In this document: in pieces, positions 1 through 64,000 of the stretch | How the letters are laid out: each line of letters begins with the position of its first letter | Position numbering within the stretch: the stretch's first letter is position 1 | IMG/VR virus record: IMGVR_UViG_3300013094_000025 | Location: 33,938 to 97,937 of that record | Source of the DNA: a virus | Strand: one strand, 5' to 3' | DNA length: 64,000 nt | Program-made: the position numbers and the translations under genes | The notes under the pieces: model-generated | What the model saw: only the letters and a program-made list of their open reading frames with translations | The model's database searches: none | What the model was told of the DNA's origin: nothing

Positions 1-195
1 TCTTTAGCAATTATTAGAGAATATTTAGATTATTCTAAAACTTATAAAGATAGATATACTTTAAATGTTGAAAAGCAAAATGACTATTGTAAAGGTCAAA
101 AGAAAAACGAAAAAACCTTTAAAGCTTTAGCAATTGATGTAGGGGAAGATAATGCTAAAAAATTTATTAACAATTTTATGTTTCCTGAGCTTTAA
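1..195 (+). CDS. C-terminal fragment of probable ferredoxin-dependent bilin reductase (PcyA/PcyX-like); 5' truncated by window
   Basis: Frame 1 is open from base 1 to TAA at 193-195: ...EKQNDYCKGQKKNEKTFKALAIDVGEDNAKKFINNFMFPEL*. This matches the PcyA-type C-terminus pattern Q-x-x-Y-C-x-x-Q-x-x-N-x-K-T...F...(L/M)-F-P. Not in ORF track. Confidence 0.6.
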   Translation, partial: SLAIIREYLDYSKTYKDRYTLNVEKQNDYCKGQKKNEKTFKALAIDVGEDNAKKFINNFMFPEL

Positions 196-397
196 TCTCT
201 TTAACAAACAATTGAATAATTTCAGCCCCTTTAAATTTTAAAAGACGTTCATTAGTTATATTAAAATGTTCAAGAGCTTTTTGTATACAGTCACTTTTAG
301 TAGCTGAGGCTGTTTTCCATAGATATACCGGACCCACTTTTATTACATGGACTATTCTTTTATGAATAAAATACTTGACATTTGTAGAATTTGACAT
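176..397 (-). CDS. small hypothetical protein (about 73 aa), probably late
   Basis: ORF track 176..430. The internal ATG at 397 follows a minus-strand TAAATA box (411-416), as in other late genes. Confidence 0.5.
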   Translation of the reverse strand: MSNSTNVKYFIHKRIVHVIKVGPVYLWKTASATKSDCIQKALEHFNITNERLLKFKGAEIIQLFVKEIKAQET

Positions 398-403
398 TAT
401 TAT
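375..403 (+). promoter_or_regulatory. sigma70-type early/middle promoter of the DNA-modification operon
   Basis: TTGACA (375-380) - 17 nt - TATTAT (398-403); ATG at 416. Confidence 0.7.
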
Positions 404-415
404 TGTACAATATTT

Positions 416-1267
416 ATGCTTATTAGCCACGAAACACCTATTAGTCTTCTAGATACCTCTAGAGGCTACAATGATTATGATTATTGTCTAGTACATTTAC
501 TACCTGAACAGTCGGAATATCTTAAATTTTATAAGGATTCCGTCGAAATGGGTAGACACGTATTACTTGATAATAGTATTTTTGAACTTGGAGAAGCTTA
601 TGATTCAAAAGAATTTGCTTATTGGATTAATGAATTGAAACCTACTGAGTTTATTATACCTGACGTTCTTGAAAGCACAGAAGGAACTATTGAAAGCTTT
701 AAGAAGTTTACTAGCGAATATAGAAACCTTCCGAGTAGAAGTATCGGTGTAGTTCAAGGTAAGACATATAAAGAAATTGTTGAATGTTATAATTTCTTGT
801 GCAAGTATGTAACTAAGATTGCTATTTCTTTTGATTATTCGTTTTATCTTAATGAATGGCCTACTTTAGAATCGTTTGAAAAAGAATTAGGAGTATTACC
901 TGAATGGATAAAGGGACTCGAATTTAATAAGTGGGTAAGATATTCCTTAGGTAGAGTAGCTTTACTTCATAGACTTAGTGCTAAGGATAACTATTTTGAT
1001 TATAGAAAGGGTCATCATCTACTAGGATGTGCTACCCCTTGGGAGTTTAAACTCTATAACAAGACGCCGTATAAGATGTGTATTGAATCAATAGATACTT
1101 CTAATCCTATTGTAGCAGCTATTCTTCATAAGAAGTATAATCCTGTTTATGGGCTACATGAAAAGTGGTCAGTAAAACTAGTTGACTATATTGGCGCTAA
1201 TATAACTCGAGAACAGCTCGAATTAGCTTTTTATAATACGTCCCTATTTAGAAAATTCTGTTCATGA
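416..1267 (+). CDS. dpdA: TGT-fold 7-deazaguanine transglycosylase (DpdA-like)
   Basis: TGT barrel motifs in order: LLDNSIFE (cf. DSGGF), IIPDV, GVVQG, HLLG, SIDTS (nucleophile Asp). No C-terminal CxCxxC Zn site. Operon with QueF. Confidence 0.75.
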   Translation: MLISHETPISLLDTSRGYNDYDYCLVHLLPEQSEYLKFYKDSVEMGRHVLLDNSIFELGEAYDSKEFAYWINELKPTEFIIPDVLESTEGTIESFKKFTSEYRNLPSRSIGVVQGKTYKEIVECYNFLCKYVTKIAISFDYSFYLNEWPTLESFEKELGVLPEWIKGLEFNKWVRYSLGRVALLHRLSAKDNYFDYRKGHHLLGCATPWEFKLYNKTPYKMCIESIDTSNPIVAAILHKKYNPVYGLHEKWSVKLVDYIGANITREQLELAFYNTSLFRKFCS

Positions 1268-1785
1268 GAAAATGGGTAACGTTTTTTAGTCAGACAGGTT
1301 CTGAAATTTATAAGCTTTCAAATAGACTCGGAAGAAATCCGGATATTATTGTAACAAATAGTACAAAGATTAGGCCTGAAGTTGTTGATAAGTTTGGAGA
1401 TAGTATTGTTTACGTAGGTCCAAAGCCTACAGTAGAAGATTATCTTAGGTTTATACCCGTTAATAGTTTAGTTACTCTTCACGGATGGCTTAGAATAGTG
1501 CCTGAAGAAGTATGTGATAGGTACGAGATTTATAATCTTCATCCAGCTAACCTGTTTCATAACCCTGAATTGAAAGGTAAAGATCCTCAAAAGATGGCCT
1601 ATAAACAGAAACTAATATTTTCCGGTAATACTATTCATCGCTGTACAGCCGAATTAGATTCCGGAGAGATACTTGAACATAGTTATACTTCTATTGAAGG
1701 CTTAACGTTAGATGAAATTATTGCAACATTACATGAAGATGCTACAAATTTGTGGTATAGATTTTTAAAAAAGCATTTACAATAA
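1264..1785 (+). CDS. PurN-like formyltransferase, probable preQ1 formyltransferase (DpdN-like)
   Basis: FFSQTGS, LHGWLRIVP, NLHPA, GNTIHRCTAELDSGEI are GAR-transformylase fold motifs. ATGA overlap with the dpdA-like gene. Confidence 0.8.
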   Translation: MRKWVTFFSQTGSEIYKLSNRLGRNPDIIVTNSTKIRPEVVDKFGDSIVYVGPKPTVEDYLRFIPVNSLVTLHGWLRIVPEEVCDRYEIYNLHPANLFHNPELKGKDPQKMAYKQKLIFSGNTIHRCTAELDSGEILEHSYTSIEGLTLDEIIATLHEDATNLWYRFLKKHLQ

Positions 1786-1789
1786 ACGA

Positions 1790-2347
1790 ATGAAAATTGC
1801 TATTTCAGGTGCTCATAGTCAAGGTAAAACTACTCTTGTAAAGTGGTTGCAGGATATAAATGTTTTAACTGATTATAAGTTTAGAACTTCTTTAACGAGA
1901 GGAATGCAGAAAGCGGGGTATAATATTAATGAAGATGGGGATGAGGTAACTCAATTAGCTATTATGGCTAAGCATTTTCAGCGACTTAGTGAAGTAGGGA
2001 ATATAATTTATGATCGTTGTGCTTTAGATGGTTATGCCTATTCTATGTCTTTAGTAAAAGATCTTAAAGTTTTAGATATTATTAGAGATATGTTTTTATT
2101 AATGGTGGATAGATATGATATTATTTTTTATGTTGAGCCGGAGTTAGATCTTATAGAAGATGGTCAAAGGACAGTAAATAAAGATTTTTTTGATAGTGTA
2201 GTGCAATCTTTTGATTGTATTATTAAATCATATGCAATACCTGTTGTAAGGCTTAGCGGTTCTGTAGAAGAACGTGCTAGACAATTCTTTGTAGCTTTAC
2301 AGGATAAAGAGGTAGAAAAACACAACAACGAATTTTACGAATTATGA
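1790..2347 (+). CDS. P-loop nucleoside/nucleotide monophosphate kinase (AAA_28/NadR/dNMP-kinase-like)
   Basis: N-terminal Walker A ISGAHSQGKTT, DRCALD motif, EDGQR lid. Confidence 0.75.
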   Translation: MKIAISGAHSQGKTTLVKWLQDINVLTDYKFRTSLTRGMQKAGYNINEDGDEVTQLAIMAKHFQRLSEVGNIIYDRCALDGYAYSMSLVKDLKVLDIIRDMFLLMVDRYDIIFYVEPELDLIEDGQRTVNKDFFDSVVQSFDCIIKSYAIPVVRLSGSVEERARQFFVALQDKEVEKHNNEFYEL

Positions 2348-3255
2348 GTACAACTAACATGAATGACATTGCATCGAAGTCTTTAGGATCTTCGGCTTCG
2401 TATGCAGTATATACCGATACGTTTGATCCTACGCTTCTTAACCCGATGCCTCGATCCCTAGCTCGAGATGATTGGGGTATTAAAGCTGGAAGCTTTGTAG
2501 GATTTGATACATGGCATTGTCATGAAGCTACATTCCTTCTTAATAGTGGAGTGCCCGTAGCAGGTACACTAAAGTATGTTTATTCTTGTGACTCTGAGTT
2601 TATGGTAGAGTCAAAGTCTGCTAAGCTTTATTGTAACTCGTTTGATATGTGCAAGATGGGTGAGAATTATTCTCAGGCAATTGCTAATTATGAGAATCAA
2701 ATTAAAACAGATCTCGAAAATATTCTTAAGACACCAGTATCAGTTAAGTTTTTCCGTTCAGGATCTGATAATAATGCTGTAGACTCTGTTCCTGATTATG
2801 TTGATCTTACAGATAAGATTCATTTTAGCACTGAGATTACTGATTATGCTTCTAAGGAGGAGCATTTAAAGTTTTATTCACTTGAAGATGGTAACGAAAT
2901 TGTAGAATGTAAATATTTTACTAATGCGTTGAGGTCTCGTTGCCGTCATACAAAGCAGAAAGATACAGGTACGGCTTATATTCATATTATTACAAAGGGA
3001 TGTGAAGTAAATCCGGTATCACTCTTTAAGCAAATTGTATCGTTACGAGAAGTTAACGAGTTCCATGAATTCTGTGCTGAAAAGCTTTATACAAGTATTA
3101 AGAGTCATCCAGCAGTAATTGATTGTGCTGTAACTCTTCTTTATGCTCGTCGAGGATCGCTTGATATTAACCCGACAAGGGCTAGTCGAGCTGATCTTCT
3201 TCCATCTGTTCTTATTAATTCAAATGTCTATACAAAAAAGGCAATGGGTCAATAA
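2344..3255 (+). CDS. queF: NADPH-dependent 7-cyano-7-deazaguanine reductase QueF (bimodular type)
   Basis: QueF motif ESKSAKLY; catalytic SRCRHTKQKD (Cys/Asp), NEFHE, YARRGSLDINP. Confidence 0.93.
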   Translation: MSTTNMNDIASKSLGSSASYAVYTDTFDPTLLNPMPRSLARDDWGIKAGSFVGFDTWHCHEATFLLNSGVPVAGTLKYVYSCDSEFMVESKSAKLYCNSFDMCKMGENYSQAIANYENQIKTDLENILKTPVSVKFFRSGSDNNAVDSVPDYVDLTDKIHFSTEITDYASKEEHLKFYSLEDGNEIVECKYFTNALRSRCRHTKQKDTGTAYIHIITKGCEVNPVSLFKQIVSLREVNEFHEFCAEKLYTSIKSHPAVIDCAVTLLYARRGSLDINPTRASRADLLPSVLINSNVYTKKAMGQ

Positions 3256-3302
3256 GATTCACACTAGCACAAAACACAAAACTAATATAATATATTAACG
3301 AT

Positions 3303-3686
3303 ATGAGCGAAACAACAAACAAAATCACAATCTTCTTTGACTCTGTAGGACGTACAATCCTCGGAGAACGAGTTGACGAAGCAACAACAGATACAGTTCT
3401 TTCTATTAAGAACCCAGCAGTTGTCCACATTATGCCTAACCAGCAGACAGGACAGCTTACTCTTCAGATCCTTCCTCTCTTCTTCAGAGAGTTCTTGGCT
3501 GATAAGACCGAAGCTACAACTTGGAAGTATAACCGTTCACTCATTACTGAGTGCAATGATATTGCTTTTGACTTTAAGCTTCAGGCTCAGTACCAGCAGA
3601 TCTTCAATCCTAGTCCAATTATCACTCCAGGAGGTGTCACACCAGCCGATAAGACTGACGTAGTCCGTCTTTTTGACGAAGAATAA
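3303..3686 (+). CDS. hypothetical protein (highly expressed codon style)
   Basis: 127 aa ORF with a TATAAT upstream and C-ending codon bias like gp32/gp23. Confidence 0.75.
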   Translation: MSETTNKITIFFDSVGRTILGERVDEATTDTVLSIKNPAVVHIMPNQQTGQLTLQILPLFFREFLADKTEATTWKYNRSLITECNDIAFDFKLQAQYQQIFNPSPIITPGGVTPADKTDVVRLFDEE

Positions 3687-3721
3687 TTGGATTTAATAGA
3701 AGCAGCATCTAATATTGTCGT

Positions 3722-4819
3722 ATGGCTAAAAACGAACTCTCTCATTTAAAAGATATTTTTAAATCTGTCGATGACTTAAACCCAGACGCTGCAGTATTAG
3801 ATGCTGCTACTCTATCAACAGCAGATGATTGGATTGATACAGGATCATATGCTTTAAACGCAATTATTTCAGGGTCTCTTTATAAGGGAATTCCTGGAGG
3901 TCGTATTACAGGTTTTGCCGGTCCTTCTATGGCTGGTAAGACTCTTATTATGAGTAAGATTATGGCTAATGCTCAAAAGAAAGGCTATATACCTGTTATT
4001 TGGGATTCTGAGGTAGCCGTAGATAAGAAGAGTGCTGAAGGCGCTGGTATGGATTCAGCTCGTGTTAAGTATTATCCGGTAGAGACAATTGAAGATTGTC
4101 GTAATCAAATGTCTGCTTTCCTTGATAATGTTATCAAAGCAGATAATCCTGATCTTAAGTTTATTGTTGCTATCGATTCCCTCGGTAATCTAGCAAGTGC
4201 TAAAGAGATTAAGGATGCTACAGCAGGTAAAGACTCTGCTGATGTCGGTCAACGCGCTAAGGCAATTAAGTCTATGATGCGCACACTTACCTATAAGGCT
4301 GCTAAGGCTAAGGTACCAATTTTGTTTAGTAACCATATTTATGAAGGAATGGAAATGTTTCCTACTCTTGTTAAAACTCAGAGTGGTGGTAAGGGGCCGA
4401 TTTATCTTGCTTCGGTTCTTGTACAACTTAGCACGAAGAACGAGAAAAGCAGTGACAATCCTAATGAACAATCTGTGGCTATTGCTCATAATATTTCAGG
4501 TGTTACGTTAGGAGCAATGACAGTAAAGAATCGATTTGTACCTTCTTATCTCAAGACTGAACTTTATTTAAACTTTAAGTCAGGGCTTGATAAGCATGCA
4601 GGTCTTTTTGAAATTGCTGAAGCCTTTAAGGTTATTGAAAAGCCAGGACGTACAGTAATGTATAAAGGTGAGAGTCTTGGTTACAGAAAAGATCTTGAAA
4701 AAGATCCTAAATTCTGGGAAAAGATTATGCCAGAGCTAGAGAAGGTTCTTCAAGAACAACTTTGCTATGGTACAGGGGATTCAGTTGATATTGAAGAAGA
4801 AGTCGATAATATCGAATAA
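3722..4819 (+). CDS. uvsX: RecA-like recombinase UvsX
   Basis: IDTGSYALNAIISGS, Walker A AGPSMAGKT, DSE, IDSLGNL, SGGKG, KNRF. Confidence 0.95.
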   Translation: MAKNELSHLKDIFKSVDDLNPDAAVLDAATLSTADDWIDTGSYALNAIISGSLYKGIPGGRITGFAGPSMAGKTLIMSKIMANAQKKGYIPVIWDSEVAVDKKSAEGAGMDSARVKYYPVETIEDCRNQMSAFLDNVIKADNPDLKFIVAIDSLGNLASAKEIKDATAGKDSADVGQRAKAIKSMMRTLTYKAAKAKVPILFSNHIYEGMEMFPTLVKTQSGGKGPIYLASVLVQLSTKNEKSSDNPNEQSVAIAHNISGVTLGAMTVKNRFVPSYLKTELYLNFKSGLDKHAGLFEIAEAFKVIEKPGRTVMYKGESLGYRKDLEKDPKFWEKIMPELEKVLQEQLCYGTGDSVDIEEEVDNIE

Positions 4820-6168
4820 TGTCTGCTCCCACTCCTGGTAAGCTAGATCTCGATTATTACGAGAACATTATTCTTTTTAATTCTCTTCTTAGTCAAGAAT
4901 ATCTAGCTTCAATTATTGATCATGCTGATCCTACTTACTTTAATGATAAAAGTATTCAAACAGTTTTTAAGTGCATTATATCGTTCTTTACTGAACGTGG
5001 AACAGTGCCTACAGCTACTGAAATTAAATCCAGACTCTCAACAGACGAAGAGAGACGATCATTTAATGAAGTAGTAACTCGCTTTAAAGAACTAGATACA
5101 AAGTTTAATAAAGAGGAGCTTCTTAATAATACAGAGAGGTTTCTAAAAGAAAGATGTTTGTATAAAACTATTGTTGATACTGCAGAAAAGTACTCTGAAG
5201 GTAAAGCAGATCCTGCTGAGATATTAAAGGAGTTTGAAAAAGCTTATAATATTAATCTTAGTGAGGATATGGGTCATTGGTACTTTGAAGAAGTAGATGA
5301 GCATATTAAAGAACTTACTAAAGTATATAATGCTATTCCTACAGGATGGAAATTCTTAGATGAGAAAATTGAAGGTGGTTTATTTCCAAAGTCTCTTTAT
5401 TGCCTAGTAGGTCAAGTTAATATTGGTAAGAGTATTTTCCTTGGTAATATTGCTGCTAATATGGTAATGAAGAATAGAAATACTCTTCTTATATCTTTGG
5501 AAATGTCTGAGTTTATGTACGCTAAACGTATTAGTGCTCAGCTTACCCAGATTCCTCATCATAGTCTTAAGTTGTATACCGATGAACTTAAAGATCAAGT
5601 TAAGCATATTGAACGACAGTTAGAGAGTAAGCTTATTATTAAAGAATACGCTCCAAAGACAGTAACAGTAAGAAATATCGATGCTTATATAACAAAACTA
5701 GCTCACAAAGGGTTTAAACCTGAAGTAGTTGTTATTGATTATATTAATCTTCTAAAGCCAACATCTAAGAATCTTAATTCGTACGAGTCTGTAAAAGAAA
5801 TAGCAGAACAACTAAGAGCAATGTCATTTAAGTATAATATACCTATTGTTACAGCTTCTCAGCTTAATCGTGGAGCGTTTAATACAGCCAGTCCAGGTAT
5901 GGAAGGTATTTCAGAATCTATTGGATTAGCAGCAACTTGTGACGTAATTTGTTCTTTGTGGCAAGAAGATGAAGATAAAGAATTAGGTATTATTAATCTC
6001 GGTATGCAAAAGAATAGATTTGGAGCTAACTTTGGTAGCTGCGCTTTTAAGGTTAAGTACGAAACTTTAACTCTTAACGAGGTTAGTGCTGATCACTTTA
6101 CTACTGAAACTCCTCAACAGGCTGTTAGTGATGCTCAAAGTGCCTTACAAAGTTTATCTGAGCCTTGA
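4819..6168 (+). CDS. gp41: DnaB-like replicative helicase (T4 gp41-like)
   Basis: PTGWKFLD, GQVNIGKS, SLEMSE, IDYINLL, TASQLNR, SESIGL, KNRFG. Confidence 0.95.
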   Translation: MSAPTPGKLDLDYYENIILFNSLLSQEYLASIIDHADPTYFNDKSIQTVFKCIISFFTERGTVPTATEIKSRLSTDEERRSFNEVVTRFKELDTKFNKEELLNNTERFLKERCLYKTIVDTAEKYSEGKADPAEILKEFEKAYNINLSEDMGHWYFEEVDEHIKELTKVYNAIPTGWKFLDEKIEGGLFPKSLYCLVGQVNIGKSIFLGNIAANMVMKNRNTLLISLEMSEFMYAKRISAQLTQIPHHSLKLYTDELKDQVKHIERQLESKLIIKEYAPKTVTVRNIDAYITKLAHKGFKPEVVVIDYINLLKPTSKNLNSYESVKEIAEQLRAMSFKYNIPIVTASQLNRGAFNTASPGMEGISESIGLAATCDVICSLWQEDEDKELGIINLGMQKNRFGANFGSCAFKVKYETLTLNEVSADHFTTETPQQAVSDAQSALQSLSEP

Positions 6169-6204
6169 TAAATGTAACAATATGTAGTAAATAAAGCTAC
6201 ATAT

Positions 6205-6519
6205 ATGTTTAATGAAAAGGTATTAGACGATTTCTTATCTAAGAATGACCCTTTAAAGCAAATTTGTACAAAAGAGTTTATACTCGGTGTATTTAAATTT
6301 GGTTCCTTTTTATCTATTTTACATAATAAAAGACTAAATCCTTCAGCAGTATTTGTTCTTATATTAGAAAGTAAAGAGATAAGAGATTTATTCGTAGATG
6401 TCACTCACTCAGAAAACGCTAAAGAAGCCTTACTTGGCCTCTTGCAACTTTACCCGCCGCTACTAAAATCAAAGAATACTAAACGACTATTCAAGAAATC
6501 AATATCCGGCAAAAAGTGA
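6205..6519 (+). CDS. hypothetical protein (gp33 position)
   Basis: 104 aa ORF; TAAATA at 6188-6193; sits in the T4 33-59-32 synteny slot. No motif recognised. Confidence 0.6.
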   Translation: MFNEKVLDDFLSKNDPLKQICTKEFILGVFKFGSFLSILHNKRLNPSAVFVLILESKEIRDLFVDVTHSENAKEALLGLLQLYPPLLKSKNTKRLFKKSISGKK

Positions 6520-7184
6520 CTGAACTAGAAAAAAGAATTTACAATAAACATTTAGCGGTGTCTCGATCTTTACGTAATAAGCCCTTTAAACTTAAAGGTG
6601 ATTTTACTAATTTTAAAGATAGTACAAAATACCCTTCAATAAAAAGACTTTGTATATTCTTTAACAAGTATCCTGATGTTGATATGGATACATATTTTAT
6701 GGCTCCATATAAGCTATATTCTGATACTGATTATTTTGATTTAGCTTATTTTGCCTCACCTAGAGCTATCAAAGCATATACAACTTATAAAAATCAGCTT
6801 TTACAAATGTCTCCAGACAAGCAACAAAATGAAGTTAAAGAATCATTATTGTTTATATCAAGATTTTGTTTAATGAACAAAATTCAACTTCATGAATATC
6901 CTACTTTTAGATTTAAAGGTATGGCTCCAGAATGGGTATATCATTTAAAAAGTAATAAAATAAATCCGTATTCTTTGATGGAATTTCGAGGCATTTTTAA
7001 TTATATAAATGAGATGCCCTTTGATGAAAGAGAGTTATTACTTGGTAACTTTGGTAGTAACTATGTAGACTATAAATCCCGTTACAATTCATCAACAACA
7101 TTAAAACCCTTTCTTTCTGTAGCCGCAGAAAAATTAAAACTTTTTATAGATAAGAGCTTGAACAGTTCAAAATCTTATGTATAA
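6516..7184 (+). CDS. hypothetical protein, possible gp59-like helicase loader
   Basis: 222 aa basic/aromatic protein immediately upstream of gp32. Function inferred from synteny and size only. Confidence 0.5.
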   Translation: MTELEKRIYNKHLAVSRSLRNKPFKLKGDFTNFKDSTKYPSIKRLCIFFNKYPDVDMDTYFMAPYKLYSDTDYFDLAYFASPRAIKAYTTYKNQLLQMSPDKQQNEVKESLLFISRFCLMNKIQLHEYPTFRFKGMAPEWVYHLKSNKINPYSLMEFRGIFNYINEMPFDERELLLGNFGSNYVDYKSRYNSSTTLKPFLSVAAEKLKLFIDKSLNSSKSYV

Positions 7185-7222
7185 TACACACAACACAAAC
7201 AACCCAACAACACAATACTATT
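7158..7222 (+). promoter_or_regulatory. gene 32 promoter and unstructured A/C-rich leader
   Basis: TTGAAC (7158-7163) - 16 nt - TATAAT (7180-7185), then a G-free leader acacacaacacaaacaacccaacaacacaatactatt. Confidence 0.6.
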
Positions 7223-8113
7223 ATGACATTAACTAAAAACCTATTCGCTGAAATTACAGCATCCCTATCTAATAAGAACGAAAATATCTATAAGGATATT
7301 CTGAAGTTTGAGGCTAACAAGACTTATCTCGTTCGTCTTGTACCTAATATTAACGAGCCAAAGAAGTCTATTTACAGCTATAAGCACCACAGCTGGAAGA
7401 GTCACTCTAACGGTCAGTTTATTACCTCACTCTGTCCTAGCACTTATGGGGAGAGCTGCCCGATTGATTCCTACGTTATGAAGACGTACAATACAGGTAC
7501 TGATGAAGAGAAGAAGAAGCTTGGAGAAATCTCTCGTAAGGAGAGTTGGATGGTTAACGCTTACGTTATTTCCGATCCTACTAACCCTGAGAATGAAGGT
7601 AAGGTTAAGGTCATTCGTTACGGTAAGGAGCTTGCTAAGATTATTGACAGTGCAATTACTGGCGATGATGCAGCTGAGTTCGGAGCAGCTAAGGTATTTG
7701 ACGTTGCTAATGGTAGCACTCTTCGTATTAAGTGCGAACCTCGCACAGGTAATACTGGTAATCGTATGTCAGTAACTTATTCATCTTCTAAGTTCTTGTC
7801 TCCTTCTAAGCTCGATATCCCTGAAGAGAAGGTTGTAAGTGTACATAAGGATATTCATGATCTTGCGAAGTTTAACAAGACCAAGACTACAACTGAGCTT
7901 CAGCAGTCCCTTGATCAGCACTTCCATTGCATTGAAGATGTAAATACAACAGAAGAGGTTGATGAAGATACTCTTCCAACACCAGTAGCTAAGATCCCTA
8001 CTAAGGATGCAGCTCTTGAGTCAATCTTTGAAGGTGTTACTGAGGCTCCTAAGCCTACACCTGCTGTAGATGATACAGATGCAAAACTTAAAGAACTACT
8101 TGCTGGACTCTAA
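7223..8113 (+). CDS. gp32: single-stranded DNA-binding protein (T4 gp32-like)
   Basis: VRLVP, HSW...CPSTYGESCPI, VNAYVISDPTNPENEGKV, YGKEL, acidic tail ending LKELLAGL. Confidence 0.92.
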   Translation: MTLTKNLFAEITASLSNKNENIYKDILKFEANKTYLVRLVPNINEPKKSIYSYKHHSWKSHSNGQFITSLCPSTYGESCPIDSYVMKTYNTGTDEEKKKLGEISRKESWMVNAYVISDPTNPENEGKVKVIRYGKELAKIIDSAITGDDAAEFGAAKVFDVANGSTLRIKCEPRTGNTGNRMSVTYSSSKFLSPSKLDIPEEKVVSVHKDIHDLAKFNKTKTTTELQQSLDQHFHCIEDVNTTEEVDEDTLPTPVAKIPTKDAALESIFEGVTEAPKPTPAVDDTDAKLKELLAGL

Positions 8114-8138
8114 AATATTAGCCACTATACTCAAATTT

Positions 8139-8972
8139 ATGCCTAGAATCAAAACTAACGCCGATATCCCCGATATTCAGAATACTGTTGACGGGTTCCC
8201 TAAGAAGTACATCCCTAAGGTTGGTACCCGTGATGCAACGCTTCCCGTTAAGATCATCCGTAAGGATGGCACTGTTAACGAAGGCTCAGGAAAGTTTAGT
8301 ATGTATACTGACCTTACATCTGAAAATAAAGGTACGAACATGAGCCGTTATCGTATCCTTATTGAAGAGGTCGTAGCAAAGGATGGTTACTTTGTTCACG
8401 AAGTTATTAAGGATCTTCTTCATGAGTGTAAGTCACGACTTAAGTCAGATAATGCTTATGTTAAGATTAAGTTTGACTACTTCCTTAAACGTCAAGCTCC
8501 TGTATCAAAGATTGAGTCTCATATGGATTACCGAGCTAATATGGAAGGTAAGCTTGTTGATGGTAAGGAGCGTTTGTACCTAACTGTACACGTCATGTAT
8601 GCTTCACTCTGTCCTTGCTCTAAGGAGATCAGTGATTACGGAGCTCATAATCAACGATCAGTAGCTGACGTTACCGTTGAGCTTGATGAGTCAAAGGGTA
8701 TTATGTGGATTGAAGAGATTATTGATATTGTAGAGAAGTGCTCTTCAGCTCCGATTATTAACGCTCTTAAGCGTGTTGACGAAGCTTATCAAACTGAGCT
8801 TATGTACGAGAATCCAGTCTTTGTTGAGGATATGGTTCGTAAGGTAGCTGTTGAACTTGATAAGGAGCTTGATAACCGTATTAAGGACTATTCAGTTGTC
8901 GTTAATCACTTTGAGTCAATTCATACAGCAGTAGCCGTTGCGGTTATTAATGCTGGTAGGGAGCTAAAGTAA
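8139..8972 (+). CDS. folE2: GTP cyclohydrolase IB (FolE2)
   Basis: DIQN, KGTNMSR, SLCPCSKEISDYGAHNQR, KRVDE, NPVFVEDMVR, ESIH. Start set to ATG 8139, after a TGGACT-16-TATACT promoter. Confidence 0.93.
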   Translation: MPRIKTNADIPDIQNTVDGFPKKYIPKVGTRDATLPVKIIRKDGTVNEGSGKFSMYTDLTSENKGTNMSRYRILIEEVVAKDGYFVHEVIKDLLHECKSRLKSDNAYVKIKFDYFLKRQAPVSKIESHMDYRANMEGKLVDGKERLYLTVHVMYASLCPCSKEISDYGAHNQRSVADVTVELDESKGIMWIEEIIDIVEKCSSAPIINALKRVDEAYQTELMYENPVFVEDMVRKVAVELDKELDNRIKDYSVVVNHFESIHTAVAVAVINAGRELK

Positions 8973-8976
8973 TATT

Positions 8977-9465
8977 ATGGCCGTTTCTGAAGAACAATTA
9001 GCAGCGGCTATTATGGCCAAAATTACCGGTAACAATCTTAAAAAGATTGATGAGAGTTCTCTTACACCAGTAACCCCAGGTATGAACGCTAATAGACTCG
9101 ACCCTATGAGTTTTATTAGTCGTAATGTACCTACAGGCCCTACACCTCTTGAGATTCAAGCAATGCAGCAGGCTAATAGAGAAGCTGAAAGGTTGTACCC
9201 ACTACCTCAAGCAGACCTAGCACCTATCCCTCAAATGCCTCCAACAGCACCGCCACCGAATACTACATATAGTATACCTGCACCAGTGCCTGTATCTCAA
9301 CCAGCACCTGTTACGTTGTCTGAGTCAATTCTTACTCGAGAAGATATAGTTTCTATTAGAGCTCAGCTAGAAAAAACAAATGCTACGTTAACAAAAATGT
9401 CTGGTATGTTAGGAAAAGTATTTGCATCTTTTACAGAAAAGAATAAACTCAATAATAGTGACTAG
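8977..9465 (+). CDS. hypothetical proline-rich protein
   Basis: 162 aa ORF with a Pro-rich linker and C-terminal coiled coil. Confidence 0.7.
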   Translation: MAVSEEQLAAAIMAKITGNNLKKIDESSLTPVTPGMNANRLDPMSFISRNVPTGPTPLEIQAMQQANREAERLYPLPQADLAPIPQMPPTAPPPNTTYSIPAPVPVSQPAPVTLSESILTREDIVSIRAQLEKTNATLTKMSGMLGKVFASFTEKNKLNNSD

Positions 9466-10195
9466 TACTATTACAGTTAATAAAGAACTTTTTGTACAAA
9501 AGTTTTTACTCCCTATTAGTAAATTAGCAGATAATATATCTCTAATTCCTGAAGGTAAAGAACTATACGCCGTTTGTTCCTCCCAGGACGGTAGTATAGT
9601 TCTACTTGCCTCTTTAACTCTAGATTTACCAATTGAGGGTATTGTCAAAATTAATTTACCTGATGTTAAAAAATTTGTACGATTACTTGAGTGTATTGAA
9701 GATAGCTATATTGAATTAACTATTGAAGACAATCATATAAAGTATCATACACCTAGTTTTAAGTTTAACTATTATTTACTTGAAGATAGTTACATGCAGA
9801 GATGCCCAGTTAATCCTACTAAGATTAAAACTCTAAAATACGATTCAGGTTTTATATTACAAAATATTAAATTTAATGAAATTCTTAAAGGCAGTTCTAT
9901 AGCTACAGATTCAGATAAGCTTTATTTCTATACAAAAAATGATGAAGTATATGCTGAGTTAAATGATTACGAAAGACAGAATATTAATAATCTCACTTAT
10001 CTTGTAACTGATAAGTTTGTAGGTGAACCTATTAAGAATGCTCTTCCGTTAAATCTTGAAAATGTTCGTATGCTTGCCGGTCTTAAGGCAGCTAGTATAT
10101 CTGTAAAAATTAATAATACATTAAAGGTAACTCTTTTTGAGGTAACAGATCAAAATGTTAATATAAAGTTTGTTATATCTGCACTTGTAAAATAA
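9458..10195 (+). CDS. gp45: DNA polymerase sliding clamp (T4 gp45-like)
   Basis: About 245 aa two-domain beta-rich pattern, INLPDVKKFVRLL (cf. IYDLxxFL), C-terminal FVISAL. GTG start at 9458 overlaps the upstream stop. Confidence 0.7.
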   Translation: MTSTITVNKELFVQKFLLPISKLADNISLIPEGKELYAVCSSQDGSIVLLASLTLDLPIEGIVKINLPDVKKFVRLLECIEDSYIELTIEDNHIKYHTPSFKFNYYLLEDSYMQRCPVNPTKIKTLKYDSGFILQNIKFNEILKGSSIATDSDKLYFYTKNDEVYAELNDYERQNINNLTYLVTDKFVGEPIKNALPLNLENVRMLAGLKAASISVKINNTLKVTLFEVTDQNVNIKFVISALVK

Positions 10196-10220
10196 AGAGT
10201 ATACGTATAAATTACTCTAT

Positions 10221-10571
10221 ATGTCAAACAAACTAACTACCCTAGGTTATACTCTTAAAAGACTACGTGATAGCGGATACTACGCTCATAGACTCTTTAC
10301 TGAGTATAGTGAAATAGATCCTCGAGCCTGGACAATAGTTATTGACCCAGGTGTAGCTTCTATCTTTTGTACTTGTTATATTAATGATCCGTATATTGGA
10401 GAATCATATTTTGAATTGTTTGACGGAGGTCAGTTTATACCAGGTAGATTGAAGCTTAAGACTAGCTCTCATGAAGTGTTAGTAGAGCATCTAGTTAAGT
10501 TTGGTATTAATAATAAGGCACCAGGATACAATGAAAAAGGACAGACAGTTTCCTTACAAGGAAAAGAATAA
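10221..10571 (+). CDS. hypothetical protein
   Basis: 116 aa ORF with typical codon usage and its own promoter-like upstream region. Confidence 0.7.
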   Translation: MSNKLTTLGYTLKRLRDSGYYAHRLFTEYSEIDPRAWTIVIDPGVASIFCTCYINDPYIGESYFELFDGGQFIPGRLKLKTSSHEVLVEHLVKFGINNKAPGYNEKGQTVSLQGKE

Positions 10572-10581
10572 GTATCTATGT

Positions 10582-10956
10582 ATGTCTACAGACGAGCCAA
10601 ATAAAAAGAAGATCTCTAAAAAAAGAACTTCTAAAAAATCTATATCTCCAAAGCTTAGTGCTACAGATATAGAACAAGGTGTACCTATAGAGAAAAACCT
10701 ACATGTTGAGGACGTAATTAAGCAAGCGTTTTTACGCTTCTACGATAATGCCTCTATTAAAGGTTCTAAGGTAAAAGATTTAGAGCATCTTGATGCTATA
10801 ACTCAAGAGTATTTAGATTCATATATGATCTTAGGTTATGATATAAACGGTGAAAAGGTGTCTATCATGCATGCTGAAAACCCACATGATAGAGATGCTT
10901 TAGTTGAACATCTTCGTACTACTCTTCTTAACTTTCTTAATCCTAACGAACGTTAA
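10582..10956 (+). CDS. hypothetical protein
   Basis: ORF track 10501..10956; likely start at ATG 10582 after a TAAGTA box. Confidence 0.65.
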   Translation: MSTDEPNKKKISKKRTSKKSISPKLSATDIEQGVPIEKNLHVEDVIKQAFLRFYDNASIKGSKVKDLEHLDAITQEYLDSYMILGYDINGEKVSIMHAENPHDRDALVEHLRTTLLNFLNPNER

Positions 10957-10992
10957 TTGGTTTAAGTACTTACCATGCCTTAAATAAAACGC

Positions 10993-12750
10993 ATGGAAGA
11001 TGATATCATTGAAAATCCTATAGATGATAAACAGTATTATCGAGGAGATAAAAATGTACCAAAGGAAGACGCTCAATTTGAGTGGACCCCTAAGATGGTT
11101 AAGGAGATAAAAAAGTGTAAAGAGGATATTGTACATTTTGCTGAAAGTCATTTCTATATTGTAAACCTTGATAGAGGTAAAGAAAAAATTGATTTATATA
11201 AAGCTCAAAAGAGAGCTCTTAAGAGCCTAGCTGATAATAGGTTTGTTAGTGTACTAGCCTCCCGTCAGTGCGGTAAAACAACTATTACCACTATCTATGC
11301 TCTTTGGAATACTTGTTTCTATGACGATCAGAGAGTTATTATTGTAGCTAACAAAGAGAGTACTGCTATCAATATTTTTAAACGTATTCGCATGGCCTAT
11401 GAAATGCTTCCTAACTATTTAAAACCTGGTGTTAAAGAATACGGTAAAACAGGTGTAACCTTTGCGAACGGTTCTAGTATTGGTATTAGTACAACAACAA
11501 GTACAGCGGCAAGAGGTGATTCTGCTTCCATTCTTTGTATTGACGAGGCTGCCTTTATCGATCAGAACTTTATGGAGGAATTCTGGAAATCAGTTATTCC
11601 TATTATCTCTTCTGGTAAGAAAACAAAAATCTTTATGGTTAGTACTCCAAATGGCACTGGTAATAAGTTCTATGAAATTTATTCAGGAGCTGAAAAAGGA
11701 ACTAATGGATGGAAGGCTGAACGTATCGACTGGTGGGATGTTCCAGGGAGAGGAGAAAAATGGCGTAAGCAAATGGCCAATACCTTAGGTTCTGATGAAG
11801 CCTTTCAACAAGAATTCGGTAACACGTTTTTAGATCCGTATAATTCAGCTGTTGGTGCTTCTGTTATTGAGCGATTTAAAGAAAAGAAAAAGAAACCTAT
11901 TTGGGATGCTGAAGAAGGTCATTATAAAGTTTATGAAGCTCCTGACCCTAATAAGCTATATGTAATCGGGGTGGACGTAGGAGAGGGTATTGGAAGAGCT
12001 GCAACAGTAGCACAAGTTTTAGATATAACTGATTTAAAAGAAATTAAACAAGTAGCTGTTTTTGGTACAAATATTATTGAACCCTATCATTACTCTAATA
12101 AACTTGTTATATTAGCTAATCAATGGGGTAACCCCCCACTGTTAGTTGAGAGAAATAATTGTGGCGGTCAAATTATAGATAATCTCTTTCATAAACATTT
12201 CTATGAAAAAATAGTTAGTTGTTCAAAACTAGCTAATACAGGCTCATTTTCTAATACTAGACACTTAGGTATATTAAGTCATAATAATCTTAGGTTTGCT
12301 GGTGTAGCTAACATGCGTTATTGGGTTAACTTTCTTCAAGTAGTTCATATTAATGATACAGATACTATTCAGGAACTTGAAACGTTTATTAGGTATCCGA
12401 ACGGTACATATAGAAAGAAAAATGATAATTTTTATGACGATCGAGTGATGGCTTTAGTCTGGGGGTTATTTGCCTTAGAACCTGATATATGTCAGCAATA
12501 TTTTCAAGTAGATGAATTTGATGAACAAAATAAACCTTTAAAGTTATCTAAAATGTACTATGATGAGGTAAACCCGAGCCAATTTGTTTTAGGAGAGCTA
12601 TCTACAACAGGTAATGTAACTAATATAGGAGGTGAAACAACAGAAAAATATCAATCATTAATGTCCGATGTTGATATGAACAGGGCTTTAGACAAAGAAG
12701 ATTATTGGGATCTATTAAATAATGGATGGACTACACTCCATAATTCATGA
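10993..12750 (+). CDS. gp17: terminase large subunit (T4 gp17-like)
   Basis: Walker A SRQCGKT, Walker B CIDEAAF, STPNG, nuclease GVDVGEG and DDRVMA. Confidence 0.96.
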   Translation: MEDDIIENPIDDKQYYRGDKNVPKEDAQFEWTPKMVKEIKKCKEDIVHFAESHFYIVNLDRGKEKIDLYKAQKRALKSLADNRFVSVLASRQCGKTTITTIYALWNTCFYDDQRVIIVANKESTAINIFKRIRMAYEMLPNYLKPGVKEYGKTGVTFANGSSIGISTTTSTAARGDSASILCIDEAAFIDQNFMEEFWKSVIPIISSGKKTKIFMVSTPNGTGNKFYEIYSGAEKGTNGWKAERIDWWDVPGRGEKWRKQMANTLGSDEAFQQEFGNTFLDPYNSAVGASVIERFKEKKKKPIWDAEEGHYKVYEAPDPNKLYVIGVDVGEGIGRAATVAQVLDITDLKEIKQVAVFGTNIIEPYHYSNKLVILANQWGNPPLLVERNNCGGQIIDNLFHKHFYEKIVSCSKLANTGSFSNTRHLGILSHNNLRFAGVANMRYWVNFLQVVHINDTDTIQELETFIRYPNGTYRKKNDNFYDDRVMALVWGLFALEPDICQQYFQVDEFDEQNKPLKLSKMYYDEVNPSQFVLGELSTTGNVTNIGGETTEKYQSLMSDVDMNRALDKEDYWDLLNNGWTTLHNS

Positions 12751-13340
12751 CAACTTCTATTAACCCGACTCAGCAATCTGTTTTAAACGTACCAAGTAAG
12801 GATAAGTTTTTACTTGTACTCAACCTTCCCTCTATTTTAAAACAGCAAGCACAAACTGATAGTACTATTAGTTTAGAACCTTTAGAAATAAAAGTGTACG
12901 GGACCGTAGTACCAACTATACAAGTACCTTCTAATGAAGTTCGTTTTGGAGGACAATCTCACCATGTATCTAGTTATAGTCGCCCAGCTTACGAGCCTTT
13001 AAATGTTAACTTTACTGTTGATAATGGATTTAAAAATTATTGGCTACTTTGGAAATGGTTAGCTCTTTTAAATGACCCTCTAGGTAGCTATTACAACGGT
13101 ACACCTCTTCAAAATTTACCAAATAATACAAATATACAATCAGGCTCCATAGCAGAATATTGTACTACGTTCTCTATTTTCGGCTTAGATGAATATAATA
13201 ATCAGGTTATTGAATTTATTTATTATAATGCGTTTATAACTAATTTAGGATCTATAGAATATAGTTATAGAACACCTGAATATATTGAATCTACTGTGCA
13301 ATTTCAATTCAGTCAATTGAATATCAACCTTCTAAGTTAA
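12747..13340 (+). CDS. tail completion / tube terminator (T4 gp3-like, tube fold)
   Basis: YEPLNVNFTVDNGFKNYWLLWKW and NAFITNLGSIEY are typical gp3/gp19-family motifs. Confidence 0.7.
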   Translation: MTTSINPTQQSVLNVPSKDKFLLVLNLPSILKQQAQTDSTISLEPLEIKVYGTVVPTIQVPSNEVRFGGQSHHVSSYSRPAYEPLNVNFTVDNGFKNYWLLWKWLALLNDPLGSYYNGTPLQNLPNNTNIQSGSIAEYCTTFSIFGLDEYNNQVIEFIYYNAFITNLGSIEYSYRTPEYIESTVQFQFSQLNINLLS

Positions 13341-13360
13341 AAAAATAATCTGTTAGAGCA

Positions 13361-13366
13361 TAAATA
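13361..13366 (+). promoter_or_regulatory. T4-like late promoter (TAAATA) of tail sheath gene
   Basis: CATAAATA 11 nt before ATG; the same box recurs before about 20 late genes. Confidence 0.7.
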
Positions 13367-13377
13367 ATAATAACAAT

Positions 13378-15516
13378 ATGGCACTTTCAATTCAATCACC
13401 CGGCGTTCAAATTATTGAAACCGACTTATCGCAGACAGTTACTCTACCAGTAGGTACTAGCGTATATGTTGCAGGTTTCGCTTCTCAAGGTCCTACTGAC
13501 GAAGTAATACAGATTACTTCGATTTCCGAATTTGAATCAATTTTCGGTACACCGACAAACGCTGCTGAGAGTTATTTTTATTATAATTGCCAAGCTGTTC
13601 TTAATTCAAGCGGGAATCTTCTAACTACACGTCTTCCATACGGTTCTGGTAACGGTTTAGGATTTGCTGCTACATATAGTGCCCTTGTTTACCCAGTTGT
13701 TTCTGCTTCAACAGGATTTACTATTGGTTCTCCAGTTCACCAGACACTCACTCAGAGCCAGTACTTAGCAATTCAGCAGAGTAACTTTACATGGGGTGTT
13801 ACCAATCCTGCTACTGTAGGTATCGGTACTCAGAATAATGCAGTACAGATCAACGGTGGTCTTATTGTTCTTAACGACGCTCAAACAGCTGTTGATGAAT
13901 ACAATCAAGGCTATTACGTAAACATTGCAGACAATACAAATTGGGGGCCAACCTCTCCTTACACTGAAGTTATTAACGTCGTTGGTCTTTCTGCTCAAGA
14001 CACTTTCCAGACAGTACCTCCTTCAAGCTTAGCTTTCACCTTAACAGCCGCTTATGGAACACAAGGTAGTTCAATATCTCAGGTTATTGAATCAGTACCA
14101 ACATACAACTTTGGTAATGCTAGCTATAATGATTCTCTTGTATTAACACTCTTCAAGATTCGTAAGTCAACTTATCAACCTAACGTTCTCACATATTCGT
14201 TAGTAGAGTCTTATATCGGTTCGTTAAATTCTAATCGTACAATTAACGCTCCTACAGGAGGTGCACCTCAGTCCTTCTACTTACAGAATCTTGTTAACAA
14301 TAATTCTAATAATATAGGTCTTTTTGTTAACCCAACTATTTCAACCTTTACTAATTGGACATCTCTTTCTGGTAGCATTCCAGGACAAACAGTAAGAGTT
14401 GCTACTTCAGCAGCAAATCTTTATGCTGAAGGTGTATATAATCCAACATATACAACTAACTCTGAAGTAATCGGTAGTGTCGATCAGAAGATCAGTCGTG
14501 CTCTTTCACTTGTTAGTGCACCTGAAACAACAACAGTTGATCTCGTAGTTGACGCTGGTTTATCAACAATATTTGCAAATACCTCTGGTGCCGGTTTAGG
14601 TACAAATGGTATACAAAATAATTACTACGACGACACAATTTACGCCGATGTTGCTTCTTTAAGCTCCTACGGTACATCAACTACATTACAGAATTGGAAT
14701 ACAATCTTTAATATATTCAACAACTTCTGTCAAAACACTCGTAAGGATTGTATGTTTATCGCCGATCCTTTAAGGCAGATATTCGTTAACGGTGCTAATA
14801 CAAAAACATTAGATAACCCTAGCAATAACTTTACATTAAACATCTATAACCCATTACAGAATTCATTAGCTAATGTTGATACAAACTACGCTGCAATTTA
14901 CGGTAATTGGTTAAAAGTTTATAATGCTTTCTCAAATAACTATATTTGGGTACCAGCTTCAGGATACGCTGCTGCTACATATGCTAATTCCGATGCTGCT
15001 TCTCAGCCCTGGTACGCTCCAGCTGGTTTAAATCGCGGACAGTTACAGAACGTAACTGACATTGCTTTTAATCCTAATCAGAAGCAACGTGATTACCTCT
15101 ATACAATTAGTGTTAACCCGATTGCACTCTTCAACGGTGAAGGTTACGTATTATTTGGTCAAAAGACATTACAGGCTTTACCATCTGCTTTTGATCGTAT
15201 TAACGTTCGTCGTTTATTCTTAGTACTTGAAAGAGCTACTAATAAGGCTTTAAAATACTTTGTATTTGAGCCTAATACAGTCTTTACACGTACACGTCTC
15301 GTAAATACAATTAATCCGTTGTTTGACCTCGCTAAAAATACACAAGGCTTATACGACTACTTGGTTGTTTGCGACACTAGAAACAATCCTCCAGCTGTAA
15401 TTGATAACAATCAATTAAACGTTGATATCTATATCAAACCAGTTCGTGCTGCAGAGTTTATTTTGGTAAACTTTATAGCTACAACAACAGGTCAAAACTT
15501 TAGCGAATTAATCTAA
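13378..15516 (+). CDS. gp18: tail sheath protein (T4 gp18-like)
   Basis: SPGV N-terminus, PWYAPAGLNRG, GQKT, SAFDRINVRRLF, FEPN, YIKPVRAAEFI. Confidence 0.96.
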   Translation: MALSIQSPGVQIIETDLSQTVTLPVGTSVYVAGFASQGPTDEVIQITSISEFESIFGTPTNAAESYFYYNCQAVLNSSGNLLTTRLPYGSGNGLGFAATYSALVYPVVSASTGFTIGSPVHQTLTQSQYLAIQQSNFTWGVTNPATVGIGTQNNAVQINGGLIVLNDAQTAVDEYNQGYYVNIADNTNWGPTSPYTEVINVVGLSAQDTFQTVPPSSLAFTLTAAYGTQGSSISQVIESVPTYNFGNASYNDSLVLTLFKIRKSTYQPNVLTYSLVESYIGSLNSNRTINAPTGGAPQSFYLQNLVNNNSNNIGLFVNPTISTFTNWTSLSGSIPGQTVRVATSAANLYAEGVYNPTYTTNSEVIGSVDQKISRALSLVSAPETTTVDLVVDAGLSTIFANTSGAGLGTNGIQNNYYDDTIYADVASLSSYGTSTTLQNWNTIFNIFNNFCQNTRKDCMFIADPLRQIFVNGANTKTLDNPSNNFTLNIYNPLQNSLANVDTNYAAIYGNWLKVYNAFSNNYIWVPASGYAAATYANSDAASQPWYAPAGLNRGQLQNVTDIAFNPNQKQRDYLYTISVNPIALFNGEGYVLFGQKTLQALPSAFDRINVRRLFLVLERATNKALKYFVFEPNTVFTRTRLVNTINPLFDLAKNTQGLYDYLVVCDTRNNPPAVIDNNQLNVDIYIKPVRAAEFILVNFIATTTGQNFSELI

Positions 15517-15531
15517 TAAATATATAAAATT

Positions 15532-16128
15532 ATGTCACAAACCATCTCCGACTTCTACACATCAGTACAAGCTAACGATTTTGCAAGACAGTTTCAGTTC
15601 CGTGTAAACGGTACTTTTGCAAATATCGATTTTGCAGAATCTCAGCTTGTATACATCGAATCTGCAGCTCTTCCAGGAAGAGCTATTAACAACGTTGCAG
15701 TTCCTTTTATGGGATTAAACTTCAACGTTCCAGGTACAGCTAGTTACCCAGGTTCAGAAGGCTGGCAGGTTACTTTCCGTTGCGATCAAAATTATAATAT
15801 TCGTACAGCCTTAGAAAATGCTACTATCGGTACATTCGATGATAGTTCTTCTACAGGTTCATATAATATTGCTGGTCCTGGTAGTACTATCTCACTTGAC
15901 TTACTCGGTAAATCTCTTGGTGGTCCTGATGGCCCTGTTGTTGTTCGTAGATATAATCTTATAGGTGCTTATATTGTTTCATTAGGAGATATTACATATA
16001 ATCTCGGAGATAATGGAACAATTGTTACATTCCCTGCAACAATTGCTTATCAATACTGGAGAGTTAGCGCTGGTGGCGGAGCTTTAAACCCTAATACTAA
16101 CTTTGCAGTAGGTAACGTTTTACCATAG
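15532..16128 (+). CDS. gp19: tail tube protein (T4 gp19-like)
   Basis: Follows the sheath gene; AALPG, VPFMG, WQVTF, FPATIAYQYW; TAAATA at 15517-15522. Confidence 0.9.
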   Translation: MSQTISDFYTSVQANDFARQFQFRVNGTFANIDFAESQLVYIESAALPGRAINNVAVPFMGLNFNVPGTASYPGSEGWQVTFRCDQNYNIRTALENATIGTFDDSSSTGSYNIAGPGSTISLDLLGKSLGGPDGPVVVRRYNLIGAYIVSLGDITYNLGDNGTIVTFPATIAYQYWRVSAGGGALNPNTNFAVGNVLP

Positions 16129-16159
16129 TCTAGATTTTAGCAATAAGTAATATTGCTAT

Positions 16160-17545
16160 ATGTCAACTCCAACAGGTGACTCAAGTCTAGGTGGTCAGAT
16201 ACCATACTTTTTAAGTAATTTTTTAAGTAAGCCTGCTAGTGCTTTACCTAAAGGAGCTCAATGGGTATTACATTTTTTAGGTAATGGTTATACAGGTAGT
16301 AATAATACGCCTCAGTTAATACCTACAGATGCTATTAAACTTGGTATAAGCTATGAACCTAATGTAGCTAACTCTTGGAAAATACAACAAGCATTAGATT
16401 TAGTTACAACAAATGAGTACATAGAAACAAAAGGTTGTTTATTCGTACAAGCTGTACAAATACCAGGTGAGGGCAATCAAGTTAATCCGGAAGGTTTAAT
16501 GTTTAATGGGTATATTAGAGGTACAATAGGTGCTGGTAGAGAACCTTATAATGGTATGCAGATAGTGTTTCTTGAAACAAATGTTAGTTTTGTTGATAAT
16601 GTTATTAGACCCTGGACAATTGCTACATCTCATTTAGGTATGATTGCTAGACCTGGAGGAAGTAATTATCGTTGTAATATAGCTGTTTATAAACTCGGTG
16701 TTACCGATCAACAGTCCCCGCCAGTTATTTTACAAAAATATACTTTTTACGGAGCTTGTCCTACAACTATTGACGGAGAAGAATATAACTACGCTGTTTC
16801 TAATACGCCTACTAATCGTAACACTACATTTACATATTATTATTATACGTTAGACACTATTTACGATGGAGCTGAGTTTTTTATTAATAATAAAAATCCT
16901 AATGCTGATAGCAGTAGTAGCACAAGCCCTGATTACGGTAAGATAAAAGCTACTGAATCTATGGTTACACATGTACAGCCACATATACAAGCTACTGAAT
17001 CTATGGTTACACATGTACAGCCACATATACAAGCTAGTACTCCTTCCTCTGATATAAAACACGGTTCATTAGAAATTCAACCTATAGCTCCTCAAGGAAG
17101 TCTTGTAGGAGAAATTTTACAAACAATATCTAATCTTATTATACCATTTAATTTCTTTACTCCTCCTTTAGAAACTTTTATAGTAGCACCAGAAATAATA
17201 ACACCTAATCCGCCTCCTGTTATAGTACCACCTACAAGTACGGTCTCGAACACATCAAATACTATAATAGCTGATACTGCTGTTACTTCAACAACGACTC
17301 CAACAATACAAGCTGATACTGTTGTACAGCCTTCTACAATATCTTCAATACAAGCTAATAACAAATCTGAGACAACAGTAACACCCACTATAATAGCACA
17401 AAATGAAACTGCTAATTTAGATAAATTAGCTAAACAAAATATTTTAAATATCGGAGTAACTTCTTCTCCACCAGTAGTAAAACCTATAGTTTTACAAACT
17501 ATTTCTAGAGCTCAAGCTGAATCCCAAGTAGCTGTAAAAGTATAG
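16160..17545 (+). CDS. tube-fold baseplate tail-tube initiator (gp54-like) with long low-complexity C-terminal extension
   Basis: N-terminal about 235 aa with AVQIPGE, FLETN, YTFYGACPT, TFTYYYY tube-fold motifs; P/T/S-rich tail. Confidence 0.6.
   Translation: MSTPTGDSSLGGQIPYFLSNFLSKPASALPKGAQWVLHFLGNGYTGSNNTPQLIPTDAIKLGISYEPNVANSWKIQQALDLVTTNEYIETKGCLFVQAVQIPGEGNQVNPEGLMFNGYIRGTIGAGREPYNGMQIVFLETNVSFVDNVIRPWTIATSHLGMIARPGGSNYRCNIAVYKLGVTDQQSPPVILQKYTFYGACPTTIDGEEYNYAVSNTPTNRNTTFTYYYYTLDTIYDGAEFFINNKNPNADSSSSTSPDYGKIKATESMVTHVQPHIQATESMVTHVQPHIQASTPSSDIKHGSLEIQPIAPQGSLVGEILQTISNLIIPFNFFTPPLETFIVAPEIITPNPPPVIVPPTSTVSNTSNTIIADTAVTSTTTPTIQADTVVQPSTISSIQANNKSETTVTPTIIAQNETANLDKLAKQNILNIGVTSSPPVVKPIVLQTISRAQAESQVAVKV
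16947..17036 (+). repeat. perfect in-frame 42-bp tandem duplication (ATESMVTHVQPHIQ x2)
   Basis: aagctactgaatctatggttacacatgtacagccacatatac twice, plus aagcta. Confidence 0.95.
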
Positions 17546-17576
17546 AATTTTTAACATACATTATATAAGTTAATAG

Positions 17577-18518
17577 GTGAGTAGTTTTTTAAGCAAGATT
17601 AAAGTAAGTAATAGAATTCTTTATTGTAAAGAGTTAAAAGTAAAACATCATAAGCTTATTTTAAAAAGCCTTTTTGGAGATACTCCTGATTATGAATCAG
17701 TTTTTTACAATATAAATAATGTACTTGCTGAACTATCTAATTTAACTTTTGAAGAAATAAACAAGTTTAATATTATTGATTATTTTTTATTATTGTTTGA
17801 AATAAGAAGTTTGAGTATAGGTAGTAAAATTGCTGCTGAAACAACTGGAGAAAAAGTTATTAAGTTAACTTTAGATATTAATAAATTCTGTGATTGTTTA
17901 AAAAATATTAATATATTAGATTTATTATTACCTGAAACGATTGATGATTATACTTTTAGTTACAAACTACCAACAATATTCGATATAGTTAATATAGATA
18001 TTTCTTCTCAAGAAACAATATACAATTTATTTGTAAAGTCTTTAGCAGTAAAAGATACTTATATTGATTTTACGCAATGCGATAGTGCTACGTCTATTAA
18101 AATTTTAGAATCATTACCAGCTAGAATTACATTCAATCTTAATAAACGATCTCAAAGTATAATAACAAAATTCAATGATATTAATCTTCTTTCTTACTTA
18201 CCCGGATTAAAAGATAAACAATTAATGTTTAATTTTAACATTGATAATTTAGGTACTATACTCAAATTGCTATTTGGTGAACAATTATTAACACTATATG
18301 TCAATATTTTTAATTTATGTAGAATAGGTAATCTAACACCTGAGTATATTGAAAACTGTACACCTGGGGAATATATACTTTTTACAAAAAAAATAGAAGA
18401 ATTACAACAAATTAATAAAGCATCTCAACTTGAAAATGTGAATATACCTACAAACTCGTTTGGTTACCCTGATATACCTCCTCAAGTATCAAGATCAGAA
18501 TCTCCTTCTAAAGGTTGA
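17577..18518 (+). CDS. baseplate hub assembly protein (T4 gp26-like)
   Basis: ELKVKHHKLILK...IIDYFLLLFEIRSLSIG (cf. gp26 DxxxLFLxIRxxSxG), YKLPT. Confidence 0.65.
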   Translation: MSSFLSKIKVSNRILYCKELKVKHHKLILKSLFGDTPDYESVFYNINNVLAELSNLTFEEINKFNIIDYFLLLFEIRSLSIGSKIAAETTGEKVIKLTLDINKFCDCLKNINILDLLLPETIDDYTFSYKLPTIFDIVNIDISSQETIYNLFVKSLAVKDTYIDFTQCDSATSIKILESLPARITFNLNKRSQSIITKFNDINLLSYLPGLKDKQLMFNFNIDNLGTILKLLFGEQLLTLYVNIFNLCRIGNLTPEYIENCTPGEYILFTKKIEELQQINKASQLENVNIPTNSFGYPDIPPQVSRSESPSKG

Positions 18519-18548
18519 TAAGAGCAAGTTCTATTGTTAAATATAGCT

Positions 18549-19367
18549 ATGAATGAGGCTAGTAAAGTTATTGAACTGTTAAAAGAATTAGAATTAAAAA
18601 CATCATTTACTGTATATATTCCTTCTTTACAAAGAGAGGTACCATTTAAGCAATTAACAACAGAGCAGCTTAAAAGAATACTTAAAACCGCTCTTGTAGC
18701 TCCTATCTATAATACAGATTTTATCTTAACGTTTAATAATATTATTCGAGAAAATTGTCTAGATAAATCTATTAACGTAAACACTTTAACCATTTATGAT
18801 AAAGTTCTTATTACTTATAAAACAAAAATAGTAAGCATATCCCCTGAGTATACATTTAATTTTACTGAAAACGAAATAGGCACATATCTTTTACAAGAAA
18901 CAAATAAGACAATCGACCTTACTGATATTTTTAATAATTTTATAGATAAAAAAATAGTATTTGAACCTAAAACTATTAGTGATGATAACTGTACGGTTAT
19001 TTGTAATATCCCGACACTTTTAACAGAAGATAAGTTAGAAAAAGAAATACATAAAGATATCGTATTAGATTTTGATTACGAAAAAGAAATAAACAAAATA
19101 ATAGGAGAAGCATTTGTTAGTGAAATAACAAAATACGTTATCTCTATTAGTATAGGAGACACTAGTGTCGATTTATTACAAATACCTTTTAAAGATAGAA
19201 TAAGCATTATTGAAAGCTTACCAATTAATGTCACAGGTGAGATATTAAAATATATAGAAAACTATAAAGAAGCTATTGAACCGCTTCAGTCTTATTTGTT
19301 TGTAACAGATAAAGGTTTAACGTTTAAAAAAGATATTCTTTTAGATCCTACGTTCTTTAATATTTAA
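18549..19367 (+). CDS. second gp26-like baseplate hub assembly paralog
   Basis: YIPSLQREVPFKQLTTEQLKRILK, LTIYDK, IIESLP, DPTFF C-terminus. Confidence 0.6.
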   Translation: MNEASKVIELLKELELKTSFTVYIPSLQREVPFKQLTTEQLKRILKTALVAPIYNTDFILTFNNIIRENCLDKSINVNTLTIYDKVLITYKTKIVSISPEYTFNFTENEIGTYLLQETNKTIDLTDIFNNFIDKKIVFEPKTISDDNCTVICNIPTLLTEDKLEKEIHKDIVLDFDYEKEINKIIGEAFVSEITKYVISISIGDTSVDLLQIPFKDRISIIESLPINVTGEILKYIENYKEAIEPLQSYLFVTDKGLTFKKDILLDPTFFNI

Positions 19368-19401
19368 AACCTAAAACTATCTTCTTAAATAATATAAGGA
19401 G

Positions 19402-21180
19402 ATGGACACAAATAAATTATCACCTAAAGTAGAAGCTTTTCTAGAAAAATATCTAGAGGAGTCCTTATTACCTATATTTGTTAAGCATTTTACTAAATCA
19501 GTAGAAAGTAGTCTCGCTACAACAAAAAAAGCTTCTCTAGCTGAGCGCTTCAATGAACAAGGAGGTTTATTTGGCATAGCTGGAAACTTGTTAAAAAATT
19601 CGTATAACAAGTATAAAGATAAAAAAGCAAATAAAGATATTAATGCTTCAACTGCTACAGAGCAACCTAAAGATGATAACACTTTAAAAACAGTTGATAA
19701 TACTAATATTAATACTGCTGTTCCTGAGCAAGTAAAAGCAGTTGCAGAACCAGTAGCTACTACTGATGCTCCAAAAGGTAAAAAGCATCTTATTAAAGAT
19801 GATAATATATCCGTTATGATTGGCGGTATCTCTGTAAAAGGAGTTCAAAATTTAAGAAGATCTTTACCATTAGTTTTTAAACCTATTTTAGATGATTTTT
19901 TCAAACGCTTAGGTAGTACAGAATTAAAAACAAATATTAAACAAACAGCTGCAGCTCCCGCTAAAGATGATAGCGGTCAAGATAATGGACTTTTAGGCGC
20001 TGCTTGGGACTTTTTCAAAAAGAAAAAAGGTACTGTAGCAGGAGATTTTGCAAGAAATCGTAAAGCAGCTCAATTACGTAAAGCTCGCGCTCTACGTACA
20101 ACAGAAAATACATTAAAGACAACAGCTACTACAACAAGTAAAGAGGCAGTAGAAGTAGGAGCTAAAACTGTAGGAAAAGAAGCTGTAGAATCAGGAATTA
20201 AATCTGTTGGTACTGAAGCTGTAGAATCAGGAATTAAATCTGTTGGTACTGAAGCTGTAGAATCAGGAGCTAAAGTAGCTGCTGAATCTGGAGGTAAAAA
20301 TGTTTTAAAGCAAGCAACAGGTAAGATAGGTAAAGTAGCTTCTTTAGCTGCTGCAGCTGGAGGCTCAGTAAAAAGTAAAATTGCTGAATCTATAGCTAAA
20401 AGAATACCAAAAGCAATGGCAGGGGCTATAGGTAAATCGATACCGTTTTTAGGAGAATTAGTAGGAGCTGGGTTTGCCGTTAGTCGTTTACTAAAAGGGG
20501 ATTATGTAGGAGCAGGATTAGAGGCAGTCTCAGGTTTAGGTTCAGCTGCTACAGCTATTCCTGCTACTGCACTTTTAACTGCAAAAGATGTTTACGAAGA
20601 TGCTTATGGTGTTAAACCTGAATCTGATCCTAAGGTAGGAGAAAGATTTACTGAAATAAAAGATGCTACAACCAAAGCTGCAACAGATTTTGTTAAAGGG
20701 GTTGGAGAAAAAAATAAACCAAAAGAGGAACCTAAGAAAGATAATAATACAGCAGCTACTGTTACACCAACTACCGGTTCAACACCTACAGAGACTGATG
20801 TAACTGCTGCCCCTGTCTCTACCACAAATACACCTCCTGCTTCTACTCCAGACATAGCCGCTACAACTTCTCCTGCTGTACAGCCCTCAGTACCTAGCGT
20901 ACAGCCAGTTCCTACCCCTACCCCTACTTCACCTACATCAACAGGTACAGATAACGGACATGTGCTTAACGATATATCTGACCATACTAGTAAAACAAAC
21001 GATCTTTTGGGTGCGTTAACTCAAGCAATAATGAAGCTAGCTCAAAAACCTATGGGAGCAGTTGCTAATAATAGTAGTGTATCTGTAGGAGGACAATCTT
21101 CACCTCAACCTTCAGCTTCAGAAATTATGGCTAATAATAGTGACCCTATTAGATCAGTAAGATCAAAATACGGATCTTAA
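19402..21180 (+). CDS. tape-measure / hub protein (T4 gp29-like)
   Basis: 592 aa Ala/Lys/Gly-rich; KSIPFLGELVGAGFA...GDYVGAGL segment; lies between gp26-like and gp48-like genes. Confidence 0.6.
   Translation: MDTNKLSPKVEAFLEKYLEESLLPIFVKHFTKSVESSLATTKKASLAERFNEQGGLFGIAGNLLKNSYNKYKDKKANKDINASTATEQPKDDNTLKTVDNTNINTAVPEQVKAVAEPVATTDAPKGKKHLIKDDNISVMIGGISVKGVQNLRRSLPLVFKPILDDFFKRLGSTELKTNIKQTAAAPAKDDSGQDNGLLGAAWDFFKKKKGTVAGDFARNRKAAQLRKARALRTTENTLKTTATTTSKEAVEVGAKTVGKEAVESGIKSVGTEAVESGIKSVGTEAVESGAKVAAESGGKNVLKQATGKIGKVASLAAAAGGSVKSKIAESIAKRIPKAMAGAIGKSIPFLGELVGAGFAVSRLLKGDYVGAGLEAVSGLGSAATAIPATALLTAKDVYEDAYGVKPESDPKVGERFTEIKDATTKAATDFVKGVGEKNKPKEEPKKDNNTAATVTPTTGSTPTETDVTAAPVSTTNTPPASTPDIAATTSPAVQPSVPSVQPVPTPTPTSPTSTGTDNGHVLNDISDHTSKTNDLLGALTQAIMKLAQKPMGAVANNSSVSVGGQSSPQPSASEIMANNSDPIRSVRSKYGS
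20179..20268 (+). repeat. 36-bp in-frame tandem repeat x2.5 (EAVESGIKSVGT)
   Basis: gaagctgtagaatcaggaattaaatctgttggtact twice plus an 18-bp partial copy; degenerate copies flank it. Confidence 0.95.
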
Positions 21181-21192
21181 ATATTATAGTAT

Positions 21193-22239
21193 ATGGCTCA
21201 AAGTACATCTCCTTCAGCAATGTTTAATAATGCAAATAGTAACGCAGTTACATCTACTATTGGACCAGCTAAAGATAATGCTAATAATGTTGTTATTAAC
21301 AATTCAGATCAACCATGGGATGTTGTTAGTAAATATACCTGGACATTAACTCCTCCTTCTTCCCCCGCTATAGCTGAAACTCCTTATATACTTTTAACTG
21401 AATATAAAGTAGATGAAGCTTTTATTAAACAACAAATTTCTAATTTTTTAAATAATTCTAAAGATATTATAGGCGATACATATCAAGGAATTAAAAATGT
21501 TTTTACATATAAAACAACATATAAAAAAGATCCCGATCCGTTAGCCCCTTATAAATCTTTATATAAAAAAGATCAGTCAACAAAAACTAATAATATATAC
21601 AAATTTCCTTATTTTGATGATATTAATTTTGAAATTAATACATCTCCTTGGGAATCAATAGATGCTTTAGGATCTGCAGGGAGTATAGGAGGTGAGCTTT
21701 CTAAAGTTGCTTTTGGTAAAAATGCAGACAAAGTTAATAATTTTGCAAGCGGTGTTACAAAACTTGGTTCTGCTGCGTTAGCTTTTTCTTCTCCTAAGGT
21801 AGGTGTAGCTGATCGTCCTAAACTATGGTCTTCCCATTCTCCAAGAACAATTAATATTAAATTTCCATTGTTTAATACGCAAAGTCCTGATGATTGGGAA
21901 AAAAATAGAAACTTATGTAAATTATTAATCAATCAAAATTTATTTCAAAAAATTGATACGGTAAGTAATATACCCCCTGTATTTTACGAATTAGTTATTC
22001 CAGGACAACATTACAGTTATGCTTCTGCTGTAAGTAAATTAACTATTAATAATAGAGGAAATATGCGCTCTTTAGTAGATAGTAAAGGACAAGTTTGTGT
22101 AGTACCAGACGCTTATGAAGTAAATATGACATTAGAAGATCTTGTTATGCCTAGTCAAAATTTATTCGGAGCAATTGATAGTGTATCTAAACAAGTAACA
22201 ACATCTATACGAACAGCTCAACAAGCTATAAAAAAATAA
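21193..22239 (+). CDS. baseplate tail-tube cap (gp48-like, tube fold)
   Basis: PRTINIKFPLFNT, PPVFYEL, VPDAYEVNMTL; position before the gp53-like gene. Confidence 0.55.
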   Translation: MAQSTSPSAMFNNANSNAVTSTIGPAKDNANNVVINNSDQPWDVVSKYTWTLTPPSSPAIAETPYILLTEYKVDEAFIKQQISNFLNNSKDIIGDTYQGIKNVFTYKTTYKKDPDPLAPYKSLYKKDQSTKTNNIYKFPYFDDINFEINTSPWESIDALGSAGSIGGELSKVAFGKNADKVNNFASGVTKLGSAALAFSSPKVGVADRPKLWSSHSPRTINIKFPLFNTQSPDDWEKNRNLCKLLINQNLFQKIDTVSNIPPVFYELVIPGQHYSYASAVSKLTINNRGNMRSLVDSKGQVCVVPDAYEVNMTLEDLVMPSQNLFGAIDSVSKQVTTSIRTAQQAIKK

Positions 22240-22242
22240 TAT

Positions 22243-22599
22243 ATGAATCAAAATAGTATTCAGACTTTACCTTCTCTAACAGACGAAAATTACGAACAAA
22301 TTTTTAATGTCTACCAAGATAATAATGGGTATTATTACTATAATTTACTTCAATCGGTAATTATACCAGCTAATTTACCTCCAGGTTTTTATACAAAATA
22401 TAACGTTGTAAACGGAGATACTTGGCCTTATATATCTTATAAGAATTATAATACTCCTAATCTTTGGTGGGTTATATTAAATTCTAATAATATTATTGAT
22501 CCTACCTCCATACCTACCCCAGGTACTTCTCTTTATATTTTAGATTCTAATATAGTTTCTCAAATATTAAACAAGATTGCTAATTCTATTAATCAATAA
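22243..22599 (+). CDS. baseplate wedge LysM protein (T4 gp53-like)
   Basis: YNVVNGDTWPYISYKNYNTPNLWWVILNSNNIIDP...PGTSLYI. Confidence 0.85.
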   Translation: MNQNSIQTLPSLTDENYEQIFNVYQDNNGYYYYNLLQSVIIPANLPPGFYTKYNVVNGDTWPYISYKNYNTPNLWWVILNSNNIIDPTSIPTPGTSLYILDSNIVSQILNKIANSINQ

Positions 22600-22600
22600 G

Positions 22601-24313
22601 ATGAATGTAGTACAATCAGCTGTTTTTCAGTCAAAATTTAATCAATTAGATTATGAAGTTGAAATTTATTTAGATAACGGTGTTGATCAGTTTCCAATTA
22701 ACTCTAATGCTATTATCTCTTTAGATATTGAAGAGTCTTTATCAAATTGGCTTGTAGGAGGTACTTTATCTTTTTTATACGACCCAGAAGCAGGTGCAAA
22801 TGCTTTTAGCAAAGTTACTGGTCAAGTAGCTAACGCTACAACAAACGTTAACGAAAATTCTCTTAAACCTTTTTATGTTTTTAGAAACGATGGAAGTGAT
22901 TTATTACGTGTTAGGCTAATACCTAAAATACAAAATAAAAATAATGCAGCAGCTAATAGTGATCTACCCGATAATATTGATAAGGTAATGTGGACACTCT
23001 CTTATCTTTTCTCTGTTTATGATGCTGAAGATGTAGATAAGCTTCCAGGTATAACAGGCTCAGCGTCGGCAACAATGAAAGGGCTAAAATTATATTTTTG
23101 GGATTTTTGGTATCAAAAAATGTCTACAAATACATTAGAGTATTCTACTGGTCTCTCTCCTCTTGCTACTACTGATCAAAATACCCCAGGTACAAATTTC
23201 TATAATTCAGCTACCATACCTACTGGTATGGCTATTAAAGAAATTATTGAGCAATCTTTAAGTGATATTAAACAAACAAATAACGCTCAAAATTCATCTA
23301 CTAATTGGACCACACCATATATTAATTACGACCCTGTAGGAAGTGGTAAAGACTGGGATCAAGGTGGTGGAGAAATATTTTTTACAGCACCTGCAGAGTC
23401 AACAGCTGCTGAATGTTTGGATTACGTTTATAGTTATCACGTAAGTGGAGATTTAGACGCTGGAGGTACAACAAATATACCTAGAGATTTTTGTATATTA
23501 ACTAAAGAAAGAGGTCCTACAGAATTAGATATTGGTTATTTTTCTTTAAAGCCCTTAGCTTCTTATTATGAAAAAGCGGGTAAAACAGAAACTGCTCCAG
23601 GTGAATACCAATACGAACATTTTTACTTACAGACATACTCTGATCCAAATAAAAGACCAGGTGCTAAAAAACAGAGAGGTCCTACTGCTATAGGTAATAG
23701 TAATAAAGTAGATATGAAATTAATGAAATATAATATGATAACGAATTATCGTTTCGTAGATATATCTGCTCTTACTAACAGTCAACAATTTTGTACAACC
23801 CCTGTTTACTCATTTAATTTTAAAAATCGACAATATAAAGTTGAATTTGAAACAAATTCAGTAACAACAGCTAGAACGTTTATAGATAATAATTACATAA
23901 ACAACTTATACACATCAGGGGGTCAAGGTAGAGCAGCTGAAGGATTATTTTTAGTAACATTAAATCAAGATAAACAGAGTAAAGATATTAAACCGGTTTA
24001 TTCACTTTATGGAGATAATTCTGTCTTAAGACAAGCAAGCGGTTTACAAAAACTTCTCCGCACAGGTATCTATCAAAACGCCTGTGTACATTTTCGTACC
24101 TTAGGGTTACCCTTTAGACGTGTAGGTAGATTTATATCTATTGATAAAACTGAAGGAGTTGAATCTAGCGCATATGCTGATAAATTTTATGGTCAGTGGT
24201 TTGTTATTGATATTAAACATATCTTTGAACCAGGTGTTTATTATAATGATATTACCGCTGTAAAGATAAACCGCTTTAAACCTCTTGATCCAATATTTCC
24301 TAATACTATATAA
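22601..24313 (+). CDS. baseplate hub protein (gp27/VgrG-N-like)
   Basis: SLDIEESL at the N-terminus; G-x-PFRRVGRFISI...GQWFVIDIKHIF hub motif at the C-terminus. Confidence 0.65.
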   Translation: MNVVQSAVFQSKFNQLDYEVEIYLDNGVDQFPINSNAIISLDIEESLSNWLVGGTLSFLYDPEAGANAFSKVTGQVANATTNVNENSLKPFYVFRNDGSDLLRVRLIPKIQNKNNAAANSDLPDNIDKVMWTLSYLFSVYDAEDVDKLPGITGSASATMKGLKLYFWDFWYQKMSTNTLEYSTGLSPLATTDQNTPGTNFYNSATIPTGMAIKEIIEQSLSDIKQTNNAQNSSTNWTTPYINYDPVGSGKDWDQGGGEIFFTAPAESTAAECLDYVYSYHVSGDLDAGGTTNIPRDFCILTKERGPTELDIGYFSLKPLASYYEKAGKTETAPGEYQYEHFYLQTYSDPNKRPGAKKQRGPTAIGNSNKVDMKLMKYNMITNYRFVDISALTNSQQFCTTPVYSFNFKNRQYKVEFETNSVTTARTFIDNNYINNLYTSGGQGRAAEGLFLVTLNQDKQSKDIKPVYSLYGDNSVLRQASGLQKLLRTGIYQNACVHFRTLGLPFRRVGRFISIDKTEGVESSAYADKFYGQWFVIDIKHIFEPGVYYNDITAVKINRFKPLDPIFPNTI

Positions 24314-24549
24314 TGAAAAATTATTTTACTAATATTGATTTAGTTAATGGTGCTTTTGTAGGTATTGTTTATGATGCTAACAGTAACGCTGAAGTTTACA
24401 AGACTTCTTCATACGGAGATCATACTCATGCTCTTCAAGATATAAACAACTTTTTACAATCATCTAATACCCCTTTAGATGAGCTTACACCTACTACAAA
24501 CACTATTCAGTACGTTACTGTCCCAACCCGCAAATGTTGCGGAGGTTAA
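24313..24549 (+). CDS. small hypothetical protein ending RKCCGG
   Basis: TAATG coupling with the hub gene; 78 aa. Confidence 0.6.
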   Translation: MKNYFTNIDLVNGAFVGIVYDANSNAEVYKTSSYGDHTHALQDINNFLQSSNTPLDELTPTTNTIQYVTVPTRKCCGG

Positions 24550-25438
24550 TACAACAACTAAACCAATTAATCTCTTTGTCAACGACGATAGCGTCTTTGT
24601 ACATATATTCTGATATAACTAAAAGAGTATTACTATTGTCACCAGCACTAAACAATACTTCAAACATTTCCTTTAAAAGCTGTAAGTAATCACCAGAAAA
24701 CTCTTGCTCTCGTTCAATAACAAACTTACGTAGTTCGGTTAAGTCAACGTTACCTTTAATCTTTTGAACTACCTTTTCAGCAATACCCTTTACCTGATTA
24801 TCCTTGATAATCAAAGTACCAGTATAAGAGAACTTTTGAATATCATTTATTACACGTCGAAGATCGGGATACCCGCTTCTAACTAGTTCTACCAGTCTAT
24901 TCTTCTCTTCTTCAGGAACCACGATGTTCTGTTGTTTAAGGACATAGACAACCCTATTTAAAACGCCGTTCAGAGGAGGAGTTAGATTAAAGATCTGACA
25001 TCTAGATTGAAGAGCAGGTATTACTTTAAATAGATAGTTACAAGTAAAGATAAAACGTGTATTAGTAGAATACTCTTCAATAACATTACGAAGAGCTTTT
25101 TGAGAGTCTAATGACAATGCATCACACTCGTCAAAGAGAACTACCTTTAATCTACCATCTAAAGACTTCGTAGAAGAGAAACCAATAACTTTACTTCTAA
25201 TAGTATCAATACCATTTTCGTCAGAAGCGTTAATATAAAGATACTGACAATCTAAAATATCATTAACAATAATCTTAGCTAAAGAAGTTTTACCTGTTCC
25301 AGGACTACCTGCAAAAAGAAGATTAGGAATTTCTTCCTTCTCTTTTAAAGAAGCAAAATAATCCTTCTCTTCTTTATTTAGAACAATATCATCCAGTGTC
25401 TTAGGACGATATTTTTCTACCAGTAGCTCTTGGAACAT
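24515..25438 (-). CDS. gp44: clamp loader ATPase subunit (T4 gp44 / RFC small-like)
   Basis: VEKYRPKTLDD, GSPGTGKTS, INASDENGID, DECD, LQSRC, PDLRR. Confidence 0.95.
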   Translation of the reverse strand: MFQELLVEKYRPKTLDDIVLNKEEKDYFASLKEKEEIPNLLFAGSPGTGKTSLAKIIVNDILDCQYLYINASDENGIDTIRSKVIGFSSTKSLDGRLKVVLFDECDALSLDSQKALRNVIEEYSTNTRFIFTCNYLFKVIPALQSRCQIFNLTPPLNGVLNRVVYVLKQQNIVVPEEEKNRLVELVRSGYPDLRRVINDIQKFSYTGTLIIKDNQVKGIAEKVVQKIKGNVDLTELRKFVIEREQEFSGDYLQLLKEMFEVLFSAGDNSNTLLVISEYMYKDAIVVDKEINWFSCCINLRNICGLGQ

Positions 25439-25453
25439 GAAGCTATTATACAC

Positions 25454-25936
25454 TTACTTGCCGCTACTGCCAGTACCCTTATTACCTCGATCTGTAACAG
25501 TCACTTCATCTGCAAAAGATGTTTCCATATTAACAAGCGGGTAAAAAGCTATTTGTGCAACCCGATCCCCTTTTTTAAAAGTATAATCTTTATCACTGAA
25601 ATTATAAATTTGTACGTCTAACGAACCTCTATAACCTGAATCTATTACACCTAAATGAGGTTGTAATTGATGTTTAAATCCTAAGCCGCTTCTAGGTAAA
25701 ATAAGATACCAATAACCCGGGGTAATATCAGCAACTTGTAATCCTACAGGTACAATACCATGAAGTCGAGAGTAAATAACTGTATCTTCAACACAATATA
25801 AATCATACCCGGTATCAGTTTTATGCGCTTTTGTAGGTAGTTGTGCATCATTATGCGTTTTTACAAATTTAATAAAAGGTTTATTATTGTTAACAATGCC
25901 TACCGAGGTAGAATAAGTATTATAAGATGAAAGCAT
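25454..25936 (-). CDS. dut: trimeric dUTPase (start uncertain)
   Basis: GYDL, PRSGLG, GVIDSGYRG, GDRVAQI, RGNKGTGSSG motifs. Confidence 0.93.
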   Translation of the reverse strand: MLSSYNTYSTSVGIVNNNKPFIKFVKTHNDAQLPTKAHKTDTGYDLYCVEDTVIYSRLHGIVPVGLQVADITPGYWYLILPRSGLGFKHQLQPHLGVIDSGYRGSLDVQIYNFSDKDYTFKKGDRVAQIAFYPLVNMETSFADEVTVTDRGNKGTGSSGK

Positions 25937-26730
25937 ATACGTACATTATAGTTAGAATTAATAAATTGCCAGGTCCAAAATTTTATTTCGGTTATAAAAC
26001 AATTAAAAAAGATAACGGGCACTACTACGGTAGTAGTAAATACCTTAAAGAAGATATACAAAAATACGGTATACAATGTTTTAAAAAACCTGTTGTTCAC
26101 TATTATGAAACAGAAAAAGAAGCTCTCGAGGCTGAAGAAAAATATCTATACAAAGTTAATGCGTCTAAGAATCCTAATTTTTATAACCGTATTAATGGCA
26201 ACGCTAAATGGACAACAGTAAATACGGTATATTCACCTGAACAATATAAAAAATCTCACTACAAAATTTTTTTAAAAGGCGATCAACGAACAGAAGCTCA
26301 AAAAAAAGGTGCAAAAACAAAATACAAAAAAGGAAGATCTGCTGAAAGGATCAACGCCGATAAAGAGCATAGTGAAAGAATGAAAGGTAGAAGATTGCCT
26401 GAAATAGCTCTTATACGCTCTAGAGAGACACAATTAAAAAATCGCGATCTAATTAATGAAAAATTAAGAAAACAGTGTTTAGGTAAAACAAAAGAAAACA
26501 ATGAAGGTCGAAAAATTACTTCTGAAAAATTAAAAGGTAATCAAAATGGTCGCAAAGGAGATCTAAAACTTGCAAATATGACTGAGCAAGAATTTACAAA
26601 CTTTCTAGCAACGAAGAGTCAACATCCAAACGTACAACAAATGCTTAAAACAAGAAGAAACAACGCTTTAACTTTTTTACAAACAGGTGTATGGGGTACA
26701 TACAAGAGACGTAAAGTTTCTATTCGTTGA
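25927..26730 (+). mobile_element. free-standing GIY-YIG homing endonuclease (Seg-like)
   Basis: AYTYII...FYFGY, YYGSS, KYG..F, EALEAE, FYN; basic NUMOD-like C-terminus; antisense to flanking genes; own TAAGTA box at 25914-25919. Confidence 0.85.
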
Positions 26731-26884
26731 TAAGCTGACGACCAGTATACTCTCCCTGCTTTACTTCTCCAATAGGAGTCTGTCCAGGCTTAACGGCGTT
26801 AGCTTGAAGCCAGGCAATGAGTGCGTCAGTCTTTTCCCTAGGAACAATAAAAGTTCCGTACATAGTATTTACAGTAATTTCCAT
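26720..26884 (-). CDS. 54-aa hypothetical protein (not in ORF track)
   Basis: MEITVNTMYGTFIVPREKTDALIAWLQANAVKPGQTPIGEVKQGEYTGRQLINE*; highly expressed codon style; TTGAAA/TAATAT-like promoter upstream on the minus strand. Confidence 0.7.
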   Translation of the reverse strand: MEITVNTMYGTFIVPREKTDALIAWLQANAVKPGQTPIGEVKQGEYTGRQLINE

Positions 26885-26939
26885 ATACTATATATTATCT
26901 TATAGTTTAAGATTTTCAACTACCAGCTTAAGTATTGTA

Positions 26940-27428
26940 ATGTCAGACAACTTAGATACATTGTTAAATGAATTATCTTCATTTGAACTTCCTGTAAGTA
27001 CCCCAAAACCAGAAGTACCCGCTATGGAAGTTAATGATGAAAACATTAACGATTACATTCTTAAAAGAACTACTCAATTAATTGATACAAGTATTACCGC
27101 TGTTGATGATATTAAGGATTATATTATCCAAGGTCAGAACCCCGATGAAATAGCTGCTTTATCCGAACTCATTAATGCTGCTACTAAAAGTATAGAAGCC
27201 TTAAACAGAATTAACCTCCTTAATAAGAAAGGTAAAATTGATAAAGAATTAAAAGAAATGGATCTAAAAAATAGAAAAGAAGTAGCAGGTATGCTTCCAG
27301 GTAATAATGTTGTTAACAACAATTTAATAGTAGCGTCGAGAGAAGAGATATTTAAACAACTTCTAAATGAACCAGAACCTATAGAAATACTTGATTCTGT
27401 TGTTATAGAAGAAAAAGAAGATAAATAA
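26940..27428 (+). CDS. terminase small subunit (T4 gp16-like)
   Basis: Two helices then NNNLIVASREEIFKQLL (cf. NNxxFVGSTxELxKxL); TAAGTA at 26929-26934. Confidence 0.7.
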   Translation: MSDNLDTLLNELSSFELPVSTPKPEVPAMEVNDENINDYILKRTTQLIDTSITAVDDIKDYIIQGQNPDEIAALSELINAATKSIEALNRINLLNKKGKIDKELKEMDLKNRKEVAGMLPGNNVVNNNLIVASREEIFKQLLNEPEPIEILDSVVIEEKEDK

Positions 27429-27433
27429 TTTAT

Positions 27434-27898
27434 ATGGCGCAACAAATTACAAATGCCGGATTAACTTTCAATTATTTACAACCTAACGATTGTATAGGAG
27501 ATTCCTTAGGTTTTTTTAATGCCAATTTAACTAATTTAATAACATTAGTTAATAATTTATCATCTAATTTATATACTGTTACTAGTAATATTTCTGCAGC
27601 AGTACCTGCTTCAACCACTGTTGCTAAAGCTTGGGGTGTATTTAACGGTACAATTGCAAGTGGTTTAATAAATGGTTATCAAGTTACAAGTGTTACAAAA
27701 ACAGCTACAGGGGTATACAATGTATTATTAAGTGTTACATTACCAAATACTAATTATGCAGTCGTAGGTACAGGTTCACCAAACTGTATTTTAACAGTAT
27801 CAAATCAAGGAACAAATTCATTTCAGATTAATACTGTAAATACAGCAGGTACCGCTACTAATTACAATCCTGCTAGTTTTGTTGTTTATAGCTCTTAA
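27434..27898 (+). CDS. small virion fibre/decoration protein with CIGDSL anchor
   Basis: DCIGDSL..NAN N-terminus; AKAWGVFNG...TGVYNV...NYAV fibre-tip type domain; TAAATA at 27422-27427. Confidence 0.65.
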   Translation: MAQQITNAGLTFNYLQPNDCIGDSLGFFNANLTNLITLVNNLSSNLYTVTSNISAAVPASTTVAKAWGVFNGTIASGLINGYQVTSVTKTATGVYNVLLSVTLPNTNYAVVGTGSPNCILTVSNQGTNSFQINTVNTAGTATNYNPASFVVYSS

Positions 27899-29544
27899 GC
27901 TTCACAGCTCTTACAATCGTTAATTGATCGAGCAAGCATCTGACTTGGATTAGCTGAACGCTGATAGTAGAGAGCTTTAATTCCTTGTTCCCAAGCAAAG
28001 ATATAAAGTTCATTAGCTTCCTTAGGCTTAGTATCAGGAGGAATCATTACATTTAATGACTGACCTTGATCGATAAACTTCTGACGTTGAGCTGCCTGAA
28101 TGATAATCTCCTTCTGAGAAATCTCACCAAACGTTTTAAAGACATCTTTTTCGTCTTGAGTTAAGAAATCTAAGTGCTGAACAGAACCTCCTTTCATAAG
28201 GATACTCTTCCAAGTTTCATCATCATGCTTACCTTTATCTTTTAGTAATTGTTTGAGATAAGGATTACGATACGTAAACTTACCCTTAGCTAAATCCTTA
28301 ACATAGTAGTTAGAGTTCTGAGGCTCGATAGAAGGACTAACTTGACCAAGAATAAACGAACTAGATGTGGTTGGAGCTACAGCTAAGGTAGTTGTATTAC
28401 GACGACCATAACCTTTCAGTAAAGGTGGTTCTCCTAGCATATCAGCTAATGTTGCTGAAGCCTTATCAGCATGTTCACGAATAAACTTCCAAACTTGTGT
28501 GTTAAGAAGTTTAGCTTCCATTGATTCAAAGCCAATCATCTTTGATTGAAGTAATGAATGCCATCCAAGAACACCAACACCAAGAGCTCGTTGATTAATG
28601 GCAAACTTCCGAGGTGCATCCATAAACTTCATACCTTCAGTCTTATCGATAAACTCAGTCATGACTGCATCTAAGAAAAATACTAAGAACTCAACAGCGT
28701 CAGTATTCTTCCACTCTTCCCATCGTTCAAGATTCATAGAAGATAAATCACAAACAAATGACTCATCTGGTCCATTAGAGAGCATAATCTCTGAACATAG
28801 ATTAGAATGATTAATCTTAAGACCTTTATCCTTATAAACTTGAGGAGCCTGATTATTAGCATTATCAGAAAAAAAGATATAGGGATAACCTGATTCAAAA
28901 CGCTTCTTAATAATTAACCCCCAAGTCTTACGCTTATCTTTATCTCCTTCAGTCATAGACTTCATCCATTCATCTGACACACAGACTCCGATTGAAAGGT
29001 CCTGAATAGAATCTCCTTCACCTTTTATCTTTAAGAACTCTTCAATGTCAGGATGATCAATAGGAAGGTAGGCAGCAAATGAACCTCGACGAACATTGCC
29101 TTGAGAAATATAATTCGTAAGAGAATCAAATACTGTTAACTGATGATGAACCCCTGTTGCTTCACCTCCTGAAGAGATAGGTGTACCTCTAGGACGAATA
29201 GCTCCAAAGTAACCAGATGTACCTCCACCAACTTTTGACATAACCCCTACCTCAGCAATTTTATAGAGAATATCATCCATGTTATCAGGAACATATGAAC
29301 CGAAGCAAGAAATAGGTAGACCACGTTTACGTCCGAAGTTTGACCAAATAGGAGAGCTAAGAGAATAGTACCCCTTATGCATATACTCTTCAAACTTTAC
29401 TGCAAAGCCTTTAAGCTTAAGAAGCTTTTCAGCAGCCTTTGCAATATCAGTTATTCTTTGTTCGGCAGTTTCTCCTTCTAAAAGGTAACCACGTTCTAAA
29501 AATTTCCTAGAATCCTTATTAAGCCAATAGATGTGTTCTGTCAT
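27895..29544 (-). CDS. nrdA: ribonucleotide reductase alpha subunit, no ATP cone (class Id/NrdAi-like)
   Basis: PISCF, GGGT, SNLCSEI, VCDLSS, APTTSSS, YYQR, C-terminal CKSCEA. Confidence 0.95.
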   Translation of the reverse strand: MTEHIYWLNKDSRKFLERGYLLEGETAEQRITDIAKAAEKLLKLKGFAVKFEEYMHKGYYSLSSPIWSNFGRKRGLPISCFGSYVPDNMDDILYKIAEVGVMSKVGGGTSGYFGAIRPRGTPISSGGEATGVHHQLTVFDSLTNYISQGNVRRGSFAAYLPIDHPDIEEFLKIKGEGDSIQDLSIGVCVSDEWMKSMTEGDKDKRKTWGLIIKKRFESGYPYIFFSDNANNQAPQVYKDKGLKINHSNLCSEIMLSNGPDESFVCDLSSMNLERWEEWKNTDAVEFLVFFLDAVMTEFIDKTEGMKFMDAPRKFAINQRALGVGVLGWHSLLQSKMIGFESMEAKLLNTQVWKFIREHADKASATLADMLGEPPLLKGYGRRNTTTLAVAPTTSSSFILGQVSPSIEPQNSNYYVKDLAKGKFTYRNPYLKQLLKDKGKHDDETWKSILMKGGSVQHLDFLTQDEKDVFKTFGEISQKEIIIQAAQRQKFIDQGQSLNVMIPPDTKPKEANELYIFAWEQGIKALYYQRSANPSQMLARSINDCKSCEA

Positions 29545-29550
29545 ATAAAA

Positions 29551-30522
29551 TTAAAATAAATCGTCTTCAGAGAATGATTGATTCTTCTTAGCGTACTCGA
29601 CCGGACGAGCATAAAAAAAGTCGGTCATATTGTTACCGTGTAATTCCTCTGTAAACCACATTGTAGCTTTAAGAATTTCTTTATCAACGTCAAAAGCTTT
29701 TTTAAACCCGATACCTGCTAAAGATTCATTAATTCGATCTTTGATAAACTCTTTAAGGATAGGAGCTGATAGTCCTTCTTCCTTAATACCGTTTACCATC
29801 CAATCAACAATCTTAGCTTCAGACTCAAAGGCCATTTGAGCTTCATGAAGAATACGCTCTTCAAGCTCTGCATCAAAGAGCTCAGGATATTCATCTCTAA
29901 TTGTATTAATAATCTTCGTACCAACAATACCGTGAATGTTCTCTTCGTTACGAGTGTACTTGACCTGCTGATCGGTATCCTTAAGAACATTCTTAAAACG
30001 TGCAAACCAATTGATAACATAGAACTGACTAAAGAGAGATACGTTTTCAACAAAGAGAGTAAAAAGAATGAGTGCGTAAAGATACTGTTTCTTAGAATCC
30101 TTATAGAACTTATGAGTGTACTTACGAAGATACTTTACTCTACCTTCAATCCAATCAAGCTTAAGGTTTTCCTCGAATACATTCTCCAGTCCAAGAACAG
30201 AAATAAGTCTTTCATAGGCATTGTTATGAATAACTTCGACATTAGCCATAACATATCCAAGATCTTGAAAGCAAGGCTGAGGAAGATTCTCACCTAATTT
30301 AGCCCAGAAGGTTTTTACAGCGATCTCAATTTGACCGATAGCAGACAAAGTACGAATAATAATCTCTCTTTCCTGATCTGTTAAATTAACTTTAAACTGT
30401 TGAACATCAGACTTAAAAGAAAATTCTTTATCAGTCCAGAATCCGTTATGCATTGCTTCAATGAACTCATCTGTCCATTTATAATTGTTTGGTTTGCGGC
30501 TAATTTGTTCGTCGAAGATCAT
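29551..30522 (-). CDS. nrdB: ribonucleotide reductase beta subunit (class Id/NrdBi-like)
   Basis: AIGQIEIAVKTFW, EVIHNNAY, ENVSLFSQF, EENIH, DFFYARPVEY. Confidence 0.93.
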   Translation of the reverse strand: MIFDEQISRKPNNYKWTDEFIEAMHNGFWTDKEFSFKSDVQQFKVNLTDQEREIIIRTLSAIGQIEIAVKTFWAKLGENLPQPCFQDLGYVMANVEVIHNNAYERLISVLGLENVFEENLKLDWIEGRVKYLRKYTHKFYKDSKKQYLYALILFTLFVENVSLFSQFYVINWFARFKNVLKDTDQQVKYTRNEENIHGIVGTKIINTIRDEYPELFDAELEERILHEAQMAFESEAKIVDWMVNGIKEEGLSAPILKEFIKDRINESLAGIGFKKAFDVDKEILKATMWFTEELHGNNMTDFFYARPVEYAKKNQSFSEDDLF

Positions 30523-30601
30523 ATTTTTTGTTTATTTAATTGGTTGCGGTACATAGTTCGAGTGTGATTATTGTAGTGAGGTTTTAGCACTTTTCTACCT
30601 T

Positions 30602-31168
30602 TTAAGTGCTTTTTGTGATACGTTTATTCTTTGGAAGATCTTTCCAATGATCGTTTTTATTATTCCACTGTCTTCCCCCAGGAAGTTTAATATTTTTGCC
30701 GTTCAAATTAACTTCGGCTTTAAATTCATTTGTTTCTTTTGTTTTTACCTTTTTAGGCTTAATATTAACATCGTTGTCATATTTAACACTATCAGGTACA
30801 GGACCACGATTAATACCATCATCTTGAATTTCTAAAGCTTCAATAGGAACTGTCATCGGGTTACGATAAAGACCAGGGGCGTATTCGATGATAACATCAA
30901 CATAGATGTTATCAGGTGCTTCAGTTCCACCCATATAGTTCTGAGTTGTTGTTGGATAAATACTCTTAACAGCTGAAACTCTTAAGTTAAGATCAAATTT
31001 AGGATGCATACAAGCCTGTATCATCTCAATAAAGTTACTAGCCTTTTGCTTAAAAAAGTCAAGCTTTAAACAATCATCGCGAAAACGTACGCGATCACCG
31101 ATTACAAACCCGCCTTGTTGATAGCGTTCCATTATACCTTCAAGTACTAAATTAAACTGTGTATCCAT
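30602..31168 (-). CDS. hypothetical late protein (SH3-like beta core)
   Basis: 188 aa; minus-strand TAAATA at 31180-31185; GDRVRF motif. Confidence 0.7.
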   Translation of the reverse strand: MDTQFNLVLEGIMERYQQGGFVIGDRVRFRDDCLKLDFFKQKASNFIEMIQACMHPKFDLNLRVSAVKSIYPTTTQNYMGGTEAPDNIYVDVIIEYAPGLYRNPMTVPIEALEIQDDGINRGPVPDSVKYDNDVNIKPKKVKTKETNEFKAEVNLNGKNIKLPGGRQWNNKNDHWKDLPKNKRITKST

Positions 31169-31179
31169 ATTTGTGATAT

Positions 31180-31205
31180 TATTTAAGCAACTCCTCCCCT
31201 AAATA
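31180..31205. promoter_or_regulatory. back-to-back divergent late promoters
   Basis: TAAATA on - (31180-31185) and on + (31200-31205). Confidence 0.65.
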
Positions 31206-31214
31206 ATAGTATAA

Positions 31215-31706
31215 ATGGCTATTAAAATTACAGAACTAAAAACAATAGCTGATATATATAATACAAATCAGTATGTTTATAAAGATTTATATTTAGATAT
31301 ACAGCAAAATCAATATGTTTTACCCGGTTTCAATCCTTCAAGGCCAGGTGCTGATATTCAAGCTAGTTATGACGATCGTGCTATATCTAACTCTTTAACA
31401 AATCTTTTTAATACTTTACCCGGACAACGTTTTTTATTCCCTGAATACGGCCTAAATTTAAAACGTTATTTGTTTGAACAAATTACTGAATATAACGCTC
31501 AACTTATAGGTAGAAAAATATTTGATACAATTACGCTCTATGAATCTAGAGTAACACCATTAAATGTTAATGTAGTAGCTGATCCTGACAGTAATTTATA
31601 CATAATTACTATCGTAGTCTTAATACCAATTTACAATGCAAATATAAGTTTGTATTATAATTTTGATATAACTCAGCAAAAATTTATCAATATAACAAAT
31701 AACTAA
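31215..31706 (+). CDS. gp25: baseplate wedge subunit (T4 gp25-like)
   Basis: AISNSLTNLFNTLPGQRFLFPEYGLNLKRYLFE...YESRV. Confidence 0.9.
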   Translation: MAIKITELKTIADIYNTNQYVYKDLYLDIQQNQYVLPGFNPSRPGADIQASYDDRAISNSLTNLFNTLPGQRFLFPEYGLNLKRYLFEQITEYNAQLIGRKIFDTITLYESRVTPLNVNVVADPDSNLYIITIVVLIPIYNANISLYYNFDITQQKFINITNN

Positions 31707-31712
31707 TAAAAT

Positions 31713-33527
31713 ATGGCAAATATTACTCCTCAAACACAATTTAATAATTTTGATATTCCTCAAGGAGGTTATGTTTCTTTTGATGCAATGTCTCTTCGTC
31801 AGCTTATTATTAATAGGCTTAACACACAGAACGTTTTTACAGATCAAAATTTCATTGGTTCTAATTTATCTTGTATTATTGATATCGTTGCTTATTCCTA
31901 CAATACCTTAATTTACTATTTAAATAAAACATCTAACGAATCTATGTTTTCTGAAGCCCAGCTTTATGAAAATATTAATCGTATTGTTAAGCTTATTGAT
32001 TATTCACCAGTTGGTAATCAAACTTCAACGTTATCTTTCACCTGTACAGCGTCTCAATTAAATCAAGGTGTTTACACTATACCTCTTTATTCCTATATAC
32101 CTACTAACGGTATTAATTTTTCATTTAATAAGAATGTATCTTTCAATAAGTCTCTTAATCAAACAGCAGAAGAATTAACTAATTTTGAAAATTCAACTCT
32201 TTTATATGAAGGTAAGTATGTTGAATACCCTGTATATACAGCGGCAGGAGATGAAAATGAAGTTTTAATAGTTAATCCAGAAAAAAATATTATTGATCAC
32301 TTTAATATAGATGTTTACGTTAAACCGGTAGCTACAGGTACTTGGTTACAGTATACATCTAGTCCTAATTTGTTTTTAGAAAACGGATCAGCTACAAAGT
32401 ATCAAATTCGTTTAAACGAAAAAGGCTACTACGAAATAACTTTCGGTAACAATATTAACGGTCTTCGTTTACAAACAGGTGATCAAGTAGCAGTTTACTA
32501 TTTAGCTTCTGATGGAGCTACTGGACAAGTAGGACCAGGTACTCTTAATCCTAAAACATCCACTATAACATTGTTTAATACCACTCAATATAATCAAATA
32601 ATAAATGATGTTTTTGTTAAACAATATCAGTATCTAACTACCGCTCAATTACAAAATATTAATTTTACAAATAGTACAAATTCAACAATATTTAATCCGC
32701 CTGAAACTGTACAGTCAATACAAAATAACGCACCAGCAAATTATAGAAGTCAAAACCGTCTTGTAACTACGCAAGATTATGTAACATATGTAAAAACAAA
32801 TTTTGGTAATCTTATTGCAGATATTAAGTGTGTTAATAACAATGATTACATTGCCGGGTATATGCAGTATTTTTATAATTTAGGTATTACAAATCCACAA
32901 ATTACCGATCGAGCATTATTCAATCAGGTAACTTATTCTGATGCTTGCAACTTTAATAACGTGTACGTTATTGTTGTACCTAAGTCAAACGCATTTGTAC
33001 CAAATTACATACTACCAGCTCAAAAGCAACTAATTAGCTCTTCAATTAATAGTAGCAAAGTAGCTACTACAGAGACTGTTTTTATTGATCCGGTGTATAA
33101 AGCTATAAGTATAGGTTTAGCATCTGCTCCAGATCAAATTAATCTACCTACTGATGAAAACCTCTGTGTTTTAAACGTACATAAAAAGACTAACTCTCTC
33201 AGAAGTAATCAGGCTATTGTAGGCGATATTGTTAATGTATTTACAACATACTTTAACACAAGCGCAGTAAGATTAGGTCAAATAATAGATGTTCGTAACT
33301 TAACTCAGCAAATTTATGCTGTCGATGGTGTACAAACTTTTTATACATCTAGAACAGATAATCCAGATATCTACATAGAAGGTTTATCTCTATTTGCTTG
33401 GAATCCAATTTACCCGTCATTAGATGCTACGTTTACAACTAACAATATATCTCTTAATTATTATGAATTTCCTTACTACGATAATATAAACAATCTAGGT
33501 AATCAAATCAATATTATCAGCTCCTAA
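31713..33527 (+). CDS. gp6: baseplate wedge subunit (T4 gp6-like)
   Basis: DQNFIGSNL...AY, ESMFSEAQL, YEITFGNNING, QNRLVTTQDY. Confidence 0.9.
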   Translation: MANITPQTQFNNFDIPQGGYVSFDAMSLRQLIINRLNTQNVFTDQNFIGSNLSCIIDIVAYSYNTLIYYLNKTSNESMFSEAQLYENINRIVKLIDYSPVGNQTSTLSFTCTASQLNQGVYTIPLYSYIPTNGINFSFNKNVSFNKSLNQTAEELTNFENSTLLYEGKYVEYPVYTAAGDENEVLIVNPEKNIIDHFNIDVYVKPVATGTWLQYTSSPNLFLENGSATKYQIRLNEKGYYEITFGNNINGLRLQTGDQVAVYYLASDGATGQVGPGTLNPKTSTITLFNTTQYNQIINDVFVKQYQYLTTAQLQNINFTNSTNSTIFNPPETVQSIQNNAPANYRSQNRLVTTQDYVTYVKTNFGNLIADIKCVNNNDYIAGYMQYFYNLGITNPQITDRALFNQVTYSDACNFNNVYVIVVPKSNAFVPNYILPAQKQLISSSINSSKVATTETVFIDPVYKAISIGLASAPDQINLPTDENLCVLNVHKKTNSLRSNQAIVGDIVNVFTTYFNTSAVRLGQIIDVRNLTQQIYAVDGVQTFYTSRTDNPDIYIEGLSLFAWNPIYPSLDATFTTNNISLNYYEFPYYDNINNLGNQINIISS

Positions 33528-33529
33528 AA

Positions 33530-36500
33530 ATGATACAAGCTAATTTTACTGTCTCTCCCTCTAATGGTTATGTATTGGCAACAAATTTTACTGTTACCAA
33601 TACAACAACATCTGATAATATTAATTGGAAATATATTTGGGATCCAGGTACTGGAGAGTTAGTATATAATGTAACTAATCCTACTTTTACATATAACTAC
33701 CCTAACACATATAATATATCTTTAACAGCTGTAGATGGTAATGGTAGCACAAGTATAGCTACTCAACAAGTTACAACTTCATTAGCGTATAATGATTTTC
33801 TTACATTTACACAAATTCCTGACAGTTATGCTAATCCTGGAGAATCAACAGCTACACCTTTTCAAATTAGTGTAATAAGTTCAAATCCTAAAGCTCTACT
33901 AAACGTTGACTTATACGCTGCTAATTCTCTTTCTACTCCTTTACAATATGTTCCTAGTAAATGGAATTTTTTAACACCTACTTGGTATTTTACTGATATT
34001 GATTCTAATGTTGTTACATCTCTTTCTGTAGTACCAGTACCCGTTTATATTAACGGTATAGTTGTAGCTGTATCTGGTACAGCTCAATTTTATTATATTG
34101 ATTCAATGAGTACAGGTACACCTATAGTTAATAATCCTTTATTAATTACAGCTACCTTACAGACTAATAATTTTAGTACACCGTACGGATCAAATATACC
34201 TGGAGTACCTTCAACATATTCTAGTGTATATCCTTATCCGTCTTACGCTAATAATCAGGCCGTTAGAGCTGGGCTTATATGGCAAGTTAATGATTTACTT
34301 CCAAGCTTACTAAAAGTAACAGCTAACTATATTGACAATATAAACCCTCTTCAGTATAACGGTATTGAGATACCAACAGTAGTTACTTATCACGGTAATC
34401 GTTCCTATATTTTATCAGGGGCTTATAGTGATACAAGTGGTATTCTATTTTCTTATCCAGCTACAAATACTTTAGGTAACCAATACCCGTTAACATTAAC
34501 ATTAAGCGGTACACCATTAAACACATTTTATACTGAAACATCTCCTCTATATGTTCAACAAACTGACGCTAACGGTGCTCTTATAGGTGGATATGTTTTT
34601 ACTTCTCTTACTTCTTTAACATCAATACCTAGCACAAGTATAACAGCTCAAACTACCGCCGTTAATAATGTTAATTTAACAGGTGCGTTTCCTTACCCTC
34701 AAGGTCTTGTACCTAATACATCTGTTTGGATTTCTAATCCTGAACAAAATATTTTAAATAAAATTACTCTTACCCCTTATATAAGTGGTAGCTCTAACGC
34801 TATTAATAATTTTAATAATAGTAATTCGTTAATTGATGGTTATATTAAGCAAGTAAACGTACCACCTATTCAAGCTCCAACTACGTTCAATTATAATATG
34901 ACCGGGTTTTCAGGTATATATGGTATAGCTATAGATCCTAGAGATTATAGTATTGTTGCTGCAGATGCTGAAGCAGACATGCTGTATAGATTTACAAATA
35001 CTGGTGTATTAACTGCATCGTACAATCTCTATAATTACGATCATTATAATCCCTATCAGAGTACATTCTTAAAAGAAACTTTTAATGTTACAACACCTGT
35101 TCTTTCATCAACTACTTATATATTAGATAATATATTTAGCCCTTCAACAAACCCTAACAATTACATAGTAACACTTAATGGAGTAATACAGTCACCGGGT
35201 ATATATTCAATTAGTAACAATAACACATTTCAATTTACAGTACCTGATTTAACACCTTCACCTAACACCATTTTAAATGTAACAGAAATATTCAGTACAA
35301 GTCTTTCTTCTAATTATATTTCTTCTATTCAGTATTGGACTAGTGCAAGTAGTGTACCTGCATCTGTTTTTCCTTTAACCGGTAATCCGTCTCTTTCAGC
35401 AAGCTCAAATTATTATATTGTTACCGTAGACGGGATAATGCAATCTCCTTCTTCGTACACAATAACACCATCAGCTTATACTATCTCTTTTGCTCCAGAC
35501 GCTGTACCTTCAGCTAATCTACCTATTCAGGTATTTTACTTACCAGGCTTATTAAATCCGTATGTATGGACTTTTAATTTAACTACTCCAACTAATATTT
35601 TATCCTTGTCAAGTAACAGTGTTTATATTAGTAATCCGTATAAAACATTTTTAGTTAATATAGGAGGAGTATATCAAGGTTCTCTTAACTACGTTCTAGA
35701 TGTTGTTAACAATCAGTTAATATTCGATTCAGTATTACCAACAAATACAAATATATTTGTTACCTATACTGATACTCTTCAGTCTGTATATAACCCTTTA
35801 GCTTATACTCCTGCTAATGTTTCTATAGATAGTAATTACAATATATGGATTTCTCTTTTTAATGATCATAGTATTTTAAAATTTGATCCTAATTTTAATT
35901 TATTGTTTAATACGTCTCCTGCGTCTTTATTAGGTATAAACAGTGCAGCAAACTATCCCGGAGATCCAAAAGTCAAAACAGATATTGTTGAAGAAGATTA
36001 TTTACTTAAACCACCCACTGTAGAAACCGATAAAAATAATAATTGCTGGGCTACTTATTCGTTCTCTTTATGTAGTTTATTAGTAAAGTTTGATACATAC
36101 GGGAACCCTTTAACTGCTATTACATTACCTAATAACAGTGTACCTGCTGCTTTAGCTATCGATAACAATAATAACGTTTGGGTATCAAATAGCTACGAAA
36201 CTTCTGCTATACCAGGAAATATACAACAATATAACGGTACTAACTATACCTTAATGAATACCGTTACAGGTATACCTAGACCAGGAGAGTTAAGCTTTAA
36301 CCGTGCAGGTAATCTTTGGTTCACTCACAGTATAAGAGGTATAGGTTATTACGATATAGGTAAAAATACGACAACGTTGTATTATAACGATCCTAGTAAT
36401 TCTTTTTCCAACTTTACCCTCCTTACGGCTGCAAGCGGGGTAGTATACTCTCAATCTTCTTTAATATCATCTCTTAGTACAGTAATTGACTTTAGTGTAC

Positions 36501-37471
36501 AAAGTATGACCTATACCTTTAGTTGGACTACAAGTACGTATACTGTTTCCGGTAATCAAATTTATAACTTTGATGAAGACTTTACCGGACTTGCTGTTGA
36601 CGTATATGATCGTTTATGGGTCATTGATGCACCTTACAATTCAACATATATACTTACTTCTGCTGTACCTCAGTCTATAACTATTAATACACTTAATAGT
36701 AATACCCCTAACTTTATAAGCGATCCTATATTTAGAGAAATACAGATTGTACCTAATAACACTATCAGTTATTATACTGATCCTAATACTTCTTTTACAG
36801 TTACTAATTCAGGTAATTATTTGTTTCGTTCAGCTCAAGCTACTGGAGACTGGACAGGTAACAAATGGTATCAGAAATATACTAACTTTCAATTATTAAC
36901 TTCAGCTTTACTCTCTGGTACTTCAGCTCCTTTTGCTATAAATGATTTTAGTAACCCATATCAGATAAAACGTATTAATGAATCATTTAATACAGCAGCG
37001 TATTATAAATCTTTAGCGTTACCTGAAAATCTTCAAGAAAATACAGTTCTCTTTGATCAGTTTTTCCCTGCTGTTGTAGGTACAGGGTATCTAAGTGCTA
37101 ATGAAGATGTAGGTCAAGTAACATATGAAAGAATAGCTAACTTCGTACAGAATCACTCTGACGTAGATACTTGTTTGACTGATCAGTTATTAAACTTAGC
37201 AAAATTTGTTGATATTGATCCATCTACCTATGCTACTCTCTATCCTTCAGATATTAAAAATATGTTAGATATATCTTCTATATCAAAAAATAGATTATTA
37301 GGTTTTCCAGATCTTTCAGGTAATTACTTTAATAATATTATTGATTGGAATTCAAATCAAACTCTTCTCAATCCTACCCTATCAACATTTGAAGATTGGT
37401 ACGGTGATAACGGTATCATTGAAAGTTCTTTTAGATACTTGTTAACAAAGAATCTCTTCTTAAATAACTAG
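33530..37471 (+). CDS. large virion/baseplate protein with N-terminal PKD domain, internal beta-sandwich repeats and NHL-like propeller
   Basis: ANF...WDPGTG...PTFTY PKD; three V-x-x-x-G-x-x-Q-x-x-x-x-Y repeats; multiple IDxNNNVWV blades. Confidence 0.7.
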   Translation: MIQANFTVSPSNGYVLATNFTVTNTTTSDNINWKYIWDPGTGELVYNVTNPTFTYNYPNTYNISLTAVDGNGSTSIATQQVTTSLAYNDFLTFTQIPDSYANPGESTATPFQISVISSNPKALLNVDLYAANSLSTPLQYVPSKWNFLTPTWYFTDIDSNVVTSLSVVPVPVYINGIVVAVSGTAQFYYIDSMSTGTPIVNNPLLITATLQTNNFSTPYGSNIPGVPSTYSSVYPYPSYANNQAVRAGLIWQVNDLLPSLLKVTANYIDNINPLQYNGIEIPTVVTYHGNRSYILSGAYSDTSGILFSYPATNTLGNQYPLTLTLSGTPLNTFYTETSPLYVQQTDANGALIGGYVFTSLTSLTSIPSTSITAQTTAVNNVNLTGAFPYPQGLVPNTSVWISNPEQNILNKITLTPYISGSSNAINNFNNSNSLIDGYIKQVNVPPIQAPTTFNYNMTGFSGIYGIAIDPRDYSIVAADAEADMLYRFTNTGVLTASYNLYNYDHYNPYQSTFLKETFNVTTPVLSSTTYILDNIFSPSTNPNNYIVTLNGVIQSPGIYSISNNNTFQFTVPDLTPSPNTILNVTEIFSTSLSSNYISSIQYWTSASSVPASVFPLTGNPSLSASSNYYIVTVDGIMQSPSSYTITPSAYTISFAPDAVPSANLPIQVFYLPGLLNPYVWTFNLTTPTNILSLSSNSVYISNPYKTFLVNIGGVYQGSLNYVLDVVNNQLIFDSVLPTNTNIFVTYTDTLQSVYNPLAYTPANVSIDSNYNIWISLFNDHSILKFDPNFNLLFNTSPASLLGINSAANYPGDPKVKTDIVEEDYLLKPPTVETDKNNNCWATYSFSLCSLLVKFDTYGNPLTAITLPNNSVPAALAIDNNNNVWVSNSYETSAIPGNIQQYNGTNYTLMNTVTGIPRPGELSFNRAGNLWFTHSIRGIGYYDIGKNTTTLYYNDPSNSFSNFTLLTAASGVVYSQSSLISSLSTVIDFSVQSMTYTFSWTTSTYTVSGNQIYNFDEDFTGLAVDVYDRLWVIDAPYNSTYILTSAVPQSITINTLNSNTPNFISDPIFREIQIVPNNTISYYTDPNTSFTVTNSGNYLFRSAQATGDWTGNKWYQKYTNFQLLTSALLSGTSAPFAINDFSNPYQIKRINESFNTAAYYKSLALPENLQENTVLFDQFFPAVVGTGYLSANEDVGQVTYERIANFVQNHSDVDTCLTDQLLNLAKFVDIDPSTYATLYPSDIKNMLDISSISKNRLLGFPDLSGNYFNNIIDWNSNQTLLNPTLSTFEDWYGDNGIIESSFRYLLTKNLFLNN

Positions 37472-37472
37472 A

Positions 37473-40400
37473 GTGAGCACTGGTATACCCCAAACATTAC
37501 AGAGATATAACGCACCTATTAGTACTACCGCGTTAACCGATAGTAGTGCCCCTTATTCTTTTACCGACTGGTATAACTCTCATCAGTTTATAACTATTGG
37601 TCAAGAATATCAGCTTTATAATATATATCTTACAAATTGGTTTAAAAATAATGCAGCTCAAACTAATAACACATCAACTCAATTACAGTTAAACTATCTT
37701 GCTTTACTAAGACAGTTACAAGTTTTCTTCTCTCAAGAAGAAACTCAAAATTGGTATAATAATGTTGATATTACTAATACAAAAGAAATATTATTAGCTA
37801 TACCATATTTTGCTAAAAAACTTAAAGAAATATCTATCTATTATTTACAGCTTAGAAAGCAAATAAAAGAAACACGTTTGAAATATAACCTAGCAGGTTC
37901 TGAAACAGGTATTAATCAAGAAGTACAAAACTACATACTTGATAACTATACTCAAAAAAATAACTCCTTAGTATCTTTACCTGCAACTATTTGGAATAGT
38001 ATACCGTCTTTAAGTTCAGTAAAAGATTATATTAATGTTCAAATTGAAGAGTTATACGATTCTCATTCTTATTTTGATCAATCTCCTACTTTGCCTGTTT
38101 CAGCGTATTACGATGTTAATAATACTGATTTATTAAATTTTCTTACAACAAAAAATTTAGCTTTAACATCAACGAATTGGATTTATAATTTAGGAGTTTA
38201 CTCCTTATCAACTAATCCGTTGATACAAACCTCTGTATTATCAGCTGATCCGGCTTTTCAAAATACTTTATATAACAATATATTAGCGTATAGTAACTTG
38301 TTAGCTGAAAGCTATATAGGTCAAAACAAATATATAGCTACAACTAATTACAACACTTTAAGTGTACAACAAGATACATTTAAAATACAGCTTGAAAGAG
38401 GTAATAATACATGGTACTGGCCAGGTACTATGTACGAGGATGTTGCTAAAACCTATCCTTACTATCAACCACAACTCTTAACTAATGCGGGTATTGAAAC
38501 ATTAGCTACAGGTGGTTCAAGTATTGATTTAGCTGATACTATTTTTGTACAGACATTAACAAGCGTTCAAGGTGCTTGGTTGTATAACCAACTATATAAC
38601 TATACTACATCTCCGATGGCAGCTACGCTTAATGCTAACGATAAAACGGTATTTGTTTATCCTTTCCCTGGCTATGGTCTATCTGCTGAAAACGTTAGTT
38701 GGACTGGTGTAAGTTTATCATCTAATCCTCAATTTACATATTTGAATCCAGATGTTAAGGAAGCAATTTTAAGTACATACTGGGCTTCAAACTTTACTCT
38801 TTCCGCTACTACAACTAATTTAAAAATTAACGATACTTCTCTTATTGATAGTAAGGCATTACCTAACACAAACTATGCGTTAGCTGATACAGTAAGAGTA
38901 CGTACTTTAGCACCAGATTATAAAAACCCTACAGAATTTGCTGACAATAGTGTAGGTGCTTGGTTATATAAATTTGTTAATACAGATATCTCTATAGCGC
39001 CTAATACTACTAATAAAATAGTTTGGCCGTTTGAACAAATTAATTCTCTATCAAGTTATCCGACATATTACCCAACTAATATTAATAACACTTGTTCACC
39101 AGTAGCTGTAAGTAGTCTTAATATAGATTTTGCCGTAGCTGGTAATGCTCTATCAAGTGCTGATGTTATATATAAAGTTAATAACTATCAAGCTACACCT
39201 GCAACAGCTCTACAATGTTGTTGGTTATCGGGTACTGAAACTACCACACCTTTACCAGGAAGTAATCTTTCTATAGATTTTGTTAATCAAACAACTTTAC
39301 AGTGTATAGTAAGTTCAGGTACATACACTCGTTTTATATGGAATGGAACAGATGGTACAGACCCTAATACTGTATTTTTATCTGTTAATCATCAACCGGA
39401 TTGTAAGTTAGTAACTACTCCTAATACTACATATAAAGATTATAACTTATGTACATGTAATGCTGTTTTATTTTCTCCGTTTGGTCAACAAGGAAGTACA
39501 TTTAACAACTTTAACGATTTTATTGTACAAGATACTTCTGACCCAGGTAGCTTAGACCTTACAACTTGGACTGATTTATCAGGACTAACAACAGCAACTT
39601 CTCCTAACTTTATGTGGTTTCAGACCAATAATAATGTTGGTTGGGGTAACGGACAATGGGTCTCTAATGCAGGTACACCAACATTAAAACAAGGTATTCC
39701 TTACATTTACTACCGTGCTAGTGATAATGATACTAGTGTTAATTTACCGGAATATGTTGCTCGTTATGATTACAATACAAACTCTTCAACTACATCTATT
39801 CAAGAACCAGTTTGGATACAAGCTACTCAAGATATAAACGGTAATTGGAATAGTACCGGGCAAGCATCTCAAATGATTATATCTCCAGGAGATATACTTT
39901 TATATTCAAGAGCAGGTTCAGTAGGTTATAATTTAATATCTTATCAAACAGTAAGTCAAGATATATCTCAAAATGTAAGTTCTATTTGGTCAAACTATGA
40001 TTATATGTCTATAGGTTTAAATTCTGTAGGCGTTGAAAAAACATTTCAAGTTACATATCCACAAACCGTTTACACTAACCCTGCTGCTTTAAATCTAACT
40101 GATACTTACAATCAATATCCGTTAATTAACTATACAAATATTTTGAGTTTTACTGTCTGGTCTTTATCATCAGTAACAGATAACACTATAACATATTTTT
40201 ATAATACGCCTTATTTTAGTTTTACACCAACTGCTACTGGTTTATACTATACCTCCTTAACAGCTATATCAGCTAATGGATTAGGTTTTGCTCATTATAC
40301 GTCAAATGGAACAAACGGTACAGGTATATCAGGTACATTTATTTTTAATAATATACCTCCTCTTACAGCTATTTCTAATACTACTTCAGTTCCTACAACT

Positions 40401-42620
40401 ACAGGCTATAGTGCATCTGTTCCAGGATTTGTTTTAAACACCTCATTAGTTGGTTGGAATTACGGTACGTTTAACTATTCAACAAATACTGATATTAATA
40501 ATGCTAATATAGGAGCCAGACCTTACTGGGGTAAAATATACGATCAAAAAGATCTAACAACCGGTTACAAAGGTATACAATCCCAAGGTACACCTTTACG
40601 TCTTGTTGACAGTTATAATATTTTAACTCAACCTGAAATTTCCGATATAGAACTTTATTCAGGATTATATTTAGAATATACAAATAAAAATATTGCGAGT
40701 ATAAATTGGACTCAATTTGTTAATCTAGCTACATACGTTAATACTAATACGTGGTGTACCTTAAACGTTACAACAACAACATCTAATTTAGGGTATCAAC
40801 TTAATAATATTAAAACGGAAGCAATTGTTACGCCAACGACAATACCGTCAAATATTATTTTACAAAATTACGTTGACACTCAACCTGTTGAAATCTTATA
40901 CAACGCTTTAAACCCGTTCGTATGGAATATAACAGCGACACCAGTTGATACCTTCACTGTTTATAGTAATGCATCAGCACTATTAGACATAAAAGCTTTA
41001 ACACCTTGGGCTAATTTCTCTAATCAAATCTTCCCTACAGTAGCGGCATTCCCTGCTTTTGATGGGTTATATAGTACAAACGATAGTGGGGAATATTTCA
41101 TACCTAGTAATTTAGGTATGTCTGTTTATGTTGATCAAAGCTATACAACAACACTTAATACATCATCAGTTGCGTTAACAGGTATATTTGAAGATATAAC
41201 AAAAACAGTTGGTATTCGAGGTTTCTCTCAACAAGATCAACCAACACCTTATACAATTACTCTTGAGAATAGTTCATGGTTAAAAGAAAATTCGTTATCA
41301 AATTCTATAGCTGGTAATATACAAAAAGATATTTTTAAGAAGTATCAAAAATTTATACCTTATCAGTCAACATATGAAACAAATCCTAATAACAAAATAG
41401 GTATTGTTTTACCTAACTCTAGACAAACACCTTGGGGAGGTGTTCAAGACTCAGAATGGACTGATACTGCTAACAGAACTGCTTCATTTGCAGGTGCGGA
41501 TAATGTAAATGCTTGGAACGGATCTCAAATACTAAAACAAAATGGTTTACAGTTAGACAACTGGGTTACTGATATTTTCGGTAACCAATACGGATTATAT
41601 AAAAATATAGAAAATGTAAGACCTGCTAATCGTAAATATGTACCAGGTCAAATCTGGACACGTAATAATTTACAGTATGTATCTCCTGCTACTACCTCTC
41701 TAACAGGGGTGTTTAATACATACGCTGGTATTAGTAGTAGTAATCTTTATAATGACTTAACTGGTGGTAACGTATTTAAGATTGATACATTCTTTGATAT
41801 TCTTTATGTTGAAACATCTGGTTGTGCTATACTTGATAAAATCAATTACGATTTTACAAACGGTACAATATACAGTACTCCAGATGTATCAAGAGGACTT
41901 TCCCTTGCTATCCCTGTTACACCGAGCTTAACTAGAGAGTTTAACGGTTATAACTTCAACAATAGCGTATACGCTACAATGGGAGATACATGGTTCTTTC
42001 CAGATAATAATCAAGTAGTATTATCTGTTTGTGGTCTTTCAGGCACAAATTTAACTCCTGAGCTTTACCAGTACGATGTTTCAAATTATATTATTAAGAA
42101 AATATTCCCTAATAATGTATCAGATATTACTACAATTAGTAGTTTAAGTAGTCTTAGTCTTTCAAGTATACAGGCCCCGATACTTTCTTACAACGAGTTA
42201 ACATCTCAATATCTATTTGCTATATTAACTAAAGATATAAACAATAACGATAATTTAATTGAAATAGTTATTAAAGATCCTCAAGTACCTGTTATTAATA
42301 CAATAACAGTTTATACACCAAACAGTGCAACAGCTATAGTTGATCCTCCTGCTATTTTACAGAATCTCAATATAACATTAAGTGCAAATACACCTTTTAG
42401 TTATACTTTAGTACCTGATAAACCTGCTAGTAGTTTTGTAGTACCTAACCCTCCTTCATGGTTAACATTTACAACTATACCTACTGCTTATAATAATTTT
42501 TACGGTAATTTTAATTTAACAACCCCTAGCTTAACTGGTATATATAATATACCGTTTTATGTAAGCAATAATATTGGACCAACATACTACACACTTACAT
42601 TAAATGTAACTAGTCAATAA
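37473..42620 (+). CDS. very large virion/baseplate protein (1715 aa)
   Basis: Long S/T/N-rich ORF within the baseplate cluster; WVTDIFGNQYGLYK segment. Confidence 0.7.
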   Translation: MSTGIPQTLQRYNAPISTTALTDSSAPYSFTDWYNSHQFITIGQEYQLYNIYLTNWFKNNAAQTNNTSTQLQLNYLALLRQLQVFFSQEETQNWYNNVDITNTKEILLAIPYFAKKLKEISIYYLQLRKQIKETRLKYNLAGSETGINQEVQNYILDNYTQKNNSLVSLPATIWNSIPSLSSVKDYINVQIEELYDSHSYFDQSPTLPVSAYYDVNNTDLLNFLTTKNLALTSTNWIYNLGVYSLSTNPLIQTSVLSADPAFQNTLYNNILAYSNLLAESYIGQNKYIATTNYNTLSVQQDTFKIQLERGNNTWYWPGTMYEDVAKTYPYYQPQLLTNAGIETLATGGSSIDLADTIFVQTLTSVQGAWLYNQLYNYTTSPMAATLNANDKTVFVYPFPGYGLSAENVSWTGVSLSSNPQFTYLNPDVKEAILSTYWASNFTLSATTTNLKINDTSLIDSKALPNTNYALADTVRVRTLAPDYKNPTEFADNSVGAWLYKFVNTDISIAPNTTNKIVWPFEQINSLSSYPTYYPTNINNTCSPVAVSSLNIDFAVAGNALSSADVIYKVNNYQATPATALQCCWLSGTETTTPLPGSNLSIDFVNQTTLQCIVSSGTYTRFIWNGTDGTDPNTVFLSVNHQPDCKLVTTPNTTYKDYNLCTCNAVLFSPFGQQGSTFNNFNDFIVQDTSDPGSLDLTTWTDLSGLTTATSPNFMWFQTNNNVGWGNGQWVSNAGTPTLKQGIPYIYYRASDNDTSVNLPEYVARYDYNTNSSTTSIQEPVWIQATQDINGNWNSTGQASQMIISPGDILLYSRAGSVGYNLISYQTVSQDISQNVSSIWSNYDYMSIGLNSVGVEKTFQVTYPQTVYTNPAALNLTDTYNQYPLINYTNILSFTVWSLSSVTDNTITYFYNTPYFSFTPTATGLYYTSLTAISANGLGFAHYTSNGTNGTGISGTFIFNNIPPLTAISNTTSVPTTTGYSASVPGFVLNTSLVGWNYGTFNYSTNTDINNANIGARPYWGKIYDQKDLTTGYKGIQSQGTPLRLVDSYNILTQPEISDIELYSGLYLEYTNKNIASINWTQFVNLATYVNTNTWCTLNVTTTTSNLGYQLNNIKTEAIVTPTTIPSNIILQNYVDTQPVEILYNALNPFVWNITATPVDTFTVYSNASALLDIKALTPWANFSNQIFPTVAAFPAFDGLYSTNDSGEYFIPSNLGMSVYVDQSYTTTLNTSSVALTGIFEDITKTVGIRGFSQQDQPTPYTITLENSSWLKENSLSNSIAGNIQKDIFKKYQKFIPYQSTYETNPNNKIGIVLPNSRQTPWGGVQDSEWTDTANRTASFAGADNVNAWNGSQILKQNGLQLDNWVTDIFGNQYGLYKNIENVRPANRKYVPGQIWTRNNLQYVSPATTSLTGVFNTYAGISSSNLYNDLTGGNVFKIDTFFDILYVETSGCAILDKINYDFTNGTIYSTPDVSRGLSLAIPVTPSLTREFNGYNFNNSVYATMGDTWFFPDNNQVVLSVCGLSGTNLTPELYQYDVSNYIIKKIFPNNVSDITTISSLSSLSLSSIQAPILSYNELTSQYLFAILTKDINNNDNLIEIVIKDPQVPVINTITVYTPNSATAIVDPPAILQNLNITLSANTPFSYTLVPDKPASSFVVPNPPSWLTFTTIPTAYNNFYGNFNLTTPSLTGIYNIPFYVSNNIGPTYYTLTLNVTSQ

Positions 42621-42628
42621 TTAATACA

Positions 42629-44041
42629 ATGTCGTACACTACAGGATTTACATTTTCAGCAGCTCAAACAGTTCCATCAAATTATACTTGGGATCAAGGT
42701 GTACCTGTATTATCTAGCACTTTAACAGCAACAACATCAACAAATAGTAACGGGGTAGTAATTGTAACTGGTTATGCTCCTTATCTTAAAGTGTTTGTTA
42801 ACAATACGTCAACATCAGACACTATTTACGGTCCAACAAGCCCTTACTATAATCCGAATATAACCGGGTTAACAACAACATACAATTGGAACTTTAATGA
42901 TTATTACAATATTAATTCTAATATTGTTTCATTGAGTGGTACTAATAATACTCCGCTAAGTACAACATATAATGCTTCTCATGTGTTTATAATGCCTGGA
43001 ACATATAATATATCTCTACAACATATACAGTCAACATTACAAGGAGTTACCGATGTTACATCTCCAGGTAATTGTTTTGGAGATTACGATATAAACTGGT
43101 TTTGGAATAATCTTGAATTTAAACCAAGTAGTTCAATAACAGGTATTCAAAATTTAACATATAAAACCTGGGATAGCTATAGTAGCTCTGCTTCGACACC
43201 TAAAACCTGGGACGGTCAACAGTATCTATGTATTCAAAATTATTGCTTTGCTTGGAATTGGAACTATTTAAAACAAGGAAGTTATAACCCTGTCACTTGG
43301 GCTCAATCTAAATCGACAGGTAAATACGCTAAACTCTGGTCTATAGAATCTAATAACTCTATATGTCAACAACCCGTCGTACCTCATAACGGCACTATGA
43401 CCGTTTATCAAAAATTGATAAACAATTGTATAGTTCAGGTACTTGAGATACCACCTACAGCTAGTATGTACAGCTTAACAAGTCCGTTAACAGGTGTTTC
43501 TCAGCTTACCGTACAACTTACACCAAGAGGCTCTATTTGTGGATCGTTCCCTATAGATAGAATAGATTGGAATTTAGGAGACGGCTCTCTTACTAAAACT
43601 GTAACTCGCTATTCCGCTCCTACAGATCCTGTTTTTACGTTTACAAATGTTTTTTCAGCTGATCCTTCTGATGTACGTAATTACGATATTACATATACAT
43701 ATTATCGCAATAGTACAAATACCTATCCAGTATTTTATCCATCTTTAACTTGCTATAGTGCTAATACAAATACAGCTAGTTCTTGCTGTATAACAGTAGG
43801 ACCTATTACTATACCTTTAGTACCTGCTAATGCTAATATATTAAAAGCAAGAAACGCTAATACAAAGGATAATATATATGTATTTGATATTAATGGTAAT
43901 GCTTCCTTCCTTACAACAGCTGCTGTAGCAACAACAGCAATTATGTTACCTACTCCTAACTTACCACCAACTACAATAGTAAGTCCAATTAGCTCTCCTA
44001 CCTTATATACAGGAAACAACGGTAATACACTGATTGTTTAA
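42629..44041 (+). CDS. virion protein with PKD-like domains and Trp-rich insert
   Basis: WNFND...HVFIMPGTYNISL and IDWNLGDG PKD motifs. Confidence 0.65.
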   Translation: MSYTTGFTFSAAQTVPSNYTWDQGVPVLSSTLTATTSTNSNGVVIVTGYAPYLKVFVNNTSTSDTIYGPTSPYYNPNITGLTTTYNWNFNDYYNINSNIVSLSGTNNTPLSTTYNASHVFIMPGTYNISLQHIQSTLQGVTDVTSPGNCFGDYDINWFWNNLEFKPSSSITGIQNLTYKTWDSYSSSASTPKTWDGQQYLCIQNYCFAWNWNYLKQGSYNPVTWAQSKSTGKYAKLWSIESNNSICQQPVVPHNGTMTVYQKLINNCIVQVLEIPPTASMYSLTSPLTGVSQLTVQLTPRGSICGSFPIDRIDWNLGDGSLTKTVTRYSAPTDPVFTFTNVFSADPSDVRNYDITYTYYRNSTNTYPVFYPSLTCYSANTNTASSCCITVGPITIPLVPANANILKARNANTKDNIYVFDINGNASFLTTAAVATTAIMLPTPNLPPTTIVSPISSPTLYTGNNGNTLIV

Positions 44042-44064
44042 TTTTTACAAATAAATAATCGATA

Positions 44065-45003
44065 ATGGCTAATGTTAATTACGCTACTCTTTCTAACCTT
44101 TCTCCTGTTGTATTGAATTATCAATATTATAGAAATGAAGCTCTTGCTTCTACAACTCACTCGTATAAGAATGGCTATAATACTTACAACATACAAGGGC
44201 TAACAAATTTTCAAGATGTAACTATTAACAAAAGTTCTTGTTTCGTTTTAACATCATCAGTAAATTTAAATAATATTTTTAATTCCCCTGTTACTGATAG
44301 TATAGGAGTTGTTCCAGGTTCCGTACTTCTTCAACCTCGCAACGCTGTTAATAACACTCAATACATTACATATAATAACACAGATGGTACGTTCCCTTTA
44401 AAGCAGCAAAGTAGTGCTTCCATATTTCATATATCCCCGATACCAAATACAAATCAAGTTGAGTTATTTATTAACAGTAATTATTTACAAGTAAATAGTT
44501 CTTATCCTTATAACGTTATTGTTAGCAGTACATCCCTTGATACTAATAATATTAGTAGACAAAGATTTTATGTTGTATATCAAAACAATACTATACAATT
44601 TTACACACTAACAAATTCAGGTTATAGATTTTTATCTCTTAATTCTCAAGATTTTAATTTAAGAGCTACAGGACTTGTTTTAGGTAATGGCGTATATAAT
44701 GAAAGTATTTTTAATTGTACACCTGTTACTACAACTTCAATAAAACCAGGCTTTGTACCTAATAACGATTGGGTAACATATTTTTACGATATTGAAACAG
44801 GTACAGAAAATAAAACGTTATCTGTTAATAAAGAATTTAGAGGATTAGCAACAAATCTTTTATTAGACTTTCCTATCGAACTAGCAACAGAAAGTGGAAC
44901 AATAACCGTTAATATAGCTAATTTAAAAACAAACTTAACACCGACTGGAGGTCCTGCACCTGTTGACAATACGTACACTAAGCAGGTTATTACAACTAAC
45001 TAA
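44065..45003 (+). CDS. virion structural protein (beta-rich)
   Basis: 312 aa; TAAATA at 44052-44057. Confidence 0.65.
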   Translation: MANVNYATLSNLSPVVLNYQYYRNEALASTTHSYKNGYNTYNIQGLTNFQDVTINKSSCFVLTSSVNLNNIFNSPVTDSIGVVPGSVLLQPRNAVNNTQYITYNNTDGTFPLKQQSSASIFHISPIPNTNQVELFINSNYLQVNSSYPYNVIVSSTSLDTNNISRQRFYVVYQNNTIQFYTLTNSGYRFLSLNSQDFNLRATGLVLGNGVYNESIFNCTPVTTTSIKPGFVPNNDWVTYFYDIETGTENKTLSVNKEFRGLATNLLLDFPIELATESGTITVNIANLKTNLTPTGGPAPVDNTYTKQVITTN

Positions 45004-45004
45004 T

Positions 45005-47470
45005 ATGTCTAATTTACAACAAAGAAATTATTATAAAATTTTTACCGGTACTAATCAGACAGGCGGTAATGATAAGATTCATTTAGGGTACGAAGCTAGT
45101 ACTAATGAAATTGTATTAGCATCAGATCAAACGACCTATTTTCACGTACCGTTTTTTGCCGCTACACAAACTCTTTCTAATTCTACATTAATAGGAGATG
45201 GAGCTGTAGCAGGTACTATACCAGCTTTAGCAGATAGAATTTTTAAAAAGCAGGGAGGTTACGGTAATACAACACCTTGGGGCAACTCTACAGTTCAAGA
45301 TGGTGCTTGGTTTTGCTCCTGGCTCTATGCTGCTACAGATAACGATACACCTATTTGGATAGATCGTTATTACTACCCAGGTTATATTGATTATGGAGAG
45401 GTACTAAGTGCCGGTTATTCCCCTTTAAATAGTGCTTCATATGTAAGTTCACCAACTCTATATTATGATGTACCCTCAACATTAACACTTGAACCTGGTG
45501 TATTATATCAGTATTTTCATAATGGTGAACAAGCCGCTTTAAGTGCTGTACAAACATTTGCAGGCCCTGATAACAGTAGATTAAGACTTAATATTGATAA
45601 CTGGAACACTACTACAATAGATAGTTCTATTTATAATAACACCATTACAATAGATAATCCTCAACCGTATTGGTTTGTCGGTTATAGTGAACCAAATTAT
45701 ACAGATAGAGATATTTTAAATTTTGCTAATACAGATTATATTAGTGCTAAAGTTTCGTATAATAAATCTTATAATCTTTCTAACGAATTTACTTTAACGT
45801 TTTGGGCATTTAATAGTAATTGGAATAACGCTACAAGCACTCAACTAGTTGGTAATTTAAACCGTGGAGGTTATAGTGTATTTTATAACAATTTAAATTA
45901 TAACCCATTTTACGTAATACCGGAAAGTACCTATGGTCATTTAATTTATTTTAATCAGGATAATAAAAATTACGATGATCAAAATATAGGATATAATATT
46001 AATCAACCAGTCAAACCAGTTGTAGCTAGTATTAATTCAAACTCCCGAGTAATAATTGCTGATGCAGATAATTCTGTTTTAGCAAAATATGATCATATAG
46101 GAAATTCGTTAGCGTATTCAAATACTATCTTAGGTATTACAAATAGTACGCAGTTAGTTATTGATGGTAATGATAATGTTATAGTTGTAACTCTATCCGG
46201 TTCATACTTATTTGATCAAAACCTTGTTCAACAAAATCTATTAACATCCTCTTATGCTATTTTATCTTCAACAACAGTAACCGGAAATAGTCAGTTAGTT
46301 TTTGATATAAACGGTAATATACAATTTATACAAAATAGTTTAGCTGCTATATACGATAATAATAACAATTTATGGACTGTAAATAGTAATGACGGTAATC
46401 TTTACCTTAACGGTATCTTGTATTATACGTTAAACAGCCCTACACCAACTAATGCTAACTTAGCAATTGATCCAAATAATAATCTTTGGGTGTTAAACGA
46501 TTCTCCAGTTGTTACTACAATTAATTTAAACACTAATATTAACAATACTTTTAATATAGGAATTCTTTCCCAAGATAATAAAAATATTAGTTTTATTAAT
46601 ACATATAACCGTAATACAAATAGTTTTACCTGGTATGCTTTAATTTATTTTAGCACAGAAGGAAATTTATATCAAGTAGATTTAAACGGTAATATTTTAA
46701 AAACAACCGCTCTAGCCACAACACTAGATTTATCAGACCCTTTAACAGCTAATCAAAACAATACTTTACCTAATATTACTTTTAATAGTAATGGAGATTT
46801 TACAGGGTATGAAAGAAGAAGAATTTTTAATAAAGTTCTGTTTCATAATAATAATCAGTTACAATTTAGAGTATCTGCTAAAACATCCGCTACATATAAC
46901 CCGTCTTATTATGTATATAATCTTTCTGTACCTGTACAGTATTTAGTAAATAATGCTTGGCACCTCATTACTGCTACTTATAAAAATAATACTCTTAGTT
47001 TATACATTGATAATCAATTAAGAAATACCTTGGTAATACCGAGTAATTTAACATTAAGTTACGATTATAAAAACGATATGTATATTGGTACACCAACTGG
47101 TAAAGGTGATAATTTAAATAATGAATTGCAAACTACATCTCTTATTTGGAATGGTGCTATAGATACAGTAAGGGTTTACGATTACGCTGTAGACCCATTT
47201 TTTATAAAATATTTTATACGTGAAAAAACAATAGCAAACGATATTGTTTGGAACATACCTACAACTACTCTTCAATATATTGAAAGTATTGATAAGTTCT
47301 TTAAGCATAGAGTTCCAGGTTCAAAGAGTTCATTCTTTAATTTAAGAATTTCTGGTACTCAAATTACTGATCCTGCTCTTCGTTTACAAATAGAAAACGA
47401 AATTATACAGACAATACAAAAAATAAAGCCAGCTTATACAGAGCTACTTAACGTTGAATGGATTAATTAA
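45005..47470 (+). CDS. virion protein with split LamG/concanavalin-like domain around a beta-propeller
   Basis: FTLTFW ... WHLITATY...LYID...IG...WNGAIDTVRVYD; IDxNNNLWV blades; C-terminal IKPAYT (gp7/tail-I-like). Confidence 0.7.
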   Translation: MSNLQQRNYYKIFTGTNQTGGNDKIHLGYEASTNEIVLASDQTTYFHVPFFAATQTLSNSTLIGDGAVAGTIPALADRIFKKQGGYGNTTPWGNSTVQDGAWFCSWLYAATDNDTPIWIDRYYYPGYIDYGEVLSAGYSPLNSASYVSSPTLYYDVPSTLTLEPGVLYQYFHNGEQAALSAVQTFAGPDNSRLRLNIDNWNTTTIDSSIYNNTITIDNPQPYWFVGYSEPNYTDRDILNFANTDYISAKVSYNKSYNLSNEFTLTFWAFNSNWNNATSTQLVGNLNRGGYSVFYNNLNYNPFYVIPESTYGHLIYFNQDNKNYDDQNIGYNINQPVKPVVASINSNSRVIIADADNSVLAKYDHIGNSLAYSNTILGITNSTQLVIDGNDNVIVVTLSGSYLFDQNLVQQNLLTSSYAILSSTTVTGNSQLVFDINGNIQFIQNSLAAIYDNNNNLWTVNSNDGNLYLNGILYYTLNSPTPTNANLAIDPNNNLWVLNDSPVVTTINLNTNINNTFNIGILSQDNKNISFINTYNRNTNSFTWYALIYFSTEGNLYQVDLNGNILKTTALATTLDLSDPLTANQNNTLPNITFNSNGDFTGYERRRIFNKVLFHNNNQLQFRVSAKTSATYNPSYYVYNLSVPVQYLVNNAWHLITATYKNNTLSLYIDNQLRNTLVIPSNLTLSYDYKNDMYIGTPTGKGDNLNNELQTTSLIWNGAIDTVRVYDYAVDPFFIKYFIREKTIANDIVWNIPTTTLQYIESIDKFFKHRVPGSKSSFFNLRISGTQITDPALRLQIENEIIQTIQKIKPAYTELLNVEWIN

Positions 47471-47487
47471 CGTACTAAATATTACCA

Positions 47488-50400
47488 ATGACTGTTTCTG
47501 CTACTCTTATTTCAGCTGTAGGTTTTAATAACTCAAATTTTACGCGTTATTTAACAGCTACCTTACTTACCTATGTACCAGGTACAAGTACAACGGTTTA
47601 CGGAAACGTTTTTAATAATCAAGTTATATCTTGGAACTTTCCTACATTTGCAACAGCCTATTCAGCAGCAAGTTTAGTACCTAGTAGTATATATCAATCA
47701 GGTGTAACAGCTACAGTAGCAAGTATTAGTACATTGTATTTTGCTTTTAGTGCAACATCGTATAATGATACAACAACAAGTTACACTCTTTGTTCTTTAC
47801 CTATTACATGTACGTTTGCTAGTAACGTAACCAGTTATACAAGCCCAACAGGTTATAATCAAATATTTGATACATTTCCTAATATTAATTTAGCTACTTA
47901 TATTAATTACGAAAGTACAAACAATTCACCTTTCTTTTATAGGTTAACATCAACAAACTCTTTTCCAGTAACTGCTTATTTTACATCCCCTTCATTTAAT
48001 AGTTTGATTGCTACAGCTCCTTTAGTACCGAGTTTATCAACAAATCTATACGGAGCTGTTGGTACAATCAATAATGTACTTACCGCATTTAGTAATTTAA
48101 CAGCGGTTCAAAAGTTTAATGCTAAATTAGTAGGGTTATCTAGTGTAGGTATTATTCTTACAGCTGTTTCAGGTACAAATAGTTTTGCTCCTTGGTATAC
48201 CCCTCACACGTTTACTCAAAATTTAAGTGTTAGTTTTGTACCGTATTATTTGTCTGCAGGATTTATAGGTTTTCCTGATACTGTTTTTTCTGGTTTTAAT
48301 GTATTACCGGTTAATAGTAGTAATTATACATCCCCGTCAGCTACTTTAACTTTCTTAGGTGAAGGTCATACAGCTAACATTACGTTATCTGCTATTAATG
48401 ACTCTCACGCCTCTTCTTATAGTTGGAATATTTTAGATAATACTTTTAATACTGGATTAATATCTTTATCAACTTTAACAACACAAACGTCAGCAGCTAC
48501 ATCTGTAAAAGGTTATGATTTTAATACAATTTATCAGTTTGTAAGTACATTAGGAGTACCAGCATCCAGTAGTATTACATCATCAGTAAGTGCATCTGAT
48601 GGAGATTACGCTACTAATACATGGACGGTTACATATAGTGGTTATCCAAATAATTTTAGTAATACTATTCTAACAAGTTATAGTACAATAACAGCATCAG
48701 TATCTACTACACCGGCAAATAGTAATATTATACCTATTACTTTACAATTATCTGATAACAAATATTTTGCTTTATCATCTAATCCTCCAATTGTTCAGTA
48801 TGATGACAATACCGGTAAACCTTCTTATTACCCTTTTTATACATCTACATTAGATACATTTGGTAATGAAGCAACAGCAACTAATAACGGATTTCATCAA
48901 TCAATAATAGTAACTACATATGATGTATCGTCTTATGTTTTATATGTTAATATACCAAATACATTTCCATCGTCAGTAATTCCATCTAATAATCAAGTTT
49001 ATTTACCTGTACCCTCTCAGCCTTTTACAAACAATTCTTTTGGTTCTCCAATTTATTATCAATCCTCTCTTACTAATATTAGTTCGGTAAATACCTTACC
49101 TTGTTATGATACAGCAGGGGGTAATTTATCGGGTAGTCTTTTCTGGACCTGGGCAGCTCTTTCTAGTACTGCTCTTAATAATCTTAATAAAACTACCTAC
49201 CCTTTATCTTCTCAAAGTGTAATTCCGTCATCATGGTCTATGACTCAATGCTTATCTACTGTTGTTTGGAACGGTACTGATTATCATACTCTTTCTACTG
49301 TAGTAACAGCTACGTCAGGTATGTTTGCTAAAACCTGGAGGTATCAAGGAGCAGGTATTAACGCTCCCGTTTCCCCTGTATCTCTTTTAGGAGGAGGTAT
49401 TACCTGGTCACTCATTACTAATAATTGGGTATATCCTACTGTACCTTATACTAATAACGCTACTACAACATTTAACTGGACACTACAATTATCAGGAGCA
49501 GGTACAGCAATAACTAATACAGGAGGTACAGTTCCATTATATCAAAATACACCGGTAACAGTTCAAGCTCAACAAACAATAACTGCTTCTGTACTAAGTG
49601 CAAATAATAATGTTAATTACGATTGGCAACCAAGAAATATTCTTATAACACCAAGTGTTACACTTACCTCTATAGGTCTACCGTTACCTACTGTTTATAC
49701 ACCAAACCGTTTTGTGTTAACAGGGAGTAATATACCTCTACAAAATGTTTCAACAAATTCAACATTTATAACTGCAGTTAGTATGTACTTCGATAATACA
49801 TTAGTTTCTGTTGTTACCGGTAATCCGTATAATAATACAATAGTGACAAGTAGTAGCTCTATAGGATATAAAAATGTAACATTAATATCAAACACTTACT
49901 ATCCTAATTTACCGGTAATCACATCTTCGTTTCCAAATATTGTCGATGTTGTTACCCAGTACGATGATGTTGAACCTATAGAATATAGATCATTAAATTC
50001 ACCAATTAGTTTACCTTGGACAGTAGCACCAAAGATAGGAGCTAATGATTGGGTAACTGATAATAATATTAATAGTTGTATTACTAAAATTTACGATAAT
50101 CTTGAGTATCTTAATATTCTCGGTAAGTCTTACTTTAGTAGCTATTCAGATTATTTTGGATATCTTTGCCCAATAAATTATTCTACAATTATTACTACCA
50201 CTACAGTAACAAGTAGTACTAATATTAATGTTGCATATTGCCCTCACTGGACTTGGGAAAATTTAAATACGGCAATTACACCTTCTAATAATATTACATG
50301 GACTAGCTTAAGCGGAACTAATGTTCCTTGCGGTACATGGTTGAATCAAACTTGCGGTTTTAATAATGCCACACCCTCCGTCACAACAGCTACTACCTCT

Positions 50401-51624
50401 ACTACAGCAACAACATTAACATCTATTCAAGGTACGTTATTCTGTAATGCCGGTAACTGGAATGTGAATATACCGGGCCTAGATGCAAATTACGGAACTG
50501 TTAACAATGGTAATTACGTTAATACAAATTGTATATACACAGGTATAATATCAAAAAATAACAATCTTTATACATCTCAGTCAACTCAAATTAACTTACT
50601 TTCATCCGATTATCTTGCCACAGTTTACTCTGTAAGAAATACCACAGATGGTAAAAAAACGTTCTCATCAATTGTTAATTTAAGTTTAGATTCTAATGGG
50701 AAGATTTTTGTTTTAGATAGTAATCTATCGCAAGTTGTTACATTAGTATCTGATACAAATAATAATTGGTACGAATTTAATAATTGGGGAGGATTTGGTT
50801 TTGCTTCTTCTAAATTTAAGTTTAACATGCCAGGAGATATTCACGTTGATCAGTTAGACAACGTTTGGGTATGTGACACAGGTAACAATGTTATTAAACA
50901 GTATACAAATACTGGTTCTTGGTTATTAACAATTAGCGATAGCAATTTAGCTAGTCACCCTCCTTTATCCCTTGCTGTAGATAGCCAAAAAAATGTTCAT
51001 GTATTAACTGTAGGAGGTATATTAGTTTACAACTACAATGGAGATTATCAATACACTTATAGCTATAGTTCTTACGCTTCTTCAACTAACCCTCGACGTA
51101 TTAATACTTCATATAATAGAGAAGTAATTTACGTAGCGTTTGATACACAAGTTTTAAAGTTCTTTAGAACAGGTACATTTAACGGTTATATCATTCAGTC
51201 ATTAGCTAACGTTACAAATATCAATAGCTTGTATCAAGACGAGTTCCGTAACTTATTAATTGTATCAGATAATATTATTTTAAAATTTCCTGATCTTATG
51301 CAGTTAACTACCCGTCAAAGTAGTTTACCAACACAATATTGGACATTAAACGATCTCTTAATTCATAAAGAAGAGTATGTTCAAAACTGGGTATATAATA
51401 AATCTTTTGAACGTCTCTGGGATAATATAGAATTATTTAGAAATGCTCTACAGTATTCCAGTGGTAACTGTTTGTCTTATACTGCACCTATTCATAGTAA
51501 GAATAAGATGATAATTGGTCAAAATGAAATAGTAACATCAACAACAGTTAATAGAGTATTAGGTTATCTTTGGGATAATTTCTATACACTTGTTAAATTC
51601 TTTGATCCTAACTGTATTAATTAA
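47488..51624 (+). CDS. large virion protein with C-terminal NHL-repeat propeller
   Basis: KFNMPGDIHVDQLDNVWVCDTGNNVIKQY NHL repeat; TAAATA at 47476-47481. Confidence 0.75.
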   Translation: MTVSATLISAVGFNNSNFTRYLTATLLTYVPGTSTTVYGNVFNNQVISWNFPTFATAYSAASLVPSSIYQSGVTATVASISTLYFAFSATSYNDTTTSYTLCSLPITCTFASNVTSYTSPTGYNQIFDTFPNINLATYINYESTNNSPFFYRLTSTNSFPVTAYFTSPSFNSLIATAPLVPSLSTNLYGAVGTINNVLTAFSNLTAVQKFNAKLVGLSSVGIILTAVSGTNSFAPWYTPHTFTQNLSVSFVPYYLSAGFIGFPDTVFSGFNVLPVNSSNYTSPSATLTFLGEGHTANITLSAINDSHASSYSWNILDNTFNTGLISLSTLTTQTSAATSVKGYDFNTIYQFVSTLGVPASSSITSSVSASDGDYATNTWTVTYSGYPNNFSNTILTSYSTITASVSTTPANSNIIPITLQLSDNKYFALSSNPPIVQYDDNTGKPSYYPFYTSTLDTFGNEATATNNGFHQSIIVTTYDVSSYVLYVNIPNTFPSSVIPSNNQVYLPVPSQPFTNNSFGSPIYYQSSLTNISSVNTLPCYDTAGGNLSGSLFWTWAALSSTALNNLNKTTYPLSSQSVIPSSWSMTQCLSTVVWNGTDYHTLSTVVTATSGMFAKTWRYQGAGINAPVSPVSLLGGGITWSLITNNWVYPTVPYTNNATTTFNWTLQLSGAGTAITNTGGTVPLYQNTPVTVQAQQTITASVLSANNNVNYDWQPRNILITPSVTLTSIGLPLPTVYTPNRFVLTGSNIPLQNVSTNSTFITAVSMYFDNTLVSVVTGNPYNNTIVTSSSSIGYKNVTLISNTYYPNLPVITSSFPNIVDVVTQYDDVEPIEYRSLNSPISLPWTVAPKIGANDWVTDNNINSCITKIYDNLEYLNILGKSYFSSYSDYFGYLCPINYSTIITTTTVTSSTNINVAYCPHWTWENLNTAITPSNNITWTSLSGTNVPCGTWLNQTCGFNNATPSVTTATTSTTATTLTSIQGTLFCNAGNWNVNIPGLDANYGTVNNGNYVNTNCIYTGIISKNNNLYTSQSTQINLLSSDYLATVYSVRNTTDGKKTFSSIVNLSLDSNGKIFVLDSNLSQVVTLVSDTNNNWYEFNNWGGFGFASSKFKFNMPGDIHVDQLDNVWVCDTGNNVIKQYTNTGSWLLTISDSNLASHPPLSLAVDSQKNVHVLTVGGILVYNYNGDYQYTYSYSSYASSTNPRRINTSYNREVIYVAFDTQVLKFFRTGTFNGYIIQSLANVTNINSLYQDEFRNLLIVSDNIILKFPDLMQLTTRQSSLPTQYWTLNDLLIHKEEYVQNWVYNKSFERLWDNIELFRNALQYSSGNCLSYTAPIHSKNKMIIGQNEIVTSTTVNRVLGYLWDNFYTLVKFFDPNCIN

Positions 51625-51649
51625 AAAAGACTAATAAATAATTTAAATC

Positions 51650-52066
51650 ATGGCAACACTTATCCCTCCTAATAATATACCAGCCACAGATTGTATTGGT
51701 AATTCGTTAACGACTATTAACGGCAATTTTAATATTTTATTTGAAGATATACAAAACGTACAAACATCATTATCATTTCCCGCTTCTTTAAAAACAAACG
51801 GTTATCAAAAACTACCTAGCGGCTTAATTATGCAGTGGGGTACAGGTAATATCCCCGGCCCTACAGGTCTTGCAGTTACATTCCCCATACCGTTCCCGAA
51901 TGCTTGTTTAAACGTATCTGTCACTAAGCATGTATTTAGTGGCACTACATTAACTGATCAAAATCAACCAGTAGTAGTAGGAGCACCTTCTTTAACAAAA
52001 GTTAGTTTTGATAATTCAATTGGTACAAGTGCTACCCCAATATATTGGTTTGCTATTGGTTACTAA
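51650..52066 (+). CDS. small fibre protein: CIGNSL anchor plus tail-fibre tip domain
   Basis: NGYQKLPSGLIMQWG...VTFPIPFPNAC...YWFAIGY. Confidence 0.8.
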   Translation: MATLIPPNNIPATDCIGNSLTTINGNFNILFEDIQNVQTSLSFPASLKTNGYQKLPSGLIMQWGTGNIPGPTGLAVTFPIPFPNACLNVSVTKHVFSGTTLTDQNQPVVVGAPSLTKVSFDNSIGTSATPIYWFAIGY

Positions 52067-52121
52067 AAAATATAAAAACTAACAGGAAAAAACGACAATT
52101 TAGAATAAATATAATTACAAT

Positions 52122-52922
52122 ATGAACAACCCTCTCTCAGATATCTATTCAAATAAAGTTCTTCTTTCCGAAAAGAAAGAAGGAGTCGCTGCCGAAAAGA
52201 ACAAAATGAAAATTGTTCCAGGTAACAAGGTCGATGAAATCGAGCCCCTTGCTAAGGGCCGCGGAGCTGAAATGGATGCTAAGAAGGGCTATCTTAAGAA
52301 GGTTAAGAACAACCCAGCATTCTCCTCAACAAAGGGAATGAAAGGAAAAAGCATAGAAGAAAATATGAATACAAATAACAAATACGAAGGAGCTTTTGAA
52401 AGACTCTTTAAATCCACCCTCATTAATGAAGAAGACGAAATGAGTGACGTTGGCGCTCAACATGAAGTTGAAGATCACGCCGATGAAATGCCTACATCTA
52501 ACGATGAAATGAGTGACGAACTCGGTGAACACGAAGATGAAGCAGACGATCTCGTTTCCGATATCAAGGCTGTAATCGATAGCCTTCATTCCATCCTCGA
52601 TAAGCTCTCCGAGCACGAGGCTGAAGAAGGACACGATATGGAAGCTGAAGAAGGTGGAGCAGGAGAGGGAGAAGAAGAACCTTTTGAGGAAGCTACAGAT
52701 CTCAAAGCATTACCTGACACAGCTGGAAAACAGTTTGTTGGACCTAAGGGCAAGATTGACGTTCATGGCGTTAAGACTGTCAAGGGCAAGGCTATGGATG
52801 GTAATGTCGAAAATGATCCAGAACCAAAAGCTTTCTCAGGTAATCGTAAAGAGCTTGAGAACACTAAGAAGTTCAATCCAAGAACTTCAAAGATCAAGAT
52901 CGGCGATTTCTTCAATCAGTAA
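52122..52922 (+). CDS. abundant acidic prohead-core/internal head protein (putative)
   Basis: Strong codon bias like gp22/gp23; E/D-rich centre; several L-x-E sites; own late promoter and terminator. Confidence 0.6.
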   Translation: MNNPLSDIYSNKVLLSEKKEGVAAEKNKMKIVPGNKVDEIEPLAKGRGAEMDAKKGYLKKVKNNPAFSSTKGMKGKSIEENMNTNNKYEGAFERLFKSTLINEEDEMSDVGAQHEVEDHADEMPTSNDEMSDELGEHEDEADDLVSDIKAVIDSLHSILDKLSEHEAEEGHDMEAEEGGAGEGEEEPFEEATDLKALPDTAGKQFVGPKGKIDVHGVKTVKGKAMDGNVENDPEPKAFSGNRKELENTKKFNPRTSKIKIGDFFNQ

Positions 52923-52946
52923 GAAGTAATACTTCCAAGATTTCAG

Positions 52947-52978
52947 ATAGCCCCTAGCGATAGGGGCTATTTCTATTT
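52947..52978 (+). terminator. rho-independent terminator
   Basis: ATAGCCCCTA-GCGA-TAGGGGCTAT then TTCTATTT. Confidence 0.85.
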
Positions 52979-53001
52979 AACAATTTAGCTTAAATACTAT
53001 T

Positions 53002-53586
53002 ATGAATCTGTTTGAAAAAGAATTTAAAGATGGTTATTTAAAATATCATCACAACCCTATCCCGCCAAATTCTCTGGACCCTAGAGTGTTTTATAATGGT
53101 GATGAAGGTGGTGACCCTAAGATGTTACCTGAAGTTAAATTACAAATTATTCAGGATATTGATTCAATTAATTCTGCTGAAAATGAATCTGTTAAGACAA
53201 GAGTTAATGATTATGTAGTTGTCGGTCCTATTTTAAAGTCAGGTAGTTCTAAATTTTGTCCAATAACAGTTATTGTTAGACTCAATACTACTAATTTAGA
53301 TGATGTGCTTAAAGAGCGTATATTGAGTACAATGAATATGATTAACGATAGAAGAGCACCAGGCACTACTCATCCTATTCATTATATACCAACTATTAGA
53401 GAATTTGATTTAGAATCCTATGAAAGCGTCTATCATCCTTTTTATGAGAAATGGATCAAGAAGCCTCGTTTCTTAGGAGAAGCAAAACACGATTTAGATA
53501 CATTAAACGATCCTTCTAAGTATAAAAAGAAAACATATAAGAAAGCTTATCCTTTAAAAGGTTTTAGAAAATTAGGTAAGATGTAA
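53002..53586 (+). CDS. hypothetical late protein, possibly degenerate nucleotidyltransferase fold
   Basis: KMLPEVKLQI...DYVVVGPI....CPITVIV pattern; TAAATA at 52991-52996. Confidence 0.6.
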   Translation: MNLFEKEFKDGYLKYHHNPIPPNSLDPRVFYNGDEGGDPKMLPEVKLQIIQDIDSINSAENESVKTRVNDYVVVGPILKSGSSKFCPITVIVRLNTTNLDDVLKERILSTMNMINDRRAPGTTHPIHYIPTIREFDLESYESVYHPFYEKWIKKPRFLGEAKHDLDTLNDPSKYKKKTYKKAYPLKGFRKLGKM

Positions 53587-53587
53587 T

Positions 53588-54283
53588 ATGGAACAAGTTC
53601 GTTATCTTAATAAAAACGGTACCACTCAAGAGCGTCTTAACTTTAGTGGTTGGTGGTACGAACAAATTCAACACTATGGTGTTCAGGTAAATTATTACAC
53701 AAACGGTTATCAGTTATCAGCTCAAAATTATCTTTACGGAGAAGATCCTACTGCTACTTACATAGAGACAGGCCCAGTTGTAATGTTAACAGACATTACT
53801 AATGACGCTATAATGTTATCAAAATTCGGTATTATGGCTGATTGTGACATGACAGCCGTTATACACTTGTCAGGTTTTTGGAAAACATTTGGCCCAGGTA
53901 GAGAACCAAAGTCAGGGGACCTTATTGAATTACAAGAATATGGTGGTTATGGTGATAGACCAGATGGAAGAGGTGCTCCAATTTATGAAGTAACCGAGCG
54001 TGATGATGAAAACTTAGCAATGAATGCTAACACTCTTATGGGTCACTATATATGGGTTATCAAGTGTCGCCGTTGGGAAGGCTCAAACGAACCTGGAGCT
54101 CCTCACGAACCTGTCAATACTCAAATCAACGATGCCGGGGAATACGGTATATTACCAGGCGGTGTCAGTACACCAGACCTTGTTCAGCCCTATCCTGATT
54201 CAGCTAATACTGAAGGCGAACAAGTATTTGATCAGGATCAAGCTAATGAACAAGGTAGTCCGTATGGCTATTACGGTTTATAA
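53588..54283 (+). CDS. neck protein (T4 gp14-like)
   Basis: EQIQHYGVQVNY, LYGEDP, LSKFGI, EPKSGDLI. Confidence 0.8.
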   Translation: MEQVRYLNKNGTTQERLNFSGWWYEQIQHYGVQVNYYTNGYQLSAQNYLYGEDPTATYIETGPVVMLTDITNDAIMLSKFGIMADCDMTAVIHLSGFWKTFGPGREPKSGDLIELQEYGGYGDRPDGRGAPIYEVTERDDENLAMNANTLMGHYIWVIKCRRWEGSNEPGAPHEPVNTQINDAGEYGILPGGVSTPDLVQPYPDSANTEGEQVFDQDQANEQGSPYGYYGL

Positions 54284-54302
54284 AAAGATTAAATAACTAC
54301 AT

Positions 54303-55190
54303 ATGAACGTACTCCCTAGGTATACACAAGGCTCTACTAATCTCAATCATAAGATTGCTAGTTACGATGCCCTCGCTTTAAGAGTTCGTCGTCAGTTAGG
54401 TGAACCGTTAGTACAGGTAGAAATCTCTAATGAACAAATTTATGACAATATAGCTATTGCTATGGAGTACTTCACTAAGTACGCCGGTTACACAGAAGAG
54501 TATTTACTGTTTCCGTCAACAAAATACATATCAGGAGTTGGTTTAGATGTTGCTACATTGATTAATATAACCCCGGAAATGTATACAACTACAATGGGGA
54601 CAGCCATGTCAGCAACAACATCTCCAGGGTTATCGGGTGGTTGGGATTTTGATTTAGAATCTTATAGAAGAGTATTAGATTGTTTTGCTTTCAATTACGG
54701 AGAAACAACAGGTATTAATACTTTGTTTACTTTAGAGCAAGCTATGGCTCAACAAATTTACTCTTCATATATGATTGGTAACTTTGGTTTTGATCTTCAG
54801 TCCTGGGAAGTATTAAAAGACTTCATTAAAGTTCGTGATAAAGTATTAGCACAAGTTCCTCACTTCCGTTTTGATCCAAAGACTCAAATTCTTAGAATTA
54901 TACCTGAACCTATTCCTGCTAACCAGTATCTAGGTATTGTAGGTTGTTACTTGGAAAGACCGATTAAAGATCTTATCAACGAACGTTGGATCTTTAGATA
55001 TGTTTTAGCTCTATCGAAACTAAGTGTTGCTAACGTTAGAGGTAAATTCTCTGGTACTGGTCTTTTCGCTGGAGGTTCAGTTAATGCTGGTGACTTTATG
55101 CAACAAGGTATTGAGGAAAGAAATAGACTTGAAGAAGAATTAAAGAAAGAAAACGAAGACGTAATGCCACCGATGTGGTTTATTGGATAA
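54303..55190 (+). CDS. neck protein (T4 gp13-like)
   Basis: RQLGEPLVQVEI, WIFRYVLALSK, RGKF, GGSVN, C-terminal PMWFIG. Confidence 0.85.
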   Translation: MNVLPRYTQGSTNLNHKIASYDALALRVRRQLGEPLVQVEISNEQIYDNIAIAMEYFTKYAGYTEEYLLFPSTKYISGVGLDVATLINITPEMYTTTMGTAMSATTSPGLSGGWDFDLESYRRVLDCFAFNYGETTGINTLFTLEQAMAQQIYSSYMIGNFGFDLQSWEVLKDFIKVRDKVLAQVPHFRFDPKTQILRIIPEPIPANQYLGIVGCYLERPIKDLINERWIFRYVLALSKLSVANVRGKFSGTGLFAGGSVNAGDFMQQGIEERNRLEEELKKENEDVMPPMWFIG

Positions 55191-55198
55191 TTATTTTT

Positions 55199-55501
55199 AT
55201 GAACTTTGAATTAATTGTTGAACAAATATTAGAAGAAGGTGGCCCTAGTCTTTCTATTAAGAGAGGTGAAAAGCTTCCTGTAAGTCGTGGAGGTGGTTTA
55301 ACAGCTAAGGGAAGAGCGAAGTACAATCGTGCTACTGGCTCTCATCTTAAGGCTCCAGTAACTGGTAAAGTAAAGAAAGGTTCAAAAGCTTCTAAACGTA
55401 GGAAGAGCTTTTGTGCTAGAAGTAAAGCTTGGATACCTGCAGGAGGTTGCGCTGGTAAAGACACTAGAGGATGTGCTGCAAGAAGACGTTGGAAGTGTTA
55501 A
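55199..55501 (+). CDS. small basic phage protein (GGLTAKGR...RRKSFCAR family)
   Basis: GGLTAKGRAKYNRATGSHLKAP...KRRKSFCAR...RRWKC, a widespread phage motif. Confidence 0.8.
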   Translation: MNFELIVEQILEEGGPSLSIKRGEKLPVSRGGGLTAKGRAKYNRATGSHLKAPVTGKVKKGSKASKRRKSFCARSKAWIPAGGCAGKDTRGCAARRRWKC

Positions 55502-55951
55502 GTGAACAGAAGACGTACAGTTAGGTTTAAACAGGGTCTCTTTAAGCCTAGTAACCCGGACAAGTATAAAGGCACCCATCCCATCATATACAGATCTTCA
55601 TACGAATTACGTTTTATGAGATGGGCTGATCATAACCCTGCTATTACTTCTTGGGGATCAGAATCTATAGTTATACCTTATCAGAATCCTTTAACAGGAA
55701 GAGTATCTCGATACTTTGTCGATAATAATATTACTATAAAAGCTAAAGATGGTACAACTAAAAAATACCTAATAGAAATTAAACCATCTATTCAAACTTT
55801 ACCTCCCAAGGCAACAAGAAATACAAAATCCTTAATGCGTAAACAAGCCGAGTATATAAAGAATAGAGCTAAGTGGGAAGCAGCTAGTCAGTGGGCTAAG
55901 AAAAAGAATTATGAGTTTACAATTATTACCGAGAAGCACTTAGGTTTATAA
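55502..55951 (+). CDS. head completion nuclease (T4 gp4-like)
   Basis: FKPSNPDKYKG, YRSSYE, WGSE, RYFVD, IEIKP, NRAKWEAA, ITE. Confidence 0.92.
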   Translation: MNRRRTVRFKQGLFKPSNPDKYKGTHPIIYRSSYELRFMRWADHNPAITSWGSESIVIPYQNPLTGRVSRYFVDNNITIKAKDGTTKKYLIEIKPSIQTLPPKATRNTKSLMRKQAEYIKNRAKWEAASQWAKKKNYEFTIITEKHLGL

Positions 55952-56776
55952 ATGATTATTAGAGTTATGATAACCTTGACCAATAATAATGTTATCAGGT
56001 AAAGGTTCTTCTTTCTTTTTAGGTTCTTTAACTTCTTTTAGCATACTACCTGTTAAAGCTATATTAAGTGCTAATACTAAACTAACTGACAATGGATCAA
56101 AGACTGATACAAGAATTAAAATAAACCATTTAACAACAGTATCTAAAGGTGCATTAAAAGATTTAGCAACAAACTTAAATGTGCCAATATCATTTGCTTT
56201 ACTAGTATCAGTTTTAAGAGATATAATTTCATTATCTTTTTCAAACTTTGTTGTTTGTAACGATTGAAGTCTACCAGTTAAGTTAGTAATTTCGTCACTT
56301 GACTTCTTAATGTCATCGTAAATAGGTTTAGCAGCCCTTGAGGATAAATCTGGTAATCTTTTTTCTTGAGATTTTCGAGCTGCATTCAGCGTATCGATAC
56401 GACTCTGAATACTAACAATTTCTTCATTAACAGATTGCTTTTGATTTTCTATTAATGCTATTTTATTATCATCTAAAGAATTTTTAGAAGCATTCTTTTG
56501 ATAAGCTGAAGATAGATAACCAAAAATACCAGCTGAAGTAATAACCATTAATATACCTACAGCTATAAGAAGATAGGTTATAAGAAAGATATTTGTCTTA
56601 TTCCAATAACGATAAAGGAATGATGTTGCAATAAGTTTAGCAAATTCTAACGCCCCAGCCATAATCATAACTTGGTAGTAACACCCTGAAAACAAAGATG
56701 CTATACCTAATACTGAAAAAAAAGCAGCACTACCGGCAACCAATAATGATGAAAGACTTAACAATATAATAAACAT
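55946..56776 (-). CDS. membrane protein with three N-terminal TM helices, coiled coil and C-terminal TM
   Basis: AAFFSVLG, LEFAKL, TSAGIFGYLS, VFDPL; minus-strand TAAATA at 56785-56790; start at 56776. Confidence 0.8.
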   Translation of the reverse strand: MFIILLSLSSLLVAGSAAFFSVLGIASLFSGCYYQVMIMAGALEFAKLIATSFLYRYWNKTNIFLITYLLIAVGILMVITSAGIFGYLSSAYQKNASKNSLDDNKIALIENQKQSVNEEIVSIQSRIDTLNAARKSQEKRLPDLSSRAAKPIYDDIKKSSDEITNLTGRLQSLQTTKFEKDNEIISLKTDTSKANDIGTFKFVAKSFNAPLDTVVKWFILILVSVFDPLSVSLVLALNIALTGSMLKEVKEPKKKEEPLPDNIIIGQGYHNSNNHL

Positions 56777-56784
56777 GATTACAG

Positions 56785-56830
56785 TATTTATTGATTTTAA
56801 CCGAGAAAACGGGACAGGCCGGTATAAATA
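56785..56830. promoter_or_regulatory. divergent late promoters
   Basis: Perfect T4 late consensus TATAAATA on + (56823-56830); TAAATA on - (56785-56790). Confidence 0.75.
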
Positions 56831-56842
56831 ATTGTAACACAT

Positions 56843-57517
56843 ATGGGACTCAAATTTTTAGTCGAAGACATTAATGACGATATTGACTTCTTAATCGAAG
56901 AGAAAAATCGTCAAGGTGAACAAAAAGTATTCATTACTGGCCCTTTCTTAATGGCCGAAGAGAAGAATCAAAACGGCCGTATCTACAAATTAGATGAAAT
57001 GGTTAAGGAAGTTAATCGTTACACTACTGACATGGTCAAGTCTCGTAGAGCAATTGGTGAAATGAATCACCCACAGTCTACAGAAGTTAACCCTGTTAAT
57101 GCCTGTCACCTTGTTACAGAATTAACACAGAAAGGCAATTATTTTTATGGTAAGTCTCAGGTTTTAAATACACCTATGGGACTTCTTCTCAAGTCTCTTA
57201 TTCAAGATAATATCAAGATGGGTATTAGTTCCAGAGCTTTAGGTAATGTAAATGAGTCTGGAGATGCTAAACATGTATCTAATTTTCATCTTATCTGCTT
57301 AGACGTTGTTCATCAACCTTCAGTACAGAGTGCTATGTTAGAGTCCATTATGGAATCTAAAGAGTGGATGATTACACCAGATGGTAAGATTGTTGAAGCT
57401 GCTGTTAAGGCTTATAAAGCTTTACAGGAGAATCTTCGTAACTTACCTAAACACGAAACCGATATTTTCTTAAAAGAGTCCTTGATGTCCTTCATCAAGT
57501 TGCTTAAGTCAGCTTAA
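56843..57517 (+). CDS. gp21: prohead protease (T4 gp21-like)
   Basis: KNQNGRIY, GEMNHP (His), TPMG, GISSRALG (Ser), DVVHQPS. Confidence 0.95.
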   Translation: MGLKFLVEDINDDIDFLIEEKNRQGEQKVFITGPFLMAEEKNQNGRIYKLDEMVKEVNRYTTDMVKSRRAIGEMNHPQSTEVNPVNACHLVTELTQKGNYFYGKSQVLNTPMGLLLKSLIQDNIKMGISSRALGNVNESGDAKHVSNFHLICLDVVHQPSVQSAMLESIMESKEWMITPDGKIVEAAVKAYKALQENLRNLPKHETDIFLKESLMSFIKLLKSA

Positions 57518-57525
57518 TTAACAAT

Positions 57526-57669
57526 ATGGACAACGTAAAGAAAGCTACACAGAATTTTATAGCTCAAATTGCTAACAAAGACTACTCCCAGGCTAAGATC
57601 GCTCTTCAAGCTGTAGTTGCTGAAAAGATAAAAAATAAGGTAAGAACCTATATTAATCAGGAAAAGTAG
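57526..57669 (+). CDS. 47-aa prohead core protein (gp67-like; not in ORF track)
   Basis: MDNVKKATQNFIAQIANKDYSQAKIALQAVVAEKIKNKVRTYINQEK*; fills the gap between protease and scaffold; FI..I...D...A helical pattern. Confidence 0.65.
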   Translation: MDNVKKATQNFIAQIANKDYSQAKIALQAVVAEKIKNKVRTYINQEK

Positions 57670-57696
57670 ACTAAATAGAATAAATAAATATACAAT

Positions 57697-58662
57697 ATGG
57701 ACTTCAAGAAAATTCTCCAAGAGCAATTCAAGGATCTCATCACAGAGGACACACTCACCGCCGTTCACGAAGCTTTCGAACAGGCTGTAAATGAAAAGGC
57801 AGAAAAGAAAGCCGAACTTCAGGTTGAAGCTACAGTAGCTAAGATTGATGAAGATCACTCTGAGAAGCTCCAGAAGCTCGTTGAAGCCATTGACGCTGAT
57901 CATACAGCCAAGCTTAAGAAGCTTGTTGAGACAATTGATTTCGATCACGCACAGAAGCTTAAGAAGGTTCTTACAAAGATTGATGAAGAACATACCCTTA
58001 AGCTTAAGGAAGTAATTAGTCATTACAAAACAATTTTAAATGAAGAAGCTGAGTCCTTCCGTGGACGCCTTGTCGATGAAGTATCAAACTATCTCGACCT
58101 TTACATGGAAAAGACAATGCCGACTGAACAAGTAAACGAAGCCGTAGAAAATATCCGTGCTAAGAAGACACTTGAGCAGATCCGCCAGCTTGTTGCTATC
58201 GATGAGAATTTCATCGATTCCGAGGTTAAGGAGGCCCTCGTTGACGGCAAAAGAACTATTGATTCCCTTAAGAAGGAATTGAACGAAGCATTAGAGACTA
58301 ATACAGAACTCAACCATAAGTTGAATCGTTCTGAGTCCGCTCTATTGCTTGAGTCAAAGACAAAGGATATGCCCGTTGCGGCCAAGTCCTTTGTTAGTAA
58401 GTTACTCAAGGGCAAGAGCCCTGAGTATATTCAAGAGAACTATCAGTACGTAGTTGAGATGTTCGAGAAGGAAATTACCGAACAAGAAGATTCTGCTAAG
58501 GAAAGCGTCACCCAACGTATCGTTGAGTCCGTTGATCGCCCCGAAACAGAAGTTCTTGAAGAGTCAATTTACTCACCGGCCCCGATTGTAGAATCGAGCG
58601 TTGGCGGATATCTGAATGAGATGAAAAAATTAGACGGATCTAAGCTTAACATTAAGCACTAA
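57697..58662 (+). CDS. gp22: prohead scaffolding protein (T4 gp22-like)
   Basis: FEQAV, coiled coil, VSNYLDLY; lies between protease and capsid genes. Confidence 0.88.
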   Translation: MDFKKILQEQFKDLITEDTLTAVHEAFEQAVNEKAEKKAELQVEATVAKIDEDHSEKLQKLVEAIDADHTAKLKKLVETIDFDHAQKLKKVLTKIDEEHTLKLKEVISHYKTILNEEAESFRGRLVDEVSNYLDLYMEKTMPTEQVNEAVENIRAKKTLEQIRQLVAIDENFIDSEVKEALVDGKRTIDSLKKELNEALETNTELNHKLNRSESALLLESKTKDMPVAAKSFVSKLLKGKSPEYIQENYQYVVEMFEKEITEQEDSAKESVTQRIVESVDRPETEVLEESIYSPAPIVESSVGGYLNEMKKLDGSKLNIKH

Positions 58663-58727
58663 GATCTTCTAACGTCTTTTCATACTCAAAAGGTCGAATC
58701 TTTTTTTATAAAGGAAAATTAATAACT

Positions 58728-60272
58728 ATGGAACTTTTTCATATCAACAAAAACGTAGCTGAAACACTCGTCGAGAAGTGGAGCCCAGTATTGGACTACT
58801 CTTCAGACAAGGTTTCTGCTATTACTAACGAAAATACTCGTCTGAACACCGCCATCCTCTTGGAAAACCAGGAGAAGTGGTGCTTTGAGAGCTCTTCAAA
58901 TTCCGCTAACGGAGTTTTCGGTACAGGTGCTGCTACAGGGTATGGTTACGGTGGACAGGTAGGCAACTCCTACCCATCCGGCGATACCTATGCTACTGGT
59001 GATGCTCGTCTTCCTAAGGTCCTTATCCCCATGATCCGTCGTACATTCCCCGAACTCATCACAAATGAGATCGTCGGTGTACAGCCCATGACAGGACCCG
59101 TTGGACTTGCCTTCGCAATGCGCTATCAGTACGAAGCTAACGCTCTCGGAAACGGAAGTAACGGTGGAAGTGGTAACTCCCAGTACGGTGACGGTAACAA
59201 CAGTCTTACCGGTACAACTGGAGGCAATACTGCTCTCTCCGAAGGTCAGGAAATTGGATATAACTACTTGAATACCGCCTTCACAGGTGCTTCAAGTGCT
59301 GCTTTATCCGGTAACTCCTATTGGACCAACATCCCTGAAGACTCCGGTGTTGCCGCTATCCTCAGCCAGTTTGAGCTTAGCTCCAACATCCCTCAGATGA
59401 CAGTTTCGTTCCAGAAGACCGCAGTAGAAGCCGGCACACGCCGTCTTGCTGCTAAGTGGTCTGTTGAACTCGAACAGGATCTTAAGAACATGAATGGTAT
59501 TGACATTGACGCTGAATTAACCAACGCAATGTCCTACGAAATTCAAGCTGAAATCGATCGCGAAATGATTATGCGTATGGTACAGACCTGCTTAAATGCA
59601 GGCGGACCTGGCACAACCACAGGAACAGGTGCTGGGCTTCCCGGTACAGGTTTCTCGATCTGGTCAGCTCTTTCCGCAGACGGCCGCTGGAGCGGTGAAC
59701 GTGCTCGTGACTTCTACAACAGAGTTGTAGTTGAAGCAAACCGCGTCGCCATCCGTAACCGTCGTGGTGCAGCCAATTTCATTATTGCTACACCTCGTAT
59801 CTGTGCCATTCTTGAGACCCTCCCTAACTTCACCTGGCAGCCTGTCACAGGTAGTGTAAACACTACCCCCGTTGGTATTGCTAAGGTCGGAGCTATCGGT
59901 GGTCGTTTCCAGATCTATCGTGATACACGTACAGAAACCGAACTCGTTGCCCAGCCTGGTTACAACACTGGTGGTCTTTCCGGCCCCAATGGTCAGCCCG
60001 GTTACGCAACCCAGCGCACAGCTCCTCTTGACTACGCCTTATTAGGCTATAAGGGTCCTGAGTACTATGACACCGGTATCGTTTACTGTCCTTATATCCC
60101 TGTTATGGTTCAGCGTACCATCGGTCCTAACGACTTCAGCCCACGTGTTGGGTTGCTCACTCGTTACGGCGTTGTTGACCATATCTTTGGCGCTAGCTTG
60201 TATTATCACTTGATTATCTGCCAAGGTCTCGGTCAGCAGTTCACCCCTGGTGCAGTTGCTGTTTACCTCTAA
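58728..60272 (+). CDS. gp23: major capsid protein (T4 gp23-like)
   Basis: EKWSPVLD, LLENQ, VQPMTGPVGLAFAMR, RRLAAKWSVELEQDL, EIDRE, YCPYIP, TRYG. Confidence 0.98.
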   Translation: MELFHINKNVAETLVEKWSPVLDYSSDKVSAITNENTRLNTAILLENQEKWCFESSSNSANGVFGTGAATGYGYGGQVGNSYPSGDTYATGDARLPKVLIPMIRRTFPELITNEIVGVQPMTGPVGLAFAMRYQYEANALGNGSNGGSGNSQYGDGNNSLTGTTGGNTALSEGQEIGYNYLNTAFTGASSAALSGNSYWTNIPEDSGVAAILSQFELSSNIPQMTVSFQKTAVEAGTRRLAAKWSVELEQDLKNMNGIDIDAELTNAMSYEIQAEIDREMIMRMVQTCLNAGGPGTTTGTGAGLPGTGFSIWSALSADGRWSGERARDFYNRVVVEANRVAIRNRRGAANFIIATPRICAILETLPNFTWQPVTGSVNTTPVGIAKVGAIGGRFQIYRDTRTETELVAQPGYNTGGLSGPNGQPGYATQRTAPLDYALLGYKGPEYYDTGIVYCPYIPVMVQRTIGPNDFSPRVGLLTRYGVVDHIFGASLYYHLIICQGLGQQFTPGAVAVYL

Positions 60273-60296
60273 GGTCACAGAAATACTCAACGTAAA

Positions 60297-60329
60297 GAAA
60301 CCCCGGAGAAATCCGGGGTTTCCTATTTT
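60297..60329 (+). terminator. rho-independent terminator after major capsid gene
   Basis: GAAACCCCGGA-GAAA-TCCGGGGTTTC then CTATTTT. Confidence 0.88.
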
Positions 60330-60372
60330 ATACAGCAGAAAAAAATGTAAAGTTGAATAAATATATTTACAT

Positions 60373-60759
60373 ATGGCAACAGCATACAAATACGAAGCAT
60401 CCGTTCCAACACCCTTTTCTACCGGTGTTGATTTTCTTTCATCGACAGTAGCAGTACCTAACATAGGGTACCCACAGAGAGTACTTTTTAATAGCTCACC
60501 TAAGCCATTAACAACAACAGCATATACAACAGCTGGTTGGGTTAATACAGCAGGAGCAGGTACTTCTTCTGGAGCCGGTAAAGTTGTATTTGATAATGCT
60601 TATAATGGTGCTACATTCTATCTTATACAGTCAGATCGCTCTTCGTTCGCTTTCTACGCTCTCAGTGGTGTTGGTACTCAGACAGCTACATTAACAGCTA
60701 ACGGTTATAATGCTTGGGGACCAACAGAAGTTCGTCTTCGTAACTTAGAGTATATCTAA
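60373..60759 (+). CDS. small virion protein, candidate capsid decoration protein
   Basis: 128 aa monocistron right after gp23 with own TAAATA (60358-60363) and terminator. Confidence 0.6.
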   Translation: MATAYKYEASVPTPFSTGVDFLSSTVAVPNIGYPQRVLFNSSPKPLTTTAYTTAGWVNTAGAGTSSGAGKVVFDNAYNGATFYLIQSDRSSFAFYALSGVGTQTATLTANGYNAWGPTEVRLRNLEYI

Positions 60760-60780
60760 AATATATACATTAATAAATTA

Positions 60781-60816
60781 GGAAAGCCTTTCATTATTTT
60801 GAAAGGCTTTCTTTTT
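60781..60816 (+). terminator. rho-independent terminator
   Basis: GAAAGCCTTTCA-TTATTT-TGAAAGGCTTTC then TTTTT. Confidence 0.88.
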
Positions 60817-60854
60817 GGTTGTATCTAGTAAGTATCAGACATAAATAAATTATA

Positions 60855-61562
60855 ATGGCTAATACAATATATGTTATTCCAGATACTGAATGTATCGGTA
60901 CATCTCTTCAACATATTAATGACAATTTTAATTTGTTAAATCAGCAGATTACAACTGATACTACTAACATAGCTACGTTATCTAGTTATGTAGCACCTAT
61001 TGGTACAACAGTATCTCTTTCATCTAATTTTGTTTATACAGTTCATTGTGATGGAACTGATACTACAGGAATAACAAATTCCTGGCAGGATATTTACGTA
61101 GATAGTGTACCTAACCCTTTAAGAATATCATATAATAATACATCATCTTCTCCTTATACTGTTCTTTTACAAGGTAAAGTTTATGCTCGAAACTACGGTA
61201 TGGCAGTTACTAGCTTTTATAGACTTACAGCTGTTGGTAGTGATAATACAAGTACAGTATTAGATACAGCAGCCTGTGAAGGTAATGTAAGTTATAGTCA
61301 TACTTACAATACAGTATTTCAAAGTGTATTTACTATCCCTGCTAATACAACTTATCAATTCGGCCTTCAATCTTATTTTCCCTCTACCGGTGCTCAACCA
61401 AATGGTGGTGTTAATATAAACGGGTATCAAACATCTAAAAAAGATTCTTGGAATATAAACAAATCAAAACCGTATACGGCGTCATATGCTAATAATACAT
61501 CTATTGGGTATTCAGATCCAGGGGTCGGTGTTTATTCTTATCTTAAGTTAGTTGTTTTATAA
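60855..61562 (+). CDS. virion fibre/decoration protein, CIGTSL anchor (paralog A)
   Basis: ECIGTSLQHINDNF N-terminus; C-domain similar to the next gene. Confidence 0.7.
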   Translation: MANTIYVIPDTECIGTSLQHINDNFNLLNQQITTDTTNIATLSSYVAPIGTTVSLSSNFVYTVHCDGTDTTGITNSWQDIYVDSVPNPLRISYNNTSSSPYTVLLQGKVYARNYGMAVTSFYRLTAVGSDNTSTVLDTAACEGNVSYSHTYNTVFQSVFTIPANTTYQFGLQSYFPSTGAQPNGGVNINGYQTSKKDSWNINKSKPYTASYANNTSIGYSDPGVGVYSYLKLVVL

Positions 61563-61563
61563 T

Positions 61564-62277
61564 ATGTCTTACGTTACCACTATTAATAGTAATCAGTATG
61601 TAGGTGATTCATTATCTACTATTAATAACAATTTTGCTAATTTAGAAACACAAACTAATAACGTAACTACATTTACAAATTCTGTTTCTGGTAACGTTTT
61701 TAAAAAGGGATATACAGTATCAACTATATCTAATTTTGTTTACGGCCATGTTCTTGACGGTACTGAAAAGAAATCAACTATCATTAATAATTGGAATGAT
61801 GTATATATAAACCCTCAAAAGAATCCTTTAAGAGTGTCATTTACAAACGACAATTATACACGTAAGGCTTTCTTACAAGGTAAAGTATATACCCGTAATG
61901 TAGGTATGGCAGCTACTAGTTTTTATAGGCTTGCCCGTTTTAATGATAATACATCTTCTACACCATTAGAAGTTATTGATGTAACAGCGTGTGAGGGTAA
62001 TGTAAATTATAGTCACGGGTACAATACACTATTTCAAAGTTTTTATCTACTTCAACCTAATATAACTTATACATTCGGTTTACAGCATTGGTGGCCAGGA
62101 AGTGGCGCAGGTACAGGTAACGGTATTCAAATAAACGGCTGGCAGACAAATAGTTCAGATTCCTGGGGGCAAAATTCAGGTAACACCTATAAATATATTT
62201 ACGCTAATGATAAAACTATTGGTTATCCTAATACAGGAGTCAATATTGAATCGTACATTAAACTTACACTAATTTAA
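61564..62277 (+). CDS. virion fibre/decoration protein, VGDSL anchor (paralog B)
   Basis: YVGDSLSTINNNF; shares NPLR, LQGKVYxRNxGMAxTSFYRL and ACEGNVxYSH with paralog A. Confidence 0.7.
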   Translation: MSYVTTINSNQYVGDSLSTINNNFANLETQTNNVTTFTNSVSGNVFKKGYTVSTISNFVYGHVLDGTEKKSTIINNWNDVYINPQKNPLRVSFTNDNYTRKAFLQGKVYTRNVGMAATSFYRLARFNDNTSSTPLEVIDVTACEGNVNYSHGYNTLFQSFYLLQPNITYTFGLQHWWPGSGAGTGNGIQINGWQTNSSDSWGQNSGNTYKYIYANDKTIGYPNTGVNIESYIKLTLI

Positions 62278-62281
62278 AACT

Positions 62282-63037
62282 ATGTCTACACCTTACTTAA
62301 TTACAACATTTATTCCAGGAAGTGCCTGTATAGGAGATTCTCGAAATACAATTAATGCTAGTTTTAGCGCTCTAGATACAGCTGTACAGAATTTAAGTAC
62401 TGGTTCTATTGCAAATCTTAATGTTGCAAGTGTTATAATTAGCTCAACAGTACCTTCAGTAAACGGTAATCAATTACCTTTTACAGTAGTTGGTAACAGC
62501 AATACATCTTTATATAGTTCTATACAGAATATATATGCCGGGGTTAGTGCTAGTACTGATTTATCATTCTATAATGATAGTGGTGTTAACTATCTTGATA
62601 TCGGTATTAATAGTACTCAGTATAATGGCAACTCTTACGGTCCAAAATTTAACGTAGTAGGTGCAGGAGATTCTTACATATATACAACTGCTAATGATTT
62701 AGCAATAGGTACATCAGTGCCGAGTACTTTTGCTGATATAATATTCTTTACTGGTGGAGCTTTAAGTGGTACATCCGTCAATGGTGGTAATGAGAGAATG
62801 CGTATCACTAATACTGGCGGATCTTACTCTGGTAATGTCGGTATTAATACCTCTTTCCCTAACCAACAGTTAACAGTAAGTGGGGCAATTAGTGCTACAA
62901 CATTTGTAGCAACAAGCTCATTATGGGTAGGTAGTTTGTCTGCAACTGTAGTATCACCTGGATCTGTTGTTGCTAAAATGCCAATATATAATGCTGTTGG
63001 TACCTTTGTTGGTTTTATACCAGTTTATAATTCTTAA
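62282..63037 (+). CDS. virion fibre protein, CIGDS anchor
   Basis: ACIGDSRNTINASF; ERMRI...GNVGINT...LTVSG fibre repeat. Confidence 0.72.
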   Translation: MSTPYLITTFIPGSACIGDSRNTINASFSALDTAVQNLSTGSIANLNVASVIISSTVPSVNGNQLPFTVVGNSNTSLYSSIQNIYAGVSASTDLSFYNDSGVNYLDIGINSTQYNGNSYGPKFNVVGAGDSYIYTTANDLAIGTSVPSTFADIIFFTGGALSGTSVNGGNERMRITNTGGSYSGNVGINTSFPNQQLTVSGAISATTFVATSSLWVGSLSATVVSPGSVVAKMPIYNAVGTFVGFIPVYNS

Positions 63038-63040
63038 TAT

Positions 63041-63742
63041 ATGGCAGTATTAACACCAGTATTAACAGGCGGTAATGGAGTACCTACATATAACTTAGGT
63101 ATAGCAGAAACCTATTCTTGGATACCTATTCAGAATGATCAGAATAGGCCGATGTACGCTAGAGCAGGTTATATTACTAATTTATCTGATTTAACTATAA
63201 CCCTTAGTGCTAGTAATTTAACAATCGGTAATGTTAAGCTTCAGGACGGTGTTGATGGTAGTTTAGCTTCTGTTGTTCAAGCTGGTACTAATTACGCTCT
63301 TTTAGTACAGACTCAAGATTTAGATTCTCGTTTAGATAGCATCACTATTGCCGACAGAAATGGACACTTTGCCGATTGTAACGGTCCGTTAAGTGCATTA
63401 TATGTGTACGCTGCTAACGATGTTCAAGTTCACGCTTCTCAAACTTTTCCTATATCAGGTAGTGTTACCGTTCTTAACCCTGTAACAAATTGGGACGTAT
63501 TAAGTGCTGCTATTAATAGCTCTAGCTACACAACTCTTCCATCAAATCCTGCTAATGAGATAACAATTTTAAATAATACAGGTGGTATTATGTATATTAA
63601 AAATGCATCTAAAACATTAGGCTTACCAATTGATAATAACACATCTGCTGATTTTAAACTTGTTGGTAATACTAATGAAGTAGCAGTTATGGCTAGTAGT
63701 AATAATCAAACTGTATATGCTACATTTATAGCTTATAACTAA
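63041..63742 (+). CDS. virion structural protein
   Basis: 233 aa S/T/N-rich ORF; IGNVKLQDG motif. Confidence 0.6.
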   Translation: MAVLTPVLTGGNGVPTYNLGIAETYSWIPIQNDQNRPMYARAGYITNLSDLTITLSASNLTIGNVKLQDGVDGSLASVVQAGTNYALLVQTQDLDSRLDSITIADRNGHFADCNGPLSALYVYAANDVQVHASQTFPISGSVTVLNPVTNWDVLSAAINSSSYTTLPSNPANEITILNNTGGIMYIKNASKTLGLPIDNNTSADFKLVGNTNEVAVMASSNNQTVYATFIAYN

Positions 63743-63743
63743 T

Positions 63744-64000
63744 ATGGGAAGAATATCTTTACTCGGAACTGGCAACATTGCTTTTAGTGGAAATGAAATT
63801 TATTCTACTAGCGGTAATACAGTTTTATTTGGCTCTAATATAACACCAGCAACGTCTGCTTTCTCTATAGGTACTATTGGTCAGCCTTTTAATGACTTGT
63901 ATCTTGCTGCAAATTCCTTTTCCCTTGCTTCTAATGTACTGGGTGCTTCGGGTATTAAGATGTCTAATGATGGAAATAGTTTTACCGTTCAAAATGGTGG
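63744..64000 (+). CDS. fibre-like virion protein, 3' truncated by window
   Basis: MGRISLLGTGNIAFSGNEI...NITPATSAFSIGTIGQPFNDLYL; open to the window end; I-x-P...IG...F..LY fibre motif. Confidence 0.6.
   Translation, partial: MGRISLLGTGNIAFSGNEIYSTSGNTVLFGSNITPATSAFSIGTIGQPFNDLYLAANSFSLASNVLGASGIKMSNDGNSFTVQNG

Follow-up and report, generated by a model that had tools for sequence, protein, structure and literature searches.

Four tightly packed genes on the + strand, dpdA3, dpdN, kin1 and queF, lie at positions 416 to 3255 of the window analysed here, a 64,000-nt stretch of DNA from an uncultured marine phage with a T4-like backbone (family-B polymerase, UvsX, gp41 and gp32), the fragment being 46% complete. 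ORF coordinates and sequence bear out the packing given in a preliminary description made from the sequence alone: the dpdA3/dpdN and kin1/queF junctions are ATGA overlaps at 1264–1267 and 2344–2347, and dpdN and kin1 are spaced by a 4-nt gap, 1786–1789. The single promoter which that description placed ahead of them, a predicted sigma-70-like TTGACA-17-TATTAT (375..403, + strand, 12 nt 5′ of the dpdA3 start), is near-consensus, with agreement at 11 of 12 positions, and is the top promoter-like match within positions 1–4000; in 5 close relatives both hexamers are conserved and the spacer is variable. The total of promoter-like sites in this AT-rich region is not above chance (12 found versus 16.6 expected). 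In more distant relatives the promoter is absent and dpdA3 comes directly after the upstream ORF. No Shine-Dalgarno sequence is visible ahead of dpdA3. Phage records searched by blastn with the operon yielded nothing. The order dpdA3-dpdN-kinase-queF comes back at over 50 separate IMG/VR loci, so the arrangement is not due to chance.

The first gene (416..1267, + strand) encodes a 283-aa protein that homology, the fold of an AF2 model and TGT motifs assign to the DpdA3 subfamily of transglycosylases, with a predicted TGT-type TIM barrel lacking the zinc subdomain. Within the DpdA families its place is given by identity to DpdA3 (gp65) of Flavobacterium phage immuto_2-6A (42.4% over 99% of the query, E 6e-55, tblastn) and to gp056 of Campylobacter phage CP220 (42.9%, E 2e-42, tblastn). 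It matches phrog_19058 (E 4e-47), a Pfam search of the ORF gave no match, and a profile search against PDB sequences gave nothing meaningful. The model (pLDDT 94.7) folds as a TGT, with a Foldseek probability of 1.00 to TGTs, and the CxCxxC...H zinc motif is absent from the ORF, in keeping with the Zn-less TGT-fold protein first described. VIA Z scores to ArcTGT (1iq8, 16.9), DpdA (7ui4, 16.3) and bacterial TGT (16.2), over ~227 residues each, are tied at 16–17, which makes the fold match uninformative about substrate. Five residues, D52, D83, G115, G204 and D227, are invariant across 41 homologues, and the motifs LLDNS, IPDV, VVQG, HLLG..P and IDTSNP come in the order of LTDSG (D89), IFDE (D143), IIQG, YLMG..P and FDCVMP (D264) read from the E. 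coli TGT sequence, motifs that we take to be the catalytic Asp pair and base-recognition sites. Since hhalign of the two proteins aligned only the QG motif, the residue mapping is by motif order and not by full alignment.

Overlapping it, dpdN (1264..1785, + strand) encodes a 173-aa PurN-like formyltransferase (PF00551, 35.1 bits) with 48.6% identity to DpdN (gp67) of immuto. In alignment with E. coli PurN it keeps Asn106, His108, Asp144 and the Gly11-Ser12 loop, the last presumably the binder of the GAR 5′-phosphate in PurN. The last gene, queF (2344..3255, + strand), encodes a predicted bimodular preQ0 to preQ1 reductase of 303 aa (PF14819 + PF14489), in which the equivalents of E. coli Cys190, Asp197, His229 and Glu230 and the ESKSxKLY NADPH motif are all kept. 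Both the formyltransferase and the intact Cys/Asp/His-Glu set of QueF had been correctly recognized from the start. QueF scores 170.7 bits against the TIGR03138 equivalog cut-off of 293 and so is a diverged family member; around its catalytic Cys the clade has CRHTKQKD versus CLITHQPD in E. coli. Whether these basic residues might be an adaptation for phosphate binding was considered and rejected, as immuto QueF is without them.

Between dpdN and queF sits kin1 (1790..2347, + strand), whose 185-aa product is the P-loop kinase seen earlier and is now placed as a predicted small AAA_28 nucleoside/nucleotide kinase (PF13521, 49.4 bits against a gathering score of 27; phrog_2107), with identities of 34% to immuto gp68 and 35% to CP220 gp057. 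Beyond the P-loop, R37, Q55, D75-R76, D80, Y84, D124, R127 and R162 are invariant in the family and N47-E48 and E118 nearly so, a residue set typical of nucleoside/nucleotide kinases. The closest fold to its model (pLDDT 89.4) is the NadR ribosylnicotinamide-kinase domain 8x7f (Z 17.9, rmsd 2.8, 170 residues), with Tmk and dNK next at Z 15–16. With sequence-profile, Foldseek and VIA comparisons all leaving NadR-RNK, Tmk and dNK within ~2 Z units, the fold is silent on nucleoside versus NMP and on the base. The thymidylate kinase label carried by the immuto and CP220 homologues was rejected: Kin1 scores 16.8 bits with TIGR00041 against a cut-off of 83.25, and its likeness to the Tmk fold is no better than that to NadR or dNK. 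It shows no similarity to guanylate kinase. JGI labels its relatives ‘nicotinamide riboside kinase’; the NadR equivalog NF005988 gives 15.5 against a cut-off of 201, and no NMNAT gene adjoins kin1. A complex prediction for DpdA3 with Kin1 scored 0.00, a value counted neither for nor against binding.

The supply of precursor is encoded elsewhere, in genes spread over more than 35 kb. A FolE2-type GTP cyclohydrolase I (8070..8972, + strand; PF02649, E 3.9e-71), predicted to catalyse the first step of 7-deazaguanine synthesis, comes directly after gp32 (7223–8113, PF08804), and QueD and QueE lie ~30 kb upstream of the operon. The suggestion that queC, queD and queE be sought elsewhere in the genome thus succeeded for the latter two; QueC is not on this 46%-complete fragment, and each of the 5 near-complete relatives has it. 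The QueD-QueE cluster, away from DpdA3, also contains a second AAA_28 kinase, Kin2, a paralogue of Kin1 that is found in 4 of the 5 near-complete relatives. Three genes from Kin2 is a 517-aa protein in which an NMNAT-like domain is weakly recognised. MazG, PRA-PH, HD, MazG-like and dUTPase_2 proteins were sought in the fragment and in the collinear complete relative G006, and none of these five phosphohydrolase families was found, which leaves the clade without a dGTP-exclusion step.

The gene set is already known, since the whole module, kinase included, is present in immuto, the DNA of which is fully substituted with 7-(formylamino)methyl-7-deazaguanine (fdPreQ1) by LC-MS (PMC10516641). The same four genes occur there in the same order with one extra 50-aa ORF (identities DpdA3 42%, DpdN 49%, kinase 34%, QueF 38%), and in both phages the preQ0 genes are phage-encoded. 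The two differ in polymerase, family A in immuto versus the family-B, UvsX, gp41 and gp32 backbone here, and in having FolE there versus FolE2 here; unlike in immuto, there is here no NTP pyrophosphohydrolase near dpdA3, a second kinase stands beside QueD-QueE and the pathway is dispersed. The immuto cluster also encodes a phosphoribosyltransferase. With this gene order, and with DpdN and QueF residues intact, the earlier claim of fdPreQ1 in this genome finds good support in homology: we hold it highly probable that the module is a DpdA3/DpdN/QueF system of fdPreQ1 type, and fdPreQ1 is the most likely replacement for G in this phage's DNA.

Other systems have their own variations. Firehammervirus CP220 has an adjacent same-strand pair of DpdA3 (gp056) and kinase (gp057), 43% and 35% identical to those here, but its end product is dADG, with neither DpdN nor QueF and with G replacement reported complete (PMC10516641); directly upstream is gp055, an HD phosphohydrolase-AAA_33 kinase fusion for which no counterpart was found here. 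In Cellulophaga phage phiST (dDG) the Zn-less DpdA3 CGPG_00065, too diverged for tblastn detection from the present DpdA3, adjoins the P-loop kinase CGPG_00066 within a FolE-QueE-QueD cluster; that kinase is of another P-loop family, PF13238, QueF and DpdN give way to the decarboxylase DpdL, with MazG as a further neighbour. Bacterial DpdA/DpdB and phage DpdA1/DpdA2 share the TGT-fold barrel (7ui4: Z 16.3, rmsd 3.1, 227 residues), though 7ui4 is only 14% identical and has 413 residues against 283 here, where the zinc motif is lacking, and their insertion of preQ0 is partial and sequence-specific (PMC10516641).

How closely does the kinase keep company with DpdA3? In IMG/VR, 102 distinct DpdA3 genes have a downstream flank of 2 kb or more, and 98 of them are followed, inside those 2 kb and on the same strand, by a Kin1-family kinase, in many cases with a stop codon that overlaps the next start codon; 3 more have it 6.9 kb away. 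Counted in reverse, DpdA3 is just upstream of 91 of 97 kinases. Beside DpdA3 the architectures are DpdN with kinase and QueF (59), kinase with QueF (24) and kinase alone (15), and as the kinase is kept with or without DpdN and QueF, it tracks DpdA3 and not the side-chain chemistry. The co-occurrence proposed from the single operon is thereby strongly upheld. At one locus, L029, a DpdA3-DpdN-QueF set has no kinase in the available flank. Out of 50,697 phage records, 18 have this DpdA3, and it is in the same 18 that the best Kin1 match has E ≤ 4e-18; weaker matches (28–29%, E 3e-8) add 2 Campylobacter records, along with second sites within other phages of that host, and no match at E ≤ 1e-3 falls outside phages of Campylobacter, Flavobacterium and Streptomyces. 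The Streptomyces homologues, at 22–26% identity and in replication modules without deazaguanine genes, are too distant to be counted for or against linkage. Three small phages of 24–29 kb (two 95–99% complete, one 82%) carry the kinase family without DpdA3, TGT or QueC. Divergent DpdA3 proteins have kinase neighbours too: Chryseobacterium phage MA9V-3 keeps the phiST-type pair of DpdA3 and PF13238 kinase, and in Bacillus phage BSTP12 a Walker-A protein overlaps a DpdA3-like gene. A Rosetta-stone search found no DpdA3-kinase fusion; the fusions seen instead were 3 of DpdA3 with QueF and 1 of DpdA3 with a 318-aa domain of no known identity. Taken as comparative genomics, the pattern speaks for the kinase and DpdA3 being functionally linked.

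What might such a kinase do beside a transglycosylase? It may be that exchange takes place at the nucleoside or nucleotide level and is followed by phosphorylation before replication, a reading to which we give an even chance; that DpdA3 would then be the first TGT-superfamily enzyme to swap the guanine of free deoxynucleosides or deoxynucleotides and, with one or two AAA_28 kinases, open a pre-replicative route to 7-deazaguanine dNTPs, is put forward a little more tentatively still. GTP would be converted to preQ0 by FolE2, QueD, QueE and QueC, and preQ0 to preQ1 by QueF. By the TGT mechanism, in which an Asp acts as the nucleophile and the intermediate is a covalent deoxyribosyl-enzyme, DpdA3 would let guanine out and take deazaguanine in, and we infer that its acceptor would be a free deoxyguanosine nucleoside or nucleotide and not finished DNA. 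As to the order of formylation and exchange, DpdN would add the formyl to the aminomethyl group probably on the 5′-phosphorylated form, and this product would be the substrate that Kin1, possibly with Kin2, carries towards the diphosphate; host NDP kinase could then make the triphosphate for incorporation by the phage family-B polymerase.

Several observations favour nucleotide-level exchange: the 98/102 linkage, with non-orthologous kinases beside the divergent DpdA3 proteins of phiST, MA9V-3 and BSTP12; the position of Kin2 inside the QueD-QueE cluster; and the minimal Zn-less barrel of DpdA3 together with the Gly11-Ser12 loop retained by DpdN. It is favoured also by what is seen in other phages, where complete base replacement (T4 hmC, S-2L Z, PBS2 U) comes about before replication. 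T4, with dCMP hydroxymethylase, gp1 dNMP kinase and dCTPase, and the S-2L/Z-genome phages, with PurZ, DatZ and MazZ, work along the same lines, pairing an enzyme that alters the base with a dedicated kinase and reaching complete replacement; their enzymes have no homology to those here and the analogy is one of function only, and unlike there an enzyme clearing the canonical dNTP was not found in the present clade. An NTP phosphohydrolase is encoded within 2 genes of DpdA3 in phiST (MazG), immuto (PRA-PH-type NTP-PPase) and CP220 (the HD and kinase fusion), and it is in these three groups that 100% replacement of G has been shown experimentally (PMC10516641). Pointing the same way, DpdA3 expressed alone in E. 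coli gave no DNA modification and free ADG nucleoside was observed in CP220-infected cells (PMC10516641), and Campylobacter phages had at one time been suggested to use a modified-dGTP route (PMC6884629). Of the early view that a kinase in the operon suggests nucleotide-level exchange, then, the near-obligate link to DpdA3 has held, while the exchange step stays an interpretation, with no dGTP-clearing enzyme found in this fragment or in G006. The same reading is weakened by the lack of a DpdA3-kinase fusion where fusions with QueF exist, by L029, by the uninformative DpdA3 and kinase folds and by QueC not being on the fragment.

The published model, which we consider possible though rather doubtful as an account of this module, has DpdA3 as a post-replicative DNA transglycosylase converting every duplex G to preQ1, with DpdN formylating preQ1 as the free base before insertion or afterwards in DNA, and would make the kinase an accessory to precursor supply, for example one re-phosphorylating GMP or dGMP made from guanine that is released in large amounts, so that GTP keeps feeding FolE2. 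It suits the TGT/DpdA fold and catalytic Asp motifs of DpdA3, and all characterised members of the TGT superfamily (bacterial and eukaryal TGT, ArcTGT and DpdA) use polynucleotides, none being known to us to act on free nucleotides, which tells equally against nucleotide-level exchange, as does the missing dGTP-clearing enzyme. The DpdA3-QueF fusions fit hand-over of a free base to a transglycosylase, and the immuto phosphoribosyltransferase could salvage released guanine; but salvage gives a kinase no need to adjoin dpdA3 at 98 loci out of 102, or to have P-loop kinases unrelated to it take its place in the clusters of phiST-type and Bacillus phages, and Kin1 is far below the dTMP-kinase cut-off and unlike guanylate kinase. 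Complete replacement without residual dG would also be unusual for a post-replicative system. The 2023 authors do state insertion to be post-replicative, in a paper where the word kinase has 0 occurrences (PMC10516641), and this conclusion weighs for their model and against ours; their failure to obtain modified E. coli DNA with DpdA3 alone weighs the other way, as does the confinement of Kin1 matches to Campylobacter, Flavobacterium and Streptomyces phages when phages with DpdA1, DpdA2 or DpdA4 show only partial replacement (PMC10516641).

Could the P-loop protein be an NTPase partner of DpdA3, with a role like that of bacterial DpdB, instead of a small-molecule kinase? Bacterial DpdA needs the ATPase DpdB, and ATP hydrolysis is required for preQ0 insertion into DNA, a precedent that the tight same-strand adjacency and frequent stop/start overlap would fit. 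It seems improbable, though, for a protein that keeps kinase-typical residues beyond the P-loop, has NadR-RNK, Tmk and dNK and not ParB-like DpdB as its closest folds, occurs as a family in 24–29 kb phages without DpdA3, TGT or QueC, and has a paralogue, Kin2, placed away from DpdA3. Least probable of all, and by our reckoning very unlikely, is that the module boosts queuosine-type tRNA modification or makes a soluble 7-deazapurine, with a NadR-like kinase providing NAD(P)H for QueF: the best Kin1 fold, the JGI label on its relatives and the NMNAT-like neighbour of Kin2 lean that way, but the NadR equivalog score is a small fraction of its cut-off, the kinase accompanies DpdA3 even where QueF is lacking (the 15 kinase-only loci and CP220), and the orthologous modules of immuto, CP220 and phiST accompany fully substituted virion DNA (PMC10516641).

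In the open-licence papers and preprints searched, neither a characterised kinase for this step nor a pre-replicative 7-deazaguanine route was found. The near-obligate pairing of DpdA3 and kinase goes unmentioned in the same literature, and it offers a concrete way to test post-replicative exchange on DNA against nucleotide-level transglycosylation. Should exchange at the nucleotide level prove true, it would provide an enzymatic route to 7-substituted 7-deaza-dGTPs, useful reagents. Public data hold ~4,800 DpdA3 homologues, and with a large uncultured marine T4-like clade among the carriers, complete replacement of G would be widespread in the ocean, with a bearing on evasion of restriction and CRISPR, on sequencing bias and on host glycosylase defences aimed at such bases.

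The operon at 416-3255 consists of four tightly packed genes, dpdA3 (encoding a transglycosylase; ORF1, 416-1267), dpdN (a formyltransferase; ORF2, 1264-1785), a kinase gene whose product is termed Kin1 (ORF3, 1790-2347) and queF (ORF4, 2344-3255), all just where the preliminary description had placed them. An ATGA overlap joins ORF1 to ORF2 (at 1264) and ORF3 to ORF4 (at 2344), and 4 nt (1786-1789) separate ORF2 from ORF3. The proposed promoter, TTGACA-17-TATTAT at 375-403, also holds: it is the top sigma-70-like match (11/12) of the first 4 kb, where weaker promoter-like matches are no more numerous than in shuffled sequence, and both hexamers are kept in five close relatives, with drift of the spacer sequence. 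Pfam places ORF2 in Formyl_trans_N, ORF3 in AAA_28 and ORF4 in QueF_N plus QueF, and has no match for ORF1. An 84-aa minus-strand ORF that starts with GTG (176-430) runs across the promoter and the first dpdA3 codons and matches no family; since the DNA at 330-360 is kept among close relatives, a genuine small gene or a regulatory element may lie here.

The DpdN product is 49% identical to that of Flavobacterium phage immuto_2-6A and retains Asn106, His108 and Asp144 of PurN, and likewise its Gly11-Ser12 loop, which we take to hold the 5'-phosphate of GAR. ORF4 is a diverged bimodular QueF. Its catalytic residues, corresponding to Cys190, Asp197, His229 and Glu230, are intact, as previously described, and so is the NADPH motif. 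In immuto_2-6A the order is the same, dpdA3, a 50-aa ORF, dpdN, a 'thymidylate kinase' and queF, and its DNA has 345,000 fdPreQ1 (7-(formylamino)methyl-7-deazaguanine in place of G) per million nucleotides and zero dG (PMC10516641). Given this shared order and the fdPreQ1 DNA of immuto_2-6A, the source operon is, on comparative grounds, a new member of the immuto-type fdPreQ1 system, and the proposal that the genome carries fdPreQ1 is as well supported as homology allows.

The phage backbone is that of a distant T4-like myovirus. Directly upstream of the operon, a heme oxygenase is paired with a ferredoxin-dependent bilin reductase (window 1-195 and 8944-10130 of the upstream locus L005). Also on this side are a family-B polymerase and, upstream of it, SbcC within a glycosyltransferase block (L005:680-6328), in which sugar-nucleotide epimerase and glycosyltransferase-like genes surround the SbcC-like gene. 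Downstream are UvsX, only ~34% identical to cyanophage UvsX, and a DnaB-like helicase, then gp32, FolE2 (8070-8972), terminase and sheath. As to the queC, queD and queE genes sought elsewhere in the genome, QueD and QueE are ~30 kb upstream on the opposite strand in a tight cluster (L004:3666-5509, equal to genome C1:3666-5509, minus strand) with a second AAA_28 kinase, Kin2 (234 aa; 24% identical to immuto gp68), and QueC is absent, together with FolE type 1, MazG and HD, from the 97.9-kb IMG/VR record, which contains the window as its bases 33938-97937 and whose completeness by CheckV is 46%. A complete relative of 218 kb (G006), collinear with the source genome at ~70% nucleotide identity, carries both clusters, the QueD-QueE-Kin2 trio included, plus QueC. 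QueC, DpdA3 and Kin1 are in all five near-complete relatives, and a Kin2-type second kinase is in four of the five, within ~7 kb of the preQ0 genes in at least three of these. Because G006 and every near-complete relative have QueC, the full preQ1 pathway is very likely complete in the source phage too.

What then is the kinase? Kin1 is a small P-loop protein that in structure comes closest to the ribosylnicotinamide-kinase domain of NadR (Z 17.9), ahead of thymidylate kinases and deoxynucleoside kinases (Z 15-16), and it falls far short of the NCBIfam equivalog models both for dTMP kinase and for NadR. Because of the AAA_28/NadR-like fold match and the failure of these two equivalogs, Kin1 is probably a distinct nucleoside or nucleotide kinase, with a substrate not readable from its sequence.

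Its association with DpdA3 is close. An IMG/VR search seeded with DpdA3 gave more than 579 loci; the top 80 of them, together with 25 from an initial search, were analysed after removal of duplicate proteins. In this set 102 distinct DpdA3 genes are followed by 2 kb or more of sequence, and in 98 of these cases a member of the Kin1 family lies within 2 kb downstream on the same strand; in three it is 6.9 kb off and in one (L029) there is none in the short flank. The reverse search, seeded with the kinase, found DpdA3 immediately upstream in 91 of 97. The co-occurrence of kinase and dpdA holds in both directions, and irrespective of the side-chain genes: the kinase is present with DpdN and QueF at 59 loci, with QueF only at 24 and with neither at 15. 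Among cultured phages the 18 records with this DpdA3 are the same 18 in which the top Kin1 match is at E<=4e-18; weaker matches are in two further Campylobacter records and at second sites in other Campylobacter phages (28-29% identity, E 3e-8), and those remaining among phage records are only weak ones in replication modules of Streptomyces phages.

Campylobacter CP220, whose DNA has dADG, is without DpdN and QueF; its DpdA3 stands between an HD-phosphohydrolase/kinase fusion, immediately upstream, and the kinase, immediately downstream. In Cellulophaga phiST (dDG) it is a different small P-loop kinase (PF13238) that overlaps DpdA3, with MazG two genes away. The phiST-type pair, DpdA3 (42% identity) and adjacent P-loop kinase (32%), is also in Chryseobacterium phage MA9V-3 (PV245944.1 41921-43161), where both are annotated as hypothetical. 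Bacillus phage BSTP12 has a DpdA3-like gene (HMM E 5e-23) that overlaps the gene of a 187-aa Walker-A protein (genes 039 and 038, L191:4339-5687); on one side is a cluster of Gat-QueC, QueD and FolE and on the other DNA polymerase I. That unrelated kinases displace Kin1 beside DpdA3 argues that kinase activity itself matters, beyond mere inherited gene order. The family is not exclusive to the DpdA3 pathway, as three small IMG/VR phages of 24-29 kb show (L159, L163 and L165; two 95-99% complete, one 82%): their Kin1-family kinase (HMM E ~1e-53) adjoins a GNAT-like ORF and terminase, and DpdA3, TGT and QueC are found nowhere in these records.

The AlphaFold model of DpdA3, from 41 homologues, is confident (pLDDT 94.7). 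Over ~227 aligned residues it scores Z 16.9 with archaeosine TGT, 16.3 with the DNA preQ0 insertase DpdA (7ui4) and 16.2 with bacterial TGT, which on this predicted structure is a tie that does not distinguish substrates. Family-invariant residues follow the motif order of E. coli TGT (Asp89, Asp143, QG turn, LMG, nucleophile Asp264). The chain continues for 56 residues after the putative nucleophile and lacks a Cys/His zinc motif, so the protein's earlier designation as a Zn-less TGT fold was correct. The DpdA3 gene fusions found (P0241, P0242, P0244 and P0243) have as partner only QueF, in natural proteins of 531-568 aa, or an unannotated 318-aa N-terminal domain, in a protein of 586 aa.

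At what level does DpdA3 act? We consider the likeliest mechanism, with about an even chance of being right, to be exchange at the nucleotide level followed by phosphorylation. The acceptor would be a free deoxynucleoside or deoxynucleotide, in which DpdA3 would replace guanine with the deazaguanine. Phosphorylation to the diphosphate would fall to one or two phage kinases and the last step, to the triphosphate, to the NDP kinase of the host, and the phage polymerase would then incorporate the triphosphate into DNA. The DpdA3-kinase linkage fits this, as do the second kinase of the source clade, a minimal DpdA3 with no zinc subdomain, retention of the PurN Gly11-Ser12 loop by DpdN and the presence of NTP phosphohydrolases within two genes of DpdA3 in all three experimentally studied phage groups. 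Also fitting are published findings that complete replacement is confined to DpdA3 phages, that DpdA3 expressed alone in E. coli gives no modification and that free ADG nucleoside is detected in infected cells (PMC10516641), and the modified-dGTP route formerly proposed for Campylobacter phages (PMC6884629). The weaknesses of nucleotide-level exchange are several: five families of dNTP-clearing enzymes were searched for in G006, the nearest genome that is complete, and none was found, fold matching cannot tell the substrates apart, the DpdA3 fusions are only with QueF or the unannotated domain, and the kinase occurs without DpdA3 in the three small phages. We also know of no TGT relative with a mononucleotide substrate.

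The published route, insertion into DNA, with the kinase serving in precursor supply, is a real if lesser possibility. The 2023 paper concluded that all 7-deazaguanine modifications are post-replicative, since every such phage has a DpdA, and the word 'kinase' is nowhere in it (PMC10516641); the putative functional link of DpdA3 and kinase challenges that general statement. That the kinase is a DpdB-like accessory of DpdA3 seems improbable, its presence in the small phages devoid of DpdA3 telling against a mere ATPase subunit, and we give still less credence to a non-DNA function of the module.

A 7-deazaguanine modification of DNA, so far unreported, may exist in BSTP12-type Bacillus phages, whose DpdA3-like gene is annotated 'NadR' in BSTP12 and 'polynucleotide kinase' or 'integrase' in sister records. 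In the source genome, three genes from Kin2, is a 517-aa protein (L004:5946-7499, minus strand) whose N-half weakly matches a Pol-beta-type nucleotidyltransferase and whose C-half matches an adenylyl/cytidylyltransferase (NMNAT-like). Together with an RNK-like kinase it could provide NadR-like NAD salvage split over two proteins.
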